A stretch of 64,000 nt of DNA from Flavobacteriaceae bacterium (GTDB taxonomy: Bacteria; Bacteroidota; Bacteroidia; Flavobacteriales; Flavobacteriaceae): NCBI GenBank assembly GCA_018608705.1, contig JABAZD010000046.1:60603-124602 (forward strand), read 5' to 3'. The notes under the pieces were generated by a model, which did not search any database, had not been told where the DNA came from, and saw only the letters and a program-made list of their open reading frames with translations. How positions within the stretch are numbered: the first letter of the stretch is position 1; each line of letters opens with the position of its first letter. The position numbers were made by a program, and so were the translations under genes. Shown here one piece after another: positions 1-64,000 of this stretch.

Positions 1-213
1 GATTTGATGGTAAGCAATGAAAACCATTTCATCAGGAAGATTCGTACGTTGAATCTGTAGCCCTAATAGGGCATCAGTGTGAATATAGTCCCAATAGGTT
101 ATAGAATTACTGTGTAATAAACCTTTAAGATGTGTATCACGATCTTGGTTAATTAATTTGTATTTGGCGTCAAGTTCCTGTAATAATTTATCTGCTATAG
201 GTTTATCTTTCAT
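1..213 (-). CDS. kynA: Tryptophan 2,3-dioxygenase family protein, 5' part only (runs off window start; not in ORF track)
   Basis: Manual translation from ATG at 213 gives MKDKPIADKLL...TYWDYIHTDALLGLQ...PDEMVFIAYHQI, open to base 1. This matches the TDO N-terminal Y-x-DY..LL..Q and E-x-x-F-I-x-x-HQ motifs. Confidence 0.8.
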   Translation of the reverse strand, partial: MKDKPIADKLLQELDAKYKLINQDRDTHLKGLLHSNSITYWDYIHTDALLGLQIQRTNLPDEMVFIAYHQI

Positions 214-217
214 TTTT

Positions 218-994
218 TTAAAATTGGATTTCGAAAGGGTGCTTAAGTCCTCTTAAAGCGACTAGGTCCGCTCTTAACGAGCCCACATCAAGGTTTGCAC
301 TAATCTTAACTGGAATTTTATTTGCGTCTGCTGTAACCCACAGCGTTAAACTTTCTTCATCTTTAAAAACACGCCCTGCCATTACATAAGGTCTGAACTT
401 TATACATTTAATCTTTCCAAAACTTGTTTTAATTGATTCCTGACCTAAAAACTTTAGTTTAAATGGAAAAGTTTCGCTGTCAAAAAAAACATTTAATTTA
501 ACAATATCTCCTTTTTTTAATAATTCTGTTTCGTAATTATTTCTAAGAAAATAATAGGCAGATACAAGGTCTTGGATGTCATTTTTAATATTAACTGAAG
601 ATTTTGATTGCTCTTTAATGTCGTTAATATACGCTTTGTTCTGTTTACGATCGAAATCAATAATTCGGTTTTTGGTGTAGCCGCCTTCGTAAGTATTTCT
701 AACAAACTTATATGGCAGTCCTGTATGCAGATCAAAATGACTTTCATAATGGTCCTTAACTTTATAAAATAAGTCTAAAGGCCCAGTAGTCCATCCTTTT
801 GCAACAACCTTATAAACAGGTGTTTTTTTATAAACATCATCAAAAACTTCAAGAGTGGCGTTGCCGCCCTTTAACCATCCGCTATAGCTCAGTTTGAATT
901 TCAGCCATTCGCCAGCCTGAAATGAAGATGTACCTTGTGCTGCTAAAAACTGATAGCAAAATAAAAATAGGAAAATTAATCTAAATTTTTTCAT
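218..994 (-). CDS. DUF3108 domain exported protein
   Basis: Signal peptide; GE-x-L-x-F start; beta-rich; C-terminal LWVTAD-x-NKIPVKI pattern typical of DUF3108. Confidence 0.7.
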   Translation of the reverse strand: MKKFRLIFLFLFCYQFLAAQGTSSFQAGEWLKFKLSYSGWLKGGNATLEVFDDVYKKTPVYKVVAKGWTTGPLDLFYKVKDHYESHFDLHTGLPYKFVRNTYEGGYTKNRIIDFDRKQNKAYINDIKEQSKSSVNIKNDIQDLVSAYYFLRNNYETELLKKGDIVKLNVFFDSETFPFKLKFLGQESIKTSFGKIKCIKFRPYVMAGRVFKDEESLTLWVTADANKIPVKISANLDVGSLRADLVALRGLKHPFEIQF

Positions 995-1118
995 GTTGAG
1001 TTGAGACCATATTACTTACATAACATTTACAAATTTGCAATTATTATTTGAGACAATAAAATGAATCCATAATAAGAATTTATAAATATATCTAAGACTA
1101 ACTTTTCATCCATTAGCA

Positions 1119-3341
1119 CTAAAACCAATACCCAAAATTAATAAGATATGCAGAGTAACTTGTGTCTGGACTCCAATTATATTTTATCTCAATAGGGCCA
1201 AAGAAAGTTTCAAGTCCATATCCGACAGAGTATCCACTATAATTTAGAACTTCCATCCATTCACTCTCTAAAAAAATATTATCTCCAATGTTAGCAAAGT
1301 TTAGAGACGCATTAATGTGATGGTTGTTAAATAACTCATAATCAATAGTCGCATATGTTTTTGTGAAGCTATCACCCGATAATGAGAAGTAATCATATCC
1401 AAAAAATGAAAAATAATTATTTATATTGTTATATGCGTAGCCTCCTAAACCAAAATCAAGGGACTTTATTTTTGTGCTTCCTATTTTAACTCCAGACTGA
1501 GCTCCAAAAACAAATGACCAATTTTCAAAAACACTAAATGCCTTTGCAATATTTAGTTTTAAATATGAAAACTGGGAATTATCTGCATTCATTCCAGTAG
1601 AAGAAAGAAAAAGCTGAGCATTCCCTTCAACAAATGTTCCGGTTTTTGGATAAAACTTATCATCAAAAGTGTCAAACTTGATAGCTCCAATCATACTAAA
1701 AAAGTTACTATCTTCAAAAACATATGAATCCGTATTAAGCTGTAACGGGTTAAAGAAATTATCTTTTGATGAGATCTTTAGCTTTTTAAGCTCTACTCCA
1801 ACTTTAATTGATAAATCTTTTTGAACTAAAGTCTCTATGAAAAATTGGTTTGTTAAATCTGATATGGACACGTCGACCTTTTCAGAACCTGCAAAATCGT
1901 TATTATTAAAAAACGAAGGGTTTATATTGTCCTTAATTAAATTGTAATTTGAGTTAACTCCAATACTCCAATAAAAACCTTTATCTATATAATAGTCAAA
2001 ATTGTACCTGGGGGAATCTCCAAATATAAAGTCTATTGACAAGACATCGTTTTTTAATAAAAGTTGCTTTTTTGTTAAGTTTAGTAATACAGCACTATTA
2101 AAAAGTTGATCATAATGCAATCCAAATCTGATAAAAGCCGTGTTTTTAGCCTCGACTAACTGGGCATTAAAATCATAACGATCTCCAATTGGAGTGAATT
2201 TATACAAAAAACTATCAAAATTATTTGTTGCTACTAAATTGTTGACCCCTTTCCCTACGTCTTCATAGCTTATAGTTTCCCCGTTTCTAAACCTAAGTTT
2301 ACCTCTAACATAAGAAGATGTATATTTTTCGAGTCCGGATACTCTTATTTTTTTTATGTTGATTTCATTATAATTGGGCAACTCTAAGGATATTTTTTTA
2401 AATTCTTGTGCATTTGCAATAGAACTTAACTTGTCTAAGAATCTTAAAGCTTCTTTTTGGCCCTCTTCAATGATTTGCTCACTTTCGTTAAATGAAATTA
2501 TTGAGAAATCGGTAACGTCAGGTTTGATATAAATATCTGATAATCTTGACTTTTCCTTTAAGTTTTCTAAAGCTCTAAAATTATTAATTTGAAGCATAAT
2601 GTTGGAAGCTGAGTTAAGATCTTCGTGCTGAAAAAGATCATCTTGAACATCAACTCCAATTATATAATCTAAGTTTTTTGTCAATAATCCTTCAATTGGA
2701 AAATTATTTGTTATACCTCCATCCATCAATAATTTATTTTCTAATTTGACAGGCTGAAATAGAGTTGGTAGGGCACTACTAGCTGCGATAGCCTGTGCTA
2801 AATTTCCTTTATCTAGAACAACTTGTTCTCCAGTTTGAATGTCTGTAGCAATACAATAAAATGGAATCGGTAGCTTTTGAAAATTATCAATCCCACTAAC
2901 ACCTATTGTTAATTTCGATAACAAATTAAATACATTTTGGCCCTTAGAGATTGAAGATGGCAACTGTATTTTAAACTTATTAAATGGCAGAGTTAACGCA
3001 TACTTTTCAGCATTTTTTCTTTCGTAAAATGTTTTTGAATTTCTAGGCACTTTATCGCTTATCAATAGTTCAAAACTAGTAGATCTAACAATAGAATCTA
3101 ACTGATTGCCAGTGTAACCAGAGGCATATAATGCTCCAACTACTGCCCCCATACTTGTCCCAGCTACATAGTCGACACGTACACCCAGACTATCTAATGT
3201 TTTTAACACCCCTATATGAGCCAAGCCTTTAGCCCCACCCCCACTGAGCACTAAACCTACAAGGGGGTTATCTCTTTTTTTTTCTTGAGAAAAACCAGAA
3301 GAAAAAATAAATACAAAAACTAAAATGAATAATTTATTCAC
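1119..3341 (-). CDS. Patatin-like phospholipase with POTRA and outer-membrane beta-barrel (PlpD-like)
   Basis: LSGGGAKG, GTSMG and DGG patatin motifs; C-terminal barrel ending in aromatic GYWF. Confidence 0.85.
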   Translation of the reverse strand: MNKLFILVFVFIFSSGFSQEKKRDNPLVGLVLSGGGAKGLAHIGVLKTLDSLGVRVDYVAGTSMGAVVGALYASGYTGNQLDSIVRSTSFELLISDKVPRNSKTFYERKNAEKYALTLPFNKFKIQLPSSISKGQNVFNLLSKLTIGVSGIDNFQKLPIPFYCIATDIQTGEQVVLDKGNLAQAIAASSALPTLFQPVKLENKLLMDGGITNNFPIEGLLTKNLDYIIGVDVQDDLFQHEDLNSASNIMLQINNFRALENLKEKSRLSDIYIKPDVTDFSIISFNESEQIIEEGQKEALRFLDKLSSIANAQEFKKISLELPNYNEINIKKIRVSGLEKYTSSYVRGKLRFRNGETISYEDVGKGVNNLVATNNFDSFLYKFTPIGDRYDFNAQLVEAKNTAFIRFGLHYDQLFNSAVLLNLTKKQLLLKNDVLSIDFIFGDSPRYNFDYYIDKGFYWSIGVNSNYNLIKDNINPSFFNNNDFAGSEKVDVSISDLTNQFFIETLVQKDLSIKVGVELKKLKISSKDNFFNPLQLNTDSYVFEDSNFFSMIGAIKFDTFDDKFYPKTGTFVEGNAQLFLSSTGMNADNSQFSYLKLNIAKAFSVFENWSFVFGAQSGVKIGSTKIKSLDFGLGGYAYNNINNYFSFFGYDYFSLSGDSFTKTYATIDYELFNNHHINASLNFANIGDNIFLESEWMEVLNYSGYSVGYGLETFFGPIEIKYNWSPDTSYSAYLINFGYWF

Positions 3342-5136
3342 GCGGATTATTTTGATAATAATTATAAATAATTAAAGCTTTTGAAGCTCCCACTACATGT
3401 TCTAATTCATCAAGTTTAGCGAATGAAACGCGCTGAACAGATTTAAACTTTTTTAGCAACTCTAAGATTGTTTTCTGACCAATCCCAACTATAGATTCTA
3501 ATTCAGAATTTAAGGCTGTTTTGCTTCGTTTATTTCGGTGATGCTCAATCCCAAATCGATGAGCCTCATTTCTAAGTTGCTGAATAATTTTAAGTGTTTC
3601 ACTTTTTTTATCTAAATATAAAGGAATTGGATCACCTGGATAGTATAATTCTTCTAAACGTTTTGCAATTCCAATAATTGCTATTTTGCCTCGTAGCTTT
3701 AAGGCTTCTAAACTCTTTAAAGATGCGGATAATTGTCCTTTGCCTCCATCAATTATTACTAACTGTGGTAGTGGCTTGTTTTCCTTTAATAAGCGCTTAT
3801 AGCGTCTGTAAACAACTTCAGTCATTGAAGCAAAATCGTCTGGTCCTTCAACGGATTTGATGTTAAAATGACGGTATTCTTTTTTACTAGGTTTGCCATT
3901 TTTAAAAACCACACAAGCAGCTACAGGATGTGTACCTTGAATATTTGAGTTGTCAAAACACTCTATGTGTGTGGGTATTTCTGAAAGTCTAAGGTCTGAT
4001 TTCATTTGGGCCATAATACGTCCTTCGTGCCGCTCAGGGTCTGTAATTTTAATTTGTTTTAATTGATCCAAGCGATGGTATTTAGCATTACGTATTGACA
4101 ACTCCATTAACTTTTTTTTATCCCCTACCTTAGGAATTGTAATTTTAAAATCAGGGCCTAAATCCACTTCAAAAGGCACGTATAATTCATTAGATTCTAG
4201 AGAAAATCTTTGACGAATTTCTGTAATAGCAAGTTCCAACAAGTTTTGATCGCTTTCTTGAAGTTTCTTTTTAATTTCCAATGTATGAGAACGGATAATT
4301 GCACCATGTGATAGTTGTAAAAAATTTACATACGCAAAACCCTCATCACTAACTATACTAAAAACATCTACATTGCTAATCTTTGGGTTTACAATCGTTG
4401 ATTTAGCCTGGTAGTTTTCTAAGATTTGTAATTTTTCTTTCAAAGATTGAGCCGCCTCAAACTCCTGTCTATCAGCATATGATTTCATTTGAATTTTAAA
4501 AACGTTTATAGAATTCTTGAAATTACCTTTTAAAATTTCACGAATCGTTATTATATTATCTTGATAAGAAGATTCGTGTTCTTTAGCTTCACAAGCTCCT
4601 TTGCAATTTCCTAAATGATATTCTAAACAGACCTTGTATTTACGGCTGTCAATTTTTTCCTCAGAAAGATCGTACTTGCAAGTTCTTAGAGGAAAAAGAC
4701 CTTTTATAAGATCCAAAAGTGTGTATACGGTCTTAATACTGGTGTAGGGACCAAAATATTCAGATCCATCTTTTATTAACCGACGTGTATGAAACACCCT
4801 AGGGAAACGCTCATTTTTTATACAAATCCATGGGTAGGACTTATCGTCTTTTAAAAGTACATTATAGCGGGGTTGGTACTTCTTAATTAAATTGTTTTCT
4901 AATAGTAATGCATCCGTTTCACTTTCGACAACAATATGTCTAATATCAATAATTTTTTTTACTAGAACGTTTGTCTTTCCATAATCATGAACTTTATTAA
5001 AATAAGATCGAACTCTATTTTTTAGGTTCTTAGCTTTACCGACATAAATCACTGCACCTGAAGAATCATAAAACTGATAAACGCCAGGTGTATTTGGTAA
5101 GGTTTGTAATTGAATTTCAATACTAGAGATACTCAT
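3334..5136 (-). CDS. uvrC: Excinuclease ABC subunit C
   Basis: GIY-YIG (PGVYQF, YVGKAKNL), ECFDNS, IDGGKGQL, RNEAHRF, C-terminal HhH. Confidence 0.97.
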   Translation of the reverse strand: MSISSIEIQLQTLPNTPGVYQFYDSSGAVIYVGKAKNLKNRVRSYFNKVHDYGKTNVLVKKIIDIRHIVVESETDALLLENNLIKKYQPRYNVLLKDDKSYPWICIKNERFPRVFHTRRLIKDGSEYFGPYTSIKTVYTLLDLIKGLFPLRTCKYDLSEEKIDSRKYKVCLEYHLGNCKGACEAKEHESSYQDNIITIREILKGNFKNSINVFKIQMKSYADRQEFEAAQSLKEKLQILENYQAKSTIVNPKISNVDVFSIVSDEGFAYVNFLQLSHGAIIRSHTLEIKKKLQESDQNLLELAITEIRQRFSLESNELYVPFEVDLGPDFKITIPKVGDKKKLMELSIRNAKYHRLDQLKQIKITDPERHEGRIMAQMKSDLRLSEIPTHIECFDNSNIQGTHPVAACVVFKNGKPSKKEYRHFNIKSVEGPDDFASMTEVVYRRYKRLLKENKPLPQLVIIDGGKGQLSASLKSLEALKLRGKIAIIGIAKRLEELYYPGDPIPLYLDKKSETLKIIQQLRNEAHRFGIEHHRNKRSKTALNSELESIVGIGQKTILELLKKFKSVQRVSFAKLDELEHVVGASKALIIYNYYQNNPRE

Positions 5137-5141
5137 TAATT

Positions 5142-5149
5142 CAAAGGTA
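5142..5149 (-). promoter_or_regulatory. Bacteroidota -7 promoter element TACCTTTG for uvrC
   Basis: Matches TAnnTTTG consensus; ends 5 nt before the ATG. Confidence 0.6.
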
Positions 5150-5222
5150 TATTAATTCAGACGATTGTAAAAGTTGAATTTGCATTTTTACTATCTTGCA
5201 GGTGTAAAACACATTAAATGTC

Positions 5223-6098
5223 ATGAATATTGTAATATTATCACGTAATAAAGAGCTCTATTCAACCAGAAGATTGGTTGAGGAGGCTGAAAAAAGAAAC
5301 CACTTTGTTGAAGTAATAGACCCTTTAAATTGTGACTTAATTATTGAAAACGAAAAGCCAACTATATTATACAAGGACAAATATCTCGACTATGTAGATG
5401 CAATTATTCCGCGGATTGGAGCCTCAGTAACCTTTTATGGATGTGCAGTTGTTAGGCAGTTTGAAATGATGAATGTGTTTTCATCTGTTTCATCGGACGC
5501 CATTGTAAGGTCTAGAGATAAGCTCCGAAGCTATCAACGTCTTTCCAAGGCAGGAGTTGACATGCCAAAGACAGTGTTTACTCATTATTCTAAAGATATT
5601 GAAAATCTTATTGTGAAAGTAGGAGGCACACCTGTTGTAATAAAACTACTGGAAGGGACTCAAGGAATCGGAGTGATTTTAGCAGAAACAAATATTGCTG
5701 CAGAGTCTATTCTTGAAGCTTTTAATGGACTTGAAGCTAGAGCTTTGATTCAAGAATACATCGGGGAGGCAAAAGGTGCAGACATCAGGGCTCTAATAAT
5801 TGATAATCGTGTAGTGGGTGCAATGAAACGACAAGGGAAAGAGGGGGAGTTTAGATCAAACTTGCACAGAGGGGGAACCTATAAACAGTGTAAGTTAAGT
5901 GAAGAGGAAATAAGGATTGCCCTCAAAGCTGCTCGTGAACTGAAGTTGTCGATCTGCGGAGTTGATTTATTACAATCCAATAGGGGTCCTTTAATTATGG
6001 AAATTAATTCGACTCCTGGACTTGAGGGCATCGAAGGTGCTTCCAAAAAAAATATAGCACAATCTATTATAACCTATATTGAAAGAAATGGACGTTAA
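5223..6098 (+). CDS. rimK: RimK-family ATP-grasp alpha-L-glutamate ligase
   Basis: [55 protein letters not shown]. Confidence 0.9.
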
Positions 6099-6117
6099 TA
6101 ATATTAAAACAAAATAA

Positions 6118-6684
6118 GTGTTAAACAAAAAACACCTAAGGGCAGAAATAAAACAACGTCGTCATAATTTAAGTTCGGAAGAAATTGAAGACTTTAGTCT
6201 TCAAATATCTAACTTAATTATTAACCTTCCGATTTGGGAATACTCGTTTTATCATACTTTTTTGAGTATAAAATCTCTTAAAGAGGTGAATACAGAGCCT
6301 CTCTTGGCGATACTATTTGGGAAAGACAAAAACATTGTTGTCTCAAAAACTAATTTTGAGACGCGTACAATGTCCCATATATTATTACAAGATAATACCA
6401 TATTGAAATTAAACCCTCAAAATATTCCAGAACCAGATGATGGAATTGAAATAAGCAGTAAGCAGATCGAAGTCGTATTTGTTCCTTTAATGGCATTTGA
6501 TGAACTAGGTAATCGAGTTGGCTACGGTAAGGGGTTCTATGATATATTCTTGAAAAAATGCTCCAAGAATACTTTAAAAATTGGACTTTCTTTTTTTGAA
6601 GCTGAAAACTTTATCATTGAAAACACTTCTCACGATGTTGCTTTGGATTATTGTATAACTCCAAATCAGGTATATTCTTTTTAA
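6118..6684 (+). CDS. ygfA: 5-formyltetrahydrofolate cyclo-ligase
   Basis: VPLMAFD, RVGYGKGFYD, HDVALD; GTG start. Confidence 0.9.
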   Translation: MLNKKHLRAEIKQRRHNLSSEEIEDFSLQISNLIINLPIWEYSFYHTFLSIKSLKEVNTEPLLAILFGKDKNIVVSKTNFETRTMSHILLQDNTILKLNPQNIPEPDDGIEISSKQIEVVFVPLMAFDELGNRVGYGKGFYDIFLKKCSKNTLKIGLSFFEAENFIIENTSHDVALDYCITPNQVYSF

Positions 6685-6688
6685 TCAA

Positions 6689-7306
6689 TTATTCTTTTGA
6701 AAACACTTTTTTGTTAAAGAATAAAAGAAACCCTATTCCAGTACTTATAGCCACATCAGCAATATTAAATACAGGGTCAAAGAACGAAAAGTATTGGCCT
6801 CCAACGAATGGAATCCACTGAGGTAAGGCTCCTTTAAACATTGGAAAGTATAACATGTCTACTACATTTCCATAAAACAAGCCACTGTAGCCATTTGAAG
6901 GAAAAAATGATGCAATTTTACCTGAACTACTATCAAAAAAAAGACCATAAAAAACTGAATCTATTATATTTCCTAACGCACCCGAAAAAACCAATGTAAT
7001 CGAAATAATCAGTACTTTAGAGGCCTGTTTTTGAATACTTTGAAACAACCAGTAACCAATTCCACAAACTGCAAATAACCTGAAAATTGACAAGAATAGC
7101 TTTGCATTTGAGTCAGTAATATAAGAAGAGATATCACTTAATTTAGCACCCCAAGCCATACCTTCATTTTCAATAAAAAAAATTTTGAACCAATCAAAAA
7201 CTATGAGCTCTTGCCCTAACTCAAAGTGGGTTTTAATATATATTTTTGAGGCTTGATCAAAAAATAGAATGATCGCTATTAATAAGAGTACCTGTTTCTT
7301 GGACAT
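6689..7306 (-). CDS. lspA: Lipoprotein signal peptidase II
   Basis: DQASK, NEGMAWG, GALGNIIDS, VVDML, FNIAD. Start placed at ATG 7306, just after the dksA-like stop, instead of 7333. Confidence 0.92.
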   Translation of the reverse strand: MSKKQVLLLIAIILFFDQASKIYIKTHFELGQELIVFDWFKIFFIENEGMAWGAKLSDISSYITDSNAKLFLSIFRLFAVCGIGYWLFQSIQKQASKVLIISITLVFSGALGNIIDSVFYGLFFDSSSGKIASFFPSNGYSGLFYGNVVDMLYFPMFKGALPQWIPFVGGQYFSFFDPVFNIADVAISTGIGFLLFFNKKVFSKE

Positions 7307-7307
7307 G

Positions 7308-7691
7308 TTATTTTTGCATGTTCTTTGCTTCAATACTCAATGTTGCATGTGGAACTAGCTCTAAACGTTTTTTATTAATTAACTTTGCTGTAACTCTACA
7401 AATTCCATAAGTTTTATTTTCGATCCTAATCAATGCATTTTTTAAGTCTCTAATAAACTTCTCTTGTCGTATCGCTAACTGGGAATTTGACTCCTTACTC
7501 ATTACCTGACTACCTTCATCAAATGCTTTGAATGTTGGAGATGTATCTTCAGTACCATTATTATGGTCGTTCATATAAGCACTTTTAATTAATTCTAAAT
7601 CATGCTGAGCTTTATCTATTTTTTGATGAATAATAGTTCTGAATTTTTCCAAATCTTTATCAGAGTATCTACTTGTATTTTCTATTGACAT
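7308..7691 (-). CDS. TraR/DksA family protein with degenerate Zn finger
   Basis: Coiled coil then ALIRIENKTYGIC...RLELVPHATLSIEAK. Confidence 0.85.
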   Translation of the reverse strand: MSIENTSRYSDKDLEKFRTIIHQKIDKAQHDLELIKSAYMNDHNNGTEDTSPTFKAFDEGSQVMSKESNSQLAIRQEKFIRDLKNALIRIENKTYGICRVTAKLINKKRLELVPHATLSIEAKNMQK

Positions 7692-7693
7692 AA

Positions 7694-10600
7694 TTACTTA
7701 AATTTTTGGATGTGCAACTTACTGTTAACTGCGTCAAAGGAAATTTCAATACCTTTATCTAGTTGCGGCACTAACTGTAAATTATCCGTTAATGTTTCTA
7801 TTTTTATATAATCTAAATTTAATCTTATAGCATCTTCAAGACTTTCATCTACCTGTAAAAAAACCTCTATTCGATCTGTTACTCGAAAGCCAGAATCTTT
7901 TCTTAAGTTTTGAATTCTATTAACCAGTTCTCTGGCAATACCTTCTGCTTTAAGCGTGTCCGAAATAGTAACATCTAAGGCTACAGTGACTGCGCCTTGA
8001 TTTGCAACTAACCAGCCTTCAATGTCTTGAGAGGTTATCTCTACATCATCAGATTGTAATCTAATACTTTTCCCATTAATTTCAATCTCCAAAACACCTT
8101 TTTCTTCAATTTCTTTAATATCCTGCTCTTGAAGTTTTTGGATAGCATTCGAAATTAACTTCATGTCTTTGCCAAAACGAGGACCTAGAGCCTTAAAGTT
8201 GGGTTTAATTTGTTTAACTAGTATATCAGATGCATCTTCAAGAAGCTCAACTTCTTTTACATTAACTTCGTGCTTAACCAGATCAGAGATGGCTAGGATT
8301 TCTTCTCTTTGAACAGAAGAATTCACTGGAATCATTATCTTTTGTAAGGGCTGTCTAACTTTAATTTTTTCTTTGGCGCGTAAAGAAAGTACAAGTGATG
8401 AAATTGTTTGCGCTTGACCCATTTTTCTCTCCAGATCTTTATTGATAAGTGAAGCGTCTACCAAAGGGAAATCAGCTAAATGTATGCTTTCTAAAGCTTC
8501 CTTGTTTGTGACTGAATTCAAATCCAAATATAAACGATCCATAAAGAAAGGAGCTATAGGCGCCCCTAACTTAGCTATGGTAACCATACAAGTATATAAG
8601 GTCTGATATGCTGATATTTTGTCGTGTTCATATTCTCCTTTCCAAAAACGTCTTCTACTCAATCTAACATACCAATTACTTAAATACTCTTGAGTAAATT
8701 CAGAAATAGCACGTGCTGCTTTTGTAGGTTCATATTCTGCATAAAAGGTATCGACTTTTTCTACTAATGAGTTTAGTTCTGAAAGAATCCAACGGTCTAT
8801 TTCTGGACGCTCCTCGGTTTTAATATTTAGTTCTGAATAAGAAAATTTATCGATATTAGCGTATAGAGTAAAAAATGTATATGTATTGTAAAGTGTTCCA
8901 AAAAACTTACGCTTTACTTCTTCAATGCCATCTATATCAAATTTTAAATTATCCCATGGATTAGAATTACTAATCATATACCAACGAGTGGCATCTGGAC
9001 CATAAGTTGATAGGGTGTCAAAAGGATCCGTAGCATTGCCAAGGCGTTTAGACATTTTTTGTCCGTTCTTATCTAACACCAGACCATTGGAAACTACATT
9101 TTTATAAGCTACAGAGTCAAAAACCATAGTTCCAATCGCATGAAGAGTGTAAAACCACCCGCGTGTTTGGTCAACACCCTCAGCGATAAAATCAGCTGGA
9201 AATGCCTTGCTTTGGTCGATAATATTTTTGTTTTCAAATGGGTAATGCCATTGAGCATAAGGCATGCTACCAGAGTCAAACCAAACATCAATTAAATCAC
9301 TTTCCCTTCGCATAGGTTTTCCAGAAACAGATACTAGAATAATGGAGTCTACTATGTTTTTGTGCAAGTCAATCTTTGAATAATTTTTATTAGAATAGTC
9401 ACCTACTATGAAATCCTCAAAAATAGGCTTTTCAAGCACACCTGCGTTCACAGCTTTTCCCATTTCAAATTTAAGTTCTTCAACAGAACCTATGCAAATT
9501 TCTTCTTTACCATCTTCAGTTCTCCAAATTGGAAGTGGAATCCCCCAATATCGGGAACGGGAAAGGTTCCAGTCATTTGCATTAGCTAACCAATTTCCAA
9601 AACGACCTTCGCCAGTACTTTTTGGTTTCCAATTAATTGTTTTATTGAGCTCAAACATACGCTCTTTTACGTCAGTTACTTTTATAAACCAAGAGTCAAG
9701 CGGATAATATAAAATTGGTTTATCAGTTCGCCAACAGTTAGGATAACTATGTTTATACTTTTCAACTTTAAATGCTTTATTTTCTGTCTTTAACTTGATT
9801 GCTAGCTCAACATCAACAGATTTTTCAGGAGCTTTACCTTGAGGGTAGTATTCATTTTTAACATATCGACCTGCAAATTCAGATACTTCGGGCCTAAAGC
9901 GACCTTGTAAATCAACAAGTGGCACCAAATTTCCATCACTATCTTTAACCAATAGTGGCGGTATTTCTGGGGTTGCTTGCTTAGCAACAGTCGCATCATC
10001 GGCGCCAAAAGTTGGAGCTGTATGAACAATACCCGTACCATCTTCGGTCGTTACAAAGTCACCTGAAATAATTCGAAACGCATTTTCTGGATTGTCATTA
10101 GGCAATGCATAATCCAATAATTGCTCATAAAAAATACCTACTAAATCTTTTCCAAGAAATGAGTTTCCGATAAAAAATGGAATATTTTTATCTGATGGAC
10201 AGTAGCTTATTAGCTCTTCATCTGAATCTACTTGTTTAAATTTACCACTGAATTGTTTACTAATAAGGGCTTTTGCAATAACAACGCTAGCAGCTTTATA
10301 AGTGTACTGATTATATGTTTTTACAAGAACATATTCAATTTTTGGGCCAACTGTTAAGGCAGTATTGCTAGGTAATGTCCATGGAGTAGTCGTCCATGCT
10401 AAGAACAATATAGATCCTTGATTTTGTAAGAATGGTGGAAGTGACCCCTGAACAGCTTTAAACTGGGCTACAATAGTAGTATCAGTAACGTCTTGATAAG
10501 TTCCTGGCTGATTTAATTCGTGAGAGCTTAACCCCGTTCCAGCTTTAGGTGAATAGGGCTGAATGGTGTAGCCCTTATAAATAAGGTTCTTATTATAGAT

Positions 10601-11107
10601 TTGCTTCAATAACCACCATACACTTTCCATGTATTTAGGGTCATAAGTAACATATGGGTCATCCATATTTACCCAATAACCCATTTTTTTAGTTAGGTTA
10701 TTCCAAACATCAGTATAGCGCATTACTGCAGTTCTACAGGCAGAGTTATAGTCTTCAACTGAAATAGTTTTGCCAATATCCTCTTTAGTAATCCCTAGTT
10801 CTTTTTCAACCCCCAACTCTATTGGTAAACCATGTGTATCCCAGCCTGCTTTTCGCTTGACTTGAAATCCTTTCATAGTTTTATAACGTGGAAAAATATC
10901 TTTTATAGCACGTGCTAAAACATGATGCACACCTGGTAATCCATTTGCAGACGGAGGTCCTTCAAAGAAAACAAATGGGTTTTGACCGTTTCGAGTGGTT
11001 ATACTTTTCTCAAAAATATTATTTTCTTCCCAAAGCTTTAGTATTTCATCGGCTACTTCTGGCAAGTTAAGTCCTTTATAATCAGGAAAAGTTGTACTCA
11101 TTATCAA
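7694..11107 (-). CDS. ileS: Isoleucine-tRNA ligase, type 2 (eukaryote-like)
   Basis: GPPSANG-GVHH, GWDTHGLP, WTTTPWTLP, DVWFDSG, AEGVDQTRGWFY, KMSKR; long C-terminal extension. Confidence 0.97.
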   Translation of the reverse strand: MIMSTTFPDYKGLNLPEVADEILKLWEENNIFEKSITTRNGQNPFVFFEGPPSANGLPGVHHVLARAIKDIFPRYKTMKGFQVKRKAGWDTHGLPIELGVEKELGITKEDIGKTISVEDYNSACRTAVMRYTDVWNNLTKKMGYWVNMDDPYVTYDPKYMESVWWLLKQIYNKNLIYKGYTIQPYSPKAGTGLSSHELNQPGTYQDVTDTTIVAQFKAVQGSLPPFLQNQGSILFLAWTTTPWTLPSNTALTVGPKIEYVLVKTYNQYTYKAASVVIAKALISKQFSGKFKQVDSDEELISYCPSDKNIPFFIGNSFLGKDLVGIFYEQLLDYALPNDNPENAFRIISGDFVTTEDGTGIVHTAPTFGADDATVAKQATPEIPPLLVKDSDGNLVPLVDLQGRFRPEVSEFAGRYVKNEYYPQGKAPEKSVDVELAIKLKTENKAFKVEKYKHSYPNCWRTDKPILYYPLDSWFIKVTDVKERMFELNKTINWKPKSTGEGRFGNWLANANDWNLSRSRYWGIPLPIWRTEDGKEEICIGSVEELKFEMGKAVNAGVLEKPIFEDFIVGDYSNKNYSKIDLHKNIVDSIILVSVSGKPMRRESDLIDVWFDSGSMPYAQWHYPFENKNIIDQSKAFPADFIAEGVDQTRGWFYTLHAIGTMVFDSVAYKNVVSNGLVLDKNGQKMSKRLGNATDPFDTLSTYGPDATRWYMISNSNPWDNLKFDIDGIEEVKRKFFGTLYNTYTFFTLYANIDKFSYSELNIKTEERPEIDRWILSELNSLVEKVDTFYAEYEPTKAARAISEFTQEYLSNWYVRLSRRRFWKGEYEHDKISAYQTLYTCMVTIAKLGAPIAPFFMDRLYLDLNSVTNKEALESIHLADFPLVDASLINKDLERKMGQAQTISSLVLSLRAKEKIKVRQPLQKIMIPVNSSVQREEILAISDLVKHEVNVKEVELLEDASDILVKQIKPNFKALGPRFGKDMKLISNAIQKLQEQDIKEIEEKGVLEIEINGKSIRLQSDDVEITSQDIEGWLVANQGAVTVALDVTISDTLKAEGIARELVNRIQNLRKDSGFRVTDRIEVFLQVDESLEDAIRLNLDYIKIETLTDNLQLVPQLDKGIEISFDAVNSKLHIQKFK

Positions 11108-11302
11108 TTATAATTAAGGTCGTAAAATTAATAAAATTTAACAAAAAGGAAGCTATTAAATTAGCTCATTTTAAGATTACATATAAATCTAAAAAGTAGT
11201 TGGTAAATTTTGTTAATTATTTGATGAGAAATATATGCTTACTAGATCAACTTAGCTTAAGAATCATACTTTATTAGATTTTTTCATAAAAGTATTTAAC
11301 CA

Positions 11303-11986
11303 TTAGAGTATGTAAAAGATAAGTCCGATTTTTAAAGTACTTATGTTTATAGGCTGGAAATCAGTTGTAGAAACTTCATTAAAAACGGGGTTTAGCCCGT
11401 AATAAATAAAACCATTCCAAGTATTATAACCAATACTCATTGTTATGCCGTATTGAAGTCTATTTAAATCTGTTAAATTTTTAATATTGATAGACTCCGA
11501 CCCATCTTCGAAAACAGATTTTGACCCTACAATATACCCTAACTTAAAGCCGGTATAAATCCGCCAGAACTTATAACTCTCAGTACTTGAAGTACGCCAC
11601 CTAAACTCAAAAGGAAGTTCTAAAAAATGCTGAGAAAAGCTATTCTTTGAGTAATTAGAGTTATCAATAATAGTATAAATAGAAGGATTGGATTCGCTAA
11701 TTCTAATGTTCTGGTTATAGCTATTATAAGAATAACCTAAGCCTAATGCTAAAGCAATATTGCGTCGCTTATTTAAAGGAAAATCCCTAACAAAACCTAA
11801 ATGGAGTCCGGGTGAAAAGCTATTCTGAGAAACATTTATAGGCATATTAATCAAAGAATTATAGGTAACACTAACATAAAACTGATCTTCCCTGTATAGG
11901 CTATCTGACTCAGGAACTAACCCAGTTTGTGCAGCCAATGTAAATACAAAGTTTATATGAAATATTAAATATAAGTAGAGCCTCAT
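11303..11986 (-). CDS. Outer-membrane beta-barrel (porin/PorT-like family)
   Basis: Signal peptide; YREDQFY; alternating beta strands with Gly/aromatic pattern. Confidence 0.65.
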   Translation of the reverse strand: MRLYLYLIFHINFVFTLAAQTGLVPESDSLYREDQFYVSVTYNSLINMPINVSQNSFSPGLHLGFVRDFPLNKRRNIALALGLGYSYNSYNQNIRISESNPSIYTIIDNSNYSKNSFSQHFLELPFEFRWRTSSTESYKFWRIYTGFKLGYIVGSKSVFEDGSESINIKNLTDLNRLQYGITMSIGYNTWNGFIYYGLNPVFNEVSTTDFQPINISTLKIGLIFYIL

Positions 11987-12016
11987 AATACAAACTGTTA
12001 TTACATTACTAAATTA

Positions 12017-12048
12017 AACAAAAAAGGCATTCTAATTAGAATGCCTTT
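12017..12048 (-). terminator. Intrinsic terminator after exbB/exbD operon
   Basis: Perfect palindrome AAAGGCATTCTAATTAGAATGCCTTT (12023-12048) followed by a T tract on the minus strand. Confidence 0.8.
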
Positions 12049-12067
12049 GAAATATAAAAATTATAAT

Positions 12068-12547
12068 TTAATTCATATTAGTCATTGCGTCTCCAACTCC
12101 AGTGGTGTAATTTATTTTGAGTGCATTAACTTTTCTTAATTCTTGCTTTACGTCCCCAACAATACCCATATTAGCGTCTCTATCGACTTTTAATGCAACG
12201 GTAAGAAAAGGAATTAATTCCTCTCTTAATGCCGCCCTTTCGGCGCTGATAAAAGCACTAACTTCATTAAGATTAGCAAACTGATCATTTAACTGTACTC
12301 TTGCTTCAGTTCCAAACTTTTCGTATCCAGAACTTGGCTTACCCATGTAGATATAGCTGACAGGGTTTTTCTTGTCAAGTTTTTCTACTTGGTTAGCAAC
12401 AGGGAGTGCATTTTGAATTTTAAGTGAATTTTCACGCATTACAGTTGCTACCATGAAAAAAAACAATAACATAAATACTATATCTGGAAGTGAAGCCGTA
12501 GAAATAGGTGGAGTACCTCCGTCTTTTTTCTTTTTAAATTTTGACAT
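12068..12547 (-). CDS. exbD: ExbD/TolR family protein
   Basis: SLPDIVFMLLFFFMV TM helix with conserved Asp; LKVDRDANMG. Confidence 0.9.
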   Translation of the reverse strand: MSKFKKKKDGGTPPISTASLPDIVFMLLFFFMVATVMRENSLKIQNALPVANQVEKLDKKNPVSYIYMGKPSSGYEKFGTEARVQLNDQFANLNEVSAFISAERAALREELIPFLTVALKVDRDANMGIVGDVKQELRKVNALKINYTTGVGDAMTNMN

Positions 12548-12572
12548 CTTGTTTACTTTTAAGTTTGATCAT

Positions 12573-13178
12573 TTACTGAACTTCAGATAATTTTTGTGGA
12601 AACTCCAACTTTATCTGGTCAATTACTGCTTTTAACTTTACTTTATTTCCAACAAATCGTGCGTCCTTATAGTTCTTTTGCATTTCAACAAAATTCATGT
12701 CTTTAAAGCCTTCCTTAGAACCTAATTCGTAACCACGTCTATTTCTAAGTAAATTATAAGCCGCAACTAGCTCGTTTTGAACAGAAATGTAGGCCGCGTA
12801 TGAGGTTTCTCTTTCATTTTTCAAGGAAATAATAGCTTTATCTGGATTATCTGAAGATGCTGGATCCTTAATCCCTTTGCAATAATTACATGTTTTATCT
12901 CCATTATTGTCCAAAAACTCAACAGCTGCAGATCTCAAGTCTTTAAGCTCCATCAATTCATCTTCAACTAGAAGCTGGTCTTTCCCGTTTAAAAGAACTG
13001 TAAAAATATTCTTTTGCTTGATGACAACATCTTCTTCAAGCTCTTCAATAGGAGGAAGCTTGCGATTAATTCCTGAGTCTTTTTCTATGGTAGTTGTAAC
13101 TAAGAAAAATATTAACAATAAAAAAGCAATGTCTGCCATTGAGCCAGCATTAACTTCTGGTACGGATCGCTTTGCCAT
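12573..13178 (-). CDS. exbD: ExbD/TolR family protein with periplasmic insert
   Basis: SMADIAFLLLIFFLVTT; RETSYAAYISVQNEL. Confidence 0.88.
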   Translation of the reverse strand: MAKRSVPEVNAGSMADIAFLLLIFFLVTTTIEKDSGINRKLPPIEELEEDVVIKQKNIFTVLLNGKDQLLVEDELMELKDLRSAAVEFLDNNGDKTCNYCKGIKDPASSDNPDKAIISLKNERETSYAAYISVQNELVAAYNLLRNRRGYELGSKEGFKDMNFVEMQKNYKDARFVGNKVKLKAVIDQIKLEFPQKLSEVQ

Positions 13179-13179
13179 A

Positions 13180-13620
13180 TTATTTTACCATTTTTTTAAT
13201 TCCAAACCCTAGCATTATTCCTCCAGCTATAAAAGCTAAGAAATAGAATAAGTAAAGGCCAGCACCTATGAGTTTAGATCCATTAGCAGATAGTATATTA
13301 CCATCTTTTAAGCTTGATTCAACTCCATTTGCAAACCCAAAATAACAAATTAAAGAAAGTACTACGAAAGCACCTATACCAATGAGGGTGTTTTTTAATC
13401 CTGATGTGTTTGAAACTAGATTCAGCACTGTAAATGCTAAAACTATAAGTACAGCCACAGCAAGAATTGAGTAAGAAACATACATAAATACATTCACAGT
13501 TCCACTGCTTTGACCCGCTTTTATAGCCTCATCTCCTGCTGAAAGAATACTTCCAAGGAAAAAGATTGAAATTACTCCGATAACAATAGCAACAATCTTC
13601 AATATTTTTTGTAAATCCAT
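13180..13620 (-). CDS. Hypothetical 4-TM membrane protein in exbB/exbD operon
   Basis: Four hydrophobic segments; tightly spaced between exbB and exbD. Confidence 0.75.
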   Translation of the reverse strand: MDLQKILKIVAIVIGVISIFFLGSILSAGDEAIKAGQSSGTVNVFMYVSYSILAVAVLIVLAFTVLNLVSNTSGLKNTLIGIGAFVVLSLICYFGFANGVESSLKDGNILSANGSKLIGAGLYLFYFLAFIAGGIMLGFGIKKMVK

Positions 13621-13648
13621 AATTATTTGATTTAGTATTGAGTTGTTA

Positions 13649-14419
13649 TTATTTTTTATTTTTAACCAAAATATCCATTAAGGTAATTGAAGCATCTTCC
13701 ATATTATTTACAATGCTATCAATTTTAGCTATAATATAATTATAAAAGACTTGAAGTATAATTGCAACAACTAGTCCAAATACCGTTGTTAGAAGAGCTA
13801 CTTTAATACCTCCAGCTACAAGTGATGGTTGCATGTCCCCAGCAGCTTCAATCTTATCGAATGCTTGAATCATTCCAATAACTGTTCCCATAAATCCTAA
13901 CATTGGTGCTAATGCTATGAATAAAGAAATCCAAGAAACATTTTTCTCAAGCTGTCCCATTTGAACGCCTCCGTAGGCAACTACAGCTTTCTCGGCAGAC
14001 TCTAAATCTTCGTTTGCACGATCTAAACCTTGGTAAAAAATTGATGCGATAGGTCCCTTTGTGTTTCTACAAACCTCTTTTGCTGCATCTAAACCACCTG
14101 AAGAAAGAGCATTCTCTACATCTTCTGTTAGTTTCTTTGTATTAGTAGTTGAAAGGTTCAAAAAGATGATTCTTTCTATAGCAATTGCAAGCCCAAGAAT
14201 AAGGCACAGTAATACGATTCCCATAAAACCAGGGCCGCCTTCAATAAAACGTTTTTTAAGCTCTTGATGAAACCCTAGAGACTCAACATCATCTGAAGAA
14301 GTATCATCTTGAAGCGGATTGACAATAGTCGAAGCAGTAATGACAGTGTTTGTAGTAGCACTAACGGAACCGAATGCCATCATGAAAGCGATAGCTAAAA
14401 TTGGAAATAATCTTTTCAT
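13649..14419 (-). CDS. exbB: MotA/TolQ/ExbB proton channel
   Basis: APMLGFMGTVIGMIQAF, LVAGGIKVALLTTVFGL. Confidence 0.93.
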   Translation of the reverse strand: MKRLFPILAIAFMMAFGSVSATTNTVITASTIVNPLQDDTSSDDVESLGFHQELKKRFIEGGPGFMGIVLLCLILGLAIAIERIIFLNLSTTNTKKLTEDVENALSSGGLDAAKEVCRNTKGPIASIFYQGLDRANEDLESAEKAVVAYGGVQMGQLEKNVSWISLFIALAPMLGFMGTVIGMIQAFDKIEAAGDMQPSLVAGGIKVALLTTVFGLVVAIILQVFYNYIIAKIDSIVNNMEDASITLMDILVKNKK

Positions 14420-14623
14420 TGTTGTATTCTTATTTTATTAAAAAAGTTTGTGTTTAGGGAGCTAAAGATATGAAAAAAATATAGTTACGAAAACAAAAAT
14501 GACAAAAGTCATTAAATAATAAATTATTGCATAGCTGTCTATTAACATTCATGATAAGCAGGAAATTATTAGCACTATGGCACCCTGTCTAGTATCCTAG
14601 TAGACAATCTACTCTGTTTGTTG

Positions 14624-14708
14624 CAGAGAGGAAGGGATTCGAACCCTCGATACGTTGCCGTATACACGCTTTCCAAGCGTGCGCCTTAAGCCACTCGGCC
14701 ACCTCTCT
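14624..14708 (-). tRNA. tRNA-Ser(GGA)
   Basis: Acceptor AGAGAGG/CCTCTCT, D arm GCCGAGTGGCTTAAGGC, anticodon stem CACGC-TTGGAAA-GCGTG, long variable arm, TTCGAAT loop; CCA not encoded. Confidence 0.96.
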
Positions 14709-14772
14709 ATTTTTTTGCATAATCGCAGCCCAAATAAAGAGAAAATTGTTTGATTTTTAAAATTTTTGAGTG

Positions 14773-15801
14773 CTAATTTTTAGATATTTCTCCCCTGAGG
14801 TCAGATTCAAAAACAGTTTTAAACATTTTCCTAGAAATTTTAAGTCCAAGCATGTACATTAGCTTTGTTAAGGCAGACTCAGTTGTCATATCTTTTCCAG
14901 AAATAACCCCCAACTCTTCAAGTAACTTACCAGTGTGATACTGATTCATTTGAACACTCCCCCCAGCGCACTGGGTGACATTCACCACGTAAATACCTTT
15001 TTTTAAGGCTTCCTCGATGGTTTGAAGAAACCAAGTATCAGTAGATGCATTTCCACTTCCATAGGTCTCAATTATAACTGCCTTTAATTTTGGTATATCT
15101 AAAATTGAACTCAAAACTGTTTGTGAGATCCCAGGAAATAATTTAACCAATGCAACATTATCATCTAGCTCTTTATGAACACAAAAAGATGCTTTTGAGT
15201 AGTTTTTTAATAATAATTCATGGTTAATGTTTAGATGAACACCTGATGTCAATAAAGCTGGGAAATTTAATGAAGAAAACGCTTCAAAGTAATCTGCGTT
15301 AATTTTAGTTGTTCGGTTACCCCTATACAGTTTGTATTCAAAATACAAACCTACTTCATTTATAATTGGTTTGTTATTGTTTTGTAATGCTGCAATTTGT
15401 ATTGCAGTGATTAAATTCTCTTTAGCATCAGTGCGTAAATCGCCTATTGGCAATTGGGATCCTGTAAATATCACAGGTTTGGATAGGTTTTCTAACATAA
15501 AACTAAGCGCCGACGCTGAATAACTCATGGTGTCACTACCATGCAATACTACAAAACCGTCGTACATCGTATAATTTTGATCTATGATTGTAGCAATTTC
15601 TATCCAGTGAGTTGGATTTATGTTGGAGGAATCTATAGGAGTTTCGAACGAAATATTGTCTATGGAGCAGTCTAATAAATTTAACTCTGGAATCTTTTCT
15701 AATAGAGAAGCAAAATCAAATGCTTGTAAAGAAGCGGTCAAAGGATCTTTAATCATCCCAATAGTACCACCGGTATAAATCAATAAGATTTGAGGTTTCA
15801 T
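14773..15801 (-). CDS. ansA: L-asparaginase type I (cytoplasmic)
   Basis: YTGGTIGM, HGSDTM, TGSQLPI, RGNRTTK, no signal peptide. Confidence 0.92.
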   Translation of the reverse strand: MKPQILLIYTGGTIGMIKDPLTASLQAFDFASLLEKIPELNLLDCSIDNISFETPIDSSNINPTHWIEIATIIDQNYTMYDGFVVLHGSDTMSYSASALSFMLENLSKPVIFTGSQLPIGDLRTDAKENLITAIQIAALQNNNKPIINEVGLYFEYKLYRGNRTTKINADYFEAFSSLNFPALLTSGVHLNINHELLLKNYSKASFCVHKELDDNVALVKLFPGISQTVLSSILDIPKLKAVIIETYGSGNASTDTWFLQTIEEALKKGIYVVNVTQCAGGSVQMNQYHTGKLLEELGVISGKDMTTESALTKLMYMLGLKISRKMFKTVFESDLRGEISKN

Positions 15802-15804
15802 TTA

Positions 15805-16572
15805 TTATTTTTTAAAAATAGACTTTGAATTTTCGGTAGTGATTGATGCAATTTTATCTGTTGAAACCTCATAAATATCAGAAAGTTTTTCTAAAATATT
15901 TAATATATAACTGCTTTCATTACGTTTTCCTCTAAAAGGCACAGGTGACAAGTAAGGAGAATCAGTCTCTAAAACAACATGTTCCAGGCTGATTTTATTT
16001 AAAAAATGATCTATTCCTCCATTTTTAAAAGTGGCAACTCCTCCAATTCCTAACTTCATATTATAGGACATTGCTTTTTGAGCTTGGTGTAAATCTCCTG
16101 TAAAACAATGAAATATTCCGAACAAATCAGAACCTTTTTCTTGTTCTAGAACTTGAAACACTTCATCAAAAGCATTTCTACAATGAATTACAATGGGAAG
16201 ATTATACTGCTTCGCCAATTGGATTTGTGCTCTAAAAGCCTCCTTTTGTAGCTTTAAAGTACTATGGTCCCAATAGAGATCTATTCCAATTTCTCCGATT
16301 GCAACAAACTCGCGAATTTTAAGCTGATCCTCAACATGGGCTAATTCTTCTCGATAGTTTTCTTTTACATGAGTGGGGTGAACTCCAGTCATTAAAAACA
16401 TGTGGTTTGGGTATCTGGCTTCGAGTGAATACATTGCTTCAGTGTACGTAGAATCAATTGCAGGAATAAAAAATCGACTTACACCAGCTGCTAATGCACG
16501 CTCAATAACTTGGTCTCTATCGTCATCAAATTGTTCACTATAAAGATGTGTATGTGTATCTGTGATTATCAT
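15805..16572 (-). CDS. tatD: TatD family hydrolase/DNase
   Basis: DTHTHL, GVHP, IGEIGID, IHCR, FHCF, ETDSPYL. Confidence 0.93.
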   Translation of the reverse strand: MIITDTHTHLYSEQFDDDRDQVIERALAAGVSRFFIPAIDSTYTEAMYSLEARYPNHMFLMTGVHPTHVKENYREELAHVEDQLKIREFVAIGEIGIDLYWDHSTLKLQKEAFRAQIQLAKQYNLPIVIHCRNAFDEVFQVLEQEKGSDLFGIFHCFTGDLHQAQKAMSYNMKLGIGGVATFKNGGIDHFLNKISLEHVVLETDSPYLSPVPFRGKRNESSYILNILEKLSDIYEVSTDKIASITTENSKSIFKK

Positions 16573-16576
16573 AATA

Positions 16577-16605
16577 CAAAAGTAAGATTTTGAATAGTAT
16601 ATTTG
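16577..16605. promoter_or_regulatory. Divergent -7 elements: TACTTTTG (minus, tatD) and TATATTTG (plus, aspartyl protease)
   Basis: TAnnTTTG matches at 16584-16577 and 16598-16605. Confidence 0.65.
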
Positions 16606-16620
16606 TAAAAATAATTTACT

Positions 16621-17073
16621 TTGAAAACAACTAGGAATAATTTATCTGATTTTTTGAAAAATAAATCATACTTTAAGATAAAATTACACACAATTAGGTC
16701 TAATCACTTTACGTTAATATCAAAAATCAATAAAGTCAAAGGAGTTTTTATTTTGGATACTGGCGCCTCATCGTCATTCCTAGACCTAAAGCTCAAAGAT
16801 AAGTATAAACTAAAACTAGAAACTTCCAAAATAGAAACTAGAGGTGCTGGCCCGAATAAGTTAATGACACTCGTCTCTAAAAATAATTCTATAAATATTG
16901 GGGGATGGGCTTGTAAAAGATTTCCTCTTGCATTAATAGATTTTAGTAATATAAATGATGTATTTGAATCTATTGAGACTAGCCCCGTAGATGGAATAAT
17001 TGGTGCTGATATTTTAAAAAAAGGAAGTGCAATTATCGATTATGAAAAAAAATATTTATACCTGAGTTACTAA
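16621..17073 (+). CDS. Retropepsin-like single-domain aspartyl protease
   Basis: FILDTGASSS catalytic motif and DGIIGADIL; TTG start. Confidence 0.85.
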   Translation: MKTTRNNLSDFLKNKSYFKIKLHTIRSNHFTLISKINKVKGVFILDTGASSSFLDLKLKDKYKLKLETSKIETRGAGPNKLMTLVSKNNSINIGGWACKRFPLALIDFSNINDVFESIETSPVDGIIGADILKKGSAIIDYEKKYLYLSY

Positions 17074-17118
17074 AACAAAAAATCCCACTACTGTGGGATT
17101 TTTTGTTTTAGTAACTCA
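17063..17118. terminator. Bidirectional terminator; 26-bp perfect inverted repeat
   Basis: TGAGTTACTAAAACAAAAAATCCCAC-TACT-GTGGGATTTTTTGTTTTAGTAACTCA between convergent genes. Confidence 0.88.
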
Positions 17119-17125
17119 TTAAAAA

Positions 17126-17842
17126 TTAATCTTGAACCTGAAAAGTAATAGGGAGTGAATAAGGAACAATAACTGGTTTTCCACGCTGACGTCCTGGTTT
17201 CATTTTAGGTAGCATATTGATGACTCTGGCCGCTTCTTGTTCAAGACGCGGGTGAGGTGCTCTAGAACGAACCCCAACAACGTTTCCGCGTTTATCAATT
17301 TTAAAAATAACATTAATCCTTTGCCTTCCAGACAAACCTAAATCTCCTGCCAGGTCTGTATTAAATTTACGCTGAACAAATTTAGCTATTTTGGCTGACA
17401 TACATTTACGTTTCTCCGAATTAGATCCTTTTTCGCACCCTGGGTATTCTGGTACATTTTCAATTACTGAAAATGGAACTTCAACGTCCTCATAAACCTC
17501 TTCAACTACTATATCTTCTACTTCAATTTCTTCATCTTGATCAGTCTCTGTTGACTCAATTACGGTTTCTTCAATTTCCTCCTCATCTTCAACTATATCA
17601 ATAACTTCTGGTGCTGCCGGAGGAGGAGGTGGTGGTGGTGGTGGCTTAATCTGATCTATTAGAGGGATTTCTTCATCAAGATCAGCATCTAAATCTAGTT
17701 GACCTATGTCAATTAATGATTTATCGTAAGTTTTATAATTAATGGTGGTGTAAGTTAAAAATAACATTAAAGCTAATCCAACTGCAAAATAAATTGAACC
17801 GTTTCTACTAACATCTGATTTTGGGTTTTTCTTTGATTCCAT
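17126..17842 (-). CDS. tonB: Energy transducer TonB
   Basis: N-terminal TM, 9-Pro run, acidic linker, C-terminal TonB_C (PEYPGC...KMKPGRQRGKPV). Confidence 0.92.
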   Translation of the reverse strand: MESKKNPKSDVSRNGSIYFAVGLALMLFLTYTTINYKTYDKSLIDIGQLDLDADLDEEIPLIDQIKPPPPPPPPPAAPEVIDIVEDEEEIEETVIESTETDQDEEIEVEDIVVEEVYEDVEVPFSVIENVPEYPGCEKGSNSEKRKCMSAKIAKFVQRKFNTDLAGDLGLSGRQRINVIFKIDKRGNVVGVRSRAPHPRLEQEAARVINMLPKMKPGRQRGKPVIVPYSLPITFQVQD

Positions 17843-17901
17843 ATTAAGTGTTCTTTATAGTGGGCTAAAATTAATTAAAAAAATCACAAATACACAAAGC
17901 T

Positions 17902-18276
17902 TTACATTTTTTTAATTGGAACTTTGTTTTTTGTATAAATGAGGGTAGCCATTGACATTGCCCCCATTACATTTGCCATAAAATCATATGCATCGCTTGT
18001 TCTGCCTATAAAATCCAGTCCTTGTATGAGTTCAATAGCCATACCAAACAGAATTGACAAACAAAGGGCTATAAACAAACTTCGCTTTAGATCTAGTGAT
18101 TTAAAAGTAAAAAACCACATTAGACAGAAAATGGCATACAATAAAAAATGTGCGATTTTATCATCAAAACCTGAGTTTAATTTCGGAAGTTTATTACCAA
18201 GATTAACTAGGCTTAATACAGTAACTGCTATTGTATAAAATACAGTTGCACTAAAAATAGTTGTTTTTTTAGGCAC
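17902..18276 (-). CDS. VanZ-like membrane protein
   Basis: [29 protein letters not shown]. Confidence 0.85.
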
Positions 18277-18649
18277 CTACCAAAGATTTATAATCTTCAG
18301 AGCTCAAAAGGGAATCTAGCTCTGTAGAATCAGTTAATCTTATTTTAATCATCCAGCCATCTCCATAAGGATCTTCATTTACTTTCTCAGGCTCTTCTTC
18401 AAGAGACTCATTAAATTCTATTATTTCGCCTGCGACTGGCATAAATAAGTCTGATACTGTTTTGACTGCTTCAACAGTTCCAAAAACGGCCTCTGAGTCA
18501 AGAGTCTCATCCAAATTATCTACTTCAACATAAACAATATCGCCTAACTCACCCTGTGCAAAATCAGTAATTCCAACAGTAACTACATTACCTTCTACTT
18601 TGACCCACTCATGATCTTTTGTGTATTTTAAATTTGATGGTGTTTTCAT
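18269..18649 (-). CDS. gcvH: Glycine cleavage system H protein
   Basis: [22 protein letters not shown] (lipoyl Lys), DPYGDGW. Confidence 0.97.
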
Positions 18650-18670
18650 ATTTGTATATTTAGTATTTAA

Positions 18671-21600
18671 TTAATTTCCAAAATTATACCTCAAAGTAAA
18701 ACCTGAACGAATCGTTGTTTGAGGAAAAGCAGTTGATATTGCATATTCAGAGAATGCATAATCAAAATATAATATTGCAGTAAGATTCTTACTAAAAGCA
18801 TAATCCGCTGAGTATCTCATGCTCCAAATCGTTTGTCCTGCACTAACTTGATTATTATCAAGATCTAAGTACCTAATTATAGTCTTATTATTTCGAATAG
18901 ATATATCAGCCTTCATGTTTAAATCACTTTTAATAATATTTCTAGGCCCGGCTAGTTTTGATCGTATTCTTAAATCTTTTATTCGGTAGCCTAATCCAAA
19001 AACATATTCATCTCCTTGGATTTCAGTCAATAAATTATTGTCAAAGCTCAAAGACAAACTACGATCTTTTTTAATCTCAGCTGTTAACTTAACTGAACTT
19101 TTCATCTCCATATCGATTTTTACTAACGGGCTAAATTGTTCTACAAGATTTACATTGCTGTACAGAGTTTGCGCTTTATAATTACCTGACTGATCTTTAG
19201 TGTCTAGGGCTTGAGAAGAGTAATCTAAATTGGGGTCAGCTGCTACATAGTCAAGATTAGTTCTAAATTGATTGATCGTATAGGATGCATTATATCCGTG
19301 AGTCAATGAAAATCTTTTAAAACGTTTTTTAAACCATTTATTTCTCATGAGTCCTGTATACTTTAAGGTCCAATTTGGAATTGGAATATCACGGAATGCA
19401 TTCAAACTTATATTTTTTGAGTTTTCTCCTGAGTAAGCTGCTAAAAAGGAAGGCAGCAATACCGATTGACTATTTTTACCGAACCCTTCTGGAAAACCTT
19501 CTGAGTCTAGTGAATACGGAGATGAGCCATAAAATTCACGCGCTAAGCGATTAGCTACCACCAGTCGGTTTGTTTTAAATTTATCAAATGGCTGAGAACT
19601 ATTTTCATCACTTTGACTAAAAGCTGTTTTGATTAAGGAAGTTGAAATATTATAGTTCCCATAAGTGTTTTGAATAAGCGAATTATATACATTACTTAGA
19701 CCGTCACCATTGGAGTCAGTCGTATTAAAACTCTCAGCATAATTAGTGGCATAAGTTTTACCTCCATTCAAATCAATTTTTAAATCTGTTATTGGCTCCA
19801 TATTAAGTGCATAATCAATATTTTGATTATGAGTTTCAGTATACTGTTGGTTAAATTGTGAAAAGGTAGTTAGCCATCCTTTCTCAGCAGCTATTCTTCT
19901 TATATCTCGCTGGCTACCAAAAGTATATCCCGCTGTAGGCCTAAGAGTTCCCAAGAATCCAGGCGTCGGAAGATATCCGGGCAAAAAAGAGCTATTACTC
20001 TCTGAGTAATTGAACTGAGCCCTATCGATAGCCGTCAGTATCCCGACACCAAATTCTTTTAAATTAATTTTTTTTGCTTTCGTCCTATCGTTAAAACCTC
20101 TTGACGGACGACTGGATCTTCTTGGCTTCTTAACTCCTAAATAACGGTATAATTTTCGCATATCTAGTGATGTATTCAAATTATGCTGACTAGCATTAGA
20201 TATTGAATTTCCAAGGTCGTAAGTCTGCCCATCTATACTTATATCTCCAAATAAATCAGATCCTTTGTTCCACTGAAAGTCGCCTGTATATGAATAGTTT
20301 GAAGACACAAAACTGAAAGCAGGAAATTTATTTATTGGCAGCTCATAATTGACCCCTAGTTGCTGTGTGTGTCTATTAGGGTCTCCAAAATCAAAAAACC
20401 GATTCCAAACACCAAGAGTTGGGTCTTGATCTCCATCTAATTGATCATCAATGAAATAATTTCTAACGATATTATTATTTGAGGCTGTAAAGTTTAGACG
20501 TAAACCGTCTGTTAATTCATAGTTGATGGTATACTGAAAGTCAAATGTATAATTCCTTCTAATAAGTTCATTGATTGAAATATTATCACTTCCTAATCCT
20601 GCATCTCTAAACTTTTGACTGTTAAATTGTCTGATGAAATCAGTGTTAATAGCAAGAGTTGAGGGAAGTAAATTAAGATTAAAATCCTTTATTAATTTCC
20701 AGTATTTGTTAGTAAAAATAGAGTCGTTCTTTTTAAATGGCTCAATTTTAAGTGGTTCAAAACTATAACTGTAATTAGCTCCTACTCTCACATTTTGATC
20801 CAATGAGTTTTCAATTTCAAAATCTCGATGTTTAATCTCATTGTAAGAATAATTCATTGTTAGGTTTTCCACATCGTAAACTCTAGGATTAGCATCTCCT
20901 GTACGTTGTTTCCTTACTCCAATAAAATTGATGCTCTTTCTTTTTGTATAATCTTCAGACTGAGATTTAATGCGTTCTCGGTCATCTGCATTTATGGCAG
21001 CAGCCAATCTACTATCAAGCTTTAGATCTTTGTATTGCTGATCATATTCAGGAGTTATTAGGACTTCACTTTGCCCATAGTTAAATGGGATTTCTAATCC
21101 CCATTTTTTAGGAAATAATTGACCAATATTTGTATTGGTTACAAAATCATATTGTTTTAAATCTTCCCGACTTCTCTCATTTGGTCCCTGTTCCAAGCTG
21201 CCAAAACCAGTCGTAGTTCGCTTGGCAGTTGCGTTAATATTCATGAAATCTGCAATATTAGAATCCATGCTCATTATTGCAGCCCACCCTCCTTCATTGT
21301 CCATGTCTGCTAGTCGAAGTTCATTAAACCAAACTTCCGCGCATTGTAGGGAACTACTAATATTTTTAACTCCTACCATTAATGTACGAATATCTCCAAA
21401 ATTTGGATTTCCTCTTATTGCAATTCGCTGCTCAACAGGGGTCTCATTTAAAGACGAACTTAAGTTTAATGAAAAAGGGGCGAATTCATTAACGGGGGTT
21501 TCTTGTAGCTCTCCATCAATAATATCATAAAAAGTTGGGTCCTCATTCCCTAAGGTTCCAAGACTAATTCCTAATGATTTAATTTGCTCGAGAAATTCTA

Positions 21601-24600
21601 AGGGAATGTTTATCTCGTTATATTCTGGCCAAACTTCAGTGTCTGAGGCGCCTATAGCTCCTGAAGATTTTCTTAATGGGATTTCAACTTGATAGTAGTT
21701 CTGAGTAAGATCGTTACCCATTCTTATAAAACCAACTAAGTCACCTTGATTAAAACCATTGGCTTCGCCATCTTCGGCATGAATGAACATTTTTAATTTT
21801 TTATATTGACGCATATCTACATTGACGTTTTTGAAAACTCCTCTAGCATCCTCTCCTTCTAATTCGCACACATCCACTACCAAAGATTGTTCGTTTTGTC
21901 GAACAATAGTATTATTATTATTTAATTGTTCGCGTACAACTCCTGGTGGGGATACATAACTTCCGTCGTTTTCTTGAATTCCAATAATTCCAACGCTAAA
22001 ATCAGTAGTCTCTAGTTCTGTTGACTGGTTGGAATCATCATCTAATGACTGCTGATAACGACGCCAATCACTTCGAACTAAATCTAAAGTTCCAAAACGA
22101 AGGACTGTTGATTCTGTAAATTCTTTCAAGTATAGACGGGCAAAGCGAATAGATCTAAAATCAGAAACTCCGCCAACAGCATTTGTAAATTCTGATAGAG
22201 GTATTCTATACTGGTACCAATTTATAATTCCTGAGGGGGACCCGTTTGGAAGCGTAATATTTGAAATTGACTTTCTATCAACTATGTATGGGTTATTTAA
22301 ATTATTAAAGTCGGCGGAAGAAATTCCTATTTCATACTCAAAATAGCTGTCGATAGTATTCATTGTATTGTCTCTATTAATATCTTCAACATCTGGTTGA
22401 GTTGTAGATCCTCGGTTGGTTTCCGAGAATGTGTCTGGTGAATTTCCCTCTAATCCATTGTATTTCTTGTAGCGATCAAATATATTACCCTCTGAATTTA
22501 AATAATATTTGTAATTGTCATTGGCAGGGTCTTCAAGTGCGGAAAAAGATGAAAAACGTGGATCAGTAGATGCTATTTCTTCTGAATCATCATATCCATC
22601 AAGCCCAACATCCTGATTTGCTCGTTCATCTCCTTGTGAAGAAAAGGCATAAATCAGGGATTGGTTTAGCGGACTAACAGACCCCCACGTTGTAGTTGGC
22701 AAAAGACTAATATCTCCATCTTCAGGGAGTCCATTTTCATATTGTTTTTTACCATCTTTTATAACATCTTCTGAAATATTCCCTAAATTTAAAACTAGTT
22801 TTCCTCCAGGATTTGAAGGGGTGTTTAGGAACGGGTCCATCAACCAGAATTCAATATACTCCACATTTGCTTGTTCAAAATCTGTTGAAGTAAGTTGTCT
22901 TGATATCCCTGCCCAACTATTTTGTGGCGTATCTAAAACTCCATCCTCAGCCCCCTCATTGTAATTATAAGGACCTCTTTCCGAAGGATTATAAACTAAA
23001 TCTAATGAATTTATAATTGTATACTGTCCAGTTACTAGATCAACTTGCGGAAATAATTCATCAATAAATATTCGTCTGGTGTAAAGATTTGAAATATCAT
23101 CATCTGTGATATCCCCAGGTCGTTGTCCGCTATAAAAAATAGGGTCGACAGTATACCAATTTAAATGAGCTCTATCAAATCCATTTTGATATCCATTATC
23201 ATCTTCAGATCCTTGTGCGTAAACACGACCAAGTCCTTTTGGTCGACTAGACAAAAACCATGACTGTGGAGTCAGTAAACTAATTCCATTTTGAGAACCC
23301 TCAAAGTCATCGACATATGAAGTGATTTCACTATCAAAATCAGTGCCTTTTGGTGCACCTGGTTTTAGATAAGCCATCTCGCTTCTGAGAGATATATTAG
23401 ATTCAATATCCGTATCAATATTTGGTAGTTTATTTGCGAGACGTGTCAAAAAAGGGATCTCTGTTGAGTAATTTCCGTTGAACCCAAAAATTGTATTATT
23501 TATTGGTTCAGTACCATAGTTTGCCTTTTGAGTTATTGGTCGTTCATTTAAATTTAAAACTGTTGCACCTAATACAAAATTTCTATTAAATTGATGTTCG
23601 ACGTTCAACCCTGTAAACCTTTTTGTTTGCTGGCCAAAAACAGCATTATTTTCTACAGATACTTGAATGGGCACATTAGACGCTTGCAGTGAAGGGTCTA
23701 AGATTTGAACTGTCCCCATTTGATAATTTACAGTATAATCTACACCTTCTACAAGAACACGCCCTCCTGCAGTTACATTAACTGAACCCCTTGGGACATT
23801 AAATGCTCCAATTGGTATCCCAGAACTCCCTGAAGATTTATAACGACCACGCATCAAAAATTTATTTTTGTCATTGTCTTGCAAAGCTGCTGTTTTGGTG
23901 TTTTTATAAAGAGATTTGTAAACGTATTTTAATTGATTTGGATTATATACACCAGGAACAGACTCATCTCCAGTATAGTTTTCAGAAGTAGTTAATCTTA
24001 AGGTTTCAAATAGAAAACTACCAAAAGGTTCAACCTTGGTGAAAATAATTTTTCCGTTTTGGGGAATGACAGTGACTCCTGGAACAAAATCAAAAAAACC
24101 ATCTCCTTTGTTTTGTGGGTCGTTATTAAAATTAAGTCGATCGAAATTAAATAACCTAATTAGAGGTATTTCATTGATAGGGTCTTGATTTCCTGTTGGG
24201 CTGGGAAAAGGGGTGCCATTAACTGGTGATATAAAATTAAGTGTTGATGTTTCGTTGTAAAAGATATTTAACTTAAAGTCATCTTGAGACAATTGATAAG
24301 CTCCAGTATTATAAATATTTTTCATCATTAAATCCCATATTGGAAGATTTACATTTGTCACTGCGCTTTTTAACATTTTTAGCACTAAACTTTGATTTGT
24401 AACTATTTGGTTTCCTGAAGAAGGATCTTGTCCTATTTCAGTTGCGTTGAGCCCGTCATTTCCAAACTCCCCAACCTGATAAACTTCACCCCCAACTGTA
24501 TATTGGTAAGCAACAGCCAAAACCTCATCATTTTGTAAACGTTGATTTAAAGATATATACCCTAATTGAGAATCTACATTGTATCCACTACCCTGCACTA

Positions 24601-25918
24601 GTTTTCTAGCATTTTCTAACTTCCCAAAATCAAAACCCTCATTAACACCTGTAGTTAAAAACCCTGATTGTGCAGTAGCAATATCTCGAATTGAATTTGT
24701 AAGTTGAGAGCCTGCACCTCCAATATTAGTAGGATCAAAGCCATTGTTTCCATTGTCTGGAAACGCATTGGGCCCTACATTAACAAAGCCAGTTGGCACA
24801 GAATTTAAACCAATTATTGAGGATTCTCCTAAATCTTGTAAGGCAACAATATTCCTGATATTCTGAATTTGATTAGTTCGATTTGTAACCCAGACTTCAA
24901 CTCTTGTGATTTGAACCTGAGAGTTAATAAATGGATAGTTTTCTAAAGCCTTATCATAATTATCTCGAAAGTAATGTCCCAAGAAAAAGTGTCTATTTTC
25001 GTCGTAGTCTAATCCAAAAAAATCAAAATCTTCAATAGTTCCTCCACCCTGTGAAACAACAGATCTTGTTTCAGATTGTTGTTCCGAAAATACAGCTGTA
25101 ACTCTAGTCTTCCCAAACTGTAGCTCTGTTTTTACACCAAATAAACTTTGGGCTCCGGTTATAAGAGAGCTGTTTAGTGGCATGCTAACGTTACCTACCT
25201 CAAGCTTTTGCAAAATCGAATCTTCCCCTCCGCTAGTGCCATCTAAACCTGGAAGAGAAGGGTCATATTCTAGCTTAATTAAGTTTTGGAAATCAAATGT
25301 TGATTGGGTATCATAATTAGCATTAACTTGTAATCTTGTACCCACTTGTCCCATTAAGCTTAAGCTAATTCTTTGATCAAAGTCAAAAGTAAAGTTACTT
25401 TGATTTCTTGGTGAAAATGCAGGATTTTCTTGCTTAGTGTACATAACTCCTAGATCCATTTCAACAGATCCTTGGGGTACTACAGAAATAGTATTGCTCC
25501 CAAATATTGTTTCAAAAAACTTAGAGTTAACATAAAAATCAGGAATTAAATTTTTCTTAGCATCTTCTGAGCCTTCTTTTTTTCCCTCAAGCGCGTCTAT
25601 TTTATCTTTATAATAGCGCTTTAAACTCTCGTTCATAGCTAACTCCTGAAATTGCTTTGGAGTTAATATTATAGGGTAGTTAATGTCAAAATCTCCAACG
25701 CTAGTGTTGAAAAAATATCGGTCTGTTAACGGATCATAGGTGTATTTACTTACTATACTAGGTGGATCAAACGAATCAAGTGTTCCAAATGAAAAAGTGG
25801 TAGAGGTGGAGTCTCTAACTATTGAGGGCTGTTGGGCGAATAGAATAGAATTGTAAATCAATAAAAAAAACATCAAAAAGAGTCCTTTTAAATATGGTCT
25901 ATGATTTGAATTTTTCAA
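18671..25918 (-). CDS. sprA: Type IX secretion system translocon SprA/Sov
   Basis: 2415 aa; FDFDQRISL, YVDDFEG, TEDxN-type motifs, C-terminal FTLRYNFGN; ruvA-sprA-gcvH order as in Flavobacteriaceae; TTG start. Confidence 0.93.
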   Translation of the reverse strand: MKNSNHRPYLKGLFLMFFLLIYNSILFAQQPSIVRDSTSTTFSFGTLDSFDPPSIVSKYTYDPLTDRYFFNTSVGDFDINYPIILTPKQFQELAMNESLKRYYKDKIDALEGKKEGSEDAKKNLIPDFYVNSKFFETIFGSNTISVVPQGSVEMDLGVMYTKQENPAFSPRNQSNFTFDFDQRISLSLMGQVGTRLQVNANYDTQSTFDFQNLIKLEYDPSLPGLDGTSGGEDSILQKLEVGNVSMPLNSSLITGAQSLFGVKTELQFGKTRVTAVFSEQQSETRSVVSQGGGTIEDFDFFGLDYDENRHFFLGHYFRDNYDKALENYPFINSQVQITRVEVWVTNRTNQIQNIRNIVALQDLGESSIIGLNSVPTGFVNVGPNAFPDNGNNGFDPTNIGGAGSQLTNSIRDIATAQSGFLTTGVNEGFDFGKLENARKLVQGSGYNVDSQLGYISLNQRLQNDEVLAVAYQYTVGGEVYQVGEFGNDGLNATEIGQDPSSGNQIVTNQSLVLKMLKSAVTNVNLPIWDLMMKNIYNTGAYQLSQDDFKLNIFYNETSTLNFISPVNGTPFPSPTGNQDPINEIPLIRLFNFDRLNFNNDPQNKGDGFFDFVPGVTVIPQNGKIIFTKVEPFGSFLFETLRLTTSENYTGDESVPGVYNPNQLKYVYKSLYKNTKTAALQDNDKNKFLMRGRYKSSGSSGIPIGAFNVPRGSVNVTAGGRVLVEGVDYTVNYQMGTVQILDPSLQASNVPIQVSVENNAVFGQQTKRFTGLNVEHQFNRNFVLGATVLNLNERPITQKANYGTEPINNTIFGFNGNYSTEIPFLTRLANKLPNIDTDIESNISLRSEMAYLKPGAPKGTDFDSEITSYVDDFEGSQNGISLLTPQSWFLSSRPKGLGRVYAQGSEDDNGYQNGFDRAHLNWYTVDPIFYSGQRPGDITDDDISNLYTRRIFIDELFPQVDLVTGQYTIINSLDLVYNPSERGPYNYNEGAEDGVLDTPQNSWAGISRQLTSTDFEQANVEYIEFWLMDPFLNTPSNPGGKLVLNLGNISEDVIKDGKKQYENGLPEDGDISLLPTTTWGSVSPLNQSLIYAFSSQGDERANQDVGLDGYDDSEEIASTDPRFSSFSALEDPANDNYKYYLNSEGNIFDRYKKYNGLEGNSPDTFSETNRGSTTQPDVEDINRDNTMNTIDSYFEYEIGISSADFNNLNNPYIVDRKSISNITLPNGSPSGIINWYQYRIPLSEFTNAVGGVSDFRSIRFARLYLKEFTESTVLRFGTLDLVRSDWRRYQQSLDDDSNQSTELETTDFSVGIIGIQENDGSYVSPPGVVREQLNNNNTIVRQNEQSLVVDVCELEGEDARGVFKNVNVDMRQYKKLKMFIHAEDGEANGFNQGDLVGFIRMGNDLTQNYYQVEIPLRKSSGAIGASDTEVWPEYNEINIPLEFLEQIKSLGISLGTLGNEDPTFYDIIDGELQETPVNEFAPFSLNLSSSLNETPVEQRIAIRGNPNFGDIRTLMVGVKNISSSLQCAEVWFNELRLADMDNEGGWAAIMSMDSNIADFMNINATAKRTTTGFGSLEQGPNERSREDLKQYDFVTNTNIGQLFPKKWGLEIPFNYGQSEVLITPEYDQQYKDLKLDSRLAAAINADDRERIKSQSEDYTKRKSINFIGVRKQRTGDANPRVYDVENLTMNYSYNEIKHRDFEIENSLDQNVRVGANYSYSFEPLKIEPFKKNDSIFTNKYWKLIKDFNLNLLPSTLAINTDFIRQFNSQKFRDAGLGSDNISINELIRRNYTFDFQYTINYELTDGLRLNFTASNNNIVRNYFIDDQLDGDQDPTLGVWNRFFDFGDPNRHTQQLGVNYELPINKFPAFSFVSSNYSYTGDFQWNKGSDLFGDISIDGQTYDLGNSISNASQHNLNTSLDMRKLYRYLGVKKPRRSSRPSRGFNDRTKAKKINLKEFGVGILTAIDRAQFNYSESNSSFLPGYLPTPGFLGTLRPTAGYTFGSQRDIRRIAAEKGWLTTFSQFNQQYTETHNQNIDYALNMEPITDLKIDLNGGKTYATNYAESFNTTDSNGDGLSNVYNSLIQNTYGNYNISTSLIKTAFSQSDENSSQPFDKFKTNRLVVANRLAREFYGSSPYSLDSEGFPEGFGKNSQSVLLPSFLAAYSGENSKNISLNAFRDIPIPNWTLKYTGLMRNKWFKKRFKRFSLTHGYNASYTINQFRTNLDYVAADPNLDYSSQALDTKDQSGNYKAQTLYSNVNLVEQFSPLVKIDMEMKSSVKLTAEIKKDRSLSLSFDNNLLTEIQGDEYVFGLGYRIKDLRIRSKLAGPRNIIKSDLNMKADISIRNNKTIIRYLDLDNNQVSAGQTIWSMRYSADYAFSKNLTAILYFDYAFSEYAISTAFPQTTIRSGFTLRYNFGN

Positions 25919-25923
25919 ATGAA

Positions 25924-26505
25924 TTATAGGTTTTTTAGGGCTTCTTTGATAATAAATTCTATAGAAGCATTCGGGCTAGATGATATTACTTTTTCAACAA
26001 CACGTTCAGATTGTTTTTTCATAAAACCTAGAACCTCTAGTGCAGATAACGCTTCATCCTTATTTGTATTGTTTTGGGACAAAGAAGATTCATTTATATC
26101 GTAAATTTTAAGAACCTTGTCCTTTAATTCAATAATAACACGTTGGGCTGTCTTTAATCCAATGCCCTTCACAGATTGGATTAACGGAACATCTCCAATT
26201 GCAATTCCTTCCTTCACTTGCTTTGGGGTAAGTGAGGAAAGCATTGATCTAGCAGTACTTGCTCCAATTCCACCTACAGAAATTAGAAGTCTAAATATCT
26301 GACGTTCTGATGAGCTTATAAAACCATACAAAGTGTGTGAGTCTTCTTTGACCTGGAGATGAGTAAAAACCTTAACTGATTCAAGTTCCGGGAGTTGAGA
26401 GAATGTGTTTAGTGAAATATTAATAAAGTACCCCACGCCATTGCAATCTACTATAATATGTGTGGGAGTTTTTTCAACTAGCTTACCTTGAATATGTGTT
26501 ATCAT
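25924..26505 (-). CDS. ruvA: Holliday junction branch migration protein RuvA
   Basis: VDCNGVGY, LYGF, GGIG and GIGLKTAQR HhH motifs, ALSALEVLGF. Confidence 0.96.
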   Translation of the reverse strand: MITHIQGKLVEKTPTHIIVDCNGVGYFINISLNTFSQLPELESVKVFTHLQVKEDSHTLYGFISSSERQIFRLLISVGGIGASTARSMLSSLTPKQVKEGIAIGDVPLIQSVKGIGLKTAQRVIIELKDKVLKIYDINESSLSQNNTNKDEALSALEVLGFMKKQSERVVEKVISSSPNASIEFIIKEALKNL

Positions 26506-26525
26506 ATATTTTCACTTTCTGTAAT

Positions 26526-26533
26526 CAAATGTA
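26526..26533 (-). promoter_or_regulatory. -7 element TACATTTG for ruvA-sprA-gcvH
   Basis: TAnnTTTG match 20 nt upstream of the ruvA ATG. Confidence 0.6.
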
Positions 26534-26586
26534 ATAAATTAATACAACATTTAGTGTTTAAAAGAGGAGCGGTTACGAATGATATT

Positions 26587-28863
26587 TTACTGTTTTTCTT
26601 TCTGTTGTGCGTCAACTACAGCAACAGCAGTCATGTTTACAATTTCACCAACGCTTGCTCCCAATTGTAAAATATGTACGGGCTTACGTAACCCCATCAT
26701 GATGGGGCCAATTGATTCTGCTTTATTTAATTCTTTTAAAAGTTTATATGTAATATTAGCTGATTCTAAATTTGGAAAAATAAGAGTGTTAACTTTTTTA
26801 TTAGCAAGTCTTGAAAAAGGAAAGTTAGCTTTCAACATCTCACTATTTAAAGCAAAATCTGTCTGTAATTCACCATCAACTAATAATTGTGGATGTCTTC
26901 TGTGAAGGTAAGAAACAGCTTCCTTTACTTTAGTGGCTGTTTTATCCTTGGAGGATCCAAAATTTGAATATGATATCATTGCCATAACTGGTTCTACGCC
27001 AAACATCTTAACAACGCCTGATGTCATTTGAGCAATTTTTATTAGATCGTTTGCTGAGGGATTTATGTTAATTGCGGTATCACTTAAAAACATTGGTCCT
27101 CTTTGTGTGATCATTACATTAGTAGTAGCGATACGTGTTGACCCTGGTGCCAAACCAATAAGATTCAACATTGGCTTTACAACAGATCCATAGTTGCTGG
27201 AATAACCTGATATGAGGGCATCTGCATCTCCCTCATTAACCATCATAGCCGCAAAATAATTTCTTTCTCTCATCAATTTTTGAGAGGCTAAAAGTGTTAT
27301 ACCTTTTCTTTTTTGTTGCTTCCAATAAATCTCAGCATATCGGTTTTTCTGGACACTACTATTGTCTTCTTTTGGGTCAATAATTAATATTTCCTCGTCA
27401 AATTCTAGTTCCTCCATAAGACGTTCAATTTCGTCACGTCTTCCTAGTAATATCGGCGTTGCTATTCCTTCTTCCAAAGCAATTTGGGCTGCTTTTAGAA
27501 CATTTAATTGATCAGCTTCAGCAAATACAACTCGCTTTGGCTTTAGCTTGGCTCTGTTGAATAAAAGTCTAACAATCTTATTGTCTGACCCCATTCGTTC
27601 TAGTAGTGTATCTTCGTATTTAACCCAATTAGAAATCGGAGATTGCGCAACTCCACTTTTAATGGCTGCTTTAGCTACTGCTGGAGGGATCGCAGCAATT
27701 AATCGAGGATCAAATGGCTTAGGAATAATGTAATCTTTCCCAAAAGTAAGACGTGTTTCTCCGTATGCTATATTGACCTGTTCTGGTACAGGTTCTTTTG
27801 CTAACTCAGCCAATGCAACTACTGCTGCTTTTTTCATTTCCTCGTTAATTGTTGTAGCTCTAACGTCCAAGGCCCCTCTAAATATAAATGGAAAACCAAG
27901 AACATTATTTACTTGATTCGGATTGTCACTCCTTCCAGTTGCCATAATAATATCATCTCTGGTTTTAACGGCAAGTTTATATTTTATTTCGGGGTCTGGA
28001 TTTGCCATGGCAAAAACAATTGGATTACTAGCCATCGATTTTAGCATATCTTGGCTTACAATATTCGAGGTAGATAATCCAATAAAAACATCCGCATTTA
28101 TCATCGCTTGGTCTAAACTATCTATTTTCCTATCAGTAGCAAACTCGGCTTTCTGGGTAGTGAGGTTGTCACGATCATTTCTAATAACTCCTTTGCTGTC
28201 TAGCATTACAATGTTTTCACGCTTAGCTCCAAAAGATTGATAGAGACGAGTACAAGAGATAGCTGCTGCGCCTGCGCCACTAACAACGATACGCACGTCT
28301 TGGATATCCTTTTCCGCAATTTCTAATGCATTTAACAGAGCTGCTGCAGAAATAATTGCTGTTCCGTGCTGATCGTCATGCATCACAGGTATATCTAACT
28401 CTGCTTTAAGTCGTTCTTCAATTTCAAAGGCTTCTGGAGCTTTAATGTCCTCTAAATTAATACCGCCAAAAGTGGGGGCTATATTTTTGACTGTTTTAAT
28501 AAATTCTTCTATATTTTCAGTATTTACCTCAATATCAAACACGTCAATATCTGCGAATATTTTAAAAAGTAAACCTTTACCTTCCATAACTGGCTTGGAG
28601 GCTGCAGCTCCAATATTTCCTAATCCTAAAACAGCGGTTCCATTGGTCACAACCGCAACCAAATTTCCTTTTGCAGTATATTTATAGGCATCTGACGGGT
28701 CCTTTTCAATAGCCAAACAAGGAGCGGCCACTCCAGGGGAATAAGCTAAAGCCAAATCTCGTTGTGATGCATACTTAGTTGTTGGAACTACCTGAATTTT
28801 TCCTGGTGATGGTTTTTCGTGATAAGCTAAAGCTTCTAAATCATGTTTACTTAATCTTGGCAT
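26587..28863 (-). CDS. maeB: NADP-dependent malic enzyme with PTA-like domain
   Basis: LAYSPGVA, VTNGTAVLGLG, INLEDI, HDDQHGTA, GAGAAA; C-terminal PTA domain (DGELQTD, FPNLESANI). Confidence 0.95.
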   Translation of the reverse strand: MPRLSKHDLEALAYHEKPSPGKIQVVPTTKYASQRDLALAYSPGVAAPCLAIEKDPSDAYKYTAKGNLVAVVTNGTAVLGLGNIGAAASKPVMEGKGLLFKIFADIDVFDIEVNTENIEEFIKTVKNIAPTFGGINLEDIKAPEAFEIEERLKAELDIPVMHDDQHGTAIISAAALLNALEIAEKDIQDVRIVVSGAGAAAISCTRLYQSFGAKRENIVMLDSKGVIRNDRDNLTTQKAEFATDRKIDSLDQAMINADVFIGLSTSNIVSQDMLKSMASNPIVFAMANPDPEIKYKLAVKTRDDIIMATGRSDNPNQVNNVLGFPFIFRGALDVRATTINEEMKKAAVVALAELAKEPVPEQVNIAYGETRLTFGKDYIIPKPFDPRLIAAIPPAVAKAAIKSGVAQSPISNWVKYEDTLLERMGSDNKIVRLLFNRAKLKPKRVVFAEADQLNVLKAAQIALEEGIATPILLGRRDEIERLMEELEFDEEILIIDPKEDNSSVQKNRYAEIYWKQQKRKGITLLASQKLMRERNYFAAMMVNEGDADALISGYSSNYGSVVKPMLNLIGLAPGSTRIATTNVMITQRGPMFLSDTAININPSANDLIKIAQMTSGVVKMFGVEPVMAMISYSNFGSSKDKTATKVKEAVSYLHRRHPQLLVDGELQTDFALNSEMLKANFPFSRLANKKVNTLIFPNLESANITYKLLKELNKAESIGPIMMGLRKPVHILQLGASVGEIVNMTAVAVVDAQQKEKQ

Positions 28864-28883
28864 GTGTTAGTCTGTTATTCTTA

Positions 28884-28891
28884 CAAAGTTA
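28884..28891 (-). promoter_or_regulatory. -7 element TAACTTTG for maeB
   Basis: TAnnTTTG match 20 nt upstream of ATG. Confidence 0.6.
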
Positions 28892-28978
28892 AACGCTAAT
28901 AGTTAATATTAAAACTTAATTGCTATTCTTTTTAATAAGATCCAAAAGCTAGTTTGTAATGATTAAACCATTGCCTCC

Positions 28979-30676
28979 CTAAAAACCTTCTGCTTTGTCA
29001 TCACCTCTTGGATCCGCTCCTCCTTCTAAACGACCGTCTGGAAGAACCAAGATTGCATCTGTTTTTCCTATTACTAGAAAATTACTAGTATCGACTTTAT
29101 AGCCTAATTTCTTAAGGGGGCTAAAAACTGTTGTATCAAATGAGGTTTCAAATTTTATATTATCTGGAAACCATTGGTGGTGAAAACGCGGCTTTGAAAC
29201 CGATTCTTGCATCGTCATTTTATAGTCCAAAACATTTATGATATTTTGCAATACTGTGGTAATAATTGTTGAGCCTCCTGGTGTGCCTAAAACCATTTTA
29301 AGTTTAGCATTAGTCTCTATTATTGTTGGAGACATTGAACTTAGCATTCGTTTTTTTGCTACAATTGAATTTGCTTCGGCTCCAATTAAACCAAACATGT
29401 TTGGGGTACCTGGCTTGGCGCTAAAATCATCCATTTCATTGTTTAAAAAAAAACCTCCCTTATCTACAAATACTTTTGATCCATAAGCCCCATTTAGAGT
29501 GGTAGTTACCGAAACACTGTTTCCTTTGTGGTCAACTATAGAGTAATGCGTAGTTTCATCACTTTCGTAACCTAAAAATGAACCTCTAGAAAGCTCACTT
29601 GATTTTGTAGCCTTATTCCAATTAAAACTTTTCATTCTCTGCGAAAGATATTTATTAGAAGTTAAACTGTCTGTTGGAATATCAACAAAGTCAGGATCTC
29701 CTAAAAAATAGGCTCTGTCAGCATAGGAGCGTCTTTCGGCTTCAACTATTAATTGTATATATTTACTAGAGTTGTGTTTATACTGGGATATATTAAACGG
29801 CTCTATAGTTTTAAGAATTTGAGCAAGGCAAATCCCTCCACTGGACGGTGGTGGCATCGATATGATTTTATGATCATTATAATTAAAAATTATAGGGTCT
29901 CTCCATTTTACATTATAGTTTTCTAAGTCTTCTGTTGTAATAATTCCCCCAAGGTTTTGAACTTTATTAACAATAAAGTCTGCTGTTTTCCCTTTGTAAA
30001 ATCCGTCTCTGCCTTCGGTCTTTATTCGCTCTAATGTTTTTGCCAGTAAAGGATTTTTAATAGTATCACCCGCCCGCCATTGTTTATCATAAAGTATTCG
30101 TCTTTGATTAACGTTTCTAAAACTAACTTTATGTTGATTTAAGCGCTTTGCTTGCGCTAGTGTTATAACTACTCCATTGTTGGCTAAATTTATTGCAGGT
30201 TGAATAAGTTTTTCAATAGAAATTGTACCAAATTTATTGTGTATTTCAAATAATCCCGCTATGGTGCCAGGAACTCCAATTGCCAATGCTCCCGTTTTAC
30301 TTTTATCAGATACTACCTTTCCTTCTTGGTCCAAATACATGTTTTTAGTGGCTGATATAGGCGCCATCTCCCTATAATCTAAAGCCCCAGTTGTACCGTC
30401 TGCCATGCGGAAAACCATAAACCCACCTCCACCAATATTTCCAGCTACAGGGTACGAAACTAACAGTGCCAGGTCGGTGGCAACCATAGCATCAAAAGCA
30501 TTACCTCCTAGTTTCATTATATCTAGGCCTATTTTTGAAGCCTCTTCTTTTGCTGAAACCACCATGGCATTTTCAGCAATAAACCCTCGACTTTTCTCTC
30601 TCTTATCTTGAATTGTGTTTTTTCTACAACACATCAATAGGATTCCGGTGACTAATAATAGGCTGATTTTGTTCAT
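28979..30676 (-). CDS. ggt: Gamma-glutamyltransferase (probable lipoprotein)
   Basis: GGNAFDA, IGGGGF, ETTHYS nucleophile, NNEMDDF, RMLSSMSP, GTPGGSTI, DPRG. Confidence 0.95.
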   Translation of the reverse strand: MNKISLLLVTGILLMCCRKNTIQDKREKSRGFIAENAMVVSAKEEASKIGLDIMKLGGNAFDAMVATDLALLVSYPVAGNIGGGGFMVFRMADGTTGALDYREMAPISATKNMYLDQEGKVVSDKSKTGALAIGVPGTIAGLFEIHNKFGTISIEKLIQPAINLANNGVVITLAQAKRLNQHKVSFRNVNQRRILYDKQWRAGDTIKNPLLAKTLERIKTEGRDGFYKGKTADFIVNKVQNLGGIITTEDLENYNVKWRDPIIFNYNDHKIISMPPPSSGGICLAQILKTIEPFNISQYKHNSSKYIQLIVEAERRSYADRAYFLGDPDFVDIPTDSLTSNKYLSQRMKSFNWNKATKSSELSRGSFLGYESDETTHYSIVDHKGNSVSVTTTLNGAYGSKVFVDKGGFFLNNEMDDFSAKPGTPNMFGLIGAEANSIVAKKRMLSSMSPTIIETNAKLKMVLGTPGGSTIITTVLQNIINVLDYKMTMQESVSKPRFHHQWFPDNIKFETSFDTTVFSPLKKLGYKVDTSNFLVIGKTDAILVLPDGRLEGGADPRGDDKAEGF

Positions 30677-30684
30677 GAGTATAT

Positions 30685-31608
30685 TTATTCGAGAAATTTA
30701 ATATTTCTTTTCAATCCAGAAAACTTAGCGCGCTTAACAGCTGAATGCTGAAAAACTTTATTGAAAGTGTCATGGGTAATCTCTTCCCAATCTTGCTTAG
30801 ACATTGAAATAAGTTCAGGCTTTGGGTTAAACAAGGGCTCGCTGTGTGCTTTTGAAAATCTATTCCAAGGACAAACATCTTGACATACATCACAACCAAA
30901 CATCCAGTTGTCAAATTGCCCTTTCATATTAGATGGTATTTGATCTTTTAGTTCAATTGTAAAATAAGAAATACATTTACTTCCATCTACTCCGTAGTCA
31001 GACGTAATTGCTTGTGTTGGACAGGCATCTACACATGCTGTACAACTGCCACAATGGTCTGTAACTGCATGATCATAGTCTAATTCTAAATCAATAATAA
31101 GTTCTGCTATAAAGTAAAAAGATCCTACTTTTTGAGTGAGTAAATTACTGTGTTTACCGATCCAGCCCAAACCTGACTTTTTAGCCCATGCTTTCTCTAA
31201 AATTGGAGCAGAATCAACAAAAGCACGACCATGAACATCACCAATTTCTTCTTTAATAAATTCCAGTAATTGTTTTAATTTATCTTTTATAATAAAGTGA
31301 TAATCTTGTCCATATGCATACTTACTTATCTTTGGAGCATTTGGATCTTTCTGTACCTCTTCAGGAAAGTAATTATAAATTAATGAAACTACACTTTTTG
31401 AATCTTCAACTAGTAATGTGGGGTCTAGTCGCTTATCAAAGTGGTTTTCCATATATTGCATTTTACCATGGCTATTTTTTTTTAGCCACGATTCTAGGCG
31501 TGGTGCTTCTTCCTCTAAAAACCCTGCTCTACTCATTCCGCAAGACAAAAAGCCGAGGCGTTTAGCTTCGGCTTTGATTTGTTTTGAGTATGTGTCTTTA
31601 TTAGCCAG
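30685..31608 (-). CDS. queG: Epoxyqueuosine reductase; start probably non-canonical CTG at 31608
   Basis: [42 protein letters not shown]. The frame stays open 20 codons upstream of the track's TTG. Confidence 0.9.
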
Positions 31609-31627
31609 AATTAGTGATTATGTTATT

Positions 31628-32650
31628 TTAAAATAATCCTCCTTGAATATCTCCTTTAACACGACCTAAATGTTTGTATGCAAGTTCGGTAACTTCACGA
31701 CCTCTAGGGGTGCGCATAATAAAGCCTTGTTGAATTAAAAACGGTTCATAAACTTCTTCAATTGTTTCTGGACTTTCACTCACTGCGGTAGCAATTGTGG
31801 TAACCCCAACAGGACCTCCCTTAAACTTATCTATAATGGTCGTTAAAATTTTATTATCCATTTCATCAAGCCCATGAGCATCTACATTTAATGCTTTTAA
31901 TCCGAATTTAGCAATAACAATATCAATTTTTCCATTACCCTTTATTTGTGCAAAATCTCGGACCCGTCTCAAAAGTGCATTTGCAATACGAGGCGTTCCG
32001 CGACTTCGACCTGCGATTTCAATGGAAGCTTCTACACTAATAGGGACCTTTAAGATTTCTGAACTTCGCTGGATAATTGTAGAAAGTAGTTCTGTTGAAT
32101 AGTACTGTAAACGACTACTTATCCCAAATCGAGCACGCATCGGAGCTGTTAAAAGTCCTGACCTTGTTGTGGCACCGACTAATGTAAAAGGGTTTAGATT
32201 GATTTGAACCGTCCTGGCATTGGGTCCGGACTCAATCATAATATCAATTTTATAATCCTCCATTGCAGAATATAGATACTCTTCAACTATTGGGCTAAGG
32301 CGATGGATTTCATCGATAAAAAGAACATCCCTCTCTTCCAAATTTGTAAGCAGTCCGGCTAGATCACCAGGTTTATCCAAAACTGGACCTGAAGTAACTT
32401 TTATACCCACTCCTAACTCATTTGCAAGTATATGTGCAAGTGTTGTCTTTCCAAGTCCTGGTGGGCCGTGAAAGAGTGTATGATCCAAAGCTTCGTCACG
32501 CTCAACTGCAGCTTCTACAAAAATTTGTAGATTTTCGAGCACTTGATCTTGTCCTGCAAAATCATCAAATGAAAGTGGTCTTAATACTTTTTCAATATCA
32601 TGTTCCTCTGCTGAAAAATTCTCATCGGTTGGGTCCAGATTTTCGTTCAT
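31628..32650 (-). CDS. ruvB: Holliday junction DNA helicase RuvB
   Basis: [39 protein letters not shown]. Start placed at ATG 32650. Confidence 0.97.
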
Positions 32651-32655
32651 ACCAA

Positions 32656-32663
32656 CAAATATA
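32656..32663 (-). promoter_or_regulatory. -7 element TATATTTG for ruvB
   Basis: TAnnTTTG ending 5 nt before ATG 32650. Confidence 0.6.
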
Positions 32664-32698
32664 AAAAAAAAGCCTCTCATGCATTATGAAAGGCTTTT
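32663..32698 (-). terminator. Intrinsic terminator of act/cox operon
   Basis: AAAAGCCT...AGGCTTTT stem followed by a T9 tract on the minus strand. Confidence 0.75.
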
Positions 32699-32726
32699 AA
32701 ATATACAACTAAGTGTTAACAGCCTA

Positions 32727-34520
32727 CTAATGCTGCAATTCTTCCTCTCCTTGCTTTAGAGGAATATTTTGTGGAACAAAATCACTCTCATGGCCTGGCT
32801 TACTATAGTCATAAGCCCAACGATGTACATGAGGGATTTCGCCTGGCCAGTTCCCATGCATGTGTTCAACTGGAGCAGTCCATTCTAAAGTATTAGATTT
32901 CCATGGGTTTTGTTCTGTTTTCTTTCCATAGAACATGCTGTGTATAAAGTTCCATAAAAATACGAGTTGGAAAAGGCCTCCTACAATGGCAAATATTGTT
33001 ATAAGAATTTGAACGTTTGAAGTATCATCAAATAGCGGAAAATTACTGTTTGTATAATATCTTCTTGGAAGTCCTGCCATCCCAATAAAGTGCATTGGGA
33101 AAAAGACTCCGTAAGCACATATTGCTGTTACCCAAAAGTGGATATATCCTAAGTTTTTATTAAGCATACGGCCGAACATTTTAGGAAACCAGTGGTAAAC
33201 ACCTGCGAAAAGTCCATAAAGTGCAGAGATCCCCATAACTAAATGAAAGTGAGCTACCACAAAGTAAGTATCATGAACATTTATATCTAATGCACTATCT
33301 CCAAGAATGATTCCTGTAAGCCCCCCCGTTATGAACGTTGACACCAATCCAATTGAAAATAACATGGCAGGGTTTAGCTGTAAATTTCCTTTCCAAAGCG
33401 TTGTAATGTAATTAAAAGCCTTGACTGCGGATGGTATTGCAATAAGTAAGGTAGTAAACGTAAACACAGACCCTAAAAATGGATTCATTCCTGAAATAAA
33501 CATATGGTGACCCCAAACGATTGTTGACAAGAATGCGATTGCCAAAATAGAAGCTACCATGGCTCGGTATCCAAAAATTGGTTTTCGTGAATTTGTAGCT
33601 ATTACTTCAGATGTAATTCCTAAGGCTGGAAGCAATACAATATATACTTCAGGATGTCCCAAGAACCAAAATAAATGTTCAAACAAAACAGGAGACCCTC
33701 CCTGGTAATGCAATACTTCTCCCTGAATAAAAATATCAGATAAGAAGAAAGATGTGCCAAAGCTACGATCCATTATTAATAATAACGCAGCTGATAATAG
33801 TACTGGAAAAGATACCACTCCTATAACTGCAGTTATGAAAAACGCCCATATTGTTAATGGTAATCTAGTCATTGACATTCCTTTTGTTCTCAAGTTAAGA
33901 ACCGTTACGATATAATTTAGAGATCCCAGTAGGGATGATACAATAAATATAGCCATCGAAACTAGCCACAAAGTCATTCCTGCAGCAGATCCTCCTTGGG
34001 CTAATGGTAGTGCACTTAAAGGTGGATAGATAGTCCATCCAGCTGCTGCGGGCCCTGCCTCAACAAAAAAGGAAATAACCATTATTATACTAGAAAGAAA
34101 AAATAACCAATAAGAAATCATGTTAAGAAACCCTGATGCCATATCTCTTGCGCCTATTTGCAACGGAATTAATAAATTACTAAAGGTTCCGCTTAAGCCA
34201 GCAGTAAGAACGAAAAAAACCATAATAGTTCCATGAATGGTTACTAATGCCAAGTAAATATCAGCATCCATAACACCTCCAGGAGCCCATTTACCTAATA
34301 GTGCTTCAAAAATTATGTTTGGTTGAGAAGGCCATGCAATTTGCATACGCATTAGAAGAGACATTAAAATTCCTATCACGCCCATAATAACTCCAGTAAT
34401 CAAATACTGCTTGGCTATCATTTTGTGATCTTGACTAAAAATGTACTTAGTCACAAAGGTTTCTTTGTGATGATGTCCATGATCGTCGTCGTGTGTATGA
34501 ATATCTACGTGTGCTGACAT
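32727..34520 (-). CDS. ctaD: Heme-copper oxidase subunit I (A1 type, aa3)
   Basis: HGTIM, GWTIYPPL, GHPEVY, WGHHM, VVAHFH, GLPRRY. Confidence 0.96.
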   Translation of the reverse strand: MSAHVDIHTHDDDHGHHHKETFVTKYIFSQDHKMIAKQYLITGVIMGVIGILMSLLMRMQIAWPSQPNIIFEALLGKWAPGGVMDADIYLALVTIHGTIMVFFVLTAGLSGTFSNLLIPLQIGARDMASGFLNMISYWLFFLSSIIMVISFFVEAGPAAAGWTIYPPLSALPLAQGGSAAGMTLWLVSMAIFIVSSLLGSLNYIVTVLNLRTKGMSMTRLPLTIWAFFITAVIGVVSFPVLLSAALLLIMDRSFGTSFFLSDIFIQGEVLHYQGGSPVLFEHLFWFLGHPEVYIVLLPALGITSEVIATNSRKPIFGYRAMVASILAIAFLSTIVWGHHMFISGMNPFLGSVFTFTTLLIAIPSAVKAFNYITTLWKGNLQLNPAMLFSIGLVSTFITGGLTGIILGDSALDINVHDTYFVVAHFHLVMGISALYGLFAGVYHWFPKMFGRMLNKNLGYIHFWVTAICAYGVFFPMHFIGMAGLPRRYYTNSNFPLFDDTSNVQILITIFAIVGGLFQLVFLWNFIHSMFYGKKTEQNPWKSNTLEWTAPVEHMHGNWPGEIPHVHRWAYDYSKPGHESDFVPQNIPLKQGEEELQH

Positions 34521-34549
34521 AAATTTATATTATTATTTCTTTAAATTTT

Positions 34550-35620
34550 TTAATTTTGGACTAGAGAGTTCTTAAATAGTTTTTGCTCATCTAACCACTC
34601 ATTATAATCTTCTTCCGATTCTACGATAATTTTCATTTGCATGTTATAATGAGACTTTCCACATATTTTATTGCATAATAACAAATAATCAAACTCATAG
34701 CGGTCTAATGGCTCTTCTCCCTTGGCTTGAAGTTGCTTACTTTTCTTAACTCTAATTCTATTGATATTTTTTACTTTCTCATAAATGTCTGGATTTAATC
34801 TCATTTCTTCCGTGGTGACAGTGGGTGTAAAGGCAAATTGAGTTATCATCCCTGGCACACAATTCATTTGAGCTCTAAAATGAGGCATATAAGCAGAGTG
34901 CAAAACATCTTGAGATCGCATCTTAAACAATACAGGGCGGCCTACAGGAAGGTGTAATTCCGTTGTAATAACATCATCTTGTGCGTTAGGATCTGATTCG
35001 TCTAGTCCTAAAATATTTGCATTATCAAGGTTAATTAATCGCACGTTAGCTTTTCCTAAAACGTTGTCATGTCCAGCATATCTAGCTTTCCAGTTAAATT
35101 GTTGTGCGTATAGTTCAACCATAAGAGGATCTTCATCTTCGTCAATATTCATAATATCTGACCAAGTAAACAGTCCGTACATAATTAGTCCTGCTAATAC
35201 TATAACAGGGATTACAGTCCATATAAATTCTAACTTATCGTTATCTGCATAAAAAAGGGCTTTACGTCCTTTCTCTCCTTTGTACTTAAATGCAAAATAG
35301 TGAAGTAAAAACTGTGTAATAGTTTGTACTATAAAAATTACAACCATCGAAATGATCATTAAGCGATCAATTTCTGGCCCATGTTCAGAGGCTGAATTCG
35401 AAGTTAGTGGTAAGTCTCCCCATAATGCAAAAGAGACAATTGTAATTCCATAGATGAAACCTAAAAAGGCTAGCATTAGGTATCCATTAACCCGGTTGTC
35501 CTTGTCGTTTGCTACTTGTGAGAAGTCTTTATTTGCTTGCGCTAAATCAAAGATCTTAACCATTTGCCAAATTGCAATAGTGATCCCTAATAAAATTAAT
35601 ATGGTTAATAAGCCAGTCAT
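34550..35620 (-). CDS. ctaC: Cytochrome c oxidase subunit II
   Basis: LEFIWTVIP, QFNW, DVLHS, CuA motif CNKICGKSHYNM. Confidence 0.94.
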   Translation of the reverse strand: MTGLLTILILLGITIAIWQMVKIFDLAQANKDFSQVANDKDNRVNGYLMLAFLGFIYGITIVSFALWGDLPLTSNSASEHGPEIDRLMIISMVVIFIVQTITQFLLHYFAFKYKGEKGRKALFYADNDKLEFIWTVIPVIVLAGLIMYGLFTWSDIMNIDEDEDPLMVELYAQQFNWKARYAGHDNVLGKANVRLINLDNANILGLDESDPNAQDDVITTELHLPVGRPVLFKMRSQDVLHSAYMPHFRAQMNCVPGMITQFAFTPTVTTEEMRLNPDIYEKVKNINRIRVKKSKQLQAKGEEPLDRYEFDYLLLCNKICGKSHYNMQMKIIVESEEDYNEWLDEQKLFKNSLVQN

Positions 35621-35648
35621 CGTTATATCTTGTCTTTTTAAATTTTAA

Positions 35649-37049
35649 TTAATAATGAAAATGTTCGCTCTCCTTGATAAAAGGATTCCCTTTTGCTAGT
35701 AATGGTGCTTTTGACAACGCATAAAAAACAATGAAAATGAACAATCCTAAAAATAATAATATTGCACTAATTTCAGGGATACCAATAAACCATCGGTCTC
35801 CTACAGTTGCTGGCATGATCATATTAAATACATCAATGTAGTGACCAAATAAAATCACAATCCCAGCCATCACAATAAACCAAGGTACTCGCTTATAGTC
35901 GCTGTTCATTAGCACTAAAAACGGGAAGATAAAGTTTAAAATTATCATTCCGAAAAAAGGTAGATTGTAGTCTTCTATTCTAGTTACAAAATATGTTACT
36001 TCCTCAGGGATATTTGCATACCATATAAGCATAAATTGTGAGAACCATAAATAAGTCCAGAAGACGCTAATGGCAAACATAAACTTAGCTAAATCATGTA
36101 AATGACTATCATTTACAAATTCCATTAAACCTTTAGATTTTAGATAGATCGTAATTAGGGCTATTACAGTGATTCCGCTTACGAACATACTCGCAAATAC
36201 ATACCATCCAAAAAGCGTACTAAACCAGTGTGGGTCAACACTCATGATCCAATCCCAAGACATGATAGATTCCGTGTATATGTAAAAGACTAAAAAACCA
36301 GCTGAAATTCTAAAGTTGTTTTTAAAATTACTATTGTCATTTAGATCAGCTAAATCTTGTGCAAGTGAGAATTTTCGAGAAAAATAACGATACAAGCTCC
36401 ATCCTGTTATAAAAATAAGTCCTCTAATCAGAAACCATGTTTTATTTAACCAGCCTGCTTTTGCTTGAATCAGTTCGTCGTGTGCTACTACATCTGGGTC
36501 CATCCATATAAAAATATGATCTCCTGCCCACCAAGCAATCCCTAATACGAACAAAGCACCTGGTAAAAGATAATACGTAATAGCTTCCATCACTCTGAAA
36601 AGTACGGGTGACCAGCCTGCTTGTGCAGCATATTGAATAGCGTAAAAGGCTAACACTCCTAAAGAAATCATAAAAAAGAAAAAAGCCGCTACATATAAAG
36701 CAGCATATGGTCTATTGTGCATTTGGTGTAAAACATGTTCTGCATGAGCATCCGTTCCATGATCATCTGATTCACGTATATCTTCAGTGTGAACTTCGGA
36801 ATCGTGTGTAGAATGAATCATTGCAACGTGCGCCTCGTTGTCAGTTTTAACTTCGTGGTGAGAAGTTTCGGTCGTATCTGCCCCGTGAGAGACCTCACCT
36901 CCGTGGTGAGAGTTTTCTTCAGCTAGTAATATTTTCACATCTTCAATAGTAAGTCCATGAGATGATAGATAACTTGTTCCCCAGCCTATGGCGCCAACAA
37001 CGAACAGAAGGATTGAAATAATTTTAAGTCTTTTTGAAAACGTGTACAT
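35649..37049 (-). CDS. actF: Alternative complex III subunit ActF
   Basis: Multi-TM; DWIMSVDPHWFSTLFG, YLWFSQFMLIWYANIPEE. Confidence 0.9.
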   Translation of the reverse strand: MYTFSKRLKIISILLFVVGAIGWGTSYLSSHGLTIEDVKILLAEENSHHGGEVSHGADTTETSHHEVKTDNEAHVAMIHSTHDSEVHTEDIRESDDHGTDAHAEHVLHQMHNRPYAALYVAAFFFFMISLGVLAFYAIQYAAQAGWSPVLFRVMEAITYYLLPGALFVLGIAWWAGDHIFIWMDPDVVAHDELIQAKAGWLNKTWFLIRGLIFITGWSLYRYFSRKFSLAQDLADLNDNSNFKNNFRISAGFLVFYIYTESIMSWDWIMSVDPHWFSTLFGWYVFASMFVSGITVIALITIYLKSKGLMEFVNDSHLHDLAKFMFAISVFWTYLWFSQFMLIWYANIPEEVTYFVTRIEDYNLPFFGMIILNFIFPFLVLMNSDYKRVPWFIVMAGIVILFGHYIDVFNMIMPATVGDRWFIGIPEISAILLFLGLFIFIVFYALSKAPLLAKGNPFIKESEHFHY

Positions 37050-37071
37050 GTATATAAATGTTTTACTTTTC

Positions 37072-37623
37072 TTATTTTTTTAATTCTCTTCTTAGGGTTT
37101 CAACATAAGCTGTTACTTGCCAACGTTCTTCCTCATTTAATAAATTTGCATATGATCCCATAGAGTTTTTGCCAAAATAAATAACATGGTAAATACTCCC
37201 TGTAGTAATATCTCTATCTGCGTAACTTGGAACCCCAAGAATTTTTTCTCTCTTTACTAGTTTTCCTTGGCCAGCCCCTTTAGTTCCGTGACAAATCCCA
37301 CAATAAATGTCATAGAGCTCTTTTCCTCTTTTAGCATTTAACTGGGATACCCCCAGAGGGGATTTAAGTTCCGAAAGTGCCGCTGCATAGCCTTCGTTTG
37401 TATTTTCATATTCGTAAAGTGAATGACCCCTTGAGATCGTACCTTTCACAGGCAACAATGCTTCTTGTGAGTTCGGAAAAACATCATATTCACCATAGGC
37501 TTCATATCCGATAGGCTTATACATATTTGGAAAGTATTGATAGTTTGGACTATTATCATTTTGACATGAGAACGTAGTCACTAAAACTACTACTAGAACG
37601 ATTATTTTCGATACACTTTTCAT
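37072..37623 (-). CDS. actE: Alternative complex III monoheme lipoprotein ActE
   Basis: Lipobox TTFSC, YFPNMY, CGICH. Start placed at ATG 37623, just after the actD stop. Confidence 0.9.
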   Translation of the reverse strand: MKSVSKIIVLVVVLVTTFSCQNDNSPNYQYFPNMYKPIGYEAYGEYDVFPNSQEALLPVKGTISRGHSLYEYENTNEGYAAALSELKSPLGVSQLNAKRGKELYDIYCGICHGTKGAGQGKLVKREKILGVPSYADRDITTGSIYHVIYFGKNSMGSYANLLNEEERWQVTAYVETLRRELKK

Positions 37624-37627
37624 AGGA

Positions 37628-38161
37628 CTAATGTGCTTCTTTATCAACTATATGAATCTCAACTGCACCAGTTTTGGTGAGTAGAGTTTTTAATTCTTTT
37701 TCATTATTGTGAACAGGAATTTCCATTAAAAAATGGTCATCTGTTGTTCTCGAATCAGGATTCTCTGCGTTTTTAAACGGCCACATTCTACTTCTTAAAT
37801 AAAAAGTAATAACCATTAAGTGAGCAGCAAAAAAAACGGTTAATTCAAACATGATTGGCACAAATGCTGGCATATTTTCTAAATAACTAAAGCTTGGCTT
37901 ACCTCCAATATCTTGAGGCCAATCTTCAATCATGATGTAATTCATCATCGTCGTTGCAACAATCAACCCAACACACCCATACATAAAGGCTGCAATAGCG
38001 ATTCGCGTAGGCTCTAAGCCCATTGCTTTATCGAGTCCATGCACTGGGAAAGGAGTAAATATCTCTTCGATATGGTGCTTTTCGGCCTTGACTGCCTTAA
38101 CAGCTGATAATAATACATCGTCATCTGTATAAAGTGCGTGAATAACTTTTAAAGATCCCAT
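37628..38161 (-). CDS. actD: Alternative complex III subunit ActD (DUF3341)
   Basis: FTPFPVHGLD, IGGKP, FELTVFFAAH. Confidence 0.92.
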   Translation of the reverse strand: MGSLKVIHALYTDDDVLLSAVKAVKAEKHHIEEIFTPFPVHGLDKAMGLEPTRIAIAAFMYGCVGLIVATTMMNYIMIEDWPQDIGGKPSFSYLENMPAFVPIMFELTVFFAAHLMVITFYLRSRMWPFKNAENPDSRTTDDHFLMEIPVHNNEKELKTLLTKTGAVEIHIVDKEAH

Positions 38162-38167
38162 AGGCTA

Positions 38168-39631
38168 CTATTTTTTCTTTTTAGGGGTTACTAATGGCTT
38201 TGACTTTGAGTCGGTTCGATTGTCTGAACCTGTACCCGCTAAGGTTCCACCCGCTTCTCTAATATTTTTATAGCGTTGTCCAGACGATTTTAAAATAGTC
38301 TTGACCTCTGCTTGTGCAATTACTGGGAATGTTCTCGCGTAAAGTAAAAACAACACAAAGAAGAATCCAATAGTTCCAATGAAAATTCCGATATCAACAA
38401 ATGTTGGTGAGAACATAGTCCATGATGATGGTAAATAATCTCTGTGAAGTGAAGTCACAATAATTACAAAACGTTCAAACCACATTCCGATATTTACAAC
38501 AATCGAGATAAAGAATGAGAACATAATACTTGTTCTCAGCCTTTTAAACCACATAAATTGTGGTGAAAACACATTACATGACATCATAGCCCAATAAGCC
38601 CATGCATAAGGCCCCGTTGCTCTATTCAAGAAGGCATATTGTTCGTACTCAACACCTGAGTACCAGGCAATAAATAATTCAGTTATATAAGCAACACCAA
38701 CAATTGATCCCGTGATCATTATAACTATATTCATTAATTCGATATGCTGAACTGTAATATAATCTTCAAGATTACATACTTTACGCATGATAATTAGTAA
38801 GGTATTTACCATTGCAAACCCTGAGAAGATGGCCCCTGCAACAAAATAAGGAGGGAAGATCGTTGTATGCCATCCTGGAATTACCGAGGTAGCAAAATCA
38901 AAAGATACAATAGTGTGTACTGATAATACCAAAGGCGTTGCAAGACCTGCAAGAACCAAAGAAACTTCTTCAAATCGCTGCCAATCTTTTGCACGTCCAC
39001 TCCAGCCAAAACTTAATAAAGAATAAATTTTCTTTTGGAACGGCTTTACCGCACGGTCACGAATCATTGCAAAATCAGGCAATAATCCGGTCCACCAAAA
39101 CACAAGTGAAACCGATAGGTATGTAGAAATCGCAAATACATCCCACAGTAATGGAGAATTAAAGTTAACCCACAACGATCCAAATTGATTTGGGATCGGA
39201 AGAACCCAATAAGCTAACCAAGGTCGGCCCATGTGAATGATAGGAAATAATCCCGCTTGTATTACAGAGAAAATTGTCATGGCTTCCGCTGAACGGTTGA
39301 TTGCCATACGCCATTTTTGTCTAAATAATAATAGGACTGCCGAGATTAGTGTACCAGCGTGGCCAATCCCAACCCACCAAACAAAATTTGTAATGTCCCA
39401 AGCCCATCCAACAGTTTTGTTGAGGCCCCAAGTACCAATTCCGGTGGAAACGGTGTAAACCATACATCCTAACCCCCAGCCAAAAGCTGCAAGTGCAATA
39501 GAAAATACTACCCACCATAGTTTGTTTGCTTTTCCTTCAACAGGAGCAACCACATCCAAGGTCACATCATGATATGACTTGTCCCCGGTAACTAATGGTC
39601 TTCTGATAGGTGCTTCGTAATGAGACGCCAT
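38168..39631 (-). CDS. actC: Alternative complex III subunit ActC (NrfD/PsrC family)
   Basis: WAWDITNFVWWVGIGHAG, HMGRPW, SVHTIVSFDF, GMWFERF. Confidence 0.94.
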   Translation of the reverse strand: MASHYEAPIRRPLVTGDKSYHDVTLDVVAPVEGKANKLWWVVFSIALAAFGWGLGCMVYTVSTGIGTWGLNKTVGWAWDITNFVWWVGIGHAGTLISAVLLLFRQKWRMAINRSAEAMTIFSVIQAGLFPIIHMGRPWLAYWVLPIPNQFGSLWVNFNSPLLWDVFAISTYLSVSLVFWWTGLLPDFAMIRDRAVKPFQKKIYSLLSFGWSGRAKDWQRFEEVSLVLAGLATPLVLSVHTIVSFDFATSVIPGWHTTIFPPYFVAGAIFSGFAMVNTLLIIMRKVCNLEDYITVQHIELMNIVIMITGSIVGVAYITELFIAWYSGVEYEQYAFLNRATGPYAWAYWAMMSCNVFSPQFMWFKRLRTSIMFSFFISIVVNIGMWFERFVIIVTSLHRDYLPSSWTMFSPTFVDIGIFIGTIGFFFVLFLLYARTFPVIAQAEVKTILKSSGQRYKNIREAGGTLAGTGSDNRTDSKSKPLVTPKKKK

Positions 39632-39659
39632 AATACTTTTATATTATTTCTTAATTATT

Positions 39660-42600
39660 TTATGCTTCGTTTGTGTTTCTTACTTTCACTTGGTATACCA
39701 CGTTAGGTTTTGTTCCTACATGATCTAATAAATGATAAGCACGCTCATCATCTTTAAGTTTAGTAATCGCACTTTTCTTATTGTTGATGTCACCAAACGA
39801 AATCGCGCCAGAGTCACATGCTGATGAACACGCTGTTTTGAACTCATCTGGGTTTACTTCTCTCCCATCACGTTTTGCATCAAGTATTGTTTTTTGTGTC
39901 ATTTGAATACACATAGAACATTTTTCCATAACCCCTCTAGAACGAACCGTCACATCTGGATTAATTACCATACGCCCTAAGTCGTTATTCATGTGATAAT
40001 CGAACTCATCATTCTCATTATACAGAAACCAGTTAAATCGACGTACTTTGTAAGGGCAGTTATTTGCACAATAACGAGTTCCCACACAACGGTTATAAGC
40101 CATGTGATTTTGGCCTTGTCGTCCGTGAGAAGAAGCTGCTACAGGACAAACCGTTTCGCAAGGTGCATGATTACAATGTTGACACATGATTGGTTGAAAA
40201 GCAACTTGTGGATTCTCTGATGGAGTTTCCATCTCTCCAAAAGTACTTAACGAACTTCCAAGACCTTCAATATTCTCTTTGGTAGTGTTATCACCTTCAA
40301 AAGTTTCATCTGAAGAGTAGTACCTATCGATTCGAAGCCAGTGCATATCACGACTTCTACGGATTTCTTGTTTTCCTACGACTGGAACATTATTTTCTGC
40401 ATGACATGCTATGACACAAGCGCCACACCCGGTACATGAATTTAGGTCAATTGAAAGATTAAAATGGTGCCCGATAGAGCGATCAAATTCATCCCATAAG
40501 TCAACATCTGGTGAATCAACCGGTGTTTCTTCATGGTTCAATGACACCATGGTCATCGGATTCCAATCGGCCGCAGACTCAGTATTAAAGATCTCCAAAG
40601 AAGTTTCTTTGATAATATCTCCCCTACCCATTAATGTATTGTGCAATTGAACACAAGCAAATTCATGCTTTCCGTCTGTTAGTTCTACTTTTGCATTTTG
40701 AACTGTATTGAAGTTCGTATAAAAAGGATAGGCGTTCACACCTGTTTGCATTTCTGCTTTAAGTCCTTCGCTACGTCCATATCCAAATGACATTCCCATT
40801 GTGCCTCTTGCTTGTCCTGGTTGAATAATCACTGGGACTTTAACAGTCACACCGTTTACGGTAACGTTCGCATATTTTCCGTTCAAACCGCCATTTGCGT
40901 CGTGGCGATTTTGACTGAAGAAAGTACTTGTGTCTAGATAAAATCCTAATTCTTTAGCATCAAATTCAGATACAGTTAAATAATTATCCCAAGTTGTTCT
41001 TGTTAATGGGTCTGGAAATTCTTGTAACCATGGATTATTCGCTTGTTGACCATCTCCCATTCCTGTTTTTGGATAAAGCGTTAGCTCAAAGTCATTAGCA
41101 AGCGGAGTCGAAGCTAGCATTTTTACGGCTACAGATAAGGTTGTAATTTCGCTCGAATCAAAAGCATCGGCAGTATCGACAGTGGCTGAGCTTGTTGACG
41201 TATAAACACCATCATGTAAGGCATCGTTCCATGAAGCGTCTTTTAGGATGGCACTTTTCCAATAAGACTTTACAAAATCGTGGTAAGACCCTGAAATCCC
41301 AACAAGTTCTAATAAAACGTCTTGAAATTGTTTTGTATCAAACAACGGACGAATTGTTGGCTGCATAAGCCCGTAATATCCTTTTTTAGTTTCTATATCG
41401 CCCCAGGATTCCAAATAATGAGGTGCTGCAGCAACATATTGTGATACCGAAGCAGTCTCATCGTTTTTCATTGAAAAAGTAACTGATAGTTCTGTTTGTT
41501 TTAACCCTTCTACAAATGCCGTTGCGTTTGGTAGTGTATAGGCTGGGTTAACGCCGGCCATTATAACAGCACCAACAGTACCCGCATTCATGTCTGATAC
41601 TAATTTGGCAACCGCTTTGTCATTCCCTAAACGAGTTTGAGTTGGATGAGCCGTATCAAACGCTTTACTATTTAACTTTTCGTTGATTGCTAAAACAATG
41701 TTTTGTGCATTAACGTCTTGAATTCCAGTAAGAACAACGGCGTTAGAACCTGCTTTCAATAATTCTGAAGCGGCTCTGTCAACGGCTGTTTGTAAATTTG
41801 TTGGTAAGTCTCCACCCACACTAGTGCCAAACAATTTTCCGTAAAGCTTTGCAAGAACAACTTTTTGTTGTGAAGGCTTGAGCGCAACACGAGTATCTGC
41901 ATTAGCTCCTGAAAGAGACATGTTTGCTTCAAATTGTGTGTGACGTGACATTTTTCCGTTTTTCGGAACACGTCCCTTGGCATAGGCTGCATCAAATCCA
42001 CCACCCTGCCAGTCTCCTAAAAAGTCAGCTCCAATAGATACGATTGTTTGTGCTTTGGAGAAATCGTAATTTACTAACCCTCTTTTGCCATATTTATTTT
42101 GGAATGCATCTGCTGCTTCAGATTCAGAAATCGCATCATAAACAATATGGCTCACGTTTGTATATTTTTGTTTAAATTCAGAAATTAATTTATACGTCGA
42201 TGGACTTGCAAAGGTTTGTGTTAACAACACAATTGATTTGTCAGTGCCTTTTAGAGCCTCTAGTTTTTGTGAAACTTCTGCAGTAAGTTCGCTCCAGCTA
42301 ATTGCTTGGCCGTATTTTTGTGGAACTACGACTCTTTGGTTGTCATATAAATCTAATACTGATGCTTGTACTCTTGCATTAATACCGCAACTCGCTTTGG
42401 CCAAACTATTAGACTCCACTTTAATTGGACGACCTTCTCTAGTCTTAATTAAGACACTTGCAAAATCGTATCCATTAGCAATAGCAGTTGCATAATGATT
42501 AGCAACACCAGGGATGATTTGTTCTGGCTGCACCACATAAGGAATCGATTTAATAACAGGACCCTCACAAGCTGCTAAAGAGGCGGCAGCTGTACTAAAT

Positions 42601-42782
42601 CCAACGTATTTTAAGAAATCACGACGCGTAGTACTTGAATCTTCTAGGGTTTCTTTGTCACCTAAAAAATCATCTACAGGAATCTCTTGTGTGAATTCCT
42701 TTTGTTTTAGCATCTCAACAGCAGAATTATGGTTTGGATTTAACTCCTCAACACTTTTCCAATATTTCTTGTTTGATGACAT
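39660..42782 (-). CDS. actB: Alternative complex III subunit ActB (Tat, molybdopterin-like plus Fe-S domain)
   Basis: TRRDFLK...LAAC; CTGCGACVIAC, CQHCNHAPC, CVGTRYCANNCP, CSMC. Confidence 0.94.
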   Translation of the reverse strand: MSSNKKYWKSVEELNPNHNSAVEMLKQKEFTQEIPVDDFLGDKETLEDSSTTRRDFLKYVGFSTAAASLAACEGPVIKSIPYVVQPEQIIPGVANHYATAIANGYDFASVLIKTREGRPIKVESNSLAKASCGINARVQASVLDLYDNQRVVVPQKYGQAISWSELTAEVSQKLEALKGTDKSIVLLTQTFASPSTYKLISEFKQKYTNVSHIVYDAISESEAADAFQNKYGKRGLVNYDFSKAQTIVSIGADFLGDWQGGGFDAAYAKGRVPKNGKMSRHTQFEANMSLSGANADTRVALKPSQQKVVLAKLYGKLFGTSVGGDLPTNLQTAVDRAASELLKAGSNAVVLTGIQDVNAQNIVLAINEKLNSKAFDTAHPTQTRLGNDKAVAKLVSDMNAGTVGAVIMAGVNPAYTLPNATAFVEGLKQTELSVTFSMKNDETASVSQYVAAAPHYLESWGDIETKKGYYGLMQPTIRPLFDTKQFQDVLLELVGISGSYHDFVKSYWKSAILKDASWNDALHDGVYTSTSSATVDTADAFDSSEITTLSVAVKMLASTPLANDFELTLYPKTGMGDGQQANNPWLQEFPDPLTRTTWDNYLTVSEFDAKELGFYLDTSTFFSQNRHDANGGLNGKYANVTVNGVTVKVPVIIQPGQARGTMGMSFGYGRSEGLKAEMQTGVNAYPFYTNFNTVQNAKVELTDGKHEFACVQLHNTLMGRGDIIKETSLEIFNTESAADWNPMTMVSLNHEETPVDSPDVDLWDEFDRSIGHHFNLSIDLNSCTGCGACVIACHAENNVPVVGKQEIRRSRDMHWLRIDRYYSSDETFEGDNTTKENIEGLGSSLSTFGEMETPSENPQVAFQPIMCQHCNHAPCETVCPVAASSHGRQGQNHMAYNRCVGTRYCANNCPYKVRRFNWFLYNENDEFDYHMNNDLGRMVINPDVTVRSRGVMEKCSMCIQMTQKTILDAKRDGREVNPDEFKTACSSACDSGAISFGDINNKKSAITKLKDDERAYHLLDHVGTKPNVVYQVKVRNTNEA

Positions 42783-42819
42783 ATATATAATGTTACTTGT
42801 TGATCGTTTTGATTAAGTT

Positions 42820-44112
42820 CTAATAATGACATTTTCCACATTCTAACCCACCCATTTGTGCTGCAGTTAGTTGCTCAACTCCGTATTTCTTGGAGAGAGC
42901 TTTGTGAATTTTTTCGTAGTAGCCGTTATCTTGAACTTTGACATTTGTTTCTCTGTGACAGTTGATACACCAGCCCATTGTGAGAGGTGAGAACTGATAC
43001 ATTACTTCCATTTCCTCGACAGGACCGTGACAAGTTTGACACTCGAGTCCAGCTACTGTAACGTGTTGCGAGTGGTTGAAATATGCAAAATCAGGAAGGT
43101 TGTGTATTCGAACCCATTTAACTGGCTTTGTTTTTCCTGTGTATTTTTGATTGGCATCATCCCAACCAACAGCATCGTATAATTTCTTGATTTCTCCATC
43201 ATAAAACTCTTTGCTATACTCATCGTTTCCTGTGCTTTCTGACACCTCATAAATAGATTTATGACAGTTCATACAAACGTTAAGCGCTGGAATCCCTGAG
43301 TGCTTACTCACCCGTGCAGAAGAGTGACAGTATTTACAATCAATCCCGTTATCACCCGCATGAATTTTGTGAGAGTAATGGATGGGCTGAATTGGTTGGT
43401 AGCCTTGGTCAACTCCTACTTGAGATAGGTAACCGTACACAAAGTAGGCACTTGATAGCAAAAAGAAGATTGCTGCAACCAACATTAAAAATTGATTTTG
43501 AACAAAGGCTTTCCAAAGTGATTTTCTTTTAATCGCTTCAGCTATTTCTACATTGTTTGCAGAGGCAAAACGCCGTAATGTTTTATTTACTAAAAATAAG
43601 CCTAAAGCGAGTAACCCAAAAAGAATCGCTAGTGCACCTAATACAATTTCCTGAGACACTCCGCTACTGCTTTCAACAGTAGCTTGACTCGTGCCAACTA
43701 CTGCGACTGCAGGTGCAGCTTTTTCTTTCGCTGTGTAAGCTAAGATGTTATTAATATCTTCGTCAGAAAACTGTGGAAAAGCAGTCATTGCTGAGCCGTT
43801 GTACTCCGCATATATTTTGTTAGCATATGCATCACCAGACTTGATCATTGCAGAACTGTTTCTAATCCATGAATTAAGCCAGGCTCGATCTAAACCTTCT
43901 GTTTCACTGAGCCTAGCCTCTACGTTACGAAGAGCTGGACCTGTCATCTTTTTGTCTAACTGGTGACATGCTGCACAATTTGCATTGAACAAAGATTTTC
44001 CTTTGACTGGATCTCCGTCTTGAGCAAAAAGTGACGTGAATATAATTGTTAAAAAGAAAAGCCCTGTTGAAAGTAATTTTGAGGGCGCGTAAAATTTAAA
44101 TCCTTGTTTCAT
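42820..44112 (-). CDS. actA: Alternative complex III multiheme cytochrome c ActA
   Basis: Six CxxCH motifs: CAACH, CKYCH, CMNCH, CQTCH, CINCH, CGKCH. Confidence 0.94.
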   Translation of the reverse strand: MKQGFKFYAPSKLLSTGLFFLTIIFTSLFAQDGDPVKGKSLFNANCAACHQLDKKMTGPALRNVEARLSETEGLDRAWLNSWIRNSSAMIKSGDAYANKIYAEYNGSAMTAFPQFSDEDINNILAYTAKEKAAPAVAVVGTSQATVESSSGVSQEIVLGALAILFGLLALGLFLVNKTLRRFASANNVEIAEAIKRKSLWKAFVQNQFLMLVAAIFFLLSSAYFVYGYLSQVGVDQGYQPIQPIHYSHKIHAGDNGIDCKYCHSSARVSKHSGIPALNVCMNCHKSIYEVSESTGNDEYSKEFYDGEIKKLYDAVGWDDANQKYTGKTKPVKWVRIHNLPDFAYFNHSQHVTVAGLECQTCHGPVEEMEVMYQFSPLTMGWCINCHRETNVKVQDNGYYEKIHKALSKKYGVEQLTAAQMGGLECGKCHY

Positions 44113-44191
44113 AGTGTCGATAGGGGTCGTTTCTAAACTTTAATGCGATTTCTTCAAGCAAATGTGTAATATTTAACTTTAAAATCTTCCG

Positions 44192-44199
44192 CAAAAGTA
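44192..44199 (-). promoter_or_regulatory. -7 element TACTTTTG for act/cox operon
   Basis: TAnnTTTG match about 80 nt upstream of actA. Confidence 0.6.
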
Positions 44200-44297
44200 A
44201 GATATAATGTCCGTTTTTGAAATGTTAGATCTGCGTAAATTCCTAATTTATAAGCATTCTAAATAAGTAAAAATCAAAGCCATAAACTTTATTGGAT

Positions 44298-44305
44298 TAC
44301 ATTTG
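44298..44305 (+). promoter_or_regulatory. -7 element TACATTTG for SPOR gene
   Basis: TAnnTTTG match 18 nt upstream of ATG 44324. Confidence 0.6.
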
Positions 44306-44323
44306 TAAAAATAATTTAATTGC

Positions 44324-44686
44324 ATGAAAAAAAAATTATTCATATTTATTGTTGTAAATGCCTTGTTTTCAGTGCCTGCTTTAGCTCAAGAGGGCTTGGT
44401 TACAATAAATAAAAGTGCAGAAATTGAACGCATCCTAGCTTTGAAAAAAGAAATGAATAAAAAGATGCCTTTTATTAAAATTCAAATATATAGTGGGCGA
44501 CGCTCTTACGCGACAAAAGCTTTACTAAATTTTAAAGCTAATTTTCCGGGACAATTTGTAGAAATGAAATACGAAACGCCAAATTATAAAGTATGGGTAG
44601 GAAGGTTTAGGACGCGTCTTGAAGCGGATAGACAACTTGTTAGGGTCAAATCAAAATTCTCAAACGCGTTTTTGTTTACACAGTAG
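44324..44686 (+). CDS. SPOR domain protein
   Basis: Signal peptide; KIQIYSG...PNYKVWVGRFRTRLEA. Confidence 0.85.
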   Translation: MKKKLFIFIVVNALFSVPALAQEGLVTINKSAEIERILALKKEMNKKMPFIKIQIYSGRRSYATKALLNFKANFPGQFVEMKYETPNYKVWVGRFRTRLEADRQLVRVKSKFSNAFLFTQ

Positions 44687-44739
44687 TTTTTAAATCAATA
44701 AAAAAAGCGGCTATCCCTAGCTATTACAGTTTTCAAATA

Positions 44740-47517
44740 TTATTTTAATTTCTTTTTTACTTGAACTTCTTGGAAAGCCTCAAGAACGTCTCCAACATGG
44801 ATATCATTATAATTTTTGATTTGCATCCCACAATCATAACCTTTAGCGACTTCCTTGGCATCATCTTTAAAACGCTTCAGAGAACTTAGTTCCCCTGTAT
44901 ATACAACGACTCCTTCCCTAATTAAACGAATTCCAGAATTTCGGTAAATTTTGCCATTAGTGACCATACATCCAGCAATGGTTCCAATTTTAGAAATTTT
45001 AAATGTTTCTCTAATTTCTGCAGATCCTGTAATTTCTTCTTTGAACTCTGGGGACAACATACCCTCCATTGCATCTTTAAGATCATTAATAGCATCATAA
45101 ATAATTGAGTACATTCGAATATCGATCTCTTCTTTATCTGCAATCTGTCTTGCATTCCCCATTGGTCGCACATTAAATCCGATAATTATAGCATCAGAAG
45201 CAGAAGCCAACAAAACATCACTTTCAGTAATAGCCCCAACTCCTTTGTGTATAATATTAACTTGGATTTCTTCAGTAGAAAGTTTCTGAAATGAATCAGT
45301 CAAGGCCTCCACAGAACCGTCTACATCCCCTTTGAGAATGATATTAAGTTCTTTAAAGTCTCCTAATGCTATACGTCTACCAATTTCATCAAGTGTAATA
45401 TGACGCTGTGTTCTAACAGATTGCTCACGCTGTAATTGTGTGCGTTTAACTGCAATTTGTTTCGCCTCACGTTCATCTTTAAAAACGTTAAACTTATCCC
45501 CTGCTTGCGGTGCGCCATCTAATCCTAAAATAGATATTGGAGTAGAAGGTCCAGCCTCAAAGATGTCATTTCCTCGCTCATCATGCATTGCTCTAACCTT
45601 ACCACTATTTTTTCCTGCAAGTACATAATCACCAATTTTTAAGGTTCCTGCTTGCACTAGTATGGTAGACACATAACCACGTCCTTTATCTAAAAAAGCT
45701 TCAACAACTGTGCCTACTGCGGCTTTATTAGGGTTTGCTTTTAGCTCTAACAATTCAGCCTCAAGTAATACTTTTTCTAGTAATTCTTTTACACCATCTC
45801 CTTTAAGAGCCGAGACGTCATGGGATTGTATTTTTCCTCCCCAATCTTCAACTAATAAATTCATATTAGCTAACGCTTCCTTTATTTTTTCTGGATTTGC
45901 TTCTTGTCTATCAATTTTATTGATGGCAAAAACAATTGGCACCCCAGCTGCTTGTGCATGTGCTATGGCTTCTTTTGTTTGAGGCATAATATCATCATCC
46001 GCCGCAATTACAATAATAGCAATATCAGTGACTTGAGCTCCACGTGCACGCATGGCTGTAAAAGCTTCGTGACCCGGAGTGTCTAAAAACGCTATTTTTT
46101 GGCCTGTGGACAAGGTAACGCCATAAGCTCCAATGTGTTGAGTAATGCCTCCTGATTCTCCCGCAATAACATTTTCCTCTCTAATGTAATCTAGTAAAGA
46201 TGTTTTACCATGATCGACATGACCCATAACAGTTACAATTGGCGCACGAGTTTCTAATTGTTCTTCTGTGTCAACAACTATTTCGATAGCCTCATCAATA
46301 TCAGCAGTTACAAATTCTACAGTATAACCAAACTCTTCGGCAACAATGGTTAATGTTTCAGCATCTAAGCGTTGATTCATTGTAACCATCATACCTAAGG
46401 ACATACATGCAGAAATAATTTGAGTGACCGAGACATCCATCATTGTGGCTACCTCGCTTGAGGTAACAAACTCAGTAACCTTTAATACCTTACTCTCAAG
46501 CGCTTGTTGTTCTTGATCTTTTTCAGTCTGTTCCCTATGTTGGTCTCTTTTTTCTTTTCGGTACTTAGCACCTTTTTTGCCTTTATTTGATTTTCCCTGT
46601 AATTTTTCAAGAGTCTCTCTTACTTGCTTTTGAACTTCCTCAGCCGTAGGCTCTACTTTTGGTGTTTGTGTTCTACTTTGGTTTGGGCGACTTCTAAAAT
46701 TACCCTTCTTAGGTGAAGAATTGTTCCCTACTTTGCTAATTCGTCGACGCTTTTTCTTAGCATCTGTTGAGTTTCCGCTTGCTGTAGGAGTGGCTGGCTT
46801 GGGTTTTTTAGGTTTGTTAAATTGAGCTAAATCAATCGTTTGACCTGTGGACTTAGGCCCTGATAATTTTTGATAATTTGTTGTTTCAACCTTGTTGTCT
46901 CCAGTAATTAGAGCTTCATCAATACTTGGTTCTGGCTTAAGTAATTTTTGTTTAGACGATGGTATCGTGGGGTTTTCTGCCTCTTCTTTTACTTTATCTA
47001 ACTTTGTTGCTGTTACCGTTTTTGTTGATTTAGGGGGGGTTGCATGAGCTGTAGGCTCAGAAATTTGAGTTGCCTTAACTTGTGGGTTTTCGGGTTGTTT
47101 GGAGACTTCTACTTCAGGCTTTTCAGTCAGCTTGGCCTTGAGAGTTTCTGGAGATACCTTTTTAGGGCTCTCTAAATCAATTTTTCCAACTTTTTTTGGC
47201 CCCTCTAGTTTAGACTTAGCCTTTAAAACTTGCTTAGCTGCTTCTGCTTTTTGAAGCTTTTCCTCAATTTCTTGTTCACGCTGCACACGCAGTGCTTCTT
47301 TTTCTTTAAGCTTTGCCTCACCCACTTCTTTGGATGCAACTTTTTTACTAGCATCTGTTTGAAACTCTCCTGCAAGGAGATTATATACTTCAGAGTTGAT
47401 TTTAGTTGTTGGGCGTTTTTCTATTTCGACGTTTTTTGTTTCCAAAAAATCGACTGCTCTATCGAGTGAAATGTTTAATTCCCTTAAAACTTTATTTAAT
47501 CTAATAATTTCAGCCAT
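44740..47517 (-). CDS. infB: Translation initiation factor IF-2
   Basis: [32 protein letters not shown]. Confidence 0.98.
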
Positions 47518-47539
47518 AAATTGCCTTTATTGTTTTTTT

Positions 47540-47547
47540 CAAATTTA
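47540..47547 (-). promoter_or_regulatory. Possible internal -7 element TAAATTTG for infB
   Basis: TAnnTTTG match in nusA-infB spacer. Confidence 0.45.
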
Positions 47548-47609
47548 CTGTGTTTACTTTCGCAAAATCAAGTTGTAAAATGCCTTTCAGGCCACCAATA
47601 TAATAAATT

Positions 47610-48842
47610 TTACTCTTCAAACTCCTCTTTAAGAATGCGAACAACGTCTTCAATTGTTTCTAACTCTAAATCTGTGCGTTTAACCAAGTCCGTAACGTCC
47701 TGTTCAAGAATGCTCTTTGCTGTGTCTAACCCTACTTTAGCGAACTCTTCAATAACCCATGCTTCAATTTCATCAGAAAATTCAGAAAGCTCAACATCTT
47801 CTTCAACTCCTTCTCTAAATACATCTATTTCATAACCAGTTAAACGACCAGCTAAACGGATATTATGTCCACCTCTACCAATAGCTTTACTTACCTCTTC
47901 AGGTTTTAAAATCACCTCGGCTCTTTTAGATTCCTCGTCAATCTTTACAGAAGTGACTCTTGCAGGACTTAAAGATCTTGTAATGTAGAGTTGTAAGTTA
48001 GTTGTGTAATTAATGACATCAATATTTTCATTTCCAAGCTCACGAACAATACCATGAATTCTCGAACCTTTCATTCCTACACAAGCACCAACTGGATCAA
48101 TTCGGTCATCATAAGAATCCACAGCTACTTTGGCTTTTTCACCTGGTATCCTAACAACTTTTTTGACAGAAATTAAACCGTCAAAAACTTCTGGTATTTC
48201 TTGTTCAAATAATTTCTCTAAAAATATTGGCGATGTTCTGGACAGAACAATTGATGGTTTGTTTCCTTTAAGATCTACACTCTCAATAATTCCTCTAACA
48301 TTATCCCCTTTTCTGAAAAAATCAGATGGAATTTGTTTATCCTTTGGAAGAACCAATTCATTCCCTTCGTCGTCTAACAAAATAACTGCGCGATGACGAA
48401 TATGATGAACCTCAGCTGTATATATTTCTCCTACTAGTTCTTTAAATTGCTTGTAAATGTTAGTGTTATCGTGCTCCTGGATTTTTGAGATCAAGTTTTG
48501 ACGAAGCGCCAATATAGAACGACGACCTAAATCGAACAGCTTCACCTCTTCAGAAACATCTTCTCCAACTTCAAAATCTGGTTCAATCATTTGGGCATCT
48601 GTTAATGATATTTCTTGATTGTCATCTTCAACTGCATCGTCAGCGACAACTATCCTATTTCTCCAAATCTCTAAATCTCCTTTATCCGGATTAATGATGA
48701 TGTCAAAGTTATCATCGTCACCAAATTTCTTTTTTAATGTATTTCTGAACACATCTTCTAAGATTGACATTAAAGTTACACGGTCGATCAGTTTTTCATC
48801 TTTAAACTCTGAAAACGAATCAATTAACGCTAAATTCTCCAT
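47610..48842 (-). CDS. nusA: Transcription termination factor NusA
   Basis: S1 and KH domains; RIPGEKAKVAV, DPVGACVG, AIGRGGHNIRLA. Confidence 0.97.
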   Translation of the reverse strand: MENLALIDSFSEFKDEKLIDRVTLMSILEDVFRNTLKKKFGDDDNFDIIINPDKGDLEIWRNRIVVADDAVEDDNQEISLTDAQMIEPDFEVGEDVSEEVKLFDLGRRSILALRQNLISKIQEHDNTNIYKQFKELVGEIYTAEVHHIRHRAVILLDDEGNELVLPKDKQIPSDFFRKGDNVRGIIESVDLKGNKPSIVLSRTSPIFLEKLFEQEIPEVFDGLISVKKVVRIPGEKAKVAVDSYDDRIDPVGACVGMKGSRIHGIVRELGNENIDVINYTTNLQLYITRSLSPARVTSVKIDEESKRAEVILKPEEVSKAIGRGGHNIRLAGRLTGYEIDVFREGVEEDVELSEFSDEIEAWVIEEFAKVGLDTAKSILEQDVTDLVKRTDLELETIEDVVRILKEEFEE

Positions 48843-48858
48843 AATTTTTAGTCTTATA

Positions 48859-49323
48859 TTAAAATAATATTTTCACTTTTGCTTCACCTATTTCATCGTA
48901 CAAAAGGGTTGCTTTTTTTTGAACTGTTACTTTACCCTTTCCTATGGGTTTTGGTTCTCTTGCTTTCCATTCTAGTAAAATGTCACTTTCACTGGCTGAT
49001 TTTAAAACAGCTTCAAATTTTTTATTTTCTAAAGTCCTTACTTCTAAAGTTCTGCCAATATGTTTTTGATATTGTCTTGAGTGTGTCAATGGGGTAGTTG
49101 CTCCTAACGAGGACACTTCCAAAGAAAAATCATACTCTTCTCTGTCTAGATTGTGCTCTATTCCACGACTTACAAACATGCAGTCTTCAACCAGAACCCC
49201 CTTATCACCATCGATTACAATTCTTATTTTATTTCTATCTAAGATTTCAAAATCTATCAAAAATAAGTCAGGTCTTTGCTCTAGACACTCTTCCAATAAT
49301 TCTTTTACTTTATCTCTAAACAT
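48859..49323 (-). CDS. rimP: Ribosome maturation factor RimP
   Basis: IDGDKGV, YDFSLEVSS; upstream of nusA-infB. Confidence 0.92.
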   Translation of the reverse strand: MFRDKVKELLEECLEQRPDLFLIDFEILDRNKIRIVIDGDKGVLVEDCMFVSRGIEHNLDREEYDFSLEVSSLGATTPLTHSRQYQKHIGRTLEVRTLENKKFEAVLKSASESDILLEWKAREPKPIGKGKVTVQKKATLLYDEIGEAKVKILF

Positions 49324-49330
49324 TTGGTAT

Positions 49331-49356
49331 AAAAAGAGGGGACTTTATGTCCCCTC
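49331..49356 (-). promoter_or_regulatory. Terminator-type attenuator in rimP leader
   Basis: GAGGGGAC-ATAAA-GTCCCCTC followed by TTTTT, lying between the promoter and the ATG. Confidence 0.7.
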
Positions 49357-49382
49357 GCATTTTCATTTATCATTCTATGGCG

Positions 49383-49414
49383 CAAATATACGACATAAAA
49401 ATTGAATTTAACAA
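49383..49414 (-). promoter_or_regulatory. Promoter of rimP-nusA-infB (TTG-N21-TATATTTG)
   Basis: -7 element at 49390-49383; TTG at 49414-49412. Confidence 0.7.
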
Positions 49415-49432
49415 GTGTTTATACTTGTTTAG

Positions 49433-49505
49433 TTGGCCCACTAGGGCTCGAACCTAGACTCTTTGGTACCAAAAACCAACGTGTTGCCAGTTACACCATG
49501 GGCCA
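49433..49505 (-). tRNA. tRNA-Gln(TTG)
   Basis: Acceptor TGGCCCA/TGGGCCA, anticodon arm TTGGT-TTTTGGT-ACCAA, T arm CTAGG-TTCGAGC-CCTAG; CCA not encoded. Confidence 0.95.
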
Positions 49506-49522
49506 ATCTCGTAATGAGGCTG

Positions 49523-49553
49523 CAAATTTATGATAAAGTTTTGTTTAGCCAAA
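49523..49553 (-). promoter_or_regulatory. tRNA-Gln promoter TTTG-N19-TAAATTTG
   Basis: Both consensus elements present with canonical spacing. Confidence 0.75.
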
Positions 49554-49581
49554 CATTTTTAAAATTATTTATTGCTGGTTT

Positions 49582-49613
49582 TTTGGTTTATAATATAAAC
49601 TAGTTTATATTTG
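49582..49613 (+). promoter_or_regulatory. Promoter TTTG-N20-TATATTTG overlapped by 20-bp palindromic putative operator (49592-49611)
   Basis: AATATAAACTAGTTTATATT is its own reverse complement and covers the start of the -7 element. Confidence 0.75.
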
Positions 49614-49634
49614 ATATTTTAAACCAATAAAAAT

Positions 49635-50189
49635 ATGGAAGATCAAATTCAACTAATTAATGATGTAATCAACAAAACAAAAGAAAACTTAAAAGAAAGT
49701 TCTTTCTCTTTTATTTTTTGGGGATCACTTATCGCTATACTAAGCTTTTTTCACTACAGATATCCGGAAGTTGTACAGCAAACACACTACTCATTACTAC
49801 TATATTGGGTCTTAATTCCTATTATAGGGATGGTTATAACTTTGGTCTATAACATTAAAAAACGCGTAAAAGCAGGCTATGAAACACATGTCGGGCGGAG
49901 TTTAAAAATAATATGGGGCGTGTTTAATATCTCTTGGATTCTTTTAATTTTTATCTCTATTGAAAAAAAAATTAATCCAACAGAGTCTATATTGTTTTTA
50001 TTAGGAGTGATGATTCTTATAACGGGACTTTTAATTCGCTTCAAACCCTTTTCTTTTGGAGGCATATCTGTTATTATATGCAGCATCCTTTGCGTTTACA
50101 CTCCAAATAATTCTTGGCTGTTGCTAAACAGTATTGCCGCTGTTTTAGGGCTACTTCTTCCTGGAATTTATCTTTATTACAGGAAATAA
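49635..50189 (+). CDS. Hypothetical polytopic membrane protein (about 6 TM)
   Basis: Short N-terminal helix then repeated hydrophobic segments; 1 nt from the wHTH gene. Confidence 0.75.
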   Translation: MEDQIQLINDVINKTKENLKESSFSFIFWGSLIAILSFFHYRYPEVVQQTHYSLLLYWVLIPIIGMVITLVYNIKKRVKAGYETHVGRSLKIIWGVFNISWILLIFISIEKKINPTESILFLLGVMILITGLLIRFKPFSFGGISVIICSILCVYTPNNSWLLLNSIAAVLGLLLPGIYLYYRK

Positions 50190-50190
50190 A

Positions 50191-50493
50191 ATGTTTAAGC
50201 CACTAAATAAAATACTGGTAAATCCAATACGACTGATGATTGTATCCGTCCTGATGAAAGTAGAAAATTGTGATTTTAATTTTCTGAAACAACTTACCAA
50301 AACTACCCAAGGAAATCTAAGTATACAACTAAAGAAGCTCAAAGAGTGTGGGTATATTTCTATTGATAAAAGTTTTGAGAAGAACTATCCAAAAACCAAT
50401 TGTAAAATTACAAAAGCCGGAGTTAAATCGTTTAAAGAACATTTTGAAAACCTTAAAGAATACCAGAACCTCAATCTAAAACATAAATCATGA
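50191..50493 (+). CDS. Winged-helix transcriptional regulator (ArsR/MarR-like)
   Basis: PIRLMIVSVL, DFNFLK, TQGNLSIQLKKLKECGYI, KITKAG. Confidence 0.85.
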   Translation: MFKPLNKILVNPIRLMIVSVLMKVENCDFNFLKQLTKTTQGNLSIQLKKLKECGYISIDKSFEKNYPKTNCKITKAGVKSFKEHFENLKEYQNLNLKHKS

Positions 50494-50915
50494 TAAAATT
50501 AATAATATTATTAATGTCAACACTTAGTTCTATTTTTCTTTTAGAACAAGAACCAAACACCGCTCATGTGTTGAAGATTACTGTAAATAATATTAAGAAT
50601 ATAAAAGGCAAATTACAGGTGTGCTTAACAGATAAAAAAGAGGATTTTTTAAAACAGTGCGACTACGCAAAAACAGTCGCCGTAACAAACAACACTATTT
50701 CATTAAAAATAGCAAACATAAAAACAGGGGTTTACTCAGTTTCGCTGTTCCATGACGAGAATAACAACGGTGTTTTAGACACTAAAGGTTTATTTGGAAT
50801 ACCCAGCGAGCCTTATGGATTCTCTAACAATCCAAGAACAACGTTTGGCCCTCCTAGTTTCGAAAATTGTACATTCCTTATTGACGGAGATAAACAAATC
50901 TACATTAAATTATAA
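50490..50915 (+). CDS. DUF2141 exported protein
   Basis: Signal peptide; GVYSVSLFHDENNNGVLD, GIPSEPYGFSNNP, GPPSF. Confidence 0.88.
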   Translation: MIKLIILLMSTLSSIFLLEQEPNTAHVLKITVNNIKNIKGKLQVCLTDKKEDFLKQCDYAKTVAVTNNTISLKIANIKTGVYSVSLFHDENNNGVLDTKGLFGIPSEPYGFSNNPRTTFGPPSFENCTFLIDGDKQIYIKL

Positions 50916-50951
50916 TAAAAAAAATATAACATAAACTGAACAAAAACTAAT

Positions 50952-51374
50952 ATGACACCAACAGAAGCTTTCACAATAGCTAATGCGGTCGCATTACCAA
51001 TGTGGGTCTTGATGCTCTTTTTATCAAAATGGAAAGTAACTCGGTTTTTGATTGATTTTAAAGTAATTCCATTAACATTAGCGTTCATATACGCTATTTA
51101 TATAGTTCAAGCCGTTTGTGTAAGTGGAATGATGGACTTTGGAAACCTTAGATCGGTTATGGCGTTATTTTCAGAAGAAAATGCAGTGCTGGCAGGGTGG
51201 ATTCATTACCTAGCTTTTGATCTTTTAGTTGGCATGTGGATGCTAGATCAAAATAAAAAATTAAAGATTAATCATTTAGTAATAGCTCCTTGTCTTTTTT
51301 TAACCTTCACGCTTGGGCCAGTCGGTTTCCTGCTTTTCATGATTATTAAAACCATTAAACAAAAACAATCTTGA
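50952..51374 (+). CDS. ABA4-like (DUF4281) membrane protein
   Basis: LPMWVLMLF, GWIHYLAFDLLVG, PCLFLTFTLGPVG. Confidence 0.85.
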   Translation: MTPTEAFTIANAVALPMWVLMLFLSKWKVTRFLIDFKVIPLTLAFIYAIYIVQAVCVSGMMDFGNLRSVMALFSEENAVLAGWIHYLAFDLLVGMWMLDQNKKLKINHLVIAPCLFLTFTLGPVGFLLFMIIKTIKQKQS

Positions 51375-52165
51375 TGTCTTTAAAGCATGTCTTTAACACA
51401 GTAAAAAACCATAGCCCACTATTGTATTGGATTGTAATAGTTCATTTGGTTTTAGCTATTGTGTCTATAACAAGTAGTTTTATGGATGATAGAACCCTTA
51501 TGGGAGTTAACGTTTGGATGAAGCCATTGAAATTCTCAATTTCTGTAGCTATCTATATTTTAACAGTAGGGTTTCTTATGACGTTATATCCTTTCTCTAA
51601 AAAAAAGAAGAATCTTATTAATAATATTGTTTGTTGGACATTGCTAATAGAATTAGGACTTATTATATATCAAGCATCAGGTGGGGTACAATCACATTAT
51701 AATATATCAAATCCATTTGATGGTTTAATCTTTACAGCTATGGGAATATTAATAGCTATTAATGTTATAATTATGGCATTATTTATATTTGAAACTATCC
51801 GATTGAAATTAAAAACACCTAAATTACTTCAATGGGCTATACTTCTAGGTTGGGTAATAGTATTTTTTGGCAGTTGGGTTGGCGGACAAATGATAAGTGA
51901 AATGTCTCATAATATTGGTGTCGAGGATGGAGGTCCTGGTCTTCCGTTAGTTAATTGGAGTACAATTGCTGGTGATTTAAGAGTAGCACATTTTTTTGGT
52001 CTACATGGCCTACAAATAATTCCAATTTTCGCATTATTAATTTCAAATAAATCGAAGACTAGCGCAAGGAATCAGATTATAATTGTCACTGTTTTTGGAA
52101 TAGCATATGCATTGTGTATTGGGTATACATTCTATCAAGCTAAACAAGGGGTGCCATTTATATAA
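51371..52165 (+). CDS. Conserved hypothetical polytopic membrane protein
   Basis: About 7 TM; VWMKPLKFSIS, QASGGVQSHYN, GDLRVAHFFGLHGLQ; overlaps the ABA4-like stop. Confidence 0.75.
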   Translation: MMSLKHVFNTVKNHSPLLYWIVIVHLVLAIVSITSSFMDDRTLMGVNVWMKPLKFSISVAIYILTVGFLMTLYPFSKKKKNLINNIVCWTLLIELGLIIYQASGGVQSHYNISNPFDGLIFTAMGILIAINVIIMALFIFETIRLKLKTPKLLQWAILLGWVIVFFGSWVGGQMISEMSHNIGVEDGGPGLPLVNWSTIAGDLRVAHFFGLHGLQIIPIFALLISNKSKTSARNQIIIVTVFGIAYALCIGYTFYQAKQGVPFI

Positions 52166-52189
52166 TATTTAGAAAGTATAAAATTTATT

Positions 52190-52212
52190 AAGCTTTACTT
52201 AAAAGCTTTTTT
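52190..52212 (+). terminator. Possible weak terminator of the five-gene operon
   Basis: AAGCTTT-ACTTA-AAAGCTT followed by TTTT; AT-rich stem. Confidence 0.35.
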
Positions 52213-52260
52213 CCGTTAAGTAATTATTATTAAATTCGCTTCGAACTTCAATTTTGTAAA

Positions 52261-55200
52261 ATGGCCGATTTTAACTTCAAAAAGTGGAACCTTATACTTG
52301 GGTGGTTTGCTTTTTTAATTGCTTTTATTGCTTACAGTCTAACGGTAGAACCAACCGTTAGTTTTTGGGATGCCGGCGAATACATCTTAACGTCATCCAA
52401 GTTACAGGTTGGACACCCGCCAGGAGCACCATTTTTTCAAATGATGGGGGCATTCTTTTCTATTTTTGCTACAGATCCTACACAAATTGGACTCATGATT
52501 AATATGATGAGTGCCAGCGCAAGTGCCTTTACTATTTTATTTATGTTTTGGTCTATTGTACTACTTATTAAACAAGTAGTTAACAACAACGAATCTTCAA
52601 AAGAGCAAAACATTGCTATTTTAGGGGCTGCATTTGTTGGGAGTTTATCTTTTGCTTTCACGGACTCTTTTTGGTTTAATGCTGTTGAGACAGAAGTGTA
52701 CGCTATGGCTACATTAATCATGGCTGTTTTATTTTATTTAGGACTGCGCTGGGGAAATGAAATGTTTACTCCCAGAGGCAATAAATGGTTGATCCTTATT
52801 TCATTTGTAGTAGGGCTTTCTTTTGGAGTTCACTTCATGGGACTATTAACCATTCCAGCGATTGGACTTATTTATTATTTTAAAAATTATAAAATAATTA
52901 CTTTAAGAAACTTTGTTTTGGCAAATCTAGCTGGAATTGCTGTTTTACTATTTGTATTTAAACTTTTGGCTCCTAACATTCTCAGATATTTCAGCATCTT
53001 AGAAATATTTTTTGTAAACTCAGTTGGCCTACCGTTTAACTCAGGGTCTATCATTGCTTTTGTGCTTCTGGTTAGTTTTATCATTTTGGGCATCCGCTAC
53101 ACACAGAAAAAAAACTATGTGAATTTAAATACGGCTTTATTGTGTATTACATTTATAGTTGTTGGATTTTCATGTTGGCTAATGCTTCCAATTCGTGCAA
53201 ATGCTAATGTGACAGTTAATGAAAACAACCCTTCAAGTGCTAGAGAGTTACTAGCCTATTATAATCTTGAGCAATACCCAAAGACACACTTGTTCTACGG
53301 GCCGCAATTTACAGACCAATACGCTGGTCTAGATAAAAATAAGCCCTATGTTGATGACAAACCAAAATATGAAAAAGACGAAATCCTTCGCAGGTATGTA
53401 ATAGTAAACGATTACGAGAACGGATTACAAAATTACAATTCTAAACATGCTTCTTTGTTGCCAAGAATGTGGAGTACAGAGCATGCTGAAAACTATATGA
53501 CATATTCTGGGTTTTTAGACTTTTCAATTAAGTCTGAACATCAAATGCAAAACGAATTAAGGTCGGTTATTAATGATTTTAGAAATGCGGTTGCAAATGG
53601 TGAAGTTGATTATGAAGGCTATCATAGTTTTCTAAAAAAATATGGGCGGTATATCGATATTGAAAAACCTTCTTTAATCAAAAATATATATTACCTTTTT
53701 AATTATCAAATTGGTTACATGTATTGGAGATATTTTATGTGGAATTTTACGGGACGTCAGGATGATATTCAAGGGAAAATGGATCTTCATGGAAATTGGA
53801 TCAGTGGATTTGGCAGTCTTGATGAATACTTTTTAGGAATGTCACAAGAAAACCTTCCCAGTGACGTTAAAAACAATAAGGCGAGAAACACCTATTATTT
53901 CCTCCCTTTATTACTTGGGTTGATTGGTTTGTTTTTTCTTTTTAACAAAAATAAAAAACTATTTTGGACCATGTTAGTATTTTTCCTATTTACAGGAATT
54001 GCCATACAAGTTTACACAAATGTACGGCCGTTTGAGCCTCGCGAGCGCGACTATTCTGTAGTTGGGTCTTTCTATGTGTTTGCACTCTGGATTGGATTCG
54101 GAGTCTTTGCTATCTATAAAAAATTAAGCAGTTTTTCAAAATCAAGTCTTTTAGCTCCCCTAGTTTGTCTGGCCTGCTTAGTCGCAGTTCCAGGAATTTT
54201 AGTAAGTCAAAACTGGGATGATCACGACCGTTCTAAAAGAGAAACTGCTCATGCTATGGCAATACAGTATTTGGAGTCCTGTGACCCTAACGCTATTATT
54301 TTTACAATTGGGGATAACGATACTTTCCCGCTTTGGTATGCTCAAGAAATTGAAGGTGTTCGTAGGGATGTTCGAGTAGTTTGTACAAGCTTGTTTAATG
54401 TGGATTGGTACATCGATCAGATGAAACGTAAAGCTTATGAAAGTGCCCCAATTCCATCTGGGTTGTCTCATGAACAATATAAGTGGGGTACTCGTGACTA
54501 TATAATTAAAGAAGTTGTCACAAAAGATACTTTAAATCTCGATCAGTTTTTAGGATTTATTACAAGTGATGATGAGCGCACTAAATACAAACACGTGCTA
54601 CAACAACAAGGATATGACACCAGCGGCCAAAGAAACCAAGATCTGAACGCTAATTATTTACCTACAGAAAATGTTAGAATCCCCGTTGACAAATTAACAG
54701 TTTTAAAAAACGGTATTGTTAAAGCTCAAGATTCTTCTTTAATCGTTCCTCACATTGATATTAAGATTAAAGGGGCTGCGCTTTACAAGAACCGTTTAAT
54801 GATGCTGGACATTATTAATAACAACAATTGGGAACGGCCAATTTACTTTACAGGTGGTGCGTTTGGAGACGAGGATTATATTTGGATGAAGGACTACCTT
54901 CAGTTAGATGGATTAGTGTATAAATTAGTTCCTATTAAAACTGCGGTAGATAAAAACAACCCATTTGATATGGGGCGTATTGATACAGATAAAATGTATG
55001 ATATGGTTACCTATTGGGATTGGGGGAATAACGGCGATCCTGATATGTATCACGATGTTGAAACACGCAGAAACAGTTTAACCTATCGCGGAAACTTAGC
55101 ACGACTAATTGAAGCTTTAATTAAGGAAGGTAAGTTAGAAAAAGCTGAACAAATTGCGGACTTAGCTATGACAAAAATGCCTGTAGATATGTTTGGTTTT

Positions 55201-55521
55201 TACACACTTCTTGAACCTTACATTGGCGCATATTATGAGCTGAAAGCTACAAAAAAAGCACGAAAATTATTCCTTAAGGTTAGCAGTAAGTACCAGGAAA
55301 GTCTGAGTTACTACAGTGATCTTTCAGATGATAATCAATCTAAATACATACAAACAATATATAGTGATATTGAGCGATACAGAAGCTTGGTTGACGTTAC
55401 TACCTTTTATGAAAGTGATGACTTTATCAAAACAGAAATGGGTAAATTCAATAATTATCTAAGACTGTTTACTGGAGAGCCTGAAAGTAAAGACTTACAG
55501 CAAGAAGATCTTTTGGAGTAA
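52261..55521 (+). CDS. DUF2723/TMEM260-like GT-C membrane glycosyltransferase
   Basis: SFWDAGEY, HPPGAP, FWFNAVETEVY, GVHFM, GDNDTFPLWY; multiple TMs then soluble C-terminal domain. Confidence 0.85.
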   Translation: MADFNFKKWNLILGWFAFLIAFIAYSLTVEPTVSFWDAGEYILTSSKLQVGHPPGAPFFQMMGAFFSIFATDPTQIGLMINMMSASASAFTILFMFWSIVLLIKQVVNNNESSKEQNIAILGAAFVGSLSFAFTDSFWFNAVETEVYAMATLIMAVLFYLGLRWGNEMFTPRGNKWLILISFVVGLSFGVHFMGLLTIPAIGLIYYFKNYKIITLRNFVLANLAGIAVLLFVFKLLAPNILRYFSILEIFFVNSVGLPFNSGSIIAFVLLVSFIILGIRYTQKKNYVNLNTALLCITFIVVGFSCWLMLPIRANANVTVNENNPSSARELLAYYNLEQYPKTHLFYGPQFTDQYAGLDKNKPYVDDKPKYEKDEILRRYVIVNDYENGLQNYNSKHASLLPRMWSTEHAENYMTYSGFLDFSIKSEHQMQNELRSVINDFRNAVANGEVDYEGYHSFLKKYGRYIDIEKPSLIKNIYYLFNYQIGYMYWRYFMWNFTGRQDDIQGKMDLHGNWISGFGSLDEYFLGMSQENLPSDVKNNKARNTYYFLPLLLGLIGLFFLFNKNKKLFWTMLVFFLFTGIAIQVYTNVRPFEPRERDYSVVGSFYVFALWIGFGVFAIYKKLSSFSKSSLLAPLVCLACLVAVPGILVSQNWDDHDRSKRETAHAMAIQYLESCDPNAIIFTIGDNDTFPLWYAQEIEGVRRDVRVVCTSLFNVDWYIDQMKRKAYESAPIPSGLSHEQYKWGTRDYIIKEVVTKDTLNLDQFLGFITSDDERTKYKHVLQQQGYDTSGQRNQDLNANYLPTENVRIPVDKLTVLKNGIVKAQDSSLIVPHIDIKIKGAALYKNRLMMLDIINNNNWERPIYFTGGAFGDEDYIWMKDYLQLDGLVYKLVPIKTAVDKNNPFDMGRIDTDKMYDMVTYWDWGNNGDPDMYHDVETRRNSLTYRGNLARLIEALIKEGKLEKAEQIADLAMTKMPVDMFGFYTLLEPYIGAYYELKATKKARKLFLKVSSKYQESLSYYSDLSDDNQSKYIQTIYSDIERYRSLVDVTTFYESDDFIKTEMGKFNNYLRLFTGEPESKDLQQEDLLE

Positions 55522-55537
55522 AGTGATTAAGAAATTG

Positions 55538-55834
55538 TTAGACAAATTCTTGAATACGGCCAATAATAGTATTAGCATCAAGTTCGCCGCTTTGGCGCCA
55601 TTTCATATCGCCTGACTTATAAATAATTAATGTTGGCAACCCCTTAATACGAAGTGCTTCTGCGAGATCTTGATTTTTCTCTACATCAATTTTAATCACT
55701 CGAGCTTTATCTCCCATGGCGGCAGCAACGTCTCTAAGCACATCATGCATCGTTTCAGATTCGTCACTCCACTCTGTAAAAAACTCGAATAAGACCGGAA
55801 CTTCAACGTCTATTAAATCTCCAAATTTTGACAT
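55538..55834 (-). CDS. Thioredoxin-fold protein lacking cysteines
   Basis: VLFEFFTEWSDES replaces WCGPC; KIDVEKN; GLPTLIIYKSG. Confidence 0.85.
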   Translation of the reverse strand: MSKFGDLIDVEVPVLFEFFTEWSDESETMHDVLRDVAAAMGDKARVIKIDVEKNQDLAEALRIKGLPTLIIYKSGDMKWRQSGELDANTIIGRIQEFV

Positions 55835-55940
55835 ATCTTGAAATTTTATTTTTCAACCGTTAAACTAGTAATTAGATTTACCAAGATAACTCATTAAAAA
55901 TAAATGATTTATTTAGGGTAAATATAAGGTTTTCTGACGT

Positions 55941-57173
55941 TTAAGTGTTATTAACCCCTTTTTTCAGCGTTATGACGGAGATTTCCGGCCATATTCCAAC
56001 ACGGCCTGGAAAAGCTAAAAAACCAAAACCACGGTTGACATTTATGAACTGGCCTGCCTTTTCATAAATTCCAGCCCAGTACTTATAACGCCACTTTATA
56101 GGACTCCATTTCAATACGCCAGGAATTTCAATTCCGAATTGCATTCCATGAGTATGACCGCTGAGTGTGAGGTGGTAATGAATAGGGTGCTTAACAACTT
56201 CGTACTGCCAATGAGAAGGATCATGGCTGAGTAATATTTTAAAATCAGTTGGACTAACGGCAGTAGACGCTAGTTCTAAATCCCCTTTCTGTTTGAATCC
56301 TTTTCCCCAATTCTCAACTCCAATAATTGCTAGACGGTCGTTGTCTTTTTGAATAAATCGACTTTCATTTCTTAAAAGATCAAAACCCATTTCCTTTTGA
56401 ATGTCTAGCATTTCTTGAAAATTTTCAGCTTTATCTTTTTCGGTAGACCAGCGAGTGTAATCTCCATAATCATGATTCCCTAAAACAGAAAAAATACCAT
56501 CGACTGCTTTTAATTTAGAAAAAGTTGACTTCCAAGGTCGCATTTCTTCAGACCTACTGTTTACTAAATCTCCCGTAAACAAGATAACGTCAGATCCTTG
56601 TTCATTCACTAAATTAACAGCATACTCAATTTTATCTTTATTGTCAAAACTACCACTGTGAATATCACTTATTTGAGTAATCTGGTAACCTTCAAAGGCT
56701 TCTGGTAAATCTTCAAAAAACAATGAGTACCTTAAAACTTTAAAATTATACTTTCCTTGTGTAATTCCATATAATATTGATAAAAATGGAATAGAAGCCA
56801 AACCTATTGCAAGTTGTCCAATAAACTTTCGTCTAGAACTAAAAAATGCAGAAGAGTTATCCGGTTTTGAAATAAAATAGTTATAAATAGCTTCAAAAAG
56901 TCTGTAAATATCTTCTCCTAACACAAAAATCAACAACACTAGCTTTGGAACATAAACCAAAATAAACAACGCAAGTGCTAAATAAAATCCTTGATTGTTT
57001 ACTGAGCTCCTATCAAAGGTCATCCCCTGATAAACTATATTAGAAAATATTATAATTGAAATAATTACATATCCGTATGTTACAAAAGAACTTTTTATGA
57101 CACTTCGAAAACTTTGAAGAGCATAAAAATCCAATGCCAAAACTAAGATTATAAAAATTATAAGTCGGCTCAT
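55941..57173 (-). CDS. Membrane-anchored metallophosphoesterase (YkuE/YaeI-like)
   Basis: SDIH, FTGDLV, GNHDY, SHDP, SGHTHG. Start placed at ATG 57173, downstream of -7 element TATTTTTG (57200-57193). Confidence 0.88.
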   Translation of the reverse strand: MSRLIIFIILVLALDFYALQSFRSVIKSSFVTYGYVIISIIIFSNIVYQGMTFDRSSVNNQGFYLALALFILVYVPKLVLLIFVLGEDIYRLFEAIYNYFISKPDNSSAFFSSRRKFIGQLAIGLASIPFLSILYGITQGKYNFKVLRYSLFFEDLPEAFEGYQITQISDIHSGSFDNKDKIEYAVNLVNEQGSDVILFTGDLVNSRSEEMRPWKSTFSKLKAVDGIFSVLGNHDYGDYTRWSTEKDKAENFQEMLDIQKEMGFDLLRNESRFIQKDNDRLAIIGVENWGKGFKQKGDLELASTAVSPTDFKILLSHDPSHWQYEVVKHPIHYHLTLSGHTHGMQFGIEIPGVLKWSPIKWRYKYWAGIYEKAGQFINVNRGFGFLAFPGRVGIWPEISVITLKKGVNNT

Positions 57174-57366
57174 ACTTAGGTCATTTGATTTGCAAAAATA
57201 GAACAAATCCAGATGATAATTAAGTTAATATTATTATTTAACGATACTTTTAGTTTTAGATTTTTTTAGTATATTTCTGATAATTACAAAATCAATCCAT
57301 AAGTTGGCAAATAAATCATTTTTAAAGGATTGTTTAGCCAAAAACTAACACACTAAATAATAAAAT

Positions 57367-59046
57367 ATGAGTACTAAAAACAACAACTCAGCGCTAACCA
57401 CATTGGTAACTGTCTTCTTTTTCTGGGGATTTATTGCAGCTTCTAACGGGGTCTTTATTCCATTTTGTAAGACCTATTTTAATATTGACCAGTTTCAGTC
57501 TCAACTTGTCGATTTTGCTTTTTATGGCGCCTATTATTTTGGAGCTTTATTGTTATTTGTACTATCAAGTGCAGTCAAAAAAGACATTCTCAACAGCTGG
57601 GGCTATAAAAACGGAATTGTCTATGGTTTGTTGGTGTCAGCTCTTGGTGCATTATTAATGTACCCCTTTGTAAACGGAGCGCAACAAGGGGATAGTTCGG
57701 TCTTCTATTTAGTATTATTAGCCTTATTTATCGTTGGGCTTGGGTTTTCACTTCAACAAACAGCAGCTAATCCATTTGCTATTGCGTTAGGGGAGCCAGA
57801 AACAGGATCCCAAAGATTAAATCTTGCTGGAGGGGTAAATTCATTTGGAGCTACCATTGGACCTACTGTTATTGCTTTAATAATTTTTGGATCCACTCCG
57901 CTTTCAGGAGACGAGCTAAATCAAATGATTTTAAATAATGAAATAAAACTAACAACGATTCAGCTCCTTTACATTGGGGTGGGCGCTTTATTTTTGGCTG
58001 CTGCTGCATTATTTCATTTTTCTAAAAAATTACCCAATACTAAAACAGATGAGTTATTTGAACCGGCTAATAAGGCTAAAAATATATTAATTGCTTTAAC
58101 TGTTGTTATTATTGTTTGTTTTGGATTGATTTTCAATACATATGCAGACGGAGTAGTAGCGAATGAAGCCATTGAAAATAAACGGCTTTACTTGCTCTTA
58201 GTGGCTTTATTTGCGGTGATTTTAAGCGTGTTCTTTGCCAATACCCGTGCAACAAAATCTCCCGAAGGATGGGGTGCTATGAAATACCCACAGCTTGTTT
58301 TAGGTATGCTAGCTATATTTACTTATGTCGGGGTAGAGGTTACTATACAAAGTAATCTCGGAGAACTCTTAAAGTTTGTTGCAGACAAGGTTAACAACCT
58401 AAACCCGTTAGGGCTAAAGGTCATGAATGACGCAGAAATTGCGCCATTTATCTCTCTTTACTGGGGGGGGATGATGATCGGGCGCTGGGTAGGTGCTATA
58501 ACAGTTTTTAATCCCGGTAAAGGGCTTAAGAAGTGGCTGCTTATTATTGTCCCTTATGTTGCTTTTGGTGTGATTCTTTTGGTTAATTTTGGAAAGTATT
58601 CATCTACAGAAATCTTATTGTTTGGTGTTTGTGTAGCTATACAAATTGGTGGATTTTTTCTGGCGAAAGACAACCCTATTGCGACATTGAAAATATTTAG
58701 CACGCTAGGAATTATCGGAATGATTATTGGAGTTTTTACTTCGGGTCAATTGGCTTTATATGCCTTACTTTCTGGTGGTTTATTTTGCTCTATCATGTGG
58801 CCGTGTATTTTTACGTTAAGTATTTCTGGACTAGGAAAATACACATCTCAAGGGTCCGCATTTTTGATCATGATGATCTTAGGAGGCGCTATAATCCCAC
58901 CTCTTCAAGGAAAGTTAGCAGATATTTTTAGCATACAGTCGTCTTATTGGATAGCTGTTATTTGTTTCATATATCTATTATTTTATGCTTACAAAACAAA
59001 AAGTGTATTGAAAACACAAGGGATTTCTTTTGACAAAATAAATTAG
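57367..59046 (+). CDS. MFS sugar transporter, FucP/GluP family
   Basis: [38 protein letters not shown]. Confidence 0.88.
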
Positions 59047-59102
59047 TAATAAGAACTTTTTTTTTAATTTATAAACTGTAAAAAGAGAAACTAGTTATAA
59101 TA

Positions 59103-61949
59103 ATGGCTAAACAAAAACGATTATTTCTTTTAGATGCTTATGCTTTAATTTTTAGGGGATATTATGCGTTTATAAAAAACCCAAGAATTAATTCAAAGGG
59201 GCTTGATACCTCAGCAATTCTTGGTTTTACTAACTCATTGTTGGATGTTATTAAAAGAGAACGTCCCGACAACATAGCGGTATGTTTTGACAAGGGTGGT
59301 AGCAAGGATCGCGTAGAGATATTTAAGGAATATAAAGCAAATAGGGATGCAACTCCAGAGGGTATAAAGCTTGCGGTACCTTACATCTACAAAATTCTAG
59401 AGGCTATGAATATTCCTGCAATTGTCAAGGAAGGTTTTGAGGCCGATGACATTATTGGAACACTCGCCAAAAAAGCGGAAAAAGAAGGTTTTAAAACCTT
59501 TATGGTCACCCCCGATAAAGATTTCGCACAGTTAGTAAGTGAAAATATTTTCATGTACAGACCTATGTTTGGTGGGGGATATGAAACTTGGGGGATTGAT
59601 GAAATAAAAGAAAAATTTGAGATTGAAAACCCGCTTCAAGTTATTGACTTTCTAGGAATGAAAGGAGATGCTTCTGATAATATTCCAGGGCTCCCAGGAG
59701 TTGGAGATAAAACTGCAAAAAAATTACTTGCTCAGTACGGAAGTATGGAGAATCTTTTAGCCAATACTCATGAGCTTAAAGGTAAAATGAAAGAAAAAAT
59801 TGAAGCCAATGCCGAGCTTGGACTTTTATCTAAAAAACTAGCTACAATATTGCTAGATGTCCCTATAGAATTTAACGCCAAAAAATGTGAGTTAGGAGTT
59901 CCAAACTCTGAAAAAGTAGAGGCAATTTTTCAAGATCTGGAGTTCAGGCGTCTAATTGATAACTTCAACAAAACATTTGCAGTCAAAAACACAGAAGTGA
60001 CTACCTCAGCTGATCCGTCTACTTCAACACCTAAAAAGAGTATTGTCTCCACAACGTCCCAAGCAGGAGCTGGACAGTTTTCTTTATTTGGTAGCGACGA
60101 AAACGAAGCATCTTTGGCGTCTCAAAATTACGGAAGAGAAACAGCTCGTTCTACGGCTCATTTTTACCAAAATGTGACTGGTGAACTAGGTTTAAAGCTG
60201 TTCATAAAACAACTAATGATGCAGCCATCCGTTTGTTTTGACACTGAAACTACAGACCTAAATCCTCTTAAAGCAGAGCTCGTTGGCATATCTTTTTCAT
60301 GGGAAGCACACAAAGGGTTTTTTATCCCTTTTCCGGAAAATTTTGAAGATGCCAAACAACTAATCGAACTATTTCGTCCGTTTTTTGAATCAACTTCTAT
60401 TGAAAAAATTGGACAGAATTTAAAGTACGAAATTAAAGTTTTGCACAAATATAAAATTGATATTAAAGGGAATCTATTTGATACCATGATTGCGCATTAT
60501 CTAATCAATGCTGATATGCGACATGATTTGGGAGTATTGGCAGAAACCTACTTAAACTACACTCCTATTTCTATTGTGGATTTAATTGGAAAAAAGGGTA
60601 AAAACCAACTTTCAGTACGAGATGTTTCTCTTGAAAAACTTACAGAATACGCTGTTGAGGACGCTGACATTACTTTTCAACTGGCAAGTCATTTCAAAAA
60701 AGAATTAATAGACGCAAAAACATTAAAGTTGTTTAGTGAGATTGAAATCCCATTAGTGAAAGTACTAGCATCGATGGAGTTAGAGGGGATCAAATTGGAT
60801 ACTGCATTTTTGAAGTCTCTTTCAATTGAGCTTAATAATGACATCGCATCTCTTGAATCTAAGATATATGAGGCTGCAGGAGAAACCTTCAATATTGCCT
60901 CCCCTAAACAATTAGGAGTAATTTTATTTGAAAAATTAAAGCTAGTTGACAAGCCTAAAAAAACAAAAACTGGGCAATATAGTACAGCTGAAGATGTATT
61001 ATCCTATCTAGCAAAGGAACACACAATTATTCAGCACATATTAGAGTACAGAGGGCTAGCAAAGCTTAAAAGTACCTATGTGGATTCGCTTCCAGAACAG
61101 GTTTTAGACAGTACTGGACATATCCACACAGAATATATGCAAACGGTTGCCGCTACAGGGCGCTTAAGCAGTAATAATCCCAACTTACAAAATATTCCTA
61201 TTCGAACCGAGAGAGGGCGTCAAGTGAGAAAAGCATTTGTACCAAGGAGTGAAGAATACACACTTTTAGCAGCTGATTATTCGCAAATTGAACTAAGGGT
61301 AATTGCCGCTGTAAGCGAAGAAGAAACTATGATCGAAGCTTTCAAAAATGGTGAAGATATACATGCCTCCACCGCTGGTAGGGTATTTAATGTTCCAATA
61401 ACAGACGTGACTAGAGAGCAGCGTGGAAATGCTAAGACTGTAAACTTTGGGATTATTTACGGAGTCTCTGCTTTTGGACTAAGTAATCAAACTGACTTAA
61501 GCCGTTCTGAAGCGAAAGAATTAATTGAAACATATTATGAAACTTATCCAAAGCTTAGAAAATACATGAGCTCACAAGTAGATTTCGCAAGAGATCATGG
61601 TTATGTGACAACGCTGTCTAACCGACGCCGTTATCTTAAGGATATCAATTCTCGTAATGCTATTGTGAGAGGAGCGGCAGAACGAAATGCCGTTAACGCA
61701 CCAATTCAAGGCAGTGCTGCTGATATTATAAAAATTGCAATGATTAACATCTACAATAAACTTCAGGCGGGACCATATAAAACAAAAATGCTATTGCAAG
61801 TTCACGATGAATTGGTATTTGATGTTTATAAACCAGAGTTAGAAAACATGAAAAAGTTGATCAAGGAAGAAATGGAAAATGCCTACAAATTAAGCGTTCC
61901 TTTAGATGTTGAGATGGATATGGGCGCTAATTGGTTAGAAGCACATTAA
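59103..61949 (+). CDS. polA: DNA polymerase I
   Basis: 5'-3' exo (FEADDIIG, GDASDNIPG), FDTETT 3'-5' exo, ADYSQIELR, KTVNFGIIYG, QVHDELV. Confidence 0.98.
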   Translation: MAKQKRLFLLDAYALIFRGYYAFIKNPRINSKGLDTSAILGFTNSLLDVIKRERPDNIAVCFDKGGSKDRVEIFKEYKANRDATPEGIKLAVPYIYKILEAMNIPAIVKEGFEADDIIGTLAKKAEKEGFKTFMVTPDKDFAQLVSENIFMYRPMFGGGYETWGIDEIKEKFEIENPLQVIDFLGMKGDASDNIPGLPGVGDKTAKKLLAQYGSMENLLANTHELKGKMKEKIEANAELGLLSKKLATILLDVPIEFNAKKCELGVPNSEKVEAIFQDLEFRRLIDNFNKTFAVKNTEVTTSADPSTSTPKKSIVSTTSQAGAGQFSLFGSDENEASLASQNYGRETARSTAHFYQNVTGELGLKLFIKQLMMQPSVCFDTETTDLNPLKAELVGISFSWEAHKGFFIPFPENFEDAKQLIELFRPFFESTSIEKIGQNLKYEIKVLHKYKIDIKGNLFDTMIAHYLINADMRHDLGVLAETYLNYTPISIVDLIGKKGKNQLSVRDVSLEKLTEYAVEDADITFQLASHFKKELIDAKTLKLFSEIEIPLVKVLASMELEGIKLDTAFLKSLSIELNNDIASLESKIYEAAGETFNIASPKQLGVILFEKLKLVDKPKKTKTGQYSTAEDVLSYLAKEHTIIQHILEYRGLAKLKSTYVDSLPEQVLDSTGHIHTEYMQTVAATGRLSSNNPNLQNIPIRTERGRQVRKAFVPRSEEYTLLAADYSQIELRVIAAVSEEETMIEAFKNGEDIHASTAGRVFNVPITDVTREQRGNAKTVNFGIIYGVSAFGLSNQTDLSRSEAKELIETYYETYPKLRKYMSSQVDFARDHGYVTTLSNRRRYLKDINSRNAIVRGAAERNAVNAPIQGSAADIIKIAMINIYNKLQAGPYKTKMLLQVHDELVFDVYKPELENMKKLIKEEMENAYKLSVPLDVEMDMGANWLEAH

Positions 61950-61950
61950 A

Positions 61951-63162
61951 CTACATTTCTAATGACGTTATCACATCATTATCCATCAAAAACTCTTGAG
62001 GATTTTCAAGAGCTTCTTTAACTGCAACCAAAAACCCTACAGATTCTTTGCCATCAATTATTCTGTGGTCATACGATAAAGCTACATACATAATTGGTCG
62101 AATCTCTACCTTACCCTCAATAGCGACTGGACGCTCGACTATATTGTGCATCCCAAGAATTGCACTTTGAGGAGGATTAATAATTGGTGTTGAAAGCATG
62201 CTTCCAAATACACCTCCATTGGTGATTGTAAACGTGCCTCCAGTCATTTCATCCACTGTAATTTGACCATCACGCGCAAGAGTTGCCAAGCGCTTTACTT
62301 CCGATTCCACCCCTCTAAACGATAAGTCTTCTGCATTTCTAATTACTGGAACCATTAAGCCTTTTGGTCCTGAGACAGCAATACTAATATCACAAAAGTC
62401 ATAACTAATCATTTCTTTTCCATCAATCATCGAATTAACAGCTGGAAATAATTTTAAGGCGCGAACAACAGCTAGGGTAAAGAAACTCATGAATCCAAGA
62501 CCAACGCCGTGTTTTTCTTTGAATATTTCTTTGTATTGTTTTCTTAATGCGAAAATTGGAGACATATCAACTTCATTGAATGTCGTTAACATAGCTGTTT
62601 CGTTTTTGGCTGTTACCAAGCGTTCCGCAACTTTTCGGCGTAACATAGAAAGTTTAGATCGTGACACACCACGGCCTTCAATATTAATCTGCTGTCCCAT
62701 CGCTGGGACTGCCTTAACAGCGTCTTCTTTAGTAATTCGGCCATCTTTGCCTGTGCCTGAAATGGAAGTCGCTTCAATCCCTTTTTCAGAAAGTATTTTT
62801 TTAGCTGCTGGACTTGCAGATCCAGTAGCATAAGTTGTCTTAGTTGGCTCCTCAACCTTTAGTGGTTCAACAATTTCTGAATTTGTTAATGATACTTTAG
62901 TAGTGTCTGCTGACTCTGGTTTTGAAGCACTTGTATCAATAAGACAAACAATCGCTCCAACTTCAACAGCATCTCCTACCTCTGCTTTGAAAGTTACGGT
63001 TCCACTGGCTTCAGCTGGTAACTCTAAGGTTGCTTTATCACTATCTACCTCTGCTATGGCTTGATCTTTTTCAACATAATCTCCTTCTTGAATTAGCCAT
63101 TCTGCAATCTCAACTTCTGTAATAGATTCACCTGGTGAAGGCACTTTCATTTCTAAAATCAT
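61951..63162 (-). CDS. sucB: 2-oxoglutarate dehydrogenase E2
   Basis: Lipoyl SDKA, PAAKK E3-binding, [24 protein letters not shown]. Confidence 0.96.
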
Positions 63163-63169
63163 TGTGTGT

Positions 63170-64000
63170 TTATTTTAGTTTTTTTCTTTGATTGTCTTTT
63201 GTTTTGTCAAAAACAAAGTTAATGATTTCTTGGTGTCTCTTTTTAGAACGTGTAGCACTTCCTGCGGCAGGTGCGCTATAACTTCTTCTTGATGCGACTC
63301 TCCAGTTTTTTACATCGTCTATGTGCATTAACATATGAGCATACGCCCCCATGTTTCTAGGCTCTTCTTGAGCCCAAACAATATCTTCTGCATTTTTATA
63401 TTTGCTTATCACTGCCTTGATTTCACTTTCTGGTAATGGAAATAATTGTTCAATACGAACTAGTGCAACATCTGTTTTCTTAAGATTTTCTTGCGCTTCT
63501 AATAAATCATAGTAAAATTTACCCGTTACAAATACTAATGTTTTGACTAAGCTTGCTTTAGAAGTTGCATCGTCAATTAGCATTTGAAAACTTCCATTTG
63601 CAAAATCGTCAACTGATGAAACCACTTTTGGATGGCGTAATAAACTTTTTGGAGTGAATACAACTAAAGGTTTTCTGTAATTTGCCTTTAATTGGCGTCG
63701 CAGTAAGTGAAACATATTTGCAGGAGTAGTACAATCTGCAATAAACATATTGTCTTTTCCACAAAGCTGCAGATAACGCTCCATTCGACCAGAAGAATGC
63801 TCAGCTCCCTGACCTTCGTAGCCGTGTGGCAACAACATTACAATCCCATTAGGAGTTTTCCATTTATCCTCTCCACATGAGATGTATTGATCGATCATAA
63901 TTTGAGCCCCATTACTAAAATCTCCAAACTGAGCTTCCCAAATAGTAAGAGTATTTGGACTTGCCATAGCATAACCATAATCAAATCCTACAACTCCATA
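63170..64000 (-). CDS. sucA: 2-oxoglutarate dehydrogenase E1, 3' part (continues beyond window)
   Basis: [38 protein letters not shown]; frame open to base 64000. Confidence 0.95.

Follow-up and report, generated by a model that had tools for sequence, protein, structure and literature searches.

Results

Organization of the locus

The window, meaning the whole stretch of 64,000 nt that was analysed, belongs to a 1.99 Mb draft genome (33.6% GC); among named genomes, uncultured marine Formosa and Flavobacteriaceae MAGs are the nearest to it. Five tightly packed genes on the + strand lie downstream of a short promoter block and encode a 184-aa membrane protein, a winged-helix (wHTH) protein, a DUF2141 protein, an ABA4-like protein and a 264-aa membrane protein. 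The first two genes, referred to below as the gene pair, are translationally coupled. The original prediction had proposed that a perfect 20-bp palindrome overlapping the -7 element of this operon is the operator of the operon's own wHTH regulator; all of its coordinates and sequences proved correct when the window was re-read. The features of the locus are listed in Table 1.

Table 1 Features of the promoter region and of the downstream operon (positions are those of the window).
Feature	Position	Strand	Basis or remark
tRNA-Gln(UUG)	49432..49505	-	divergent from the operon
-33 element TTTG	49582..49585	+	conservation of at least 80% across the 26 aligned promoters; CTTG in some lineages
Half-site 1, GTTTAT	49586..49591	+	conserved as strongly as the palindrome core; absent from the original prediction
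Spacer AAT	49592..49594	+	length fixed at 3, sequence variable (AAT, AAA, TTT, AAC, ATT, TAT, AGA, others)
Perfect 20-bp palindrome AATATAAACTAGTTTATATT	49592..49611	.	operator-type constraint on the inner 14 bp only
Half-site 2, ATAAAC (consensus RTAAAC)	49595..49600	+	TAAAC nearly invariant
Half-site 3, GTTTAT (consensus GTTTAY)	49603..49608	+	conserved; overlaps the TA of the -7 box
-7 box TATATTTG (TAnnTTTG)	49606..49613	+	sequence and promoter scan
Predicted transcription start	49618 (~ ±2 nt)	+	deduced from where the -7 box lies
TAAACCAA, right arm of the flanking pair	49620..49627	+	not conserved; varies even inside the genus
184-aa six-helix membrane protein, first gene of the pair	49635..50189	+	structure model; no Pfam or NCBIfam family
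100-aa winged-helix regulator (Pfam HTH_34), proposed operator-binding protein	50191..50493	+	PF13601, 94.2 bits
DUF2141, ABA4-like and 264-aa membrane genes, lineage-specific operon tail	50490..52165	+	packed, no intergenic -7 box

The TTTG element and the TATATTTG box are separated by a 20-nt spacer, in agreement with the Bacteroidota sigma-A promoter (-33 TTTG, -7 TAnnTTTG, spacer within ~ 19–21 nt). The promoter consensus and box position used here were taken from PMC9723704, in which the TAnnTTTG box of Flavobacterium psychrophilum is located at -12 to -5. Placing the start near 49618 puts the three half-sites described below at -32 to -10, which, relative to this predicted start, is a repressing position. 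Between 49400 and 52400, the sole full TTTG-N17-23-TAnnTTTG promoter on the + strand is the one that carries the palindrome.

The divergent tRNA-Gln gene has its own minus-strand promoter, separate from the candidate operator, with a -7 box TAAATTTG at 49523–49530, a -33 TTTG at 49550–49553 and an N19 spacer. This promoter is of the textbook Bacteroidota type with a predicted leader of ~ 13 nt, and its -33 box is only 28 nt away from that of the operon promoter. On the minus strand, an 8-bp GC-rich hairpin with a T-run behind it (49336–49356), 76 nt 3' of the tRNA-Gln end and just upstream of rimP, could be the tRNA-Gln terminator. Other families retain the candidate operator without having the tRNA gene next to it.

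The palindrome and its chance expectation

AATATAAACTAGTTTATATT is a perfect and spacerless 20-bp palindrome that cannot be extended, as a T/T pair is found at 49591 and 49612. The window's genome contains 18 perfect palindromes of at least 20 bp, compared with a chance expectation of 3–7 per genome as determined by five Markov-1 simulations; about one in four of them could therefore be due to chance, and ~ 0.15 are expected by chance per 64-kb window. Taken without comparative data, the palindrome is weak evidence and only weakly significant.

A reading of the palindrome as an RNA hairpin or terminator was rejected on the basis of its AT-rich sequence and its position upstream of the predicted start, with tRNA-Gln transcribed away from it, and a sigma70/terminator scan gave no match at the palindrome. 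Other palindromes were noted in the vicinity. An 18-bp perfect palindrome, ATTAATAATATTATTAAT, is located at 50498–50515, immediately behind the wHTH stop codon and where the DUF2141 gene has just begun; it is probably a side effect of AT-rich codons for a signal peptide. Longer perfect palindromes on the same contig, of 26 bp (window 12023–12048, C8:72625–72650) and 44 bp (C8:50531–50574, outside the window), may be bidirectional terminators or other elements.

A 32-nt block with three half-sites

Alignment of 26 orthologous promoters from 13 genera limited the conserved unit to exactly 32 nt (49582–49613) with the consensus TTTG-GTTTAT-nnn-RTAAAC-TA-GTTTAY-ATTTG; the flanks of the block carry no information. 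The constrained bases comprise a 14-bp core, ATAAAC-TA-GTTTAT (49595–49608), and a third half-site, GTTTAT (49586–91). Judged from this pattern of constraint, the functional element is a set of three half-sites, GTTTAT-N3-ATAAAC-N2-GTTTAT (49586–49608), and not the 20-bp palindrome as drawn. The proposal that the palindrome acts as an operator is thus supported for its inner 14 bp but not for its outer AAT/ATT arms, which do not behave as operator bases: the left arm (49592–94) varies freely among orthologous promoters, and the right arm is conserved because it is part of the -7 box.

Half-sites 1 and 2 form the dyad GTTTA-N5-TAAAC with centres 10 bp apart, while half-sites 2 and 3 form the palindrome core, TAAAC-N2-GTTTA, with centres 7 bp apart. 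This geometry, in which the middle half-site is common to both dyads, is unusual. Across 138 orthologous loci, the first dyad was perfect in 107 and had at most one mismatch in ~ 120, and the second was perfect in 77 and had at most one mismatch in 120, CTTTA being the usual variant of half-site 3.

A second inverted pair, formed by TTGGTTTA (49583–90) and TAAACCAA (49620–27), had been described as flanking the palindrome. The two sequences are indeed inverted copies of each other, but the right arm is not conserved outside the window's genome, and this part of the proposal was abandoned. The alignment columns of the right arm hold at most 0.75 bit each, in contrast to at least 1.5 bits in the core, and the other promoters show only a weak A-rich/TAAA tendency there.

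Conservation within the genus and across the phylum

The gene pair was found in 13 of 19 congeners, with membrane proteins 56–91% identical to that of the window. One site was present directly upstream of the pair in all 13. Five of the six congeners devoid of the pair had no site, and the sixth displayed two partial intragenic matches from which the upstream half-site is missing. Since the whole tRNA-to-operon spacer is similar within the genus, more distant relatives were needed.

An order-level sample of 401 genomes yielded a strong wHTH match (E ~ 1e-18 or lower) in 38. The sampled order is apparently Flavobacteriales, as genomes of 300 and 600 kb, the size typical of insect symbionts, are among them. 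The sequence TAAACTAGTTTANNTTTG was found with at most one mismatch in 25 of these 38 loci, 570–2050 nt upstream and on the same strand, and a recognisable variant of the site was identified by inspection in 35. In total, the block precedes the pair in 10 Flavobacteriales families as well as in other orders and classes. Genome G029, from another family, encodes proteins only 24% and 45% identical to those of the window and has unrelated neighbouring genes, and its block TTTGGTTTATAATATAAACTAGTTTATATTTG is identical to window 49582–49613 at 32 of 32 nt.

In the phylum sample, the gene pair was again present in other orders and classes, with sites of 0–3 mismatches in families f21, f24 and f27 and a degenerate form in f47. 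An independent search of named genomes with a peptide pattern returned 406 relatives, of which the best 80 loci were examined; 75 had enough upstream sequence. The site (at most 2 of 18 mismatches) was observed on the sense strand in 61 of these 75 loci compared to 1 of 75 for the antisense control, and the set examined includes Chitinophagales, Sphingobacteriales and Saprospiraceae. Eleven loci of family f19 contain the gene pair and show no site within 1.5 kb. Flavobacterium johnsoniae appears to be without the wHTH orthologue.

The palindrome core was thus retained upstream of orthologous operons in the genus, order, phylum and named-genome sets, as the original prediction had anticipated for a genuine operator. 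The site is dyad-symmetric, overlaps the promoter of its own operon and is conserved where the flanks diverge. A functionless AT-rich palindrome arising by chance, of the kind that the simulations allow a few times per genome, has a negligible likelihood; conservation across the phylum at one fixed position before one gene pair already refutes it.

Variants of the half-sites

In f40, a family from a different class of the phylum (loci L071, L079 and L084), the half-sites read GTTAAT-N3-ATTAAC-TA-GTTAAT, all three being changed in concert, which argues that one protein reads all three. They are located just after an apparent sigma70-like promoter, TTGACA-N17-TAATTT, and not between -33 and -7 boxes. 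In the corresponding wHTH proteins, the recognition helix is AAAGNISIQ in place of (A/S)TxGNLSVQ. Several genomes of family f16 (L050, L047, L051, L030, L017, L041 and L043) displayed four half-sites in the form of two tandem 14-bp RTAAAC-NN-GTTTAY dyads 17 bp apart, and in some of these promoters the proximal dyad contains one inserted nucleotide. The four-half-site layout may be ancestral, with the three-site form as a reduced version.

The residue preceding G-N in the recognition helix was compared with the operator centre. Lysine was associated with CTAG in 12 of 12 loci and serine or alanine with CTAC or CTTG in 11 of 11, L085 being the exception. This covariation was discarded as support, as it represents only two independent changes on the tree and the sign test has no power.

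These variants also bear on the possibility that the block is an unusually constrained core promoter, of an extended sigma-A or alternative-sigma type, to which no regulator binds. The -33 and -7 boxes do lie inside the block, and the tRNA promoters of G253, another Flavobacteriaceae genome, carry AAAACTAGTTTATATTTG; ordinary strong promoters can thus include a portion of the motif. Among the 103 TAnnTTTG boxes in the window, however, the half-sites are found at this one only. Dyad symmetry and fixed spacers of 3 nt and 2 nt are not promoter features, the half-sites of f40 persist without a -7 box, and some f16 genomes have four half-sites in two tandem dyads. An explanation by promoter constraint was accordingly considered very unlikely.

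The G253 promoters referred to above belong to two tRNA genes (L057, G253:C1), are 232 nt apart and consist of half-site 3 and the -7 box, with the other half-sites missing.

Specificity of the site

The genome-wide scan for further sites put forward in the original prediction returned a single site. A position weight matrix scan of the window's genome gave one site at 50.3 bits, equal to the consensus, and nothing else above 14 bits; a scan of the same genome with the 20-mer allowing up to 3 mismatches gave one other place, which was unconvincing (C51:10175). With no second site, there is no wider regulon in this genome, and a single-target regulator points to a locally encoded one.

Of the 23 matches to the strict pattern GTTTRTNNNNTAAACNNNTTTANNTTTG in the 401-genome sample, 22 fell at the operon and the remaining one at another promoter of G029; the reversed control pattern had no match in the same genomes. 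The second G029 site, TTTGGTTTATATTATAAACTAGTTTATATTTG (L054, G029:C6:97363–97390, minus strand), is a full promoter-operator sequence upstream of a gene for a 283-aa protein that, by eye, has the look of an N-terminal signal peptide and of a C-terminal T9SS sorting domain. This gene is the sole candidate regulon member outside the operon in the 401 genomes.

Physical linkage alone would explain the co-occurrence of site and operon, so the site could in principle be bound by another trans-acting factor, encoded elsewhere, with the adjacent wHTH protein acting on different targets. This was judged improbable. The single site in the window's genome, the extra site in the wHTH-bearing genome G029 and the concerted f40 switch, in which the half-sites changed together with the recognition helix, all argue against it, short of proof. 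The strict pattern was in addition absent from every genome in the 401-genome sample that lacks a wHTH orthologue, and comparison of the neighbourhoods revealed no other conserved regulator gene near the pair.

The gene pair and its variable partners

The membrane-protein gene is directly upstream of the wHTH gene in nearly all of the 62 loci from the genome searches; the same holds for at least 72 of the 80 named loci. In the order sample, the two genes overlap or nearly overlap in almost all of the 38 loci; the membrane gene was missed by tblastn in four, of which L018 and L019 have the open reading frame and L036 looks broken. The DUF2141, ABA4-like and 264-aa membrane genes, which probably ride on the same transcript in the window, follow the wHTH gene in the three closest relatives only, with DUF2141 alone also present in L166. 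As the tail is limited in this way, the conserved regulated unit is the two-gene pair.

The DUF2141 gene of L166 (L166:1367–1768), a distant Flavobacteriales MAG, is 30% identical to that of the window and is located directly after the wHTH gene; this arrangement may have arisen independently of that in the window. In several families, the operator is separated from the membrane-protein gene by one or two additional genes. These encode a 2TM domain protein (PF13239; L019 and L046), a TMEM175-like protein (L026 and L027) or a secreted protein of ~ 175 aa (L021, L023, L026, L027 and L033). The cargo of the operon therefore differs between families, whereas the operator and the two final genes are constant.

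The two proteins

The wHTH protein matched Pfam HTH_34 (PF13601) at 94.2 bits (cut-off 27), with residues 13–91 covering positions 1–79 of the 80-position profile. Its AlphaFold2 model (pLDDT 93.6) has the layout α1-β1-α2-α3-wing (β-hairpin)-α4. The best fold match was PH1061 (PDB 1UB9; TM 0.78, rmsd 1.6 Å), which was also the sole PDB sequence match (E 8.5e-5, 28% identical), followed by small PadR, MarR and HxlR proteins, several of them solved as DNA complexes. The recognition helix G41-N42-L43-S44-x-Q46 is invariant in 51 sequences, matching the invariance of the half-sites.

The original prediction had drawn on dimeric ArsR/MarR-type repressors. The protein is an HTH_34 member with PH1061 as its closest structure; it is not a bona fide MarR protein and probably not a bona fide ArsR protein. 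Pfam HTH_5 matched at 29.1 bits (cut-off 22) over residues 11–57 only, NCBIfam HTH_metalloreg gave 30.6 bits, below its cut-off of 55, and MarR_2 gave 17.6 bits, below its cut-off of 27, so that the likeness to MarR exists at the fold level only. The PadR Pfam profile did not match, and the metal-site motif (α3 CxC, α5 His/Asp/Glu) was absent from the invariant columns of the 51-sequence alignment. An anti-phage defence reading was rejected, PADLOC having returned only a generic wHTH similarity to Csa3. The only near-invariant cysteine, C71 (window ~ 50401–50403; at least 90% of the 51 orthologues), is located in the first wing strand within T-x-C-x-I-T. One family has L or V instead, and position 71 could respond to redox state or to a ligand.

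The membrane protein was modelled by AlphaFold2 with six helices (pLDDT 85). A PDB fold search with this model gave no match (best E 0.7), and no Pfam or NCBIfam family was assigned to the protein; Pfam was also empty for its ~ 47–48 orthologues.

Discussion

The 32-nt block at 49582–49613 is best read as a combined sigma-A promoter and operator through which the adjacent wHTH protein represses its own operon, with the membrane protein as sensor or partner. A probability of roughly 0.7 is assigned to this reading. The central claim of the original prediction, that a dyad operator overlapping the promoter is used by the operon's own wHTH protein for autoregulation, is supported by comparative genomics in that the site travels with the wHTH gene, is single in the window's genome, has an extra copy only in a genome where the regulator is present, and switched in concert in f40.

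The proposed mechanism would proceed as follows. The three 6-bp half-sites fill the spacer between the -33 element and TATATTTG and overlap the latter, and the HTH_34 protein would bind them, most probably as a dimer or as two dimers. The bound protein would block RNA polymerase and thereby repress its own operon, that is, the membrane-protein and wHTH genes and, in the window's lineage, the genes for DUF2141, the ABA4-like protein and the further membrane protein. The co-translated membrane protein is likely the signal input or the partner that would relieve repression. The nearest folds of the wHTH protein (PH1061, small PadR and MarR-DNA complexes) are dyad-binding dimers, which was counted in favour of autorepression.

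The same operator could be used for activation, or for both repression and activation. Some MarR- and PadR-like proteins activate transcription, and certain lineages have a weak or modified -33 element (CTTG, TTAG). The position of the half-sites argues otherwise: in the window they take up all of the -33/-7 spacer together with the TA of the -7 box, which would occlude RNA polymerase, and in f40 they apparently follow directly after the sigma70-like -10 box, which is likewise an occluding position. An activating role is thus unlikely, and repression is retained as the preferred mode of action.

A broader proposal, which is tentative and has the odds against it, is that the membrane protein and the wHTH protein together constitute a one-step transmembrane signalling module that is widespread in Bacteroidota and previously undescribed. 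The six-helix protein, with a new fold, would sense an envelope or external cue and control the repressor directly, for example by SdpI-like sequestration at the membrane, and the three-half-site operator would be the single output of the module. The literature was searched for the motif, for the module and for HTH_34/PF13601 in such a context, and no description was found.

To our knowledge, the DNA site is known for very few regulators in Bacteroidota, marine Flavobacteriia included. The present analysis assigns a precise operator consensus, TTTG-GTTTAT-N3-RTAAAC-TA-GTTTAY-ATTTG, and a probable regulator to a two-gene module found in many families, whose proteins have no described function and whose membrane partner falls into no known family or fold. 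Being short, almost invariant and usually present once per genome, the site offers a clean experimental system for repression on the unusual -33/-7 promoters of Bacteroidota and for the signal sensed by the membrane protein. It could possibly also serve as a tight regulated-expression tool for Bacteroidota genetics.

Comparison with known systems

A wHTH autorepressor acting on a dyad operator is an ordinary mechanism; the gene pair itself is unstudied and widespread. The closest protein by both sequence and fold is PH1061 of Pyrococcus horikoshii (1UB9), which has the same length and the same alpha-beta-alpha-alpha-wing-alpha layout. It is an archaeal protein deposited as a hypothetical protein or regulator homologue, and at 28% identity it is a distant relative; no account of its operator or function was found in the literature searched.

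The small PadR protein Rv3488 (PDB 5ZI8) and the MarR-, MftR- and HpaR-DNA complexes share the winged-helix fold and the C-terminal helix (TM 0.63–0.74). Small PadR and MarR autorepressors dimerize via this helix and bind dyad operators overlapping their own promoters. The operator described here differs from a single dyad in its three half-sites, whose centres are spaced by 10 and 7 bp. The ArsR/SmtB proteins are also small dimeric autorepressors, and the wHTH protein shares with them an N-terminal HTH matching Pfam HTH_5; unlike them, it has no invariant metal-site residues and scores below the cut-off for HTH_metalloreg.

Sensor-then-repressor gene order is known from BlaR1/MecR1 with BlaI/MecI, in which the wHTH repressor acts on dyads overlapping the promoter of its own operon. 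The gene pair resembles these systems in its gene order and in the placement of the proposed wHTH operator over its own promoter. It differs in that the membrane protein, in contrast to BlaR1/MecR1, contains no protease, penicillin-binding domain or any Pfam match.

In Bacillus subtilis, SdpR is an ArsR-type autorepressor that is sequestered by SdpI, a polytopic membrane protein (PMC2910880). Both systems combine a small wHTH protein with a multi-pass membrane protein of ~ 190–200 aa in one operon, repression by the wHTH protein being inferred here. In the gene pair, however, the membrane gene comes first and its product has no match to the SdpI Pfam family or to a PDB fold, the wHTH protein is of the HTH_34 and not of the SdpR-like type, and no toxin partner is known. 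By analogy only, SdpR/SdpI would be the closest functional precedent; sequestration in the present system is speculation, and the likeness suggests a plausible route by which a signal at the membrane could lead to derepression of the operon.
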